From: an uncultured Methanosarcinales archaeon
Lineage (GTDB): Archaea > Nanobdellota > Nanobdellia > Woesearchaeales > CAZYIM01
Assembly (NCBI GenBank): GCA_964647565.1
Contig: CAZYIM010000019.1
Coordinates: 1 to 31,144, forward strand
Direction of reading: 5' to 3'
Length of the DNA: 31,144 bases
Shown here: positions 1 through 31,144 of the stretch, in pieces
Position numbering within the stretch: the first letter of the stretch is position 1
How the letters are laid out: each line of letters begins with the position of its first letter
Program-made: the position numbers and the translations under genes
The notes under the pieces: model-generated
Told to the model about the DNA's origin: nothing
The model's database searches: none
What the model saw: the letters and a program-made list of their open reading frames with translations, nothing else

Positions 1-1
1 C

Positions 2-400
2 AAACTCACAGACTTGTATTGGCCTGGTATCTCCAAGTGCATCACCTATGGCTGCAAAGCTTATCTCAGCATCTGCAAAATACTTGGTGATGCCTTCATC
101 AGGCTTCCAGAGCAATGGAAGCTTTTTGAAAAAAGTGTCCCTGTATGCGCCCATTGAACCAGTCAGATCCATTGCTATGACAATCGGCGTTCCTGAATCA
201 GTGCTGAAATCCTTTCCAGCAGGCGAGTTGTCATAAGACGAACTCTGAGCCCGATAGGTCCTTGTGCTTCTAACAGACTTTTTCGAACTCGGGGTCGAAC
301 TATAGGTTCGGCCGCTTCCATAAGCATTTCTAGCTGATTGGTAGCTGTATCCGCCACCGCTACTAGAGACGCTTGTATCGCTTCCCCAGCTATAACTCAT
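2..400 (-). CDS. vWA (MIDAS) domain protein; 5' part only, runs off the left edge; absent from the ORF track
   Basis: Manual translation from ATG at 400: MSYSWGSDTSVSSSGGGYSYQSARNAY...TPIVIAMDLTGSMGAYRDTFFKKLPLL...AEISFAAIGDALGDTRPIQVCEF, with no stop before the edge. It has a DxTGS MIDAS motif after a hydrophobic strand and a GGAGGTGG SD at 406-413. Confidence 0.85.
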   Translation of the reverse strand, partial: MSYSWGSDTSVSSSGGGYSYQSARNAYGSGRTYSSTPSSKKSVRSTRTYRAQSSSYDNSPAGKDFSTDSGTPIVIAMDLTGSMGAYRDTFFKKLPLLWKPDEGITKYFADAEISFAAIGDALGDTRPIQVCEF

Positions 401-536
401 TTTTTCCACCTCCATGGATTTGATATTGGTTGTTCATTTTATGGAAAAGCAGAATGCGGTAAGAAAGAGTTGCAAGGTAATCGAATGAGCAGTAAGGGGC
501 GGGTGTGTGTTTTTGACCCTTTGTTTTGTAGCTCAT
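390..536 (-). CDS. possible 48-aa small ORF between the kinase and vWA genes
   Basis: AAGGAG SD overlaps the kinase stop. ATG at 536 gives MSYKTKGQKHTPAPYCSFDYLATLSYRILLFHKMNNQYQIHGGGKNEL*, whose end overlaps the vWA start. No recognisable domain. Confidence 0.3.
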   Translation of the reverse strand: MSYKTKGQKHTPAPYCSFDYLATLSYRILLFHKMNNQYQIHGGGKNEL

Positions 537-546
537 TTTTTGCTCC

Positions 547-1557
547 TTAGATTATTAGTTCTCGATTCGAAGTTCTCCTCCCAAAGATTTTGTATCGTAG
601 ATTTGACATGCTCTTGACTAGGTCTTCTTTCTCCCAGTTGGGTCTTCTTCGCGAATCGTGCAATATAAGAGAATCAATATAATCCCGAAGAGGTTTTGGA
701 GTTTTGCTGGGATAGGTCTTGCTTATCGGATTGCCACCAAGCATGTATATCATGGTTGCACCTAATGAGTAAAGATCGGTTTCTGGTACAGGCGGCATCT
801 CTGTAAGAAGTTCGGGTGCTGCATATGCAGCTGTGTATCCTTCAGGCTTGGTTTGGTGCCTTGGTTTAAGCATTGCAAAGCCATAGTCAACCAGGATGGC
901 GTTATGCTCTTTGGGTTTGATAATTATGTTTTGAGGTTTGATATCGCAGTGGACACATCCATGATAGTGCAGATAGTGAAGTGCATTTAGCAATCTTTGG
1001 GATATCCAGCAAACATGTTCTGGATGCATCGGCCCATGGTTATCAACAATCTTGTCTATTGTTGGACCTTCAACAAAGGTCATTGCAAGCACAAAACTGC
1101 CATCAGGTGCCTTAAAGAAATCGCGTAATGTCGGTAACGAATAATGATGTATATGCCAAAGAGTCTTAGCCTCCTTGATCAGAAGCTCGTCATCAAGAGG
1201 AGAGATGTTTATGTTCTGTTTAAGGCATGCGTACTCTTTTAGGATACGATGTTCTGCTTTGTATGTTCTTCCAAAAGCCCCTTCCCCAATCTGTTTGAGT
1301 ATCTTATAGTTACCTATTATCCCTTTTTCCAGGTCACTAAGAAAGTTGTCGTACTCTTTCCTCTTCTTGGGTTCCAAGAGGACTGATTTGGCTTCATTCA
1401 ACCTTGCACAAAGACTGTTTGAACCGCCATTGTCTGGATGATGCTTTCTTACCATAGCCAGATAAGCTGCATGGACAACCTCATAATCAGCTCGCGGATC
1501 AACTTGTAGAAGCTGGTAGAAGGAAACCAGTTGTTTGTTAAAGTTGTTCGGCTTCAT
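547..1557 (-). CDS. DnaJ (J-domain)-Ser/Thr protein kinase fusion
   Basis: N-terminal J-domain (FYQLLQV...AYLAMVRKHHPD...LNEAKSVL..PKKRKEYD) with HPD. Hanks-type kinase motifs IGEGAFG, catalytic-site Lys (CLKQ), HCDIKPQN, DYG, APE and DLYSLG. Confidence 0.93.
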   Translation of the reverse strand: MKPNNFNKQLVSFYQLLQVDPRADYEVVHAAYLAMVRKHHPDNGGSNSLCARLNEAKSVLLEPKKRKEYDNFLSDLEKGIIGNYKILKQIGEGAFGRTYKAEHRILKEYACLKQNINISPLDDELLIKEAKTLWHIHHYSLPTLRDFFKAPDGSFVLAMTFVEGPTIDKIVDNHGPMHPEHVCWISQRLLNALHYLHYHGCVHCDIKPQNIIIKPKEHNAILVDYGFAMLKPRHQTKPEGYTAAYAAPELLTEMPPVPETDLYSLGATMIYMLGGNPISKTYPSKTPKPLRDYIDSLILHDSRRRPNWEKEDLVKSMSNLRYKIFGRRTSNRELII

Positions 1558-1685
1558 TGTCTAATAATATATATACGAAAAATTTATATATATTTAATGC
1601 CACCCATATGCATATGAGTGGTTATATGGTTACAAAAACTATTAATATTCGATAACCCCATAGGTAAAGAATAAAACGAGGTTTC

Positions 1686-1721
1686 CAATGTCCTGAGAAA
1701 TTAAACATTTCTGGGACATTG
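1686..1721. promoter_or_regulatory. imperfect inverted repeat just upstream of the AbrB/PhoU-type regulator; candidate operator
   Basis: CAATGTCCTGAGAAAT-TAAAC-ATTTCTGGGACATTG directly precedes the GGAGG SD of the 1739 ORF. Confidence 0.45.
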
Positions 1722-1738
1722 AAAACAGGAGGTTCCCA

Positions 1739-2638
1739 ATGAAAAGAAAAATTGTCAGACACGGACCAAGCTCATTAACAATATCCCTACCAATCAAATG
1801 GGCCAAGCAAAATAACCTGCAAGCAGGGGACGAGATTGATGTCCTCGAAGATGGTAGCTCCCTAATGGTTTCAGGGAAAGGAAAACCTGTCTCAAAAGAG
1901 ATCACAATCGATGTCAAAGAACCATTGATGAAGAGAATGCTTTTCCTGCCATTTGTCCAGGGTTACGACCAGATAAGATACAACTATAATTCTGTTAAGG
2001 CCATGCATTTTATTGAGAATACTATCGAATACATGTATGGATTTGAGATAATCAAACATAAACCTGATAATCTGTTAGTCAAGAATGTCACCACAATAAA
2101 TGAAAATGAATATTCCAACATGACTCACAGACTTTTCCATGTAGCATGCGATATGTTTGATCTCCTGCTCAGGCATATGACTGAGTTTGACGAGGAAGTC
2201 CTGGTACAGATGAAAAGCCTGAAAAAATCCATGGTAAGGATAGACCTGTATTGCAGGAGGCTGATCAATTTGGAATCATTCCATAAAACCAACAATGGAT
2301 CAAGATATGCCATTGTCAGAATTGTCGAGACATTAGGCGATATCCTTCTTGATATGGCCGAGGCAGTAGTCAGGGAAAAAGAGTATACAAAGGGCAATAA
2401 CAGATGGACAATGGCAGTGCTTAAAGGGCTTTACAAGAATTTTGAAATCCTGAAAAAGATGTACCTAAGCAAGAAGCTCAAACTATTGCTGGAGTTCAGG
2501 AAATATGAGCACGAAGTCTGGCATAAGATGAAAAAGGAATACACCAAAGTACCGCACTGCCTATTGGTGATGAACCTCTGGAACCTCGACTCCTATATGC
2601 ATAACCTTTCAGAAGAGATCTACTTTGACTTGAAATGA
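1739..2638 (+). CDS. AbrB/MazE/SpoVT DNA-binding domain plus PhoU-like helical domains (archaeal phosphate-uptake-regulator-like)
   Basis: N-terminus MKRKIVRHGPSSLTISLPIKWAKQNNLQAGDEIDV is the typical archaeal AbrB-PhoU start, followed by GYDQI, GFEII and YCRRLIN. GGAGG SD. Confidence 0.8.
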   Translation: MKRKIVRHGPSSLTISLPIKWAKQNNLQAGDEIDVLEDGSSLMVSGKGKPVSKEITIDVKEPLMKRMLFLPFVQGYDQIRYNYNSVKAMHFIENTIEYMYGFEIIKHKPDNLLVKNVTTINENEYSNMTHRLFHVACDMFDLLLRHMTEFDEEVLVQMKSLKKSMVRIDLYCRRLINLESFHKTNNGSRYAIVRIVETLGDILLDMAEAVVREKEYTKGNNRWTMAVLKGLYKNFEILKKMYLSKKLKLLLEFRKYEHEVWHKMKKEYTKVPHCLLVMNLWNLDSYMHNLSEEIYFDLK

Positions 2639-2639
2639 T

Positions 2640-3155
2640 CTAGAGATCTGATTTTGCTAGTCTTATGGCCTCGTTGCAAGTTGCTTCAAGACTAGAGCAT
2701 ATTGATATCTCAGGGCAATCCTGAGAGAATCTTCTTTTTATATAACGCGATCCAGTATATCCCTGCTCAATACCTAAAGCCAGCTTTGCACCATTCCATT
2801 GATGAAAGACTTTCCACTCGAACAATTCACTTCTAGTGGTTTGGGCGTAAGAACGATAGCAGTTGTGTTCATACTCTTTTGCACACCAAAACAAGACACA
2901 ACCCCTGTCAGCAGCCTTCCTCAGATGATAACTCTCCCAATCCACTTGTTCATTGTACATCTCAACAGAAAAATCAGCCCTCTTAGCAATATTCCTCCTG
3001 GGGGATGCTATATATAACTCTGGCATTTTAGAACTTATGAACTCGATTACATCCTTTTGCCAATCATATGCACCCTGGATTGGACCTGCTAGGAATATTA
3101 AAGGAGCCAGGATCTCAGTTAGGAAAGTCGGAGGCAGGATTAGATTTTCTATCAT
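2640..3155 (-). CDS. nucleoside 2-deoxyribosyltransferase-like protein
   Basis: IFLAGPIQGAYDWQ, ASPRR, QVDWESYHL, VLFW and TRSELFEW match the pattern of the nucleoside 2-deoxyribosyltransferase-like family. Confidence 0.75.
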   Translation of the reverse strand: MIENLILPPTFLTEILAPLIFLAGPIQGAYDWQKDVIEFISSKMPELYIASPRRNIAKRADFSVEMYNEQVDWESYHLRKAADRGCVLFWCAKEYEHNCYRSYAQTTRSELFEWKVFHQWNGAKLALGIEQGYTGSRYIKRRFSQDCPEISICSSLEATCNEAIRLAKSDL

Positions 3156-3287
3156 AATATTTTAATAATCTTAGAAATATAATAGAGTTTAGCTTAAGTA
3201 ATATAAACCAGATTAAACATAACCGAACATAATCGTAAAGTTTAAATATCTCCTATTCGATAGATTTGTTAACGGGGTAGAATTGTT

Positions 3288-4520
3288 TTGACAGGAAAAA
3301 TAATAATTTTATTAATCTCAATAATATTGTCTGGTTTTTTTTCAAGTTCAGAACTTGCTTTCTTTTCTATCAGTACTATCGAACTGAGAAGATTGGTAAA
3401 AAAGAAGGTCAAACATGCAGTTCTTGTTGAAAAACTCAAATCAAATCCACACAGGCTATTGTCAACTATTTTAATAGGTAACAACCTGGTCAATATAGGG
3501 GGCTCTGCAATCGCTACAGCCCTGGCCATCGACATGTTCGGGAATACAGGCGTTGGCATAGCAACAGGCATCATGACATTCCTGATATTAGTATTTGGAG
3601 AGATAATCCCCAAATCCTACGCCACAAGGAATGCAGCCAAGATAGCGTTGAGAATTGCAAATATTATGAGGTTCTTAACTTACTTATTCTATCCACTAGT
3701 AATCTTATTTGATGCAATTACAAAAATATTCACACCCAAGATATCCAAGCGACCACTGGTCACAGAAGAAGAACTAATAGATATTACAGCCTTGTCAGAA
3801 GAAGAAGGATCAATAAAGAGCAGGGAGAAAAAGATGATCCATAAGGTCTTTGAACTCGATGATATAGAGGTTAAGGAGATTATGACTCCCAGGCCAGATG
3901 TCTTTGCCCTGGATTATTCTGAAAAAGTATTGAAAGTCTCAAATGATATTATTGGAAGTGGGTTATCTCGAATCCCTGTCTATGATAAGAAGCTCGACAA
4001 TATCAAAGGCGTGGTATATACAAAAGAACTTATCTCTGTATTAATCGATAAGAATAAACGGGATCGTGCCACCTTAAAAGATATCATGCGTAAGCCTTTC
4101 TTTGTTCCAGAAAACAAGATTACTGACGCCCTGTTACGAGAGTTCCAAAAAAACAGGATACATGTAGCCATAGTTGTTGATGAGTATGGTGTTGTGACAG
4201 GTCTGGTAACCATCGAGGATATCCTCGAGGAGCTTGTTGGAGATATCTTTGATGAGACAGATGAATCTGAAAAACTGGTCAAGGCATCAGGCAAAAAAGG
4301 ATTTTTAATACTTGGTAAAGCAGACATTGAAGATGTGAATGAAATGACTGGACTAAGGATTGAGGATGATGAAGGTTATGAGACTATTTCGGGTTATATC
4401 CTTGAAAAGATTGGCAAGATACCACAAGAAGGCGAGTCTTTTGAGATTGGCAAGTTGACAGTAAAGATCCTGGGGATGAAAGGTAACAGGATCCAAAAGG
4501 TCAAGGTAATTAAAAACTGA
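3288..4520 (+). CDS. CNNM/hemolysin-family (HlyC/CorC-type) membrane protein with CBS pair and CorC domain
   Basis: SGFFSSSELA, TILIGNNLVN, FGEIIPKSYA, IMTPR, SRIPVY, VVDEYG..GLVTIEDILEELVGDIFDE and YETISGY. TTG start. Confidence 0.93.
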   Translation: MTGKIIILLISIILSGFFSSSELAFFSISTIELRRLVKKKVKHAVLVEKLKSNPHRLLSTILIGNNLVNIGGSAIATALAIDMFGNTGVGIATGIMTFLILVFGEIIPKSYATRNAAKIALRIANIMRFLTYLFYPLVILFDAITKIFTPKISKRPLVTEEELIDITALSEEEGSIKSREKKMIHKVFELDDIEVKEIMTPRPDVFALDYSEKVLKVSNDIIGSGLSRIPVYDKKLDNIKGVVYTKELISVLIDKNKRDRATLKDIMRKPFFVPENKITDALLREFQKNRIHVAIVVDEYGVVTGLVTIEDILEELVGDIFDETDESEKLVKASGKKGFLILGKADIEDVNEMTGLRIEDDEGYETISGYILEKIGKIPQEGESFEIGKLTVKILGMKGNRIQKVKVIKN

Positions 4521-4620
4521 TGAGGACAAACTTAGTGAATTGAAAAATAAATTTGAAGTCCTCAGAAAATTTTATTAAATTTCATAAACTTTTTAACTAA
4601 ATCATTTTAACCTAGTTCTT

Positions 4621-5397
4621 ATGAACATATTGAAGATAGCGCTAAACGCAGGAGCTCTTGGCAAGAAAGAGGGTCAGGAAGAGGCTCCAGACCATATCCT
4701 TAAGAGCACAGAAGAGCTATACATGAATGAGTCCAGGATATTACCTATTTTAAATATCGAAGATGTTGATGTTGACAACTCTGATTTTGAGGGATCGTGC
4801 AAAAAAATCTTTGAGAAGGTCAACGCGTTGGATAGCTTCTCAATATTGCTTGGAGGCGATCACTCGTTAACATATCCTGCTTTCAAGGCATTTGCTCAGA
4901 ACAATGACAATCCCGGATTGGTGATCTTTGATGCACATCCGGATCTTATGGATAATTTCAAGACTCATGAAGATTATCTGAAGTCATTGATTGAGGATAA
5001 GATCCTTAATCCTAAGAATGTTATCATTGTCGGTGTCAGAAACTGGGAGCAGTCAGAGATCGAGTATCTGAGAGACAAGAAGATCAAGTTCTTCACCATG
5101 AAGAATATCACAGAAGAGGGCATCCATGATATCAGCGATACTGTAATGAGTAATGCACGCAGATGGGGCTCACTCTATATCTCTATTGATATTGATGCAG
5201 TAGACCCTGCCTTTGCACCCGGCACAGGCCATATTGAACCTGGCGGTCTCAGCAGCAGGGAGCTTATCTATTTCTTGCAGCGATTAAAGAATCTGCAGAA
5301 CCTAAAGATGGCAGATATTGTAGAAGTGAATCCTAAAAAGGATGTCAATCAAATGACCTCCAAGCTGGCTGCCAAGATAATCTGGGAGCTGGGATAA
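4621..5397 (+). CDS. arginase/agmatinase (ureohydrolase) family protein
   Basis: Metal-binding motifs GGDHS, DAHPD and SIDIDAVDPAFAPGTG..EPGG, plus DIVEVNP. Confidence 0.9.
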   Translation: MNILKIALNAGALGKKEGQEEAPDHILKSTEELYMNESRILPILNIEDVDVDNSDFEGSCKKIFEKVNALDSFSILLGGDHSLTYPAFKAFAQNNDNPGLVIFDAHPDLMDNFKTHEDYLKSLIEDKILNPKNVIIVGVRNWEQSEIEYLRDKKIKFFTMKNITEEGIHDISDTVMSNARRWGSLYISIDIDAVDPAFAPGTGHIEPGGLSSRELIYFLQRLKNLQNLKMADIVEVNPKKDVNQMTSKLAAKIIWELG

Positions 5398-5402
5398 GAT
5401 TA
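5372..5402 (+). repeat. direct repeat copy 1 (3' end of the arginase gene)
   Basis: CCAAGATAATCTGGGAGCTGGGATAAGATTA; near-identical copy at 6079-6108. Confidence 0.8.
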
Positions 5403-5942
5403 AGAGTTATTAATTGAGCACCTGTTAATTAAACCTTTATCAATAATATGAGCTTCATCTATTTCATTAAGTATCTCTTCATGAACAGAAATAGGGTGGT
5501 AATAAAGATGCACTATTGCGCCATGATTCTTTGCTCGTTTAATCGCAGGTACAAAATCAGAGTCTCCTGCTATGATAATGGCGTGTTCAATCTATCTCGA
5601 GAAACACATATCCACAATTTCTAAGGACATCAAAATATCAACCATTTTTTGTTTGAATTGTCCAGCTATTAGCTGAAGTCGTCCTAACCTTACTTCAAAA
5701 CGTGGTAAACGCTTAAGTTTGGAAACGAATTTCTGCATATGTGCATGTCTTTTTTCATCTTTCTTATTCCCGGATCGAATGATAGGCATACAGTGATAGA
5801 AATATGTTCTTAAACGAGTGAGGTTTAAACTCGCACAGATCTCATTCCCAAATTTATGATAGTCTAATACCCCTTCTTTAAATTGGTCTCTTAAAATACG
5901 ATTGAAATAACCACCATCAATAAAAATAGAAGCTTTTGTCAT
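5400..5942 (-). pseudogene. NYN-domain (LabA/PIN-like) ribonuclease interrupted by one in-frame TAG at 5592-5594
   Basis: MTKASIFIDGGY...QKMVDILM...MCFSR*IEHAIIIAGDSDFVPAIKRAKNHGAIVHLY...DEAHIID..* The IDGGY, QKxVD and GDSDF motifs lie in one frame across the stop, which ends at TAA 5400-5402. Confidence 0.85.
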
Positions 5943-5955
5943 TTTAAGTATAATA

Positions 5956-5990
5956 CCCATCACTCAACGATAGTTCGCTGAACGATTGGG
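5956..5990 (-). promoter_or_regulatory. 15-bp stem-loop in the leader of the NYN gene
   Basis: Minus strand CCCAATCGTTCAGCGA-ACTA-TCGTTGAGTGATGGG: 15 pairs including three G-U wobbles and one bulged A. It pairs well only on the NYN sense strand. Confidence 0.6.
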
Positions 5991-6078
5991 AAGATAATAG
6001 TAATAATAGCAGAGGAAGCTATTTAAAGATTTCGCCTTCTTCGTCGGAAAAATCACGAAACAGAGATATAATAAGAAT

Positions 6079-6108
6079 CCAAAATCATCTGGGAGCTGGG
6101 TAAGATTA
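6079..6108 (+). repeat. direct repeat copy 2 (displaced arginase 3' end)
   Basis: CCAAAATCATCTGGGAGCTGGG-TAAGATTA still encodes KIIWELG; differences from copy 1 are two synonymous third-position changes and a 1-nt gap. Confidence 0.8.
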
Positions 6109-6759
6109 CTGGTATTCCAGAGTCTTGCACACTTGGTCTGCTACTCGTTCTATGGTTCTCGCACCATTAGCAGCTTTATAGGCGCGTACTAAAGAAATAG
6201 CAGTATCAATAGTCCTATTATTATCATATACTGTAAGCATTATGCTATTGACTGCCTCATCAACATCCCGAACGCCTATAGCCCCTGCATTCACAGTCTT
6301 ATCTATGCTTAGGATAAGGGCTTCAACTTGGTCAATATTTTCATCAGGAGGCAAGGCATGCATAATTGAACAAGCACTATATGCTAAATCCTCTACACCG
6401 GCACCACTAGCACTATTGGTTGCTTTCTTAATGGCATAGATTAGGGTTGCTGCATCTTCTCCAGTTCGGCCTGTTGGCTCAAGGTTTCTCAACACATGTG
6501 TGCTCATCTTCATCAGATCATCCATTGAACAGCCACTTCCAGTATTATCACACTTGCCAAGAGCTTCAATAATTGTAGCCTGTCCAGCAGAGGTCTTGTA
6601 TATTTTATTTTTATTAGATTGACTTGCATCTTCTACTGAAGTAATAATAGCAGTTTCAACTGGCCGCTCTTCAGAAGCAGATTTACAACCATTAAGGTAA
6701 CCGATTGTCAGCATAGAAAACAGGGTGAATGTTATTGCAGGTTTGATATGCGATTTCAT
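6106..6759 (-). CDS. putative lipoprotein with about four degenerate helical repeats
   Basis: Signal peptide with lipobox-like LNGC. Repeat units: ATIIEALGK..., AATLIYAIKK..., VEALILSIDK..., AISLVRAYK... Confidence 0.65.
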   Translation of the reverse strand: MKSHIKPAITFTLFSMLTIGYLNGCKSASEERPVETAIITSVEDASQSNKNKIYKTSAGQATIIEALGKCDNTGSGCSMDDLMKMSTHVLRNLEPTGRTGEDAATLIYAIKKATNSASGAGVEDLAYSACSIMHALPPDENIDQVEALILSIDKTVNAGAIGVRDVDEAVNSIMLTVYDNNRTIDTAISLVRAYKAANGARTIERVADQVCKTLEYQ

Positions 6760-6831
6760 CCAACTGAGGAATGCAACCTGATATATAAAAGTTTGTGAAA
6801 GTAACCACTATAGAAAGGAAAAAGAAAAAAA

Positions 6832-8187
6832 TTAAAAATAGATCGGTGGCGGGTAGCTGACCCTAAACAATGCCAGGATGATAACAATAAGGACTCCCAG
6901 AACTATCAACGAGCCGATGAAAGATGCTACTGTTATGAGTCCGTTTTTCCAGCCGTACTTAATGCCCATATAGAGTGCAGGAGCTATCAACACAAACAGC
7001 ATCCAGATAGCTGCTATCATGATGATCAAGGGCATGATTATACCTTCGAACCTGTAATGCAGAGCATCATCGATTACCTCAACTAAGAATGCAATCAGGA
7101 ACCATGAGAAAATCATCACGACTGCAGACACACCGCCTACAATGACAGATTTCCAGTTGAAGTCTCCTTTGACCTGTTCCTTTTTATGAGCTTTTGCTGC
7201 AAAAGGTTTTGAACTTTCTACAACAATCTTCAGTTTCCTCTTTCTCTGAGCTTTCTTGACAAGAGCTGAGACAATAAGGAAGATTGCCACTAATACTAGA
7301 ATGGTCATCAACCAACTCCAATAGTTCAATCCAAATGAAGACTTGGCATACTTGCCGTTGACCTGGAAAGACTCACCAGGATCCAGGAAAGTGGCAGTCT
7401 TGACATAACCGTTCACAGTGGTTATGGTAGATGCATATCTTTGATAGTCTGCTTCTGCTAACGATGAATCAGCAACGGCCTTCTGCATACCTCCGAGCAT
7501 CTCAAAGGCATTATCTCTATAGTTCACCTGAGAACCAGTGCCTTTTAGTTTTAGGTCCGGCTCAACATTAACTGCAACCCTGATGTTCTCAATCATCGAA
7601 GCCTTGTTGTCTATCAAGGTCTGGAACTTGAAGTTGTAAGATCCAAACAATGACTTGCTGGCTTGTCTGCTCAACTTGTACGAGATAAGAACTGTAATTG
7701 TGTCATCAGACTCAACAGCCTCTGGCAGTGTTATATACAGAATGCTCCGGTCAGAAAGCCTTTCATCCCTAAGATTCTCCCTTGCAACCCGGTCATATAC
7801 AGTACCAGAATGCGTGAAATAGGTACACTGCTTTTCAGATGTATAATGTTTACACTCGCCAGTATCATAATAATCATCGCAGACCTCAATATAATCATAT
7901 CTGGCGCAGATCTTCCTGTAATGTTCCACCATCACATCATATACCATGATGTTTTCTCCGGGGATCTCAAGAGCCAGTTGTGTCAGGTCGATCTCCTGTG
8001 TGTTCTTGATGGTCAATTTGGCACTGACAATAGCATCACCTTCGCCGTCATAAGTGACTGCATAATAATCATAGGTATGCCTGTATCCTGTGCTTATGAT
8101 AGATGTGGCGCTTGTAATAGGAAGCAGTGCCAATACCAATATCAAAAGCACAAACAAGGGAAATATATTCTTGTTAAAGTTTTTCAT
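6832..8187 (-). CDS. exported membrane protein: signal peptide, beta-rich ectodomain with a 4-Cys insert, about four C-terminal TM helices
   Basis: Long ORF with hydrophobic N-terminus and four hydrophobic C-terminal segments. A GGTGA SD favours ATG at 8187 (track start 8196). No family recognised. Confidence 0.75.
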   Translation of the reverse strand: MKNFNKNIFPLFVLLILVLALLPITSATSIISTGYRHTYDYYAVTYDGEGDAIVSAKLTIKNTQEIDLTQLALEIPGENIMVYDVMVEHYRKICARYDYIEVCDDYYDTGECKHYTSEKQCTYFTHSGTVYDRVARENLRDERLSDRSILYITLPEAVESDDTITVLISYKLSRQASKSLFGSYNFKFQTLIDNKASMIENIRVAVNVEPDLKLKGTGSQVNYRDNAFEMLGGMQKAVADSSLAEADYQRYASTITTVNGYVKTATFLDPGESFQVNGKYAKSSFGLNYWSWLMTILVLVAIFLIVSALVKKAQRKRKLKIVVESSKPFAAKAHKKEQVKGDFNWKSVIVGGVSAVVMIFSWFLIAFLVEVIDDALHYRFEGIIMPLIIMIAAIWMLFVLIAPALYMGIKYGWKNGLITVASFIGSLIVLGVLIVIILALFRVSYPPPIYF

Positions 8188-8249
8188 GTTTATCACCTGT
8201 TATCAATCTTTAATCATTAGTAAAGCAAGCATCTATTTATATATGGCAC

Positions 8250-8272
8250 TAAGCTCCAAGTGAGATTGAAGT
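8250..8272. promoter_or_regulatory. shared operator-like motif, copy A (upstream of the TATA-like box of the 8187 gene)
   Basis: TAAGCTCCAAGTGAGATTGAAGT; 21 of 23 positions match 13445-13467. Confidence 0.65.
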
Positions 8273-8300
8273 GATGCAAAGTTAATGAAAAAAATAACTG

Positions 8301-8418
8301 AAAATTAACAACAATAATGGCACAGACGCCCTCCTAGGAGTGCTATTCCACTTACCAGAACGCTATACAAAAAGTATAGCAACCTGTTAAGCTCCATCTG
8401 GCCATTGTTGTTAATTTT
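8301..8418 (-). ncRNA. structured three-way-junction element, long copy (RNA or ssDNA; family unknown)
   Basis: Minus strand: AAAATTAACAACAAT-GGCCAGAT-GGA-[GCTTA..CAGG..GCTATAC/GTATAGC..TCTG.TAAGT]-GGAATA-[GCACTCC TA GGAGGGC]-GTCTGTGCC-ATTATTGTTGTTAATTTT. Confidence 0.6.
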
Positions 8419-8433
8419 TTCTTTGGTAATCTA

Positions 8434-8516
8434 AAAATAGCAACATGGCCGGGCGAGGCAGAGCCGAGTAGGACTTTGCTTGCAAAGTCCGTCCGTGCCC
8501 TTATTGGTGCTATTTT
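8434..8516 (+). ncRNA. structured three-way-junction element, short copy 1
   Basis: AAAATAGCAACAT-GGCCGGGC-GA-[GGC AGA GCC]-GAGTA-[GGACTTTGC TT GCAAAGTCC]-GTCCGTGCC-CTTATTGGTGCTATTTT. Confidence 0.7.
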
Positions 8517-8542
8517 ATAAAAGGTATTTGTAACTCAGCTTA

Positions 8543-11500
8543 TCAATCATATATCGTTATTCCAGTACTTGCACTCCTTCCATTTATCTCGGGGGCATAC
8601 ATACAGTGGGCTTGAGCAGGCATTGCAACGTAAAGTCCTGGGAACTCAGCCCTTAGCTGGTATGTTATGTTTCGCTGGCCTTTGTTGAGCCTTGTGTAAA
8701 ACGTATCGACCTTCTCATCCCTTATTTCCTTGTTGCTATAGCCCCAATGCCTGTAATAGCTGTAGAAATCATTGATCTTGTCCTGGACAACCTCAGTTCC
8801 TGCAGGTATATAATCCTCTATGATGATATACTCATAGTCAGCATCCGAGTCTATAGTCAAGGTAACATTGAACTCATCACCAGCCTTTATGTTGTATTTA
8901 CTGTACTGCCTGGTAACTGTTATACCATTGCTGTCAGCGTTTATGTTCCGGCTCTTGACAAAATACTCAAGTTGTTTTGAGTAATATAACATTCCGCTGC
9001 CTTCCTTTTCTACCCTGATGACACTATAAGGTCTTGGATGTAGCTCTACTTTTCCATCATAGGTCATTACATTGTCCTTGGTAATCCGGTCCTCTTTTAT
9101 GAGCAGACCATCCTGATATATCCTAAAAGTATAGTCTGGATTCAGCTCACCAGAGACCATCATGTAATCTGTCAGTGCAAAGATTGCCTGGGCAGTATCC
9201 TTGGTAGAGTACCAGTGGTTACCTCGTCTGGTCCGTACAAGATAATTGACTGCCTTGGGTATCTTATTGGATTCAGGTTTTATCTTGATCAAAGCCCTCA
9301 TCACATAAGAAGTCGCCTCGACATTGTTGTATCTCCAGTGATATCTGCCACCTTCCCAGTTGCACTCTCGAGTATTACAATTAGCTGAATTTTCAAGTAG
9401 CTCAACAATCTCTGCAGCTTTTTGAGTGTCTCCAGAACGATGATATGCAAGAGCTAAAAGAGCTTTTCCATAGTCAGACATCTTATCCCTCTGTTTATAG
9501 ATCTTCTCTGGCTCTGCCATGCCATGCAAAGAAAGCACATAGTGGATGTATGCCCTGGTGTTGGGATCATCAACTCTCTTATCATGGTCTTTCAACCAGT
9601 CAAGACCCCTATTGATCCTCCAGTCATCAACCTCGAAGCGGCTGTTCTGGGCTTCTGTCAATCCGTAGACAACATATGCAGTCATGAAAGCATTGCCGTC
9701 TCCATATTTCCACCAGCCCCAGCTGCCATCGCCATTCTGCATGTCATATAGTCTTTCAAGACCTGCAACTATCATAGGCAAAAGCTCCTCTTTTAAGTCA
9801 TCACGCTCAAGGCCGAGGGTTTCAATAGCTCGCAATACAATGATGTCTGGTAAGAACCTGCTCATGGTCTGCTCAACACAGCCATGTGGGTAGCCGATCA
9901 GATATGGAAGCGAATCCAGTGCAAGTGACGCTATTGATGGCGACAGATAGAGATTGAATTCTGTGGCATCTGTAACCAACTCCCCATCCTGTATATTGAT
10001 GATAAGCTCTGTCAATGTGTCCACATTGCCTGCGTCATAATCATACTCCTTGACTCCGCTAGGCACAATAGGAATGGTCATCTCAACAGCATCAGATTCT
10101 TCATCTGTCAAACTGTACAATGTGGCTTTGGTTTCACAGCAGCCCATGACCTGGACCTTGAAATCAACTCGCTTGTCCTGGCCTGCCTGTACTGTAATGA
10201 TCTTGCTATTGGTCTGCTTAGCATCTAGAATATCATCAATCTCAAGATCAACCTTTACCTCTTTGTCATGAGGCAGGTAGTTGTGTACTACTGCAGATAT
10301 GGTCGCTTCATCTCCCTGCGTAAATGTCCTTGATGTCTCAAACCTGACAAGGACATTCTTTCTTGTGATGATTTTATTGATGATCTGACCGGAAAGCATA
10401 TCTGGTGTGTAGGCCTTTATGGTTGATCTCCAGGTTGTTAATGTATCAGGCAGTTCCACATCTAATGTGGCCATTCCATCTGAATCTGTTATCATGTCTG
10501 GTTTCCAGACAACAACATCAGGGAAGAACTTCCTGACTACTGGCTTGACATACTCCTCTGCCTGACCCCCGCTTCTCGGAGCTCCGCCCGCACCATCAGC
10601 CATCTCAGCCATAGGTGCGCTTTCTATTTCCTCTGCTATAGAATTAAAGCTACTTTTCTGCATTACCATGTCATCAGCATACATTCCGCCGGACATTCGC
10701 ATTGTGGACCTTGTTGCCAGTAGTAGGAAAGCAGCTACTAACAATAATATCAAAACACCAAGCACAACCCCCATAGTTATTGCCAGTTTCTTATGATAGG
10801 TCTTGGCAAGCATCACTATCAGGCCGATGAATACTGCCAGTATTAAAGGAACCCCTAGTATGAGGGGAATCAAGAATTCGGGTTCCCCAACAACAAAGGC
10901 CAATAAAATAGGCAGGAAAATCAACCAGAAACATGCTACTGGAATTCCTATTGCCCAGCCTGGATGTCCTGTCTTGGCGCAAAGCACAATTAACCAGATT
11001 ATGGCTGCGATTATTATCAAAGCTAAGACAACAAGCAGAGTGTAGGCCAACAATTCTCCAGGAGCATATTCTTTATGAGATTGGATATAAGGATTACGCC
11101 AGTATTGTCTTGATGAATACTTGGTATTGACATCATTACGCATGAAAGTATTTACCTTGGCAAAGATGTCGCCTGAGTTATCAGGAGCCAGGGCATATAT
11201 TGGTTCGTCAACCATGCCAAAGCTGAAGCTTGCCTTAACAGGATTATCCTGATGATCCACCATCTTAATGGTGAAATGAGCGGTATCTCCTGCACCATAA
11301 GTCTCCTGGTCTGGAGTTACTGTGATATTGATTATCTTGTCTTTTGGAAGAACTATCATCTGCTGGGTTGCCCGAAGAATAGTATTATTTATCAGGAAGC
11401 TTACAGAAATATAGACATTAGGCTCATATTCAGACTTGATTGGCACCTGTACTGTCTTGGTGTAGGTGTCAAGAAAGACCGGAAAGACATCATAAACAGC

Positions 11501-13369
11501 GTCTCCTTCAACTGTAAGGATCCCATACGCATCCTTAATAGGAGATTCAATGACTATGTTGGCAATGTCGCCAGCATCATATGCCTGTTTGTCAGGCTCC
11601 AGATTAAGATTTCTATAGAAGTTATTGTTCACATCATAGACTCTTAAACGAAACTCAGTTGTGGCTGTATTACCCTTCTCATCCTTGCCTGATATTGTGA
11701 TTACATATCTGCCGTATTCCGGCGGATTGAAGTTAAAGGCTCCCTTGCCATCAACTGTTGCAGCAGTGCCCTCGACAATGGTGTCTCTCTTTTCCTTGAA
11801 AGACCAACCAGTGTAATAGGTTCGCTCAACCTTAACATCAAGATTAGCACTGACAGGAACATCATAGTAGTCCTTGGTCTCAAGATTTATCAATACATTC
11901 TCATTGATACCATAGTAGTATTTATCTGAACTGGCTCGAATATAATACAAAGCAGGGATTACTGTAATAGCTGCTGTATTGGAGACCTCTTTTCTAGCCA
12001 GGTCTGTAACCTTGGCTTCGACATAGTATTTCATAAGATAATCATTAGTTTCTGTCTTGAATCTGATGACTGCCTTTCCGTTTTCATCAGTTGTGGCCCG
12101 ACCTTCAGATATCATATCCCCAACGCCACCGTAATAAGGAACATAGTCATTATAAGGTGCATATAGGCAGCGGAAGTATCCTCCCCAACAGGGGCGTCGG
12201 TAGTAGCTCTTGAAAACCTGGTATTCTATGTTAGCGTTCTTGACAGGCTCGCCAAAGTAGTATTTGGATTCAAGATCCACTTCAACCTCCTGGCCTCCCA
12301 GGTAGACACTGTCCTCAGTATTCATGTTAACTTCATACTCAGGTTTTCGATATTCCTCAACCTTGAAACTATGGTAAAATCTCCTTCTTTCACCCAGTTG
12401 GAACTCTATCCTATAATTGCCCAGGTCTGGCTCTTCTTCAAGTGTGAACTTGTCAAAAATAGCACCATATTCATCTGTTAATAGGCTATTCTCGTAAACC
12501 TTGTCATTCTTGCTGTCGTAGACAACAAAATCAACATAATTGCCCTGCACCAAGTCCTTCTGCCGTTCATTGGTCCAGAAGATGGCCTTGAAATAGACAG
12601 TCTGGTTGGGCCTGTAGATTGGCCTGTCTGTATAGAAATAGGATTCATAAGCATCCCACCTGTCATCATCACGATAACTGTTACTAAAGTCCATAAAGGT
12701 TGATTCCCCTCTATAGTTAACAAGCATAAGAGAATAATCTGTTGCAGTAACAATACTGGCAATACCAAACTGATCTGTCTTAGTGCCCTTGATAAGATCT
12801 ATTTTGTTATAAAGCAAAACCTCTGCACCTTCAAGAGGCATGCCTGTTTTCTTATTAATAGCGAAGACTGTAATACCATTCTCAGAATGCTTGGCAACAA
12901 GGGAAATATCAGATACATGGAAGATATCCCTGTCGCTAAGAGTATTATATGTACCTTCAACTGCATATAGACCTTTGTCAAGAGTCAATGTCTTTAAACT
13001 ATTAAGCACATAATAGGTGTATTTTTCTTTTTCATAGCGATATTTCTTGGCCTTCTCATCATACCAGCTGGATATGGTACGCTCACCCTCTTTTTGCTTG
13101 CCAGTGAATGTCCATGATTGCACAGGAGTGATTGATCTACGGTAATCCTCACGTTCAAAATAATATTTCGCAAAGCTTTCGCTAGGTATACGGTACAAAT
13201 TCATATTTGCATGGGGCGTATCTCCATTAATGTTTAGAGTTATCTGGCCATTAGTATTCTCATTGGCATAGACATTGATGCGGTAAGACTTTTCATAGCT
13301 GCTCACAAAAAAAACCAGCAGCAGAAACACAAATATCAGAATTATTGGAAAAAGAGTTTTTTTATTCAT
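8543..13369 (-). CDS. alpha-2-macroglobulin family thioester protein with an internal multi-TM insert
   Basis: YTDRPIYRPNQTV (MG2), VEEYRKPEY, VRKFFPDVVVW, LPDTLTTW, thioester motif YPHGCVEQT, QNGDGSWGWW, WYSTKDT and MYAPEING. N-terminal signal peptide. A GGTGA SD favours ATG 13369 (track start 13378). Confidence 0.95.
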   Translation of the reverse strand: MNKKTLFPIILIFVFLLLVFFVSSYEKSYRINVYANENTNGQITLNINGDTPHANMNLYRIPSESFAKYYFEREDYRRSITPVQSWTFTGKQKEGERTISSWYDEKAKKYRYEKEKYTYYVLNSLKTLTLDKGLYAVEGTYNTLSDRDIFHVSDISLVAKHSENGITVFAINKKTGMPLEGAEVLLYNKIDLIKGTKTDQFGIASIVTATDYSLMLVNYRGESTFMDFSNSYRDDDRWDAYESYFYTDRPIYRPNQTVYFKAIFWTNERQKDLVQGNYVDFVVYDSKNDKVYENSLLTDEYGAIFDKFTLEEEPDLGNYRIEFQLGERRRFYHSFKVEEYRKPEYEVNMNTEDSVYLGGQEVEVDLESKYYFGEPVKNANIEYQVFKSYYRRPCWGGYFRCLYAPYNDYVPYYGGVGDMISEGRATTDENGKAVIRFKTETNDYLMKYYVEAKVTDLARKEVSNTAAITVIPALYYIRASSDKYYYGINENVLINLETKDYYDVPVSANLDVKVERTYYTGWSFKEKRDTIVEGTAATVDGKGAFNFNPPEYGRYVITISGKDEKGNTATTEFRLRVYDVNNNFYRNLNLEPDKQAYDAGDIANIVIESPIKDAYGILTVEGDAVYDVFPVFLDTYTKTVQVPIKSEYEPNVYISVSFLINNTILRATQQMIVLPKDKIINITVTPDQETYGAGDTAHFTIKMVDHQDNPVKASFSFGMVDEPIYALAPDNSGDIFAKVNTFMRNDVNTKYSSRQYWRNPYIQSHKEYAPGELLAYTLLVVLALIIIAAIIWLIVLCAKTGHPGWAIGIPVACFWLIFLPILLAFVVGEPEFLIPLILGVPLILAVFIGLIVMLAKTYHKKLAITMGVVLGVLILLLVAAFLLLATRSTMRMSGGMYADDMVMQKSSFNSIAEEIESAPMAEMADGAGGAPRSGGQAEEYVKPVVRKFFPDVVVWKPDMITDSDGMATLDVELPDTLTTWRSTIKAYTPDMLSGQIINKIITRKNVLVRFETSRTFTQGDEATISAVVHNYLPHDKEVKVDLEIDDILDAKQTNSKIITVQAGQDKRVDFKVQVMGCCETKATLYSLTDEESDAVEMTIPIVPSGVKEYDYDAGNVDTLTELIINIQDGELVTDATEFNLYLSPSIASLALDSLPYLIGYPHGCVEQTMSRFLPDIIVLRAIETLGLERDDLKEELLPMIVAGLERLYDMQNGDGSWGWWKYGDGNAFMTAYVVYGLTEAQNSRFEVDDWRINRGLDWLKDHDKRVDDPNTRAYIHYVLSLHGMAEPEKIYKQRDKMSDYGKALLALAYHRSGDTQKAAEIVELLENSANCNTRECNWEGGRYHWRYNNVEATSYVMRALIKIKPESNKIPKAVNYLVRTRRGNHWYSTKDTAQAIFALTDYMMVSGELNPDYTFRIYQDGLLIKEDRITKDNVMTYDGKVELHPRPYSVIRVEKEGSGMLYYSKQLEYFVKSRNINADSNGITVTRQYSKYNIKAGDEFNVTLTIDSDADYEYIIIEDYIPAGTEVVQDKINDFYSYYRHWGYSNKEIRDEKVDTFYTRLNKGQRNITYQLRAEFPGLYVAMPAQAHCMYAPEINGRSASTGITIYD

Positions 13370-13444
13370 GGGCATCACCTTGATTTAGTTATTTATAAAA
13401 CTTGTTTAGAATTTGTAAGTGATGCTATTATAAATAGTCAGGAG

Positions 13445-13467
13445 TAAGGTTCAAGTGAGATTGAAGT
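13445..13467. promoter_or_regulatory. shared operator-like motif, copy B (upstream of the macroglobulin TATA-like box)
   Basis: TAAGGTTCAAGTGAGATTGAAGT contains a perfect TTCAA-N6-TTGAA palindrome. Confidence 0.65.
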
Positions 13468-13505
13468 TAAAAAAATTTAAAAAGGGAAAACAACTATAAT
13501 CTATC

Positions 13506-13859
13506 ATGGCTGAACTGGGAATAATAGAGTCATTTCATGCAATACATGGAAGCAAACCGCACGAACATGATTTCAAGGTAGAAGTTGTCCTTAAAGGATA
13601 TATTGACCAAACCACACACAGACTAGAGGGTATTGACCACCATGATCTGATTTCTGATATCAAAAAGATAATAGCAGGGCTGGAAAATCAGAATCTCAGA
13701 GAAATCTTAACAAAAGAGGACTACAACTCCTCGGGAAACGAAGCTATTGCCCTCTATTTCTTAAAAAAACTAATAAAAAAATTCCCAATAAAATACGTTC
13801 AGATTTGGGAGACCCAAAACAGGTATGCCCGTGTCTTTTCTGAAGATATTACCCAATGA
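13506..13859 (+). CDS. queD: 6-pyruvoyl-tetrahydropterin synthase/QueD-like T-fold protein
   Basis: Zn ligands in FHAIH...HEHDFKVEV, plus SGNEAIA and C-terminal WETQNRYA. No catalytic Cys is visible, so the exact activity is uncertain. Confidence 0.7.
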   Translation: MAELGIIESFHAIHGSKPHEHDFKVEVVLKGYIDQTTHRLEGIDHHDLISDIKKIIAGLENQNLREILTKEDYNSSGNEAIALYFLKKLIKKFPIKYVQIWETQNRYARVFSEDITQ

Positions 13860-14301
13860 CTGCAGCAATGTCTTCATCGAGATCTTCGATGTATCCTTCG
13901 CATTTGTTGTCAGTACATTTACAGGCAGTAATTTGTGGAAAACCACAGACTCCTGCAAGGCCACTGTCAGCGCATATTTGAGTGACTAATTCAGGGTTGA
14001 CTTCTGCATCCTGGTTCACACATTCTGGATAGTATCCACAACAGTTGTGCACATCCTTAATCTCACAATCCTCATCAGTCTCGCAGGAAAAATCAATTGT
14101 TTCCCTGTAGTCATCCAGCTTTGTGATCATATCATCATCTTTATCTGGCGTTTTAGGCGGAGTAGGTGGCTTGTTCGGGTTATCAGAACCATCATCATAG
14201 ATGATGTCAGGATTATCATCAGCAGGCCCTTCATTTGCTTTGCAAGACATCAACAACGCTGCTACTAACAGCAATAAAACTAGAATTATTATTCGTTTCA
14301 T
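13849..14301 (-). CDS. lipoprotein with acidic/Pro linker and a 10-Cys domain
   Basis: MKR plus hydrophobic stretch and LMSC lipobox, PPTPP linker, then CETDEDC..NCCGYYPECVN..C..VCGF..CKC...C. Confidence 0.8.
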   Translation of the reverse strand: MKRIIILVLLLLVAALLMSCKANEGPADDNPDIIYDDGSDNPNKPPTPPKTPDKDDDMITKLDDYRETIDFSCETDEDCEIKDVHNCCGYYPECVNQDAEVNPELVTQICADSGLAGVCGFPQITACKCTDNKCEGYIEDLDEDIAAVIG

Positions 14302-14356
14302 AAATAAAGAAAAGAAGAACTAATATTTAAATTTTTCAATAGTGTCAATGATGTAA

Positions 14357-14707
14357 CTATGAGGACAGCAATCTAATTGCTATACACAAAATCCCGTATT
14401 TTTTTTCATCCTCTGCAGAATAGATTTTGTGAAGTGATTCAGTAAATACCTGTTTATCATGATCTTCAGGATATCCAAAGGAACTCATAGGTAAGGCATT
14501 TAGCAATTCCTCAAACGTCGCAAATCTCTGAAGACCTATGACTTCTATCTGCAGGGTTTCATCCATATCAGGCAGCTTAGAAAAGATTATTTTATCACCA
14601 ATCTTAATTCTTTGTCTTTTTTTATCAAAAAGCCTTATTTCAATTTTTTTAAGTCCTGCCTTTATCCTATCGAAGGGCGATTCGTACAACCGCATATGAT
14701 GTTCCAT
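14357..14707 (-). CDS. ASCH/PUA-like domain protein
   Basis: HMRL...FDRIKAGLKKIEIRLFDKKRQRIKIGDKIIF, FATFEEL and YSAEDEKKYG. Start taken at ATG 14707. Confidence 0.88.
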   Translation of the reverse strand: MEHHMRLYESPFDRIKAGLKKIEIRLFDKKRQRIKIGDKIIFSKLPDMDETLQIEVIGLQRFATFEELLNALPMSSFGYPEDHDKQVFTESLHKIYSAEDEKKYGILCIAIRLLSS

Positions 14708-14770
14708 GAAAACAGAGAACAAGCAATCTATTATTAAAGATGTCGAAAAAAAGTTAATAAAAATATTGTT

Positions 14771-16039
14771 TCAAATCCGACCCTTGAACCTTTCTGCTTC
14801 CAATATCCTCTTTATAGCCACGATGTATGCTGCAGTCCTGAAATCAAAGCCAAGCTCTTCAACATAGTTGTAGATGATGTAAAATGAGCTTTTCATCACC
14901 ACCTCAAGCTTTTGAAGGATCTCTTTTTCAGGCCAGTAATAGCCTTGATTGTTCTGCACCCACTCAAAATAGCTTACAGTAACTCCACCTGCATTTGCAA
15001 GGATATCAGGGATGATGATCTTCTTCTTTTTGATCAGTTTCTTTTCAGCCTCATTGGTAATTGGACCATTTGCAAGTTCCAGGATTATTTCAGCCTTGAC
15101 TCTTCCTGCATTGTCAGGCGTTATAACATTCTCAAGAGCCGCAGGTATCAACACATCCACTTTGAGCTCTAAGAGCTTGGCATTTGTTATCTCTTTAGCA
15201 TTCTTAAAGCCTTCAACTGCCCTGGTCATCTGCTTGTGGTTGATCAAAGAAGTTAACTTGAGTCCGTTTTCATCCAGAACACCACTTCTTGAATCGCTGA
15301 CAGCTACAATCTTGTATCCCCATTTGTTCAGGATCTTTGCAACATTCATTCCCGCGTTTCCAAAACCCTGGATTGCGACTGTGGTCTCTTCGGGATTTCT
15401 CTTAAGTACTTTCATAAGTTCCCTAAGAACATATGCACCTCCCATTGCAGTTGAAAAGCCTCTTCCTTCGCTGCCACCTGTTGCTATTGGTTTGCCCGTA
15501 ATCATACCGGGTAAATGCTCTCCTTTGATCTTGTTGAACTCATCAAGCATCCAGGCCATGACTTGAGGATCAGTGTAGACATCAGGTGCAGGAATGTCTT
15601 TTGTAGGCCCGATAAATGGATGTATATGTTTGATGAATTCCCTGCTAACCCTTTCAAGATCCTGTTTGGACAGCTCTTTAGGATTAACTTCAACACCACC
15701 CTTGGCGCCACCATAGGGTATGTTTACTACTGCACATTTCAATGTCATCCAAAATGCTAGAGCCTGTACCTCGTTGAGATCAACAGCAGGATGGAAGCGT
15801 ATACCCCCTTTAGTGGGACCTCTAGCATCATTGTACTGAACCCTGTAGCCACTTAGCATCTTAACAGTGCCATCACTAAGCTTGACTGGAAAGTTCACCT
15901 GCAATATCCTGTTTGGCGCCATCAGCGTCTTTGCATCTTGATCTGAAATTTGGCATATATCACCACCTTTTTCATTGCATGTCTTAATCACTTCTTTTAA
16001 TCTGTTTAAAGAGTCCTTGAATGGATTTATTCTTGTCAT
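14771..16039 (-). CDS. gdhA: glutamate dehydrogenase (Glu/Leu/Phe/Val dehydrogenase family)
   Basis: GPTKGGIRFHP, GGAKGG, DIPAPDV, QGFGNAG, ELANGP and PDILANAGGVTVSYFEWVQN. Confidence 0.96.
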   Translation of the reverse strand: MTRINPFKDSLNRLKEVIKTCNEKGGDICQISDQDAKTLMAPNRILQVNFPVKLSDGTVKMLSGYRVQYNDARGPTKGGIRFHPAVDLNEVQALAFWMTLKCAVVNIPYGGAKGGVEVNPKELSKQDLERVSREFIKHIHPFIGPTKDIPAPDVYTDPQVMAWMLDEFNKIKGEHLPGMITGKPIATGGSEGRGFSTAMGGAYVLRELMKVLKRNPEETTVAIQGFGNAGMNVAKILNKWGYKIVAVSDSRSGVLDENGLKLTSLINHKQMTRAVEGFKNAKEITNAKLLELKVDVLIPAALENVITPDNAGRVKAEIILELANGPITNEAEKKLIKKKKIIIPDILANAGGVTVSYFEWVQNNQGYYWPEKEILQKLEVVMKSSFYIIYNYVEELGFDFRTAAYIVAIKRILEAERFKGRI

Positions 16040-16947
16040 TGTTGATCACCTTTTTTGATTTCATGGTATATGTCATAAGCAGCTGTTGCCCCATGAGCAG
16101 CAGCAGTGACAATCTGCTTGGGAATTGTGTAGATCACATCTCCTGCAGCATATATACCTTCAACATTAGTCTTTTGATGTATATCTGTGATGATATATCC
16201 TCCTTCGTCTGTCTCGATACCAAGACTTTCAATAAAGGCCTTATTTGGCACAGATCCAATCTGCACAAACAAGCCTTCAATCTCCAGTTCCCTGCCTGAT
16301 TCTAAGGTTGCCTTTTGCAGGAACTTATCTCCTGACAGCTCAACAACCTTGTCTTTGTAGATAACTTCTATCTTAGGATTGTTCTCCACTGCATGCACCC
16401 ATGCAACTTCGCCCCTGAGTTTTTCTTTTCTATAAATAATATAGACCTTCTTGGCATATTCTGTCAACAATAGAGCGGCTGTAGTCGCTGCATCGCTGCC
16501 TCCAACCACTGCAACATTCTTGTCCTTAAAAAATGCCGCGTCACAAGTAGCACAATAACTTACACCCTTACCAAAGAACTGGTCCTCAGTCGGGATGTTC
16601 ATCTTTCTTTTCTCTGTGCCAATAGCCAATATTACAAATCTGGCCAAAAAGTTCTTATCAGAATTGGTTTGGACATGAAACTTCCCGTCCTGTTTCTCAA
16701 CCTTCACAACTTCTTCATAAAGGATTGGAACGTCAAAGGACTTCACCTGATCTTCCATCTTACCCATTAGCTCCATTCCTGGAATCTCCTGATAGCTTGG
16801 GAAATTACAGATCTTATGGGCAGTTGCTGCAAGTCCGCCTGGTTCTCTTGAGATAACCAGTGTCTTCATCTTATACCTACCACTGTACAATGCTGCTGTA
16901 AGACCGCCAGGTCCCCCACCGATGATTATAATATCATATTCTTCCAT
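16036..16947 (-). CDS. trxB: thioredoxin-disulfide reductase
   Basis: GGGPGG FAD motif, GVSYCATCD, VVGGSD and YAAGDV. Stop overlaps the gdh start (ATGA). Probable ATG 16947. Confidence 0.95.
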   Translation of the reverse strand: MEEYDIIIIGGGPGGLTAALYSGRYKMKTLVISREPGGLAATAHKICNFPSYQEIPGMELMGKMEDQVKSFDVPILYEEVVKVEKQDGKFHVQTNSDKNFLARFVILAIGTEKRKMNIPTEDQFFGKGVSYCATCDAAFFKDKNVAVVGGSDAATTAALLLTEYAKKVYIIYRKEKLRGEVAWVHAVENNPKIEVIYKDKVVELSGDKFLQKATLESGRELEIEGLFVQIGSVPNKAFIESLGIETDEGGYIITDIHQKTNVEGIYAAGDVIYTIPKQIVTAAAHGATAAYDIYHEIKKGDQQ

Positions 16948-16995
16948 TTTAGCCCCCAAGAGAGTACAATAAGGTTACATATTAAATAGTTTACG

Positions 16996-17079
16996 AAAGT
17001 TAACAACAAGGCCGGGCGAGCCGAAGGGGAGTAGGACTTTCACAGAAAGTCCGTCCGTGCCCTCTTTGTTGTTAATTTT
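16996..17079 (+). ncRNA. structured three-way-junction element, short copy 2
   Basis: AAAGTTAACAACAA-GGCCGGGC-GA-[GCC GAA GGG]-GAGTA-[GGACTTTC ACA GAAAGTCC]-GTCCGTGCC-CTCTTTGTTGTTAATTTT. Confidence 0.7.
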
Positions 17080-17108
17080 CTTATTCTAATAACTCGGTAT
17101 CATAAAGA

Positions 17109-17169
17109 TTCAACTGTTCCTGACCTAGTTAATTCTTTCGAATTAGGAGGCTGTTCAGAGACAGTTGAA
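17109..17169 (-). other. long imperfect hairpin capped by a GAAA tetraloop, 3' of trxA
   Basis: Minus strand TTCAACTGTCTCTGA-ACAG-CCT-CC-TAATTC-GAAA-GAATTA-ACT-AGG-TCAGGAACAGTTGAA. Confidence 0.55.
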
Positions 17170-17197
17170 CCTATCCAGATGTCCAAATACTGGATCG

Positions 17198-17524
17198 TTA
17201 TTCCTTCTGCATCAAGGCTTCAATCTTACTGCGTAAGAGATCCTTAGGTGCAAAGCCCACAATTCTGTCAACTTCCTTGCCGTCTTTTATCAGGATCAGA
17301 CAAGGTATCCCAGTTATGTTGTACTTGCCTGAGATATCAGGCTCTTCATCTGTGTTGACCTTGCCAAAGTCCAGTTTGCCTTCAAACTCTCCGCTTAGCT
17401 CCTCGAATACTGGAGCCATCATCCTACAGGGTCCACACCAATCAGCCCAAAAATCCACCAGGATAGGGGTATCTTTTGTTGATTCTTCCTCAAAGTTTGC
17501 TGAATCTAGTTTTTTTAATGCCAT
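17198..17524 (-). CDS. trxA: thioredoxin
   Basis: VDFWADWCGPCRMMAP active site; 108 aa; GGTGA SD. Confidence 0.97.
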   Translation of the reverse strand: MALKKLDSANFEEESTKDTPILVDFWADWCGPCRMMAPVFEELSGEFEGKLDFGKVNTDEEPDISGKYNITGIPCLILIKDGKEVDRIVGFAPKDLLRSKIEALMQKE

Positions 17525-17625
17525 AGTTTTTCACCTTACAAAATTTTAATCTAAAAACAAGCATTTCATTTATAAAGAAGCCTAACTTGTGCGATATTCA
17601 GTAGTCAGAATGCACATCTAAGATA

Positions 17626-18153
17626 TTAAACTAGAGATTTCCAGTTTTTCTTATAGAAAGCATATTTTTTTTCAAATTCTTGTTTTGGAGTTAAAGGGAT
17701 ATCCAGATCTTTCAATAATTTCTTCAATAATGACAAGGTTTTTAGTTTTTCTTTTTCTGTAGACATTTTCTCAAGCTCAAGGATATATCCATATCCCTTT
17801 GTATGGTCAACCATGACTGAGATATCATTCCAACTAAATGTATGCCTTTTTCTAAACCATTTAATATCAACATTAAAACCTAAAGACATAAATAACTGTT
17901 CGAGTTTGTCAAAATCCTCTTTATCATGTTTAATCTCAATTTCTTCACGGAAATCATCGTGTATCTTTCCCTTTTTCATCCATATTTTAGAATAAAAGTT
18001 GTTCTTTTGTATTCTTAAGTCCTGGTCACCATCAAAATAATAAGTGATTTGATAGTCTTCATTAACAAAATTGCCTTGTTCTTTAAAAAACGCCAGAAGC
18101 TCAGCATATTTTTCTTCTGAAATAAAACTTCTAACCTCAACCTCAATATTCAT
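17626..18153 (-). CDS. CYTH domain protein (class IV adenylate cyclase/triphosphatase-like)
   Basis: N-terminal IEVEVR, LRI, REEIEI, RKR and GYILELE. Confidence 0.88.
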   Translation of the reverse strand: MNIEVEVRSFISEEKYAELLAFFKEQGNFVNEDYQITYYFDGDQDLRIQKNNFYSKIWMKKGKIHDDFREEIEIKHDKEDFDKLEQLFMSLGFNVDIKWFRKRHTFSWNDISVMVDHTKGYGYILELEKMSTEKEKLKTLSLLKKLLKDLDIPLTPKQEFEKKYAFYKKNWKSLV

Positions 18154-18236
18154 ATATGTCCGAACATGGATTTGATTAATAAAAGTTTGGTTTGCACAGC
18201 CAAAATTTTATAAATACAGCTTTATTTTTATTTTTC

Positions 18237-18590
18237 ATGGTTGAGGTAAATTTTGCATGCAAAAAGATGACTATTGAGCAGATAATGAAATGCTCTTTTA
18301 ATCTTAGTTCTGGTGAGATGAAGGTACTTAGAGTGGTGAGCAATGTCTGTAACAGCAGGATGACTGTCAAGGATATCACCAAGCAAATCAGCAAAGATCG
18401 AACAACTGTACAAAGGGCTGTTAAGGGCTTGTTTGAAAAGGGTTTGATCAAGAGAAGACAGATCAATCTGGATGGAGGTGGCTACATCTTCACATATTTC
18501 TGCCAGTCAAAGAAAGAGATCAAAGAGCTCATGAAACATAGTCTAAAGAAATTCGAAGAGACCATCGGTAAAGAGATCGACAGGTGGTAA
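18237..18590 (+). CDS. winged-HTH transcriptional regulator (TrmB/MarR-like archaeal type)
   Basis: KCSFNLSSGE, TVKDI..ISKDRTTVQRAV..L.EKGLIKRRQ.NL.GGGY.FTY. Start taken at ATG 18237. Confidence 0.85.
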   Translation: MVEVNFACKKMTIEQIMKCSFNLSSGEMKVLRVVSNVCNSRMTVKDITKQISKDRTTVQRAVKGLFEKGLIKRRQINLDGGGYIFTYFCQSKKEIKELMKHSLKKFEETIGKEIDRW

Positions 18591-20053
18591 AAATCCAATG
18601 GGAACTGATCTATAAAGAGAGGGATGCAAATCTATTTCCATTCTATGTCTTTGCAAAGCCTTTTGGTACTATGATAAAAGACTTGGTAGGCAGGAATCTA
18701 TCACCCATTGCATTAGTGTTCTCAAAAAAAGGTGTGGAGTACTATGTAAACCACGAGGAATTCAAGAGATTGGGTGAAAAGGTATTTGAACTTTATATGG
18801 ATAAAAATTTCTATATCAACATGGTGGAGAGAATCGACGAATATACCTTGAAGATCACAGAATTTTGCGAGGATATCGAGAAACTTGATCTTGATAGTCT
18901 TAATGAATCTGATCTCAAGATGCATGTTGAAAAGCTCTGCATGTTTAATGAAGAGCTTGACAGGTGGGGCCAGCTAACCAGTATTTTGGAGTATGGCAAA
19001 AACAGCTTTCTTACAGACGGCTTGATGAAGGAGATTGATAAACAGATCAAAGAAAAAAAGCTTGATCTGAATAAAGTCGAAGTGTCAAAGCTCATGTCCC
19101 AACCTGTAAGAAGCTCATATTTTAGGGATGAGAAAATAGCCCTTATGAAACTTGCTGTGAAAGTACAACAAAATAATCTTAAACCAGAGAATATAATAGC
19201 TGAATTAGAGGACATAAAAAACAAGTACTGTTGGATCCTCTTTGGCTATGTTGGTCCTGCAATAACAGTTGAAGATTTAAAGAAAGAAATCTCTTCAATG
19301 GTTGAGAACAAGGATCTTGAAAAAGAGCTTGAAGAGAAACAACTGGAGCTTGATACGACCAAGAAAGCCCAACAAGAGATGGAAAATAAATTAGATCTTA
19401 ATGAATATTTCAAGATGCGTTTTAGAATAGTCAGGGAACAGACTTTCTATAAGGAACATAGGAAGGAAGTGTTATTCCATAGTTTCTATGTCTGTGAGTT
19501 AATACATGAAGCTTTAGCTAAAAGATATAAGCTGGACAAGCATATTTATAGATTCATACTGCCGAATGAGTATCATGGAGATCTTAAGTTGCTATATGAA
19601 CAAAGAAAGAAGCTTTGCATTTATTATATCGATGATGATCATGACCATGTTCTTGTCGGGGATGATGCAGAGAAGATTTTGGCACAAATCAATACAACTG
19701 AAAAAAAGAATCTTAAAAGAGTTAAAGAACTTAAAGGGCAATGTGCATTTGCAGGTAAGGTAAAAGGTAAAGTAAAGATTATCATGGGCATTAACCATCT
19801 TGAAAAACTTGAGAAAGGAGATATTTTAGTCTCCTACTCAACCAATCCTCAGATGACTATTGCCATGTACAAAGCAGGCGCAGTCATAACAGAACAGGGT
19901 GGTATTGCATCGCATGCAGCCATTGTCTCCAGGGAAATGAAGATTCCTTGTTTAGTGGGTGTACAAGGAGCCACAGAAACTCTAAGCGATGGCGACAAAG
20001 TTGAAGTTGATGCTACAAATGGTATAATAAAAATAATAGAGAAAGCGGATTAA
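18584..20053 (+). CDS. protein with a C-terminal PEP-utilising swivelling phospho-His domain
   Basis: LKGQCA..G.VKGKVKII...GDILV..STNP...AVITEQGGIASHAAIVSREMKIPCLVG. Helical N-terminal region; no ATP-grasp domain seen. Overlaps the HTH gene. Confidence 0.88.
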   Translation: MVKIQWELIYKERDANLFPFYVFAKPFGTMIKDLVGRNLSPIALVFSKKGVEYYVNHEEFKRLGEKVFELYMDKNFYINMVERIDEYTLKITEFCEDIEKLDLDSLNESDLKMHVEKLCMFNEELDRWGQLTSILEYGKNSFLTDGLMKEIDKQIKEKKLDLNKVEVSKLMSQPVRSSYFRDEKIALMKLAVKVQQNNLKPENIIAELEDIKNKYCWILFGYVGPAITVEDLKKEISSMVENKDLEKELEEKQLELDTTKKAQQEMENKLDLNEYFKMRFRIVREQTFYKEHRKEVLFHSFYVCELIHEALAKRYKLDKHIYRFILPNEYHGDLKLLYEQRKKLCIYYIDDDHDHVLVGDDAEKILAQINTTEKKNLKRVKELKGQCAFAGKVKGKVKIIMGINHLEKLEKGDILVSYSTNPQMTIAMYKAGAVITEQGGIASHAAIVSREMKIPCLVGVQGATETLSDGDKVEVDATNGIIKIIEKAD

Positions 20054-20876
20054 TTCTCAGTAGCCAACTCATCCATGGCTTCTGTCTGTAATTCAGCAAA
20101 ATCCTTTTTCTTGGGAAGATGAATATTGATCAGACCGAAGTGTTTTCTTTGGCGTATATCGATCTTCCGGGCATAGTCCAGATGCAATAGCGGAATGAAA
20201 GTATAAACCTTGTCCTCTTTGGCATCAGAAGGTATCAATTGTTCAAAAGTCAACTTAATAGTGCTTTCTTTCTTGAAATATACCTTTACTTTTTCATAGA
20301 CCTCTTTCATAACCAAGGTTATATCTTTAGGCTTGTCAGGCACTTCAGGCGGCGCAACAGTATTTTTCAACAGTCTATTACGCTTATCTTCTACATCCAG
20401 AGCCTTTCCAAAGCCTCAACAAGATCATAGACAGATACCTTTCTCTTTCTAGGCTGAGGTGTTCTTGGATATATCTTTGGTTTATTCAAGTCTTCCTTAG
20501 CTTTCTCTGCACCCATAGCAATATCCTGCAGCTCAGCTAAAAGATCCATTGGCTCCTCTGCACCCGCCAAGAGATTATCAAGCATTGTTATGTCTTCCTG
20601 CAGCAGCCTGTTGGACTTGATCTTAAGAAGTAATGCAGCTGCCAGAACCATCTTACCTGATATCCGAAAGTTCATCTCTTTTAACTTCCTGAGATTCTTG
20701 ATAAAGTTCTTGGCTATTAAAGAGACATCAATATCCCACGGATTCATCTGCTCAGCATTGATCATATCGTAGATGACATTCTGCCAAGTAAGCTCGTCTT
20801 CCTCAAATAGAAGCCCGAATATCTTATCAGACTGTTCTACCTGTTTATCTGTAGGTGGCTTTCTTCTCCGCGCCAT
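20050..20876 (-). pseudogene. scpA: segregation/condensation protein A (kleisin), split by a 1-nt frameshift near 20405
   Basis: N-part: MNPWDIDV, SGKMVLAAALLLKIKS, RKVSVYDLVEALE. C-part: TFEQL...VYTFIPLLHL...IDIRQ..HFGLI. Adding one A (GAAAGG to GAAAAGG) joins them as EALEKALDVEDKRNRLLKN. Confidence 0.85.
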
Positions 20877-20970
20877 AGTGAAAATTTGAATTGTGGGGGT
20901 ATATAAAAGTTTTGGTTAGGAAATGGAAAAATCTATTCGCAATCATGTCAATAAACACTGGCAATATTTA

Positions 20971-21066
20971 TCAAACACTACCCATGCTCAACAAGACCAT
21001 ACCAACAATTGCAACAACAGCGACAATGGCAACTATAGGAAGCCAAAACTTCTTCTCATCCGACAT
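20971..21066 (-). CDS. 31-aa single-TM microprotein (below the ORF track cutoff)
   Basis: AGGAGGTG SD, ATG at 21066, MSDEKKFWLPIVAIVAVVAIVGMVLLSMGSV, then tandem TGA TAA stops. TATA-like TTTATAAA near 21166-21173. Confidence 0.7.
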   Translation of the reverse strand: MSDEKKFWLPIVAIVAVVAIVGMVLLSMGSV

Positions 21067-21190
21067 TTCAACACCTCCTAATATACGAGAAGGTGCCAGA
21101 AATTTTATTTCTAAGCACCTCTAATAGTTATATTAGTAGCTTATAATGTATACTAGTATCTAATCTTTATAAATATTTCCCTTTTTAAGC

Positions 21191-22282
21191 TTATTTCAGC
21201 CTAGAAATAGCCATTTCAAGATTGTTCTCAGCTCTAGCTTCATATTTCTCCTGGAAATCTGAAGTCCAGTAGATGCTCTCTCTTTCCAAGAAATCGCCTA
21301 GCACCATAGACCTTCCCTCTTTGAACTTTTCATCAGGAAATTGAATATACTCATTCCGGATGTCAACCAGATCATACTGGTTGAATTCTGCTTCCTCCGC
21401 AGCAAGGATACGCAGATCAATGTCTGCTGAATACATCTCATCCTTGGTCTGAGGAGTATACTCGAAGTGATTGGTTGCATTGATAGTAGACTCTGCACCT
21501 CCTAACACAAGATCATCTAATCCAAACGGTTTAAACGTCTTGAGCAAATATGTTATACAATCAGCAGGTTTATCCTCCACATCATGCAGCCACAGTCCCA
21601 ACTCAACACCAAGAGCATTGTCAAGTTTATCCTTATTCTCATCAAAAGTATGCATAAGGTTAGCTATATGCTGCAGGGTGTGGTAATGCCTTTTAGATGC
21701 AAAATACTTGGAAGTGATTTCATCATAAACAGATTGTACATCTCCTTTTAAACCAAGCCTCTTACAAAGATCCTCCCAACTGTCCCTTGAAACTCTGCCG
21801 GTCTTTTCCAGAAAAGCCTTGTACGTGCCCCTAGGAACAAACTGTCTCAATTCATCCTCCCAAGTATCTAGCTTGGTCATCTCCTTTGCAAAGCTGGAAC
21901 TGATTGTCCTATATTCATGAGGTGGGATGATAAAGATCGTAGTTATGTCAGGATCTATTTTTGCATTCTTTTCCCTAAGATCAAATTCAGATTCAAAATC
22001 TCTTTCATGACGAATACCCCTCAACAAATACTGAGCACCAATAGATTTAGCATATTTAACAAGGATCCTGGTTCCAAACTGGTCAATCTCGACATTATCA
22101 ATATTCTTTGTAATTTCATTTAATAGGTTAATCTTCTCACCCATGTTAAACATAGGGATCTTAGCAGTATTAGTGCCAATGGCAACCACCAGCCTATCAA
22201 AGAGTTTTGCACCTTCCTTAATCATGAAATCATGTCCGTTTGTAGCAGGATCAAAACTGCCTGCATATACTGCTTTTCTCAT
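21191..22282 (-). CDS. coaD: bacterial-type phosphopantetheine adenylyltransferase fused to an HD-superfamily phosphohydrolase-like domain
   Basis: N-half: AVYAGSFDPATNGH, LLRGIR...DFESE, ISSSFAKE. C-half: RHYHTLQHI, WLHDV, DIDLRILA, IRNEY, GR..VL..FL....IY, ARAENNL. Confidence 0.88.
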   Translation of the reverse strand: MRKAVYAGSFDPATNGHDFMIKEGAKLFDRLVVAIGTNTAKIPMFNMGEKINLLNEITKNIDNVEIDQFGTRILVKYAKSIGAQYLLRGIRHERDFESEFDLREKNAKIDPDITTIFIIPPHEYRTISSSFAKEMTKLDTWEDELRQFVPRGTYKAFLEKTGRVSRDSWEDLCKRLGLKGDVQSVYDEITSKYFASKRHYHTLQHIANLMHTFDENKDKLDNALGVELGLWLHDVEDKPADCITYLLKTFKPFGLDDLVLGGAESTINATNHFEYTPQTKDEMYSADIDLRILAAEEAEFNQYDLVDIRNEYIQFPDEKFKEGRSMVLGDFLERESIYWTSDFQEKYEARAENNLEMAISRLK

Positions 22283-22349
22283 ATTACATCACCATAAATA
22301 TTCTAAAGATTTAACTCATAAAAACTTTATCTATAAAGTTCTATAAAGA

Positions 22350-22853
22350 TTAATCTAACTTCGACAAAACCTTATTATACCCGCCGTTATCATGCATTTC
22401 CCAAAATGCCTTATCATGTTTTTTCTTAAGCAGAGGAAAGGCATCAGTCTTATGGATAAGATACTCTTCAAGCTTCATATATTTGAATCCAGAAGTACCC
22501 AATAATTGACCTGCCTTTGTAATGTCCACCATCCAAAAATCCCCCTTATCAAGATCCAGCTTGGTTTCGAGTGTCCTTCCTTGTTTTAATCGCTTGCTAG
22601 CATCTTGAGGAGTCCACGGCTTTTCCAGATTAAAGGAAATATCGCCTGGCGTACCATCATAAACCAAGAAATGACCACTTACGCTATAAGCCTCTGCAAT
22701 AGTCAGATTAGGCTTCTTTAAAACTATCAAGCCTCTTTGAAAGCCACCTATCCATTCTCTGGGCAGTAAACGAAGATTTTTCTTTTCAAAAACTTCCTTT
22801 TCCTGCTTAGTAGAACGCAATCCGGCATAATGCACTATTAATTCAACCACCAT
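22350..22853 (-). CDS. hypothetical protein
   Basis: 167-aa ORF with GGGGGTG SD and an upstream TATA-like box; no recognised motif. Confidence 0.7.
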   Translation of the reverse strand: MVVELIVHYAGLRSTKQEKEVFEKKNLRLLPREWIGGFQRGLIVLKKPNLTIAEAYSVSGHFLVYDGTPGDISFNLEKPWTPQDASKRLKQGRTLETKLDLDKGDFWMVDITKAGQLLGTSGFKYMKLEEYLIHKTDAFPLLKKKHDKAFWEMHDNGGYNKVLSKLD

Positions 22854-22970
22854 AGCACCCCCCGTACCATTTCAGAGTGGATATGAAGTATATATAGTTA
22901 TCGAAAATGCAAGGCATTTTCGTAACTTCTGAATTGTTCAAAAATTCACTAAGTTTTCGAAAAGCAAACT

Positions 22971-25391
22971 TTAACCTCTTTCAAAATCAAATAACTTGGG
23001 CTTAGGTTTGAATCCGAATGTGGCACCATCTGACTTCTGCATCTCCTCAAGCAACTGATCGGCATCTCTATACAATATCCTGGCATCCTCGATCTGCATC
23101 TTTATATTAGGTCGCTTCATGATATCATCAAAAGCAGTGCCGACCATCTCTGCAGTAGCAATACAATCGTGCTTGATCAGGTTGTCCTTAATATATGCCA
23201 CGTCCTTTTCACTCAGTTCGCCATTTTTCTTTTCCCTGTTGTAGAGTACCCTTTCAAGTCTCTGTGCCACCTTAGGATTATTTTCAATAAAAGGAGGTAT
23301 TAGAGAAAAGTGAACCTCATCAGCAACCTTTCGGACAACATCGCCAGGCGCATTTTCAAGTTGTCTTACCCAGCTATCATAGTGCTCTGGAACATCAGCA
23401 GCAATCGGCAAGCTTTTCTCTAGATTCATGGATAACAGTGTTTTTCTCTCGTCCCCAGTCAGTTGGCCGACAACATCAACATACCTAAATCTCCTGACAA
23501 TATTATGTGGTATATCTAGAGGCCTGTTGGTCATAGCAATTGTAATTATGCCATTATAATCTTCCATACCATCAAGGACTTCGTTGAAGACCTGCTCAAT
23601 CTGATCCATATCCTTATCAGAATAATTACCCACACCACTCCTGGCAAACCATGCATTGAACTCATCTAACACGAGTGCTACTGGTTTGGCCATTCTTGCC
23701 TGGTCCCTTAATTCCAGGGCCTCGTCATAAACCCTTTTAACATTTGAGACAGACTCATGCATATATGCTGTCAAGGTATTTGCAACGCTGACACTGGCAC
23801 CAATAACCCTTTCATCTCCGCAGACACCTCTTCCAAGCTCTGTCTTTCCACAGCCATACGGCCCTATAAGTAAAATATTACTTCGGACTTTCCTTCCTGG
23901 CGCAGTAAGCATCATGATCCTTGCACTGGTGCCTGTCTTTATGATCTCATTGAGGTGCATCTTTGACTCATCAAAGCTCTTGCCAATAACATCATCCATC
24001 TTAACTGTCGGAGTAGGCTTTCTCTCAAAGTAGAACTGACCGACCTGGCCTTTCCGGCCAACATAGTATTCATTATCAGACATCTTGTCCTGGCGCAACC
24101 TTCTCTTCTTGAGGGTCATACCTACATCTTTCATCTGATCCTTGATCTCGACGCTCTTCTTGACAACTTGCTTAGCCTGCTCTGCCCGATCATACATATC
24201 ATCTTCTTTTGAAAGATCTTTCAATCCATCAATCAACACAGTGAAGAGCTTAGTTCTTAACTCAGCTATGTCCTTCTCAGTCCTGTTATCAGGTACTACA
24301 TCATCAGGATCCTGCACGATGCCATCAAGGTCTATTTTCTTTATCCTGTCCAGCTCTTTCTCGATCTTCATATTATCTTCACGAAGGACCTTCCTGATCA
24401 TATCAATCTCTGAAAGGTTTGATTGTATCTCTGGCTGCTCCAATAACCTTTTCTGATTATCCTCCAGATCTGAATAGACCCTATAAAAGTCAGATATTGC
24501 TCCAGCCATCTTCTGGAAAAAGGCATTTGGAGTGGTGATGTACTTAAGCATCATGGGATCTGCCACAGCAGACAGTTTTTCTGCTGAATCCTCAACTGCC
24601 CAGGAACTCAAGGTTTTTGTGATCTGTTGGTCTCCTTTTTTCTTTTTCCTGTGATGGATCTCCTTGTATTCAGGCAACGCATCAATCAGGTTCAACAATA
24701 CATCTGTCATGACAGGATTTCCCTCATACAGTCTGACTTTCACATATTTAGCCAAAGGACCTTCATCCCTGTCTATCATCATCATCATTTGATTCATCTT
24801 ATTGGCCTTGTCATCCTCTGGCTTGATGAACCTGTCCTTGAGGTATTTATCATAAGAGACAAAGTTATGCCTTACACCCTTTAACATTTCAGGCAATGTA
24901 TGCTTGATTGTGATGTAGTTTTGTATTGAGTTAAAAATGATGTTATGTGCAGACTTAGCAGCTCTCCAAGCATTACTATCGCGCCGCATAGAACCTGAAT
25001 CATATGCCTCTGTCCCAAGTGATTCAACATCATCAAGCCTGCCACTGACTCGCGAATTATACTGCAGACCCAGCTGCACGTATCTATTGACAAAATCTAT
25101 CAGCGTATTGTTTATTGCCCGCCATAACTTAGGGTAGAATGCCAAGCTGATACCTTCCTGTCTAAGAGAAGAATGCACCTCCTCAGCTTCCTTAAATGTT
25201 TCAGAAAGGGTTGTACCTATCTTGTCCAGTTCAGGCAGATTATTGACTAATCCCCTACAGAATCCCTCTAAAGGCTGCCTGCAAGCCTGCACTAGCTCTA
25301 CTGTATCATGTTCAGAATCAGATCTATTGCTGAACATCATGCCAAGAACTTCGCCGAGATTCATCTCTCCACTCATTATCTTTGCTTTCAT
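22971..25391 (-). CDS. AAA+ ATPase (classical AAA clade) with a long helical/coiled-coil N-terminus
   Basis: Walker A GPYGCGKT, pore loop TAYMHES, Walker B LVLDEF, SRH MTNRPLDIPHNIVRRF. GGTGG SD. Confidence 0.9.
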   Translation of the reverse strand: MKAKIMSGEMNLGEVLGMMFSNRSDSEHDTVELVQACRQPLEGFCRGLVNNLPELDKIGTTLSETFKEAEEVHSSLRQEGISLAFYPKLWRAINNTLIDFVNRYVQLGLQYNSRVSGRLDDVESLGTEAYDSGSMRRDSNAWRAAKSAHNIIFNSIQNYITIKHTLPEMLKGVRHNFVSYDKYLKDRFIKPEDDKANKMNQMMMMIDRDEGPLAKYVKVRLYEGNPVMTDVLLNLIDALPEYKEIHHRKKKKGDQQITKTLSSWAVEDSAEKLSAVADPMMLKYITTPNAFFQKMAGAISDFYRVYSDLEDNQKRLLEQPEIQSNLSEIDMIRKVLREDNMKIEKELDRIKKIDLDGIVQDPDDVVPDNRTEKDIAELRTKLFTVLIDGLKDLSKEDDMYDRAEQAKQVVKKSVEIKDQMKDVGMTLKKRRLRQDKMSDNEYYVGRKGQVGQFYFERKPTPTVKMDDVIGKSFDESKMHLNEIIKTGTSARIMMLTAPGRKVRSNILLIGPYGCGKTELGRGVCGDERVIGASVSVANTLTAYMHESVSNVKRVYDEALELRDQARMAKPVALVLDEFNAWFARSGVGNYSDKDMDQIEQVFNEVLDGMEDYNGIITIAMTNRPLDIPHNIVRRFRYVDVVGQLTGDERKTLLSMNLEKSLPIAADVPEHYDSWVRQLENAPGDVVRKVADEVHFSLIPPFIENNPKVAQRLERVLYNREKKNGELSEKDVAYIKDNLIKHDCIATAEMVGTAFDDIMKRPNIKMQIEDARILYRDADQLLEEMQKSDGATFGFKPKPKLFDFERG

Positions 25392-25467
25392 TAATTACCA
25401 CCATCCTCAAATAATAAGAGAGGGGTAACCTCTATTAATTTATAAATGTTACTACCTTTAAGAAGAT

Positions 25468-27162
25468 TCACATCTCTTCAGGGGCCTCGATAACCAAAAG
25501 AGCAAGCCCTGATTTGAGAACTTGTTTTATGCAATCTATAAGAAATAGCCTGGCCTTTACTAACTCTTCAGACTCTGCCTGAAGAATTCTCTGGCTGTGA
25601 TAGTATTCATTGAAAGCCTGTGCCAGATCAAGCAAGTATCTGGCTATCAAAGAAGGCTTGTAGTGCTCTGCAGCCTCCTTGACCTTGAGGGGGTAATCCT
25701 CTAAAAGTTTTATTATCTTTGCTTCTTCATTTGTTTTCAACAGACCATAATCAACCTTATCATCCACTTTCTCGCCATACTTCCTGAAGATCGAACATAT
25801 CCTTGCATAAGCATACTGCACATATGGACCTGTCTCACCCTCAAAAGAGATGCTCTCCTTAGGATCATAGACCATGTCCTTATAAGGGTCCATCTTAAGG
25901 ATAAAGAACCTCAATGCACCCATTGCAATCTTGTAAGCCCTGTCATCCATCTCCTTGGCAGAGATCTTGGGAGATCTTTTCTTAATCTCAACTTTAGCTA
26001 ACCCAATCATCTCATCTAAAAGATCATCAGTATCTACAACAGTACCCTCTCTTGATTTCATCTTGCCCTCAGGCAAGTTAACCATACCATAGGCAAGGTG
26101 ATGGCACCCTTTTGTAAAAGGCCGCTTCAAAAGCTCAAAAACCTTGAAAAGCACATTGAAGTGGTATATCTGCTCAGAACCCACCACATAGGTCATCTTA
26201 TCCATCTTATAATCCTTGTAGCGTTCAGATGCCATGAACAGATCCTGCGTCATGTAAACAGCTGTGCCGTCAGATCTCTGCAGTATCTTCTTATCTAGCT
26301 TGAACTTGTTGAGATCAATAAAGACAGAACCATCGTCGTCCTTTTCAAAGATGCCAGTCTTCAGGCCCTCCTGAACAATCTCTTTGCCGCCTTTGTATGT
26401 ATTGCTTTCAAAGTACTGTTTCTCATGTAAGAACTTGAATTTTTTATAAGTCTCTTTAAAGCCGTCAAGACACCATTTCCTCATCTTTTTCCAAAGTGCA
26501 ATGGTTTCAGGATCACCCTCTTCCCATTTCTTCAGCATAACCCGTATCTCTTTTTCAGTCTCCTCTGTCTGATGCTTTGAGTAAAGGACATACATATCAC
26601 CGACAAAATGGTCTGATTTCTTATCAGGCTCTTTTTTCTTGTTCCATTTCTTATATGCAAGCATAGACTTACATATATGCACACCTCTATCATTGACAAC
26701 ATCCACCAAGTGAGTCTCGTAACCGTTGAAACCAAATATATGCAGAATTGAATGTCCCAGGATAAGATTCCTCAGATGACCAAGGTGCAATGGCTTATTA
26801 GTATTAGGGCCCGGACTCTCCACTAAAACAACCTTTTTGTTAGGCTTGCATTTTCCATAATCCTTATCCTTGAAAATCACCTTAAGGACTTTTTCAGCCA
26901 TCATCTCCTTGTTGACAAAAAAGTTTAGATAAGGTCCGACGGATCTCACCTCTTTAATGATATTGTCAGACCCTATCTTTTGAGCAAGCTCTTGAGCAAT
27001 CATATTAGGCGCCTTTTTCATGGATTTAGCAAGGCTAAAACAAGGAAACGCAAAGTCGCCCATCTCCTGAGAGGGCGGTATCTCAAGCAATGCATCTATC
27101 TCAGAAGTCTTTAAGTCTGTACAAGACGCCAATTGTTTTGTAATATGAGTTTTGAAATCCAC
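25468..27162 (-). CDS. argS: arginine--tRNA ligase
   Basis: GDFAFPCF, GPYLNFF, PNTNKPLHLGHLRN (HIGH-type), GKMKSREG, FEGETGPYVQYAYARI and C-terminal APEEM. GTG start. Confidence 0.97.
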   Translation of the reverse strand: MDFKTHITKQLASCTDLKTSEIDALLEIPPSQEMGDFAFPCFSLAKSMKKAPNMIAQELAQKIGSDNIIKEVRSVGPYLNFFVNKEMMAEKVLKVIFKDKDYGKCKPNKKVVLVESPGPNTNKPLHLGHLRNLILGHSILHIFGFNGYETHLVDVVNDRGVHICKSMLAYKKWNKKKEPDKKSDHFVGDMYVLYSKHQTEETEKEIRVMLKKWEEGDPETIALWKKMRKWCLDGFKETYKKFKFLHEKQYFESNTYKGGKEIVQEGLKTGIFEKDDDGSVFIDLNKFKLDKKILQRSDGTAVYMTQDLFMASERYKDYKMDKMTYVVGSEQIYHFNVLFKVFELLKRPFTKGCHHLAYGMVNLPEGKMKSREGTVVDTDDLLDEMIGLAKVEIKKRSPKISAKEMDDRAYKIAMGALRFFILKMDPYKDMVYDPKESISFEGETGPYVQYAYARICSIFRKYGEKVDDKVDYGLLKTNEEAKIIKLLEDYPLKVKEAAEHYKPSLIARYLLDLAQAFNEYYHSQRILQAESEELVKARLFLIDCIKQVLKSGLALLVIEAPEEM

Positions 27163-27188
27163 TTTAATATGTTATATGCAGATGCAAT

Positions 27189-28181
27189 TTAAAGCTTTTC
27201 TTTTTTAGAGAGTATTCGCTTGATAGAGTTGACTACATATGGCTGATCCTTTGATTTTGGAATGCCGAGCAAGGTTATATTCTTATCAAGTTCATAGATA
27301 TCCATATCCTTCACAAATATCCCCTTAGTTTTCATCTCCTGGCTGAACTTCTTGGCACTAATTGGAAGCTTAAGCTTGACAAATGTCAAGTGGCAAGGCT
27401 CAATTGACAGCTCATCGATCTTTTCAAGTTGTTGAATAAATTCACTTTTCAGTTCAAGAAAATGCTTGGTTTTCGCGTTATCATGTTCCAAAGCCAACTT
27501 GCCTATGATATAACTTATGCTGCTAAGATTATATGGCTCAACCAGCTCTTGTTTCTTCTTCACAGAACTTATCAGGTTTTCATTGCCAATAGCATAGCCT
27601 AACTTGATGCCTGCCAAGCCATAGCTCTTAGAGAAGGACTTTAGCTGGACAAGATTGTCAGAGATACTACACTTCAAATTATCATTAATCAACTTCTCAT
27701 AACACTGATCCAAAAGTATCAGACAGCTTTTCTTTGATAATTGTAGAAGCAATTTGTCATCAACCAGTTGATTGCCAATCGGATTGTTAACACTGGCTAA
27801 AATCATCATATCCTCATGAGTTGACATCAGCTGATCAATATCCAACTTTCCTGCTTTAAGCTTTACCTTGTTTACCTTTAGGTCCAGCTCTTTTGCAAGC
27901 AGATCATAATAAAAAAAGCTTGGTTCAAGAATAGTGATTGTATCTCCTGCCTTTAGAAAGGTCTGCATGAATAAAGATAATAACCCTTCAATTCCATGGC
28001 CCGCTACAATATTTTTTTCACTAACTTCATGGAGTTGTGCAGCAGTTCCTAGAAATTCTTTCTTATAAATATCTGAATATAGGCAAAGGTTATCAAACTC
28101 AGTATTCAGAATTGCCATCACCTTTTTCTTGAATAAAGGAGAAAATGCTGCAAAGTTCTCTCCATGTTGAAGACGGATCAT
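27189..28181 (-). CDS. PLP-dependent aminotransferase class I/II (HisC/CobD-like), divergent
   Basis: RLQHGEN, EPSFFYY, VNNPIG, LDQCY and SFSKSYGLAGIKLGY (PLP Lys). ATGA overlap with the upstream radical SAM gene. Confidence 0.85.
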   Translation of the reverse strand: MIRLQHGENFAAFSPLFKKKVMAILNTEFDNLCLYSDIYKKEFLGTAAQLHEVSEKNIVAGHGIEGLLSLFMQTFLKAGDTITILEPSFFYYDLLAKELDLKVNKVKLKAGKLDIDQLMSTHEDMMILASVNNPIGNQLVDDKLLLQLSKKSCLILLDQCYEKLINDNLKCSISDNLVQLKSFSKSYGLAGIKLGYAIGNENLISSVKKKQELVEPYNLSSISYIIGKLALEHDNAKTKHFLELKSEFIQQLEKIDELSIEPCHLTFVKLKLPISAKKFSQEMKTKGIFVKDMDIYELDKNITLLGIPKSKDQPYVVNSIKRILSKKEKL

Positions 28182-29422
28182 TTTCCACCACCATCGAACT
28201 TAGATTGCTTCTTTGAGTAAACCGCTGCCATGTTGGTATCCAGTGAACACTTGCCGCAGCCAGAGCATCCATGCTCACCCTTGTCTATGCTTGTCAGTTG
28301 GTACTCTTGCAATATACTTACTACTTCTTTTGTCAGATCATAACAGAGAGCAGGAGAACAGGGTTTGTAACCCACTTTTTGAAGGGTTGTTCCAAAAAAT
28401 GGTTTGTATGGCTGCGGAACAATTGTTGCCCCAACATCTGCAAGTTTCTTGGTTCCTGAGAGTATATCTTGTTTGTGCTGCTCTTCAGTGATTCCCGGAT
28501 AAAGACCTATCAGTGCAAGACTGCTAACAGCAATCCCTTTTTTAGTCAGATATTCCATAGTTTCAAAATATTTTTCTTGGCCAACCTTTACTTTTTTCTT
28601 CATTACTGTTGCTGCAACTATTGAATTGAAGGTCTCAATATTGATCAATGCCGCATCCATACCCTGATCTATCAACTTGTCAAGATATTCTTTCTTGTCT
28701 GGTGGCGTGAATTCAATCTCAAGCCAAAGATCATTCCCAAATTGTTTCTTGAGTTCATTGATAAATGGCATGAATTTCAAGACACCCTTATCTTCAGAAC
28801 ATAATGAGCCCCCTGACAGAGTAAGATCCGCACAACCATTCTTATTTATCTGTTGTTCAATTATATAATACAATGCATCTGGCGAGAAGTCTTTTTTCTT
28901 TTCTTCCAATTCACAAAAAGAGCATTGCATCTCACAGTACTGCTTCTTATCTATGGTCGGTACAGCGGCGATCATATTGCCAAAGTCATGCTGTACTAAC
29001 TCTGACAAGGTTTGTTTCCCTTGCTTATCCGCATACCATTTTGGTCCTTTTATTATTTCTATGGGCAGTTCAAAGGAAAAATTATTTAGATATGATTTTA
29101 TGAAAAATTGATTTTCTCCTTTCACTATCTTCAAAAAAGAGTCCTGTGTAAATGTCTTTGCACCTTTGCCTTCAAACAACTCTTCACACGGGACCATAGT
29201 AAAAAGGCCATCACCCCACTTGATAGGCACACCTATGTTGCCTGTTCGCTTCTCCTTATGCGATGAGTTGTATATTATCTCAGTTATCTCCTGCAAAACA
29301 TCTTGCGTGCAGGTCACACCCATTGTGACGAGGGCTGCATTGATTTTCAGTTGGTCTTCCAACTGCTCCTGATCCTTGATCTGACCTAGTTTTTTAAGTT
29401 CTTTTGCATAGTATTCTTTCAT
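28178..29422 (-). CDS. radical SAM enzyme with a C-terminal CxxCxxC motif
   Basis: CEMQCSFC (CxxxCxxC), LTLSGG, INIETF, SSLALIGL and C-terminal GCSGCGKCS. A GGTGA SD favours ATG 29422. Confidence 0.88.
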   Translation of the reverse strand: MKEYYAKELKKLGQIKDQEQLEDQLKINAALVTMGVTCTQDVLQEITEIIYNSSHKEKRTGNIGVPIKWGDGLFTMVPCEELFEGKGAKTFTQDSFLKIVKGENQFFIKSYLNNFSFELPIEIIKGPKWYADKQGKQTLSELVQHDFGNMIAAVPTIDKKQYCEMQCSFCELEEKKKDFSPDALYYIIEQQINKNGCADLTLSGGSLCSEDKGVLKFMPFINELKKQFGNDLWLEIEFTPPDKKEYLDKLIDQGMDAALINIETFNSIVAATVMKKKVKVGQEKYFETMEYLTKKGIAVSSLALIGLYPGITEEQHKQDILSGTKKLADVGATIVPQPYKPFFGTTLQKVGYKPCSPALCYDLTKEVVSILQEYQLTSIDKGEHGCSGCGKCSLDTNMAAVYSKKQSKFDGGGK

Positions 29423-29649
29423 TTTTATCACCCAAAGTTTTTTAGATTAAGAAAGCCAATGAATCAAATCTATCTCCTTCTAACTAATGTAGAAAAACTG
29501 ATTTTTTCTGACGATTTTTGGTAAGTTATCATTTTGATTCAGTAACATAAATTCTTTTTTATTTATATATTTTCCGTCCAGAAAAAAACATTTTTAACAT
29601 TTATGTCCGAAACAAAACATTTAAATATTATGAGTTGTTTATGAGCTGT

Positions 29650-30273
29650 ATGAACAATACTAAGGCTGCAGAAAGCTATGTATTGCAGCACCCAAGCATC
29701 AAAGACTCTTTGAAAAAGGGACTGATCAACTATTCAAAACTGGCAAGGCAAATAATTGAGGACTTCGGGTTGAAGAAAATGGACTTTGATGCTGTGCTTG
29801 TGGCACTCAGGAGATTGGAGTACAAACTGCAGAAGAAAAAAAGTTTTGAAAGAGCCATCAGGAACCTGTTAAAAGAAAGTTCATTAGAAATCAAAAACAA
29901 GATAATGGTATGTATTGTCCAGAAAGGCTCGCATAATATACCTGAGTTGCAAAAAGTGATAAAAAAAAGAAATGGTGAATTGCACATAGTTGAAGGGATG
30001 AAAGTTATGACCCTGATAACCAACCAAGAGTTTGAAGGTGCCGTGAACAGTTATCTAAAGAACAAGATAATAAAGAAAAGCAAGGATCTGGTTGAGATAA
30101 TGCTTCGGAGCCCAGAAACTCTAGAAGACATCCCTGGTGTTGTAGGTTATCTCTACTCTCTTTTTGGCGACAACAACATAAACATAGTAGAGACAATGAG
30201 CTGCTGGACCGACACCATCTTTGTAATAGAAGAAAAAGAGCTCCAACGTGTGATTCAACTACTTAAATTCTAG
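29650..30273 (+). CDS. archaeal N-terminal helical/HTH plus ACT-domain protein (probable small-molecule-sensing regulator)
   Basis: HPSIKDSLKKGLINYSKLARQI..AVLVALRR, then C-terminal ACT-like IPGVVGYLYSLFGDNNINIVETMSCWTDTIFVI. Confidence 0.8.
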   Translation: MNNTKAAESYVLQHPSIKDSLKKGLINYSKLARQIIEDFGLKKMDFDAVLVALRRLEYKLQKKKSFERAIRNLLKESSLEIKNKIMVCIVQKGSHNIPELQKVIKKRNGELHIVEGMKVMTLITNQEFEGAVNSYLKNKIIKKSKDLVEIMLRSPETLEDIPGVVGYLYSLFGDNNINIVETMSCWTDTIFVIEEKELQRVIQLLKF

Positions 30274-30280
30274 ATAGGGT

Positions 30281-31144
30281 TCAAACTATCAAAGCCACTC
30301 CCACAAACATAATCACAATCGCCAATAGCTTAAGAACTATATTTCTCTTATCTATCTCTTCTTTCAGTATTTTAGGGAAGAACAAACTGGCTATGACAGC
30401 AAACACCAACACAAAGAAAGGCTGTAAAGCTGTCAGAGAATCAACCAGTGAGACAAATCCAGAAACCATTGCAATTGTTAGCAATAGAACCGCCACAAGG
30501 TTTAAAGTCTCATTTAAAGACATGAGTGCAAATGTCCTTTTGCCAAATTGTTTTATGCTGAAAACTAATGAAGGATAATACTTAATTATTATGGGGATCA
30601 TCGCAATAAATGTACTAAGTCTTATATATGCAAACACAGACCAGTAATCTGCAAAATTAAGCAGGTATTTGGTTATGACAAAGTCAATTGCAAAACCTAG
30701 ATTCGAAAGCATGATCAGCCAGAATGCCTTATTAAATCTGATCTTGAGAAGTTTGTTGGTTGAGACTACAATTGCTCCACAAACAAGAAGTAGGATGCCT
30801 AAGTATTTTAACGATGAAAAAACCTCTCCTAAGAAAATAGCTGCAAGGATAACTACAAACAAAGGGATTAGATTGAACAAAGGCGCTACCCTGGATATCT
30901 CACCAAGTTTGACACCCTGAAAATAGAACATACTACCCAAGACATAGCTTATCCCAGCCAGGAAAACCAGGCCAGTATGCATAAGGGATAAAGACGCAAG
31001 ACCATTCACAAAATAAATTACAATGGCCGTCACTATGCTTATGAAACCCAGAGCTATCAAAGGAACCTCTGGATGTTTGACCCATTTATTAAGAACATAT
31101 TTATCTGAGATATTGACAAGACCCCATATAGCTGCTGCCAGGAC
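30281..31144 (-). CDS. EamA/DMT family transporter; the 5' end lies beyond the right edge
   Basis: The frame stays open to the edge (VLAAAIWGLVNISDKYVL...). GEISRVAPLFNLIPLFVVILAAIFLGE and LQPFFVL..A......ILKEE; many TM segments. Confidence 0.9.
   Translation of the reverse strand, partial: VLAAAIWGLVNISDKYVLNKWVKHPEVPLIALGFISIVTAIVIYFVNGLASLSLMHTGLVFLAGISYVLGSMFYFQGVKLGEISRVAPLFNLIPLFVVILAAIFLGEVFSSLKYLGILLLVCGAIVVSTNKLLKIRFNKAFWLIMLSNLGFAIDFVITKYLLNFADYWSVFAYIRLSTFIAMIPIIIKYYPSLVFSIKQFGKRTFALMSLNETLNLVAVLLLTIAMVSGFVSLVDSLTALQPFFVLVFAVIASLFFPKILKEEIDKRNIVLKLLAIVIMFVGVALIV

Follow-up and report, generated by a model that had tools for sequence, protein, structure and literature searches.

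Three intergenic elements in a 31,144-nt stretch of archaeal DNA (hereafter the window) are confirmed as true members of a large family of small non-coding repeats in Woesearchaeota-type (DPANN) archaea. The family shares a Y-shaped fold formed by one defined strand, and covariation across 109 copies from many genomes supports selection acting on this structure on that strand.

Three copies in the window and the family at large

Copy 1 (8301..8422, - strand, 122 nt) is a long form consisting of an outer stem (8405-8414/8305-8314), P1, a 43-nt P2 arm, and P3, and it is the left partner of a 5'-to-5' doublet. The 5' strand of its P1 (8396..8403, GGCCAGAT) pairs with 8319-8327 (GTCTGTGCC), leaving one bulged T, as read in the sequence and recovered by a regex match at 8319-8403. 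The expanded P2 arm (8350..8392, - strand) lies between GGA (8393-8395) and GGAATA (8344-8349), and a P2 of this long type also occurs in at least eight other copies of the same genome, while the P3 hairpin GCACTCC-TA-GGAGGGC (8328..8343, - strand) is seen in both sequence and fold. Copy 1 scored 50.9 bits with covariance model R1 and 75.9 bits with model R2, and formed the three-way junction in both its RNA and DNA minimum-energy folds. The right partner, copy 2 (8429..8517, + strand, 89 nt, 86.1 bits), is a short form whose 5' end lies 6 nt from that of copy 1. It combines an outer stem (8434-8442/8508-8516) with a core (8447..8499) composed of P1 (8447-8454/8491-8499, with the bulged T), GA (8455-8456), P2 (8457-8465), GAGTA (8466-8470), and P3 (8471-8490); its minimum-energy fold under DNA parameters is exactly P1/P2/P3, and the RNA minimum-energy fold favours another inner pairing.

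Copy 3 (16992..17079, + strand, 88 nt, 87.3 bits), another short form, has a core at 17010..17061, i.e., P1 (17010-17017/17053-17061), GA (17018-17019), P2 (17020-17028), GAGTA (17029-17033), and P3 (17034-17052). According to both sequence and fold, the 5' strand of its outer stem (17000..17009, TTAACAACAA) pairs with 17066-17075, after which comes TTTT at 17076-17079. It is flanked by thioredoxin reductase and thioredoxin genes (identified through Pfam), and, like copy 2, is antisense to both of its neighbours. For all three copies, the sense strand gave a more stable fold than its complement, with z-scores relative to shuffled sequences of -7.1, -3.3, and -5.8 (RNA) and -8.5, -4.0, and -4.9 (DNA) for copies 1, 2, and 3, respectively. 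An earlier, sequence-only reading of this DNA had reported three such elements, two of them antisense to their flanking genes; their positions and stems can both be read directly in the sequence, and the antisense placement is that of copies 2 and 3.

A covariance model built from 15 copies of the same genome (G000, 2.68 Mb, 86.9% complete) yielded 29 matches there at E <= 0.01, and regular expressions recovered 16 copies with a strict pattern and about 25 with a looser one. Ten of 41 relatives carried the element, as did 18 of the 151 genomes sampled across the phylum (G000 being included in both counts); the latter carriers all belong to one order and hold from 1 to at least 15 copies each. 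Three high-copy relatives (G020, G100, and G101, 96-100% complete) contributed 13-15 matches apiece. When public genomes were scanned with the exact pattern, 56 of the 80 loci listed were titled Woesearchaeota or Nanoarchaeota, 33 coming from one metagenome-assembled genome (MAG), and the same exact-pattern scan of IMG/VR gave no match. The family is thus much bigger than three copies and does not reflect a local duplication: the many further copies across genomes speak against the chance duplication that the sequence-only reading had named as an alternative, and its proposal of a structured family beyond chance is upheld by the covariance-model search. In the literature, as far as it is represented in full-text search, a description of such a repeat was not found.

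Known RNA families do not account for the elements, as had been anticipated from the absence of any recognisable riboswitch or ribozyme. Rfam 15 gave no match in the whole window at the gathering threshold, and a permissive search of 8200-8600 returned a best match (E = 0.84) far below its cut-off. Across 13 loci of relatives (E <= 1), only a nearby tRNA was matched, along with its weak antisense Plastid-ycf2 match, and ARAGORN detected no tRNA in the window. A disguised 5S, SRP, or RNase P RNA was rejected since the genome's own genes for these RNAs lie elsewhere and share words of at most 9 nt with the element, and so was a likeness to RNase P CR-I, for which the 9-mer GAAAGTCCG occurs in copy 3 only and P3 is variable. 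A mini-ORF of 8 codons (ATG...TAG) found in short copies was also discarded, as it is lost when P2 is 10 nt long.

Structure and covariation

Elements are typically 85-125 nt long, and reach about 280 nt when they include nested hairpin modules. An A/T-rich outer stem, with an A-run on its 5' side and a T/U-run on its 3' side, leads through a small asymmetric internal loop into P1 and a three-way junction from which the P2 and P3 arms emerge. P1 (8 bp) is conserved in sequence and includes a bulged U as well as a conserved G-U pair; the two sides of the junction read GA and GAGUA, and both arms are variable. Across the 109 copies, the near-invariant core nucleotides are GGC, G, GA, AgUAG, CGUC, and GCC. 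P2 loops are mostly C-GNA-G or C-GNNA-G, and GNRA-type loops are present in expanded copies. The topology of the GA/GA around P2 would presumably fit a k-junction, but the 3-nt bulge expected under k-turn rules is missing. The outer-stem ends fall into several discrete sequence types, some of them common to several genomes, and the inner core is the conserved part of the element. Insertion of this core into older AT-rich palindromes was considered and rejected, as none of 15 outer-stem arm types forms an inverted repeat with up to 30 nt of spacer in G000.

In the 15-copy alignment from G000, 86.6% of cells were paired, compared to 70.4% after shuffling and about 42% with slid partners. The corresponding values for the 109-copy alignment, which was fitted to the model and is therefore biased towards structure, were 95.0%, 73.7%, and 36-54%. 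In these 109 copies, double-sided changes were detected at 30 of 31 pairs, with compensatory change in every helix, and none of 500 shuffles reached the observed value on any of five measures. Helices were paired in 99% (P1), 96.5% (P3), and 92% (ends) of cells, and G-U or U-G cells outnumbered A-C or C-A cells by 195 to 21. Taken together, the 95% pairing, the double changes, and the G-U excess indicate that the fold is real and strand-specific, so that both the compensatory variation and the single folding strand marked by G-T pairs, as first suggested from three copies, extend to the whole family.

Genomic setting and the search for a mobilising enzyme

All 30 copies in G000 are intergenic except for two doubtful ORF overlaps. 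Copies sit between stop codons and promoters, at 0-53 nt past the stop codon. For 12 of these 30 copies, an ORF starting with ATG begins downstream at +52 to +78, mostly with a TATA-like box in the gap. Tandem, divergent, and convergent gene contexts are mixed (9 of the 30 copies lie in divergent spacers), and in tandem contexts the ratio of sense to antisense copies is 13:6 in G000 and 13:19 in other genomes. The neighbouring genes, which include housekeeping genes, are unrelated to one another. Since copies face either way about equally often relative to genes, the element is no simple cis-regulator, and a riboswitch or cis-regulatory leader was rejected given the lack of a fixed orientation or a coherent gene set, which agrees with the doubt already raised in the sequence-only reading.

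Copies show a clear polarity: a 3' T-run of at least 4 nt is present in 73 of 109 copies (at least 5 nt in 51), and a 5' A-run of at least 4 nt in 75, with the opposite polarity in only 23 and 28 of the 109, respectively. At the level of sequence, a stable hairpin directly followed by a T-run has the make-up of a terminator, and this polarity points to a link with transcription. The element is probably not a gene of its own: positions -70 through -1 of 89 copies each hold <= 0.14 bit, giving no promoter at a fixed distance, and the 70 nt preceding 16 of the 29 G000 copies lack any TATA-like hexamer, with some copies beginning right at the stop codon of the neighbouring gene.

All nine close pairs among the phylum-sample matches listed are inverted 5'-to-5', with either 1-6 nt between the partners or a 5-nt overlap. 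Three doublets from two genomes all join the same pair of subfamilies, and where pairs matched, identity is 81-89% for left copies and 71-90% for right copies. Stacked 5' remnants lie upstream of full copies, and two genomes of the same genus carry their single copies at unrelated loci. The unrelated loci, remnants, 5'-to-5' pairs, and recurring doublets suggest that copies move or turn over.

We looked for enzymes that could drive such movement. The Y1/HUH domain PF01797 had no match in G000, nor in G020, G100, and G101, one of which is 100% complete, and was present in two of five high-copy relatives; the TnpB signature PF07282 had no match in G000, and RVT_1 none in G000 or in three of the five high-copy relatives. 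A DDE_Tnp_1 gene was found in three of these five, with no match in G100 or G101. The sole DDE_Tnp_1 insertion sequence in G000 is a member of the IS5 family (C3:36515-37404, 14-bp TIR, 9-bp TSD) located on a copy-rich contig, and its TIR (GGTTGTGTAGAAAA) is unlike the element ends. Flanking repeats of at least 5 nt, as expected from a target-site duplication, were seen for 12 of 89 copies, compared to 11.3 of 89 with shuffled partners, and the largest family in a multi-copy ORF search of G000 had at most 3 members. A tyrosine recombinase partner was rejected, as G006 has 13 integrase matches and no element, and G020 has two matches and at least 12 elements. In G015 and G038, an element adjoins a tyrosine recombinase gene, an arrangement that is not general. 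We also rejected a composite transposon carrying cargo: the genes lying between the members of three (-)...(+) pairs, at distances of 4-6 kb, are housekeeping ones, namely those for topoisomerase I, LSm, an S-layer protein, and Lrp/AsnC.

The sequence-only reading had proposed looking for a co-occurring HUH/Y1 or tyrosine recombinase gene; no consistent partner of either kind was found, PF01797 having no match in three of the five high-copy relatives and integrase counts not following copy number. The search for empty-site orthologous loci was equally negative. No empty site or excision joint was seen at elements in contigs from four DNA runs, and a metagenome search returned nothing with a 454-aa neighbour and only a 38%-identical relative with the thioredoxin reductase. 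Between G126 and its congener G082, the left gene is orthologous and the right flank different; since the right flanks are not orthologous, this comparison provides no clean empty site. With no mobilising enzyme, empty site, or excision joint at hand, we infer movement from distribution only.

Candidate origins and roles

Our preferred reading, held tentatively and with somewhat less than even confidence, is that the family is a REP/REPIN-like structured interspersed repeat of Woesearchaeota-type archaea, spread by a strand-specific mechanism. Copies would have proliferated and relocated as DNA, by way of a folded single-stranded intermediate formed by one particular strand, with the conserved P1/junction core possibly serving as a handle for a protein. 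Once placed between a stop codon and the next promoter, a copy would probably be transcribed by read-through only, and its hairpin and U-run may then form a two-way transcript-end or insulating structure with a terminator or stabiliser role, such that the placed element probably acts as transcript-end punctuation. Bacterial REPs and REPINs (REP doublets), which are associated with RAYT transposases, are short non-coding intergenic hairpin repeats present in dozens of copies per genome without TSD. The archaeal family resembles them in these respects and in its strand-specific mismatches, its frequent inverted doublets acting as units, and its possible terminator or mRNA-stabiliser side effects. 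Unlike them, it folds into a three-way junction whose inner core is conserved in sequence and whose outer stem varies, its doublets consist of two subfamilies joined 5'-to-5' instead of one long hairpin, its host is archaeal, and no Y1/RAYT gene was found in most carriers.

Other known systems share fewer features with the family. IS200/IS605-derived PATEs differ from it in that neither TnpA (PF01797) nor TnpB (PF07282) was matched in G000. Structured MITEs such as the Correia elements of Neisseria, ERIC, RUP/BOX, and the Sulfolobus SM MITEs have sequence-conserved TIRs, TSD, and a cognate transposase, are co-transcribed, and can alter the expression of neighbouring genes. The family is similarly small and non-autonomous, with pairing ends and a position beside promoters and terminators, but neither a TSD nor a consistent transposase partner was found for it, its ends fall into discrete sequence types, and it displays compensatory change in every helix. 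Integron attC sites, archaeal ones included, are recombination sites recognised through the folding of a single DNA strand instead of through sequence, and are alike in combining an outer stem, an unpaired spacer, an inner stem with an extrahelical base, and a variable branching tip. However, attC sites form same-orientation arrays flanking cassettes near an integrase, whereas these elements are scattered in both orientations among housekeeping genes with no relation between copy number and tyrosine-recombinase counts; the outer stem has AAC/GTT triplets, and the attC R''/R' flanking consensus (RYYYAAC/GTTRRRY) does not fit when compared by eye. The T/Y-shaped hairpin telomeres of parvoviruses (AAV ITR) are folded ssDNA recognised by a nicking enzyme and resemble the element in architecture only, with two small hairpin arms capping a long stem, but here there is no viral context, no exact-pattern IMG/VR match, and no Rep/HUH gene found. 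Finally, archaeal oligo-T termination needs no hairpin; about two thirds of copies carry a T-run of at least 4 nt at the 3' end of each strand and lie after stop codons, as oligo-T terminators do, and differ in their conserved three-way junction.

Several alternative explanations draw on the same observations. A possible but rather improbable one is a new class of mobile Y-shaped three-way-junction element without known transposase, reverse transcriptase, or HUH enzyme, whose core would be the site of an undiscovered structure-specific recombinase or a catalytic RNA or DNA core, and whose 5'-to-5' doublet would be the replicative unit. We also consider it unlikely that the copies are purely host-selected punctuation, i.e., two-way terminators, insulators, or mRNA 3'-end protectors bound by a host RNA-binding protein, selected at each locus and no longer or never mobile. 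This would suit the A-run/T-run polarity on both strands, the position of copies behind stop codons, with the next start codon about 60-80 nt further on, and the lack of a transposase partner or TSD. Stems are also intact in nearly every copy, and the pairing of P1 and P3 is explained by per-copy selection for a host function no less well than by a decaying selfish element. Such a role is harder to reconcile with the patchy presence of the family (133 of the 151 sampled genomes had no match), copy numbers from 0 to more than 30, non-homologous loci within one genus, the existence of 5' remnants and repeated doublets, and copies in divergent spacers, which require no terminator. Judged without background frequencies, the mix of contexts includes no evident enrichment where terminators would be most needed, and read-through would give the poorer-folding strand for the roughly one half of copies that lie antisense to their neighbours. 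A mere terminator role also leaves the elaborate conserved junction unexplained.

Independently transcribed small RNAs acting in trans, whose three-way-junction core would bind a protein or be catalytic, are an improbable source of the pattern. The strand-specific fold with its conserved G-U, tandem G-A motif, and AGUA-type junction, the GNRA-type loops of expanded copies, and an orientation independent of neighbouring genes would all be expected of them, and the 3' U-run would suit a terminator of their own, but the promoter analysis above argues against this, 5'-to-5' doublets are too tight for two promoters, and no obvious single-stranded guide region differs among copies. Tight hairpin loops had led the sequence-only reading to suggest folded ssDNA, and such loops do dominate P2: C-GNA-G and C-GNNA-G loops fit DNA mini-hairpins, which are highly stable in DNA. 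Together with strand-specific hairpins without TSD, inverted doublets resembling REPINs, and the exact junction of copy 2 under DNA parameters, they would fit a substrate of an HUH/Y1 enzyme (RAYT or IS200/IS605 TnpA). This specific partner was not borne out, given the PF01797 and TnpB searches, and the A-run/T-run polarity would have no role there, making this explanation quite improbable. A classical MITE moved in trans by an IS5-family (IS903 group) DDE transposase appears very unlikely: terminal complementarity recalls TIRs, and transposase genes of this kind are present in G000 and three high-copy relatives, but TSDs are at chance level, the IS ends differ from the element ends, two high-copy genomes and the multi-copy ORF search offer no candidate, and it is the inner core that is conserved while outer stems vary between copies. 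Equally hard to defend is an origin as a SINE- or retrozyme-like RNA that is retro-mobile or cleaves itself, or as a cis-regulator that senses a ligand. The conserved core of the three-way junction, in which few unpaired bases are invariant, would be in keeping with it, as would the G-A pairs flanking P2, which resemble the hammerhead stem II context. Yet RVT_1 has no match in G000 or in three of the five high-copy relatives, no Rfam ribozyme or riboswitch matched, similarity to the tRNA, 5S, SRP, and RNase P RNAs of this genome goes no further than 9-nt words, there is neither gene association nor orientation bias, and the remnants are 5' parts where reverse transcription would leave 3' parts.

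Under the preferred reading of a REP/REPIN-like repeat or its alternatives, these elements stand out in that DPANN genomes are tiny and compact, yet some hold dozens of copies. With more than 100 diverse sequences, the family is large enough to support structure probing, protein pull-downs, and a new Rfam entry. A strand-specific fold kept by compensatory change, with the usual hallmarks of transposition missing, has two possible meanings: it may reflect a new way of mobilising folded single strands, or else a new RNA-protein system that marks transcript ends in archaea whose genes are leaderless and whose spacers are minimal. If true, either one would bring new biology to light in a large section of the archaeal tree that is uncultured.

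Structure of the element

All three elements described in the sequence-only reading were found in the window as stated, including their stems. Copy 1 (8301-8422, minus strand) has a P1 stem of GGCCAGAT/GTCTG-T-GCC, a 43-nt P2 arm, and a P3 arm unlike that of the other two. Copies 2 (8429-8517, plus strand) and 3 (16992-17079, plus strand) are short forms with an 8-bp P1 (GGCCGGGC/GTCCG-T-GCC), in which an A/T-rich outer stem encloses P1, GA, a 9-nt P2 hairpin, GAGTA, and a P3 hairpin of 19-20 nt abutting the 3′ strand of P1. Copies 1 and 2 are flanked by an alpha-2-macroglobulin-like gene and a 454-aa gene without known identity, and copy 3 by thioredoxin reductase and thioredoxin genes; all four flanking genes are on the minus strand, and the rest of the window consists of ordinary chromosomal genes. 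The alpha-2-macroglobulin-like protein (8543-13378, minus strand, 1611 aa) includes MG2, A2M, bait region, TED, and bMG10 domains. Two adjoining ORFs (20050-20370 and 20391-20876, both minus strand) correspond to the C-terminal and N-terminal parts of ScpA (PF02616), and may represent a split or frameshifted scpA gene.

The sense strands of the three copies fold better than shuffled sequences and than their own complements under both RNA and DNA parameters. For copy 2, the minimum-energy fold shows another inner pairing with RNA parameters and the exact three-way junction with DNA parameters. In a MAFFT alignment of 15 copies with the structure imposed, 86.6% of cells were paired (vs 70.4% when shuffled and ~42% with slid partners), and 19 of 31 pairs had changed on both sides. 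The corresponding values were 90% and 27 of 31 pairs for 41 copies and 95% and 30 of 31 pairs for 109 copies, both from many genomes, with 0 of 500 shuffles matching the observed value on any measure, although both of these alignments had been fitted to the model and hence favor the structure. The proposed compensatory change of the stems is thus supported. Across the 109 copies, paired cells included 195 G-U/U-G as opposed to 21 A-C/C-A combinations, which indicates the structure of one single-stranded nucleic-acid strand rather than a double-stranded palindrome, and agrees with the earlier argument that G-T pairs define one folding strand. For one P1 pair, the 107 distinct rows comprise 75 with G-U and 30 with A-U. 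Bases conserved at ≥95% are GGC, G, G, A, UAG, CGUC, and GCC, and the P2 loops of short copies are chiefly C-GAA-G, C-GTA-G, and C-GTTA-G (85 of 109 rows parsed, the other 24 being uncounted).

No Rfam match was obtained for the window or for the loci of relatives, in line with the earlier statement that the structure was not recognized as any riboswitch or ribozyme, and no tRNA was found in the window. A disguised 5S, SRP, or RNase P RNA was rejected, as the genome has its own genes for these elsewhere and shared words do not exceed 9 nt. Short copies with a 9-nt P2 can include a mini-ORF whose stop codon is the junction TAG (8445-8471 and 17008-17034 in the window), exemplified by ATG GCC AGG CGA GCC GAA GGC GAG TAG at position 100750 of contig C3. 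This reading frame is probably meaningless; copy 3 has AAG in place of ATG, and the frame is lost with a 10-nt P2.

Copy number, distribution, and doublets

The genome of the window (G000), in which the window is contig C19, is assembled into 86 contigs totaling 2.68 Mb, at 38% GC and 86.9% completeness; it belongs to a DPANN-type archaeon and is unusually large for its order, the sampled relatives ranging from 0.6 to 2.1 Mb. A strict regular expression recovered 16 copies in this genome and a looser one about 25 along with chance matches, while a covariance model trained on 15 short copies (R1) identified 29 places at E ≤ 0.01. A common core is shared by three size classes, which differ in whether P2 is a 3-bp hairpin, a ~42-nt arm, or one of at least 85 nt. 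Extra hairpin modules can occur between the outer stem and P1 or within P3, yielding elements of 220-280 nt with unchanged outer-stem types. One 263-nt expanded copy (C4:43876-44138, next to C4:43480-43776) is separated from the RNase P RNA gene by about 100 nt.

Carriers amounted to 10 of 41 relatives, G000 included, within one order and from ten different families. With a broader model (R2), at least 18 of 151 genomes of a phylum sample were carriers, all from the same order and with 1 to at least 15 matches each; these counts are lower bounds since 23 candidates were scored per genome. An exact-pattern scan of species-representative genomes yielded at least 120 stretches. Among the 80 matches listed, 56 had titles naming Woesearchaeota or Nanoarchaeota, with two MAGs accounting for 33 and 11 of them, and three titled ‘uncultured Methanosarcinales’ (L065, L115, and L117) were AT-rich, full-scoring copies (R2, 59.8-86.3 bits). 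Another 21 of the 80, located in GC-rich bacterial DNA and lacking an outer stem, were taken as chance matches to the exact pattern alone. The same pattern had 0 matches in IMG/VR. Two congeneric genomes carried one copy each, the loci being unrelated and the sequences different. The order counts roughly 2000 genomes. Oxygen-deficient marine waters harbor high-copy Woesearchaeota genomes.

Copies frequently stand side by side. All nine close pairs among the phylum-sample R2 matches listed were arranged (-)(+), i.e., 5′ end to 5′ end, from an overlap of 5 nt to a gap of 39 nt; further R2-scored loci included two more such pairs (gaps of 14 and 51 nt) and one (+)(-) pair 147 nt apart. Doublet partners belong to different subfamilies. 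In one relative (G101), the same two outer-stem types formed all three doublets, two of which match along both halves (89% and 71% identity); in another (G100), this holds for two doublets (81% and 90%), and the third shares the right half. Matching of this kind indicates that the doublet behaves as a unit, although the six doublets of these two genomes are not independent events. We also detected 5′ remnants, composed of the outer-stem 5′ strand and the first P1 bases, in stacks of one to three immediately upstream of complete copies; they occurred in a single high-copy MAG and at one place in G000 (C3, about 4706-4740), and no 3′ remnants were seen within the 45 nt covered. Another small repeat, of the form ACAA(C)AAAAAGAGCCTGCCGGCCTGTTAAAAAA, recurs ~40-90 nt past many copies in one high-copy Woesearchaeota MAG (L053, L056, L083, L095, L121, L080, L092, and others). 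Read on the opposite strand, it has a GC hairpin ahead of a T-run, and hence looks like a terminator. The 3′ flank ATTAACATAGTAAAAAG likewise recurs at several copies.

Mobility and candidate origins

The sequence-only reading had raised the possibility of a HUH/Y1 partner. G000 had no match to Y1_Tnp, the TnpB signature, or RVT_1, and among five high-copy relatives Y1 was found in two, RT in two, and DDE_Tnp_1 in three; G101, a 100% complete genome, lacked matches to Y1, RT, and DDE_Tnp_1 alike. An element mobilized by HUH/Y1 therefore fails a defining test, Y1 being absent from the matches of G000 and of three of the five high-copy relatives. For tyrosine recombinases, also named in that reading as genes to look for, the number per genome showed no relation to copy number. 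In G015 (L029, contig C25, 527-1339 and 1501-1606), 160 nt separate an element from a small tyrosine recombinase gene downstream of it, and in G038 (L035, contig C24, 2-457 and 1493-1649) an element follows such a gene at a distance of ~1 kb; such adjacency was confined to these two low-copy genomes, with none in G000 or the other carriers examined.

A classical MITE, i.e., an element with ends resembling those of a transposon and with target-site duplications, fails a defining test as well. The sole DDE_Tnp_1 match in G000 is an intact IS5-family insertion sequence outside the window (C3:36515-37404; ORF of about 318 aa) with a perfect 14-bp terminal inverted repeat (GGTTGTGTAGAAAA) and a 9-bp target duplication (GTTTTTTAT), but its ends bear no resemblance to those of the element, and flanking direct repeats of ≥5 nt were found at 12 of 89 copies vs 11.3 expected from shuffled partners. 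No ORF family in G000 had more than three members. Outer-stem arms were never found as short-spacer palindromes without the core, which indicates that the outer stem is part of the element and not its target. Selection for a host function at each locus may be at work, given that the stems are very well preserved in almost all copies. Overall, the family fits a REP/REPIN-like structured interspersed repeat, judging from its non-coding and strictly intergenic nature, strand-specific fold, lack of target-site duplication, patchy presence, variable copy number, inverted doublets, and sequence-conserved inner handle. This handle, formed by P1 and the junction, would be read by some protein. In the parts of the literature available, no account of such an element was found, and one set of papers contained none of the words for repeats and MITEs.

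Placement and possible effects on transcription

A cis-regulator was rejected, as orientation to genes is mixed and the neighbors are unrelated housekeeping genes. In G000, 13 sense and 6 antisense copies stood in tandem contexts, with 9 others in divergent and 2 in convergent ones; for 55 loci of other genomes, crude ORF calls, with GC-rich loci left out, gave 13 sense and 19 antisense copies, next to 6 in convergent and 3 in divergent contexts and 14 undecided cases. Sense and antisense copies are thus both common, in agreement with the earlier argument against a simple riboswitch. No fixed-distance promoter was apparent, with every upstream position at ≤0.14 bit (89 copies, 20 of the 109 being left out for short flanks). 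Of 29 G000 copies, 16 lacked a TATA-like hexamer in the 70 nt upstream, and several start directly after a neighbor’s stop codon.

Downstream, a co-oriented ATG ORF begins 52-78 nt past the element at 12 of 30 G000 copies. Most of these gaps contain, by eye, a TATA-like box ~25-45 nt past the element end and ~27-32 nt before the ATG, which suggests leaderless genes with a promoter starting just past the element. Co-oriented upstream genes in G000 mostly stop 0-53 nt before it. Runs of at least 4 across the 109 copies comprised 75 5′ A-runs and 73 3′ T-runs (23 and 28 for the reverse polarity), so that a hairpin followed by a T-run is presented on either strand. The GNA/GNNA loops and the DNA-parameter fold would lean towards a role as DNA, and the U-run polarity and the GNRA-type loops of expanded copies towards RNA. 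Archaeal RNA polymerase terminates at oligo-T. As the A- and T-runs show this polarity and copies are placed after a stop codon and before a promoter, it is plausible that the element acts both ways as a transcript end or insulator. Such a role would be an effect rather than a proven purpose, since divergent spacers also contain copies and either orientation occurs.

Follow-up and report, generated by a model that had tools for sequence, protein, structure and literature searches.

To our knowledge, all characterised alpha-2-macroglobulins (A2Ms), complement proteins and TEPs have a soluble, exposed bait loop, and cutting this loop is the one event that switches the molecule. What, then, might a block of predicted membrane helices be doing at the bait position of an A2M? 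This question is raised by one gene in a 31,144-nt stretch of DNA, which is referred to here as the window. The gene is the sole A2M-domain match that a profile search returned from the whole genome. The host is a DPANN-type archaeon, and many DPANN lineages are episymbionts. The genome comprises 2.68 Mb at 86.9% completeness; the relatives in its phylum are listed with 0.7–1.8 Mb. The features on which the argument relies are collected in Table 1.

Table 1. Features of the A2M locus (window positions; residue numbers refer to the 1611-aa protein; KD, Kyte–Doolittle hydropathy)
Feature	Position	Strand	Residues	Details
A2M gene	8543..13378	(-)	1611 aa	GTG start; ORF list and translation
N-terminal hydrophobic segment	13301..13357	(-)	8-26	follows MNKK; KD peak 2.95
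A2M_BRD (PF07703)	11189..11608	(-)	591-730	last domain ahead of the insert; E 1.3e-10, 42.1 bits (cut-off 22.7)
TM1 (predicted outside to inside)	10979..11053	(-)	776-800	KD peak 3.52; charge-free run 776-801; then loop AKTGH
TM2 (predicted inside to outside)	10889..10957	(-)	808-830	KD peak 2.72; charge-free run 803-831; then acidic loop GEPE
TM3 (predicted outside to inside)	10808..10876	(-)	835-857	KD peak 3.03; charge-free run 835-858; then basic loop AKTYHKK
TM4 (predicted inside to outside)	10715..10786	(-)	865-888	KD peak 3.12; charge-free run 865-889
Flexible linker, 59 aa, rich in Met, Ala, Gly, Glu, Ser	10538..10714	(-)	889-947	aligns with soluble baits
VRKFFPD, end of bait	10517..10537	(-)	948-954	59 residues past TM4
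A2M domain (PF00207)	10244..10513	(-)	956-1045	first domain past the bait; E 1.3e-16, 60.6 bits (cut-off 21)
Thioester motif CVEQ	9869..9880	(-)	1167-1170	within the TED domain
bMG10 C-terminal domain	8588..8917	(-)	1488-1597	Pfam E 7.3e-26, 91.3 bits (cut-off 26.2)
Membrane-protein gene, conserved partner downstream of A2M	6832..8196	(-)	454 aa	homology to the L006 locus

The window A2M has a complete set of the domains of type I bacterial A2Ms plus a CVEQ thioester, and an earlier note on this DNA had correctly placed the intact motif. The database form of the protein (P0002) begins three codons later than the 1611-aa ORF. In addition to the domains in Table 1, MG2 (65.3 bits; Pfam cut-off 32.8) and TED_complement (74.6 bits; cut-off 22; best stretch aa 1154–1266) are recognised, MG3 (20.0 bits; 23.1) and bMG3 (30.4 bits; 34.9) stay below their Pfam cut-offs, and the A2M domain was returned with identical coordinates by the genome search. 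All clade members aligned (4/4) share the thioester residues C1167, E1169 and Q1170, and the second position of the motif is A (CAEQ) in P0004 and L006. The N-terminal hydrophobic segment is predicted to be an export signal or signal anchor, and it is present in all full-length members checked (P0001–P0004 and P0122). Inspection of the N-terminus, which consists of MNKK, the hydrophobic run and then VSSYEKS, revealed no lipobox cysteine. A C-terminal anchor is absent as well: there is no hydrophobic segment beyond aa 893, and the chain stops 14 residues past bMG10.

Between A2M_BRD and A2M lie four charge-free hydrophobic segments (aa 776–888, nt 10715–11053, minus strand). They are present letter for letter as first described, and the span of 10715–11055 that had been given for them is right at its start and ends instead at 11053. 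Transmembrane segments usually exceed a Kyte–Doolittle threshold of 1.6. The 19-residue peaks found here reach 2.7–3.5 over runs of 24–29 residues that are free of D, E, K and R, which agrees with the proposal that the segments are membrane helices. The arrangement goes beyond chance, since such segments occupy the bait position in only 5 of the 263 A2M-family proteins collected (P0001, P0002, P0003, P0004 and P0122), among which P0001 and P0002 are both the window's own protein.

The earlier note had also supposed an even number of helices, with both halves of the protein outside, and the loop charges obey the positive-inside rule for an out-in-out-in-out path. Over six insert-bearing proteins, the loops predicted inside contain 32 K/R and 5 D/E in 73 residues, and the loops and flanks predicted outside contain 23 K/R and 25 D/E in 194 residues. 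Two Arg among the 15 residues after TM4 are a mild departure from this rule. Crude helix counts in these proteins are 4, 4, 4, 4, 2 and 2; the count, made by hand from hydropathy and charge gaps, is even in 28 and odd in 7 of the 35 proteins counted over this and a second A2M subfamily. The loop charges and the even counts fit a predicted out-in-out-in-out topology, in which both halves of the window A2M would lie outside the cell. The four helices had further been described as a duplicated hairpin. In the window A2M such a duplication is detectable, with an alignment score of 59 between hairpins 1 and 2 against 32.8 ± 5.2 for shuffles (0 of 2000 reach 59), but P0003, P0004 and L006 show no such signal (z about 0). 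No DNA repeat survives at the 177-nt hairpin offset, and a comparison of the insert sequence with the ESM Atlas gave no match reaching 0.8.

The position of the insert can be defined from the motif that ends the bait. VRKFFPD aligns with VRKYFPE, the end of the bait in human A2M, and its counterpart in C3b is where the alpha' chain starts; R949, F952, P953 and D954 are invariant in alignments A1 and A2 of insert-bearing relatives, the latter comprising four proteins. These alignments place the helices at the bait position, as had been claimed, with the refinement that they sit at its N-terminal edge and that the 59-aa linker is kept after TM4. Where type I A2Ms have a soluble, exposed bait, the window A2M has this bait-like linker with four predicted TM helices ahead of it. 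Insert-free relatives (P0123, P0125, P0126 and others) have soluble bait segments with which the linker aligns; it is poorly conserved among insert-bearing relatives, and is most likely the true bait. Since a linker that aligns with soluble baits follows TM4, the bait seems to be pinned to the membrane and not replaced by it. An equally possible place for the cut is the stretch before TM1, which has about 25 aa in the window A2M and about 45 in P0122.

A search for the same insert in other organisms, as the earlier note had recommended, found this architecture on independent contigs (P0003, P0004/L005, P0122, L006 and L087). The insert was located between PF07703 and PF00207 in the window A2M, L006, P0122 and L087, plus L085 of the second subfamily. 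The relatives of the window A2M come from DPANN lineages. A2M domains occur in 4 of 401 sampled genomes of the phylum, and the bait position carries helices in all four; a metagenome scan with the A2M clade alignment gave 80 loci, none of them with helices there. A tree was built from RxFFPD onward, with the insert excluded (quick search, LG+G4, unrooted). The five closest insert-bearing rows form one clade (SH-aLRT 97), which is nested in a 12-row clade (support 89) and has a Nanoarchaeota protein as its sister (support 94). The other members of the larger clade carry a C-terminal TM segment (7/7); this segment is found in none of the five proteins of the insert-bearing clade. Because this clade, itself lacking the C-terminal anchor, nests among C-terminally anchored DPANN A2Ms, the bait hairpins most likely replaced that anchor, although in an unrooted tree the word “replaced” reads a direction into the nested topology. 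The two-helix protein of genome G357 stands on a long branch outside the insert clade, and the insert may therefore have arisen more than once.

Other proteins, too, carry helices at the bait position. The earlier note had asked whether the architecture is already common and described. Such helices are indeed not rare in metagenomes: in a different, A2M_recep-type subfamily, 49 of the 120 matches listed have 6–8 helices between PF07703 and PF00207. These helix-bearing forms occur in Woesearchaeota, Chloroflexota/Anaerolineae and Omnitrophota. As to description, the literature searched yielded no paper describing TM helices at the bait of an A2M. Intact GCxEQ is present in 25 of the 49 listed helix-bearing matches, and the other 24 are short forms without CxEQ and TED. 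Three members of the 6–8-helix subfamily (P0287, P0292 and P0345) start with a zf-HC2 anti-sigma-type zinc finger (aa 7–36) followed by a TM segment, which by its predicted domains is a signalling architecture. No homology was detected between the 2–4-helix and the 6–8-helix inserts (hhalign probability 3%; reversed control 13%), and Pfam searches at E up to 10 gave only sub-threshold noise for both kinds. The window A2M is like this subfamily in having a polytopic block between the same two domains and a mostly even helix count, and differs from it (~25% identical; A2M_recep, 6–8 helices) in having bMG10 and four helices. Judged from these features, it would work like the A2M_recep polytopic-bait proteins but stands outside their subfamily.

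The gene downstream of the A2M encodes a membrane protein with a signal, an ectodomain of ~260 aa, one TM segment, a Lys-rich linker and hydrophobic segments up to the C-terminus PPPIYF. The ORF that directly follows the four-helix A2M of L006 encodes a protein 45% identical to it (E 9e-71). Another homolog, P0412 (40% identity), is encoded on a contig of 24,610 bp, and the P0003 contig also has 24,610 bp; the equal lengths alone suggest a third pairing, P0003 with P0412. This membrane protein is probably a functional companion of the A2M and may be regarded as its candidate partner. It matches no Pfam (noise only at E up to 10), NCBIfam or PADLOC family, and its best ESM Atlas clusters are unnamed CPR/DPANN proteins, with Ribophorin_I at 0.80 as a lead only. 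This query did not find the partner in the other three genomes of the phylum that bear an A2M (G351, G192 and G357); a metagenome scan with the partner alignment gave 80 pattern matches, of which 0 were confirmed, and the 191-nt tail of L005 contains no partner start. The A2M and partner genes are 346 nt apart with a hairpin in the gap, and they may therefore not be co-transcribed. Complex prediction for A2M aa 560–1100 with the partner gave an ipSAE of 0.00 in two runs; the controls were not folded, and the result speaks neither for nor against an association. Other neighbours in the window are not conserved across the A2M loci L001–L087, and ORF 6106–6759 returned only sub-threshold noise from Pfam at E up to 10. 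In agreement with the earlier statement that pbpC is missing from the neighbourhood, the 27 window ORFs scanned contain no transglycosylase/transpeptidase (pbpC-like) domain. No mag-like neighbours were seen in the window, and a tRNA scan of it found none.

Taken in context, these observations make it reasonably probable that the protein is a thioester A2M exposed on the outside of the cytoplasmic membrane and attached there by two helical hairpins, which are built in at the N-terminal edge of the bait. This reading starts from what the analysis shows, namely the architecture with its position and conservation, the uneven charges of the loops, helix numbers that are even, the exchange of anchors on the tree and the synteny; from there we infer the topology, which segment is cut, that a protease is trapped, what becomes of the fragments and any role of the partner. 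The N-terminal signal would export MG1–MG6, and TM1–TM4 would thread in, out, in and out and leave just two very short basic loops, AKTGH and AKTYHKK, in the cytoplasm, so that the C-terminal half (MG7, CUB, TED and MG10) would also come to lie outside. The real bait would be the 59-aa linker that runs from TM4 at the membrane surface to VRKFFPD and into the macroglobulin ring. A protease arriving at the cell surface would cut this linker, and the cut would unlock a conformational change, as in characterised A2Ms, exposing the Cys1167–Gln1170 thioester for covalent capture of the protease. The A2M–protease complex would then stay on the cell, because the hairpins would belong to the N-terminal fragment and the C-terminal fragment would remain associated with it. 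During evolution, the hairpins would have taken over from the C-terminal TM anchor of the closest relatives. In known systems, bait cleavage is described as releasing a latch through MG2/MG3/MG6 (10.1101/2021.09.22.461418), and the two fragments of a bacterial A2M as staying associated after cleavage (PMC5764988).

Other functions can be imagined for such a protein. It could be a trigger or signalling device: a bait cut, or the conformational change following it, would move the hairpins, and this movement would be detected by the conserved membrane protein encoded downstream or would alter membrane properties. The A2M would then sense proteolysis at the cell surface. A membrane protein with an ectodomain and with hydrophobic segments towards its C-terminus is kept directly downstream in the window and L006, and probably for P0003, and an anti-sigma-type finger with a TM segment is found in the three 6–8-helix proteins mentioned above. 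However, the cytoplasmic loops measure only 5–7 residues and a cytoplasmic domain is absent; no signalling domain can be recognised in the partner, which escaped detection with the query used in the other three A2M-bearing genomes and may be transcribed apart from the A2M. A signalling role is considered unlikely. Quite unlikely, too, is covalent attachment, in which the triggered thioester would bond the protein to a host or prey cell in a C3-like manner and tether the archaeon, the host-contact device that the earlier note had proposed. The thioester is intact on an A2M predicted to face outward, DPANN lineages such as those of the relatives are in general often episymbiotic, and the rarity of A2M in the phylum (4/401 genomes) is as expected of an accessory surface trait. 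On the other hand, a cut past TM4 would separate the TED fragment covalently from the anchor, which makes for a poorer tether than the C-terminal anchor of the relatives; a 2.68-Mb genome is large for an obligate episymbiont, and Pfam reveals no adhesion domains in the A2M.

The insert might instead bury or immobilise the bait and turn the A2M into a structural or surface-coat component without trapping. Loss of trapping does occur in membrane-inserted A2Ms, given the 24 short forms without CxEQ and TED among the 49 listed helix-bearing members of the second subfamily. In the proteins considered here, however, C, E and Q of the thioester are invariant in four aligned proteins, L006 also has CAEQ, and the TED and the bait-like linker are likewise conserved in members that are ~37–39% identical. 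This argues for selection on the trap and makes a disabled bait improbable. Even less credit can be given to an artefact, whether through a chimeric assembly, an error in the frame or hydrophobic residues lying outside the membrane, even though the sequence was assembled from a metagenome and the TM calls use hydropathy and charge only. The gene is a single unbroken frame of 1611 codons, and the independent contigs named above repeat the architecture. The insert is covered with 0 differences, indels or joints by contigs of two public marine/seawater runs, including one 1038-nt contig that spans 10482–11519 and comes from a run that may be the source sample. Finally, the hydropathy peaks lie well above the usual 1.6 threshold. 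An artefact is highly improbable.

TM helices at the bait position are conserved and have apparently evolved more than once. With membrane helices at the switch, the geometry of the trigger would be fixed at the membrane surface in these organisms, and a large extracellular machine could be anchored through its middle. Such proteins offer a natural system for three questions: is a tethered bait compatible with the latch model of A2M activation, how do archaea that have no outer membrane protect their surface from proteases, and were A2M scaffolds recruited for transmembrane sensing? Additionally, an uncharacterised family of DPANN membrane proteins is flagged as a candidate A2M partner. A bolder and rather doubtful generalisation is that membrane-integrated thioester proteins form a general, independently evolved class in which the trigger loop is mechanically coupled to the bilayer and serves as a surface-integrity sensor. 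The class would comprise proteins with 2–4 helices (DPANN) and with 6–8 (Woesearchaeota, Chloroflexota and Omnitrophota), some of them with an anti-sigma zinc finger. If this were true, the trap would fire or report across the membrane in response to more than cuts of the linker by soluble proteases, and its triggers would include any attack on the membrane-embedded part or any shift of it, for instance through membrane-proximal or intramembrane proteases, membrane-disrupting agents or the touch of a second cell. The role of co-receptor or effector would fall to the conserved partner protein, and prokaryotes would possess a surface-integrity sensor on a complement/A2M scaffold.

Among known systems, the best solved-structure matches to the family profile are ECAM/YfhM and SaA2M (E 4e-91 and 9e-86). 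The window A2M resembles these type I proteins, ECAM/YfhM of E. coli (5a42, 4ziq, 4rtd) and SaA2M of Salmonella (4u48), in its MG domains, bait-region domain, A2M, TED with CxEQ and bMG10. Thioester traps of this class are described as anchored to the cytoplasmic membrane (PMC3328433, PMC5764988), type I A2Ms by an N-terminal signal with a lipobox (PMC3328433), and the gene adjoins pbpC (PBP1c) (PMC5764988, PMC3328433). ECAM thus combines a lipobox anchor, a soluble bait and a pbpC neighbour, whereas the window A2M has neither the lipobox Cys nor pbpC; it has four predicted TM helices at the bait, another conserved neighbour and an archaeal host without peptidoglycan. The type II protein MagD of Pseudomonas aeruginosa belongs to a six-gene mag operon and is without CxEQ, in contrast to the CVEQ found here. 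MagD is reported to be anchored, held and stabilised at the membrane by MagB, a TM protein of the same operon (PMC5764988). MagB offers a possible functional analogy for the partner at 6832–8196, which has no detected similarity to any Pfam family. The human protein CD109 matches the family profile as well (PDB 8s3o, 9fx2; E 1e-90) and is described as a membrane-tethered, monomeric protease inhibitor of the A2M family (PMC7960916, PMC12927315). It has a C-terminal GPI lipid anchor and a soluble bait, whereas the helices of the window A2M lie within the bait region.

Nearest on the tree are the uncharacterised, C-terminally anchored DPANN A2Ms (for example MFC1697016.1 of Nanoarchaeota and MBN2518400.1 of Altiarchaeota), which are ~40% identical over the aligned part and share the bMG10-type architecture and the Met-rich bait linker. 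Their bait segment is soluble and has ~84–114 residues, against 246 in the window A2M, and after MG10 they add a stalk, one TM helix and a basic tail, whereas the window clade ends right there. Another parallel is the ANA domain of complement proteins, a soluble bundle with many disulfides that cleavage sets free as anaphylatoxin. In C3, C4 and C5, this helical domain stands at the bait point and is followed by the cleavage site and by the alpha'NT, which threads the MG ring (10.1101/2021.09.22.461418). The helices of the window A2M occupy exactly the same point of the chain; unlike ANA, they are hydrophobic and predicted to span the membrane, and they show no sequence similarity to it. The presence of ANA at the bait position of C3 nevertheless means that this site tolerates an inserted helical bundle.

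The Pfam domains of the window's alpha-2-macroglobulin (A2M) listed in the table all scored over their cut-offs; the scores of MG3 and bMG3 were under theirs. The four hydrophobic segments were found letter for letter as the earlier note had quoted them (nt 10715-11053), D, E, K and R are absent from the run enclosing each, and the CVEQ thioester lies where that note had located it. From hydropathy, length, loop charges and conservation, the segments are predicted to be transmembrane (TM) helices. The protein has no lipobox, because no cysteine follows its N-terminal hydrophobic segment.

Coordinates of the A2M gene, its protein features and the neighboring partner gene
Feature	Position	Strand	Remarks
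A2M gene	nt 8543..13378	-	1611 codons, GTG start; single long gene holding the insert
N-terminal hydrophobic segment	aa 8-26	-	after MNKK
MG2	aa 246-340		Pfam
A2M_BRD	aa 591-730		Pfam
Hydrophobic segment 1	aa 776-800	-	Kyte-Doolittle 19-residue peak 3.52
Hydrophobic segment 2	aa 808-830	-	Kyte-Doolittle 19-residue peak 2.72
Hydrophobic segment 3	aa 835-857	-	Kyte-Doolittle 19-residue peak 3.03
Hydrophobic segment 4	aa 865-888	-	Kyte-Doolittle 19-residue peak 3.12
A2M domain	aa 956-1045		Pfam
TED_complement	aa 1154-1266		Pfam, best stretch
Thioester motif CVEQ	aa 1167-1170, nt 9869-9880	-	
bMG10	aa 1488-1597		Pfam
Partner gene	nt 6832-8196	-	454 aa; next gene downstream of A2M

The insert is placed between the A2M_BRD and A2M domains. 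The conserved VRKFFPD (aa 948-954) was aligned with EEPHTETVRKYFPE of human A2M, where the human bait ends on its C-terminal side. In a PDB profile search, the alignment to C3b alpha' chains starts at the VRKFFPD position (profile 796 versus chain residue 16), and the helical ANA domain of C3 lies immediately upstream of this starting point. A passage of Arimura and Funabiki (10.1101/2021.09.22.461418) states that ANA and alpha'NT take the place of the bait in C3. The stretch that starts at FGMVDEPIY, includes VRKFFPD and ends near aa 965 has 246 residues in the window A2M, compared with 69-115 in 58 of 70 rows of the alignment. Met, Ala, Gly, Glu and Ser abound in the 59 residues behind TM4 (aa 889-947), which align to the soluble baits of the closest relatives without the insert. 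The helices have thus entered the bait at its N-terminal edge and left a bait-like linker in place. Met-rich bait linkers were noticed by eye in the archaeal clade, with about 8 Met per 59 residues in the window (10538-10714) and similar linkers in the relatives P0004 and P0123. Six bacterial relatives (P0052, P0064, P0076, P0079, P0080, P0083) have a bait segment of 210-236 aa, with about 120-140 extra residues at the same bait edge; CarboxypepD_reg is in the precomputed Pfam lists of five of them. The bait edge is probably a hot spot for insertions.

The topology was assessed in six proteins with bait helices (window, P0003, P0004, L006, P0122 and L087), with helix limits taken as charge-free runs. 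The loops that are necessarily cytoplasmic if both flanks are outside hold 32 K/R and 5 D/E in 73 residues; the outside loops and 15-residue flanks hold 23 K/R and 25 D/E in 194 residues. The loops of the window protein are, in order, AKTGH, GEPE and AKTYHKK. By a crude count, the window's clade has 4, 4, 4, 4, 2 and 2 helices, and the number is even in 28 of 35 proteins of both subfamilies together; the seven odd counts, all in close relatives of even-count proteins, are probably artefacts of the counting. The N-terminal hydrophobic segment is present in all full-length members checked (P0001-P0004 and P0122). Together, the loop charges, even counts and N-terminal segments support, short of proof, the proposal that an even number of TM helices keeps both A2M halves outside the cell.

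The proposed duplication of a hairpin was borne out for the window A2M. The local BLOSUM62 score of hairpin 1 versus hairpin 2 was 59, a value reached by none of 2000 shuffles (32.8 +/- 5.2), and a repeat of the shuffle test gave a z of 5.0. No such similarity was detected within P0003, P0004 or L006 (z about 0), and at the DNA level, the 177-nt offset shows no remaining repeat in the window insert. The single hairpin of G357, another genome of the phylum, resembles window hairpin 2 (z 5.0, 0/1000 shuffles) and hairpin 1 (z 3.5).

A homolog search for the same insert, as the note had advised, found other bearers: P0003, P0004, P0122 and L006. A word-indexed search with aa 560-1100 yielded 339 proteins at E <= 0.001 (best 120 listed), and an exhaustive HMMER search of 1.84 billion representatives yielded 9938 (best 150 listed). 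Among the HMMER matches listed, the insert was covered in one alignment stretch only by P0003 and P0004 (MCF7862263.1, Candidatus Woesearchaeota), with 34-37% identity. Among the matches listed from both searches, bait hydrophobic segments occur in 5/263 A2M-family proteins, namely the window A2M in two forms, P0003 (four helices), P0004 (four) and P0122 (two). Bait helices were found at 2/80 loci of species-representative genomes, L005 (the locus of P0004) and L006 (four helices), and at none of 80 metagenome loci. The A2M domain was detected by protein search and PF00207 in only 4 of the 401 sampled genomes of the window's phylum, and all four have helices at the bait position: four in the window, two in G357, eight in G351 and at least seven in G192, where the contig is cut.

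The G351 protein (L085:3361-8394, minus strand) belongs to another subfamily, with about 25% identity, A2M_recep in place of bMG10, and GCFEQ. Its eight helices lie between A2M_BRD (460-597) and A2M (990-1076), and their loop charges, read by eye, alternate too. A search with its bait region yielded 923 proteins at E <= 0.001; among the best 120 listed, 49 have helix clusters immediately before RxFFPE (6-8 predicted helices; e.g., P0276-P0293, P0338, P0345), a share that is inflated because the query itself included helices. GCxEQ is present in 25 of these 49, and the other 24 are short forms of 1082-1188 aa without TED or thioester. The named sources include Woesearchaeota, Omnitrophota, Anaerolineae and Chloroflexota. 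No homology between the two kinds of insert was detected (hhalign probability 3% versus 13% for the reversed control). In P0287, P0292 and P0345, a zf-HC2 zinc finger of the anti-sigma-factor type (aa 7-36; Pfam 26-37 bits, cut-off 22.2) precedes a TM segment (about aa 86-111); these proteins look like anti-sigma-like A2M fusions that could signal across the membrane.

The tree was built from RxFFPD to the protein end, so the insert was outside the data, using an IQ-TREE quick search (LG+G4, unrooted) on 23 rows; 13 of the 36 chosen rows were dropped because the motif pattern missed their cut point. The insert-bearing window A2M, P0122, P0003, L006 and P0004 form one group (SH-aLRT 97), nested in a 12-row group (support 89) and sister to P0123 (support 94). 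The G357 protein is on a long branch apart from it. All seven non-insert members of the larger group (P0123 from Nanoarchaeota; P0125 and P0135 from Altiarchaeota; P0005, P0126, P0127 and P0212) have a C-terminal hydrophobic segment, which in P0123 and P0125 is a TM helix that follows an extra stalk and bears a basic tail. The insert-bearing chains stop directly after bMG10, and bait insert and C-terminal anchor never co-occur in this sample. Given this exclusivity and the position of the insert group inside the larger one, it is simplest to assume that anchoring passed to the hairpins; the direction of the swap is inferred only, since the tree is unrooted and quick. L006 (CAYTWW010000001.1, a 278,555-bp contig whose title names a Methanosarcinales MAG) has both the four-helix A2M and the partner. 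The sister of this A2M is a Woesearchaeota protein (SH-aLRT 99), which points to inter-lineage gene transfer or a mis-binned contig.

After its signal, the partner has a conserved ectodomain (about 260 aa) and a TM helix; a Lys-rich linker comes next, and more hydrophobic segments then extend to the C-terminus, whose last residues are PPPIYF. It matches no family in Pfam, NCBIfam or PADLOC. In L006, the ORF that comes immediately after A2M shares 45% identity with the window partner (E 9e-71). A second homolog, P0412 (40% identical), is on a 24,610-bp contig; the contig of P0003 is also 24,610 bp, and from this we infer that both are on the same contig. The search found 15 homologs besides P0412, the named ones from Micrarchaeota, Diapherotrites or "archaeon", and by sequence similarity the partner is a member of an unnamed DPANN membrane-protein family of 16 homologs. 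The window partner as query found none in G351, G192 or G357, and the L005 contig is uninformative here, as it stops 191 nt past A2M. In the ESM Atlas, look-alike clusters were found in CPR and DPANN, together with a weak resemblance to Ribophorin I (0.80). The 346-nt gap between the two window genes contains the inverted repeat GGACTTTGC / GCAAAGTCC (8471-8490, some 55 nt past the A2M stop), and about 40 nt before the partner start there is an A+T-rich stretch, ATATATAAATA. Downstream of the partner, a 217-aa ORF (6106-6759, minus strand) has a signal-like N-terminus ending in the lipobox-like LNGC; it matched no family and is not conserved beside other A2M loci. Elsewhere on the minus strand, ORF 547-1557 carries a DnaJ J-domain (aa 13-70) and, fused to it, a Ser/Thr protein kinase domain (aa 84-283). 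The adjacent ORFs 20050-20370 and 20391-20876 each match one part of ScpA, the first a C-terminal part (profile 184-230) and the second an N-terminal part (profile 1-82). Judged by these matches, the kleisin gene here is split, carries a frameshift or has an unusual organisation.

The window A2M is probably a membrane-pinned protease trap. With the recurring neighbor in mind, it might instead be a sensor acting together with the partner, which we regard as unlikely; the partner was found beside the L006 gene and, with the window partner as query, not in the other A2M-bearing genomes of the phylum. A covalent attachment device, with the thioester motif in place, is slightly less likely again. 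A bait disabled by the helices is improbable, and the bait-like linker is still there behind them. Least likely is an assembly or frame artefact, which is very unlikely because the insert recurs in relatives and is matched without differences, indels or joints by contigs of two public marine/seawater runs. One of these contigs, of 1038 nt, spans 10482-11519, and its run may be the source sample. Overall, the observation of the earlier note was confirmed, and its interpretation was supported in part only. The symbiotic archaeon that it envisaged was not established: the relatives are DPANN, yet the source genome measures 2.68 Mb (86 contigs, 86.9% completeness, 1.85% contamination) versus 0.7-1.8 Mb for the phylum genomes among those listed. 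Such a large assembly either is out of the ordinary for the lineage or indicates a mixed bin.

A full-text literature search found no description of bait helices in prokaryotic A2M. ECAM is described with a signal peptide and lipobox (PMC3328433), and MagD is held by the TM protein MagB, the two cleavage fragments of a bacterial A2M remaining associated (PMC5764988). One sentence of a further report mentions large A2M-domain membrane proteins in a CPR bacterium (PMC8080830). Beside the larger bacterial kind of bait insert, the window contributes an archaeal form with two to four helices that arose independently, together with the anchor swap, a hairpin duplication that can still be detected and a gene for a candidate partner.
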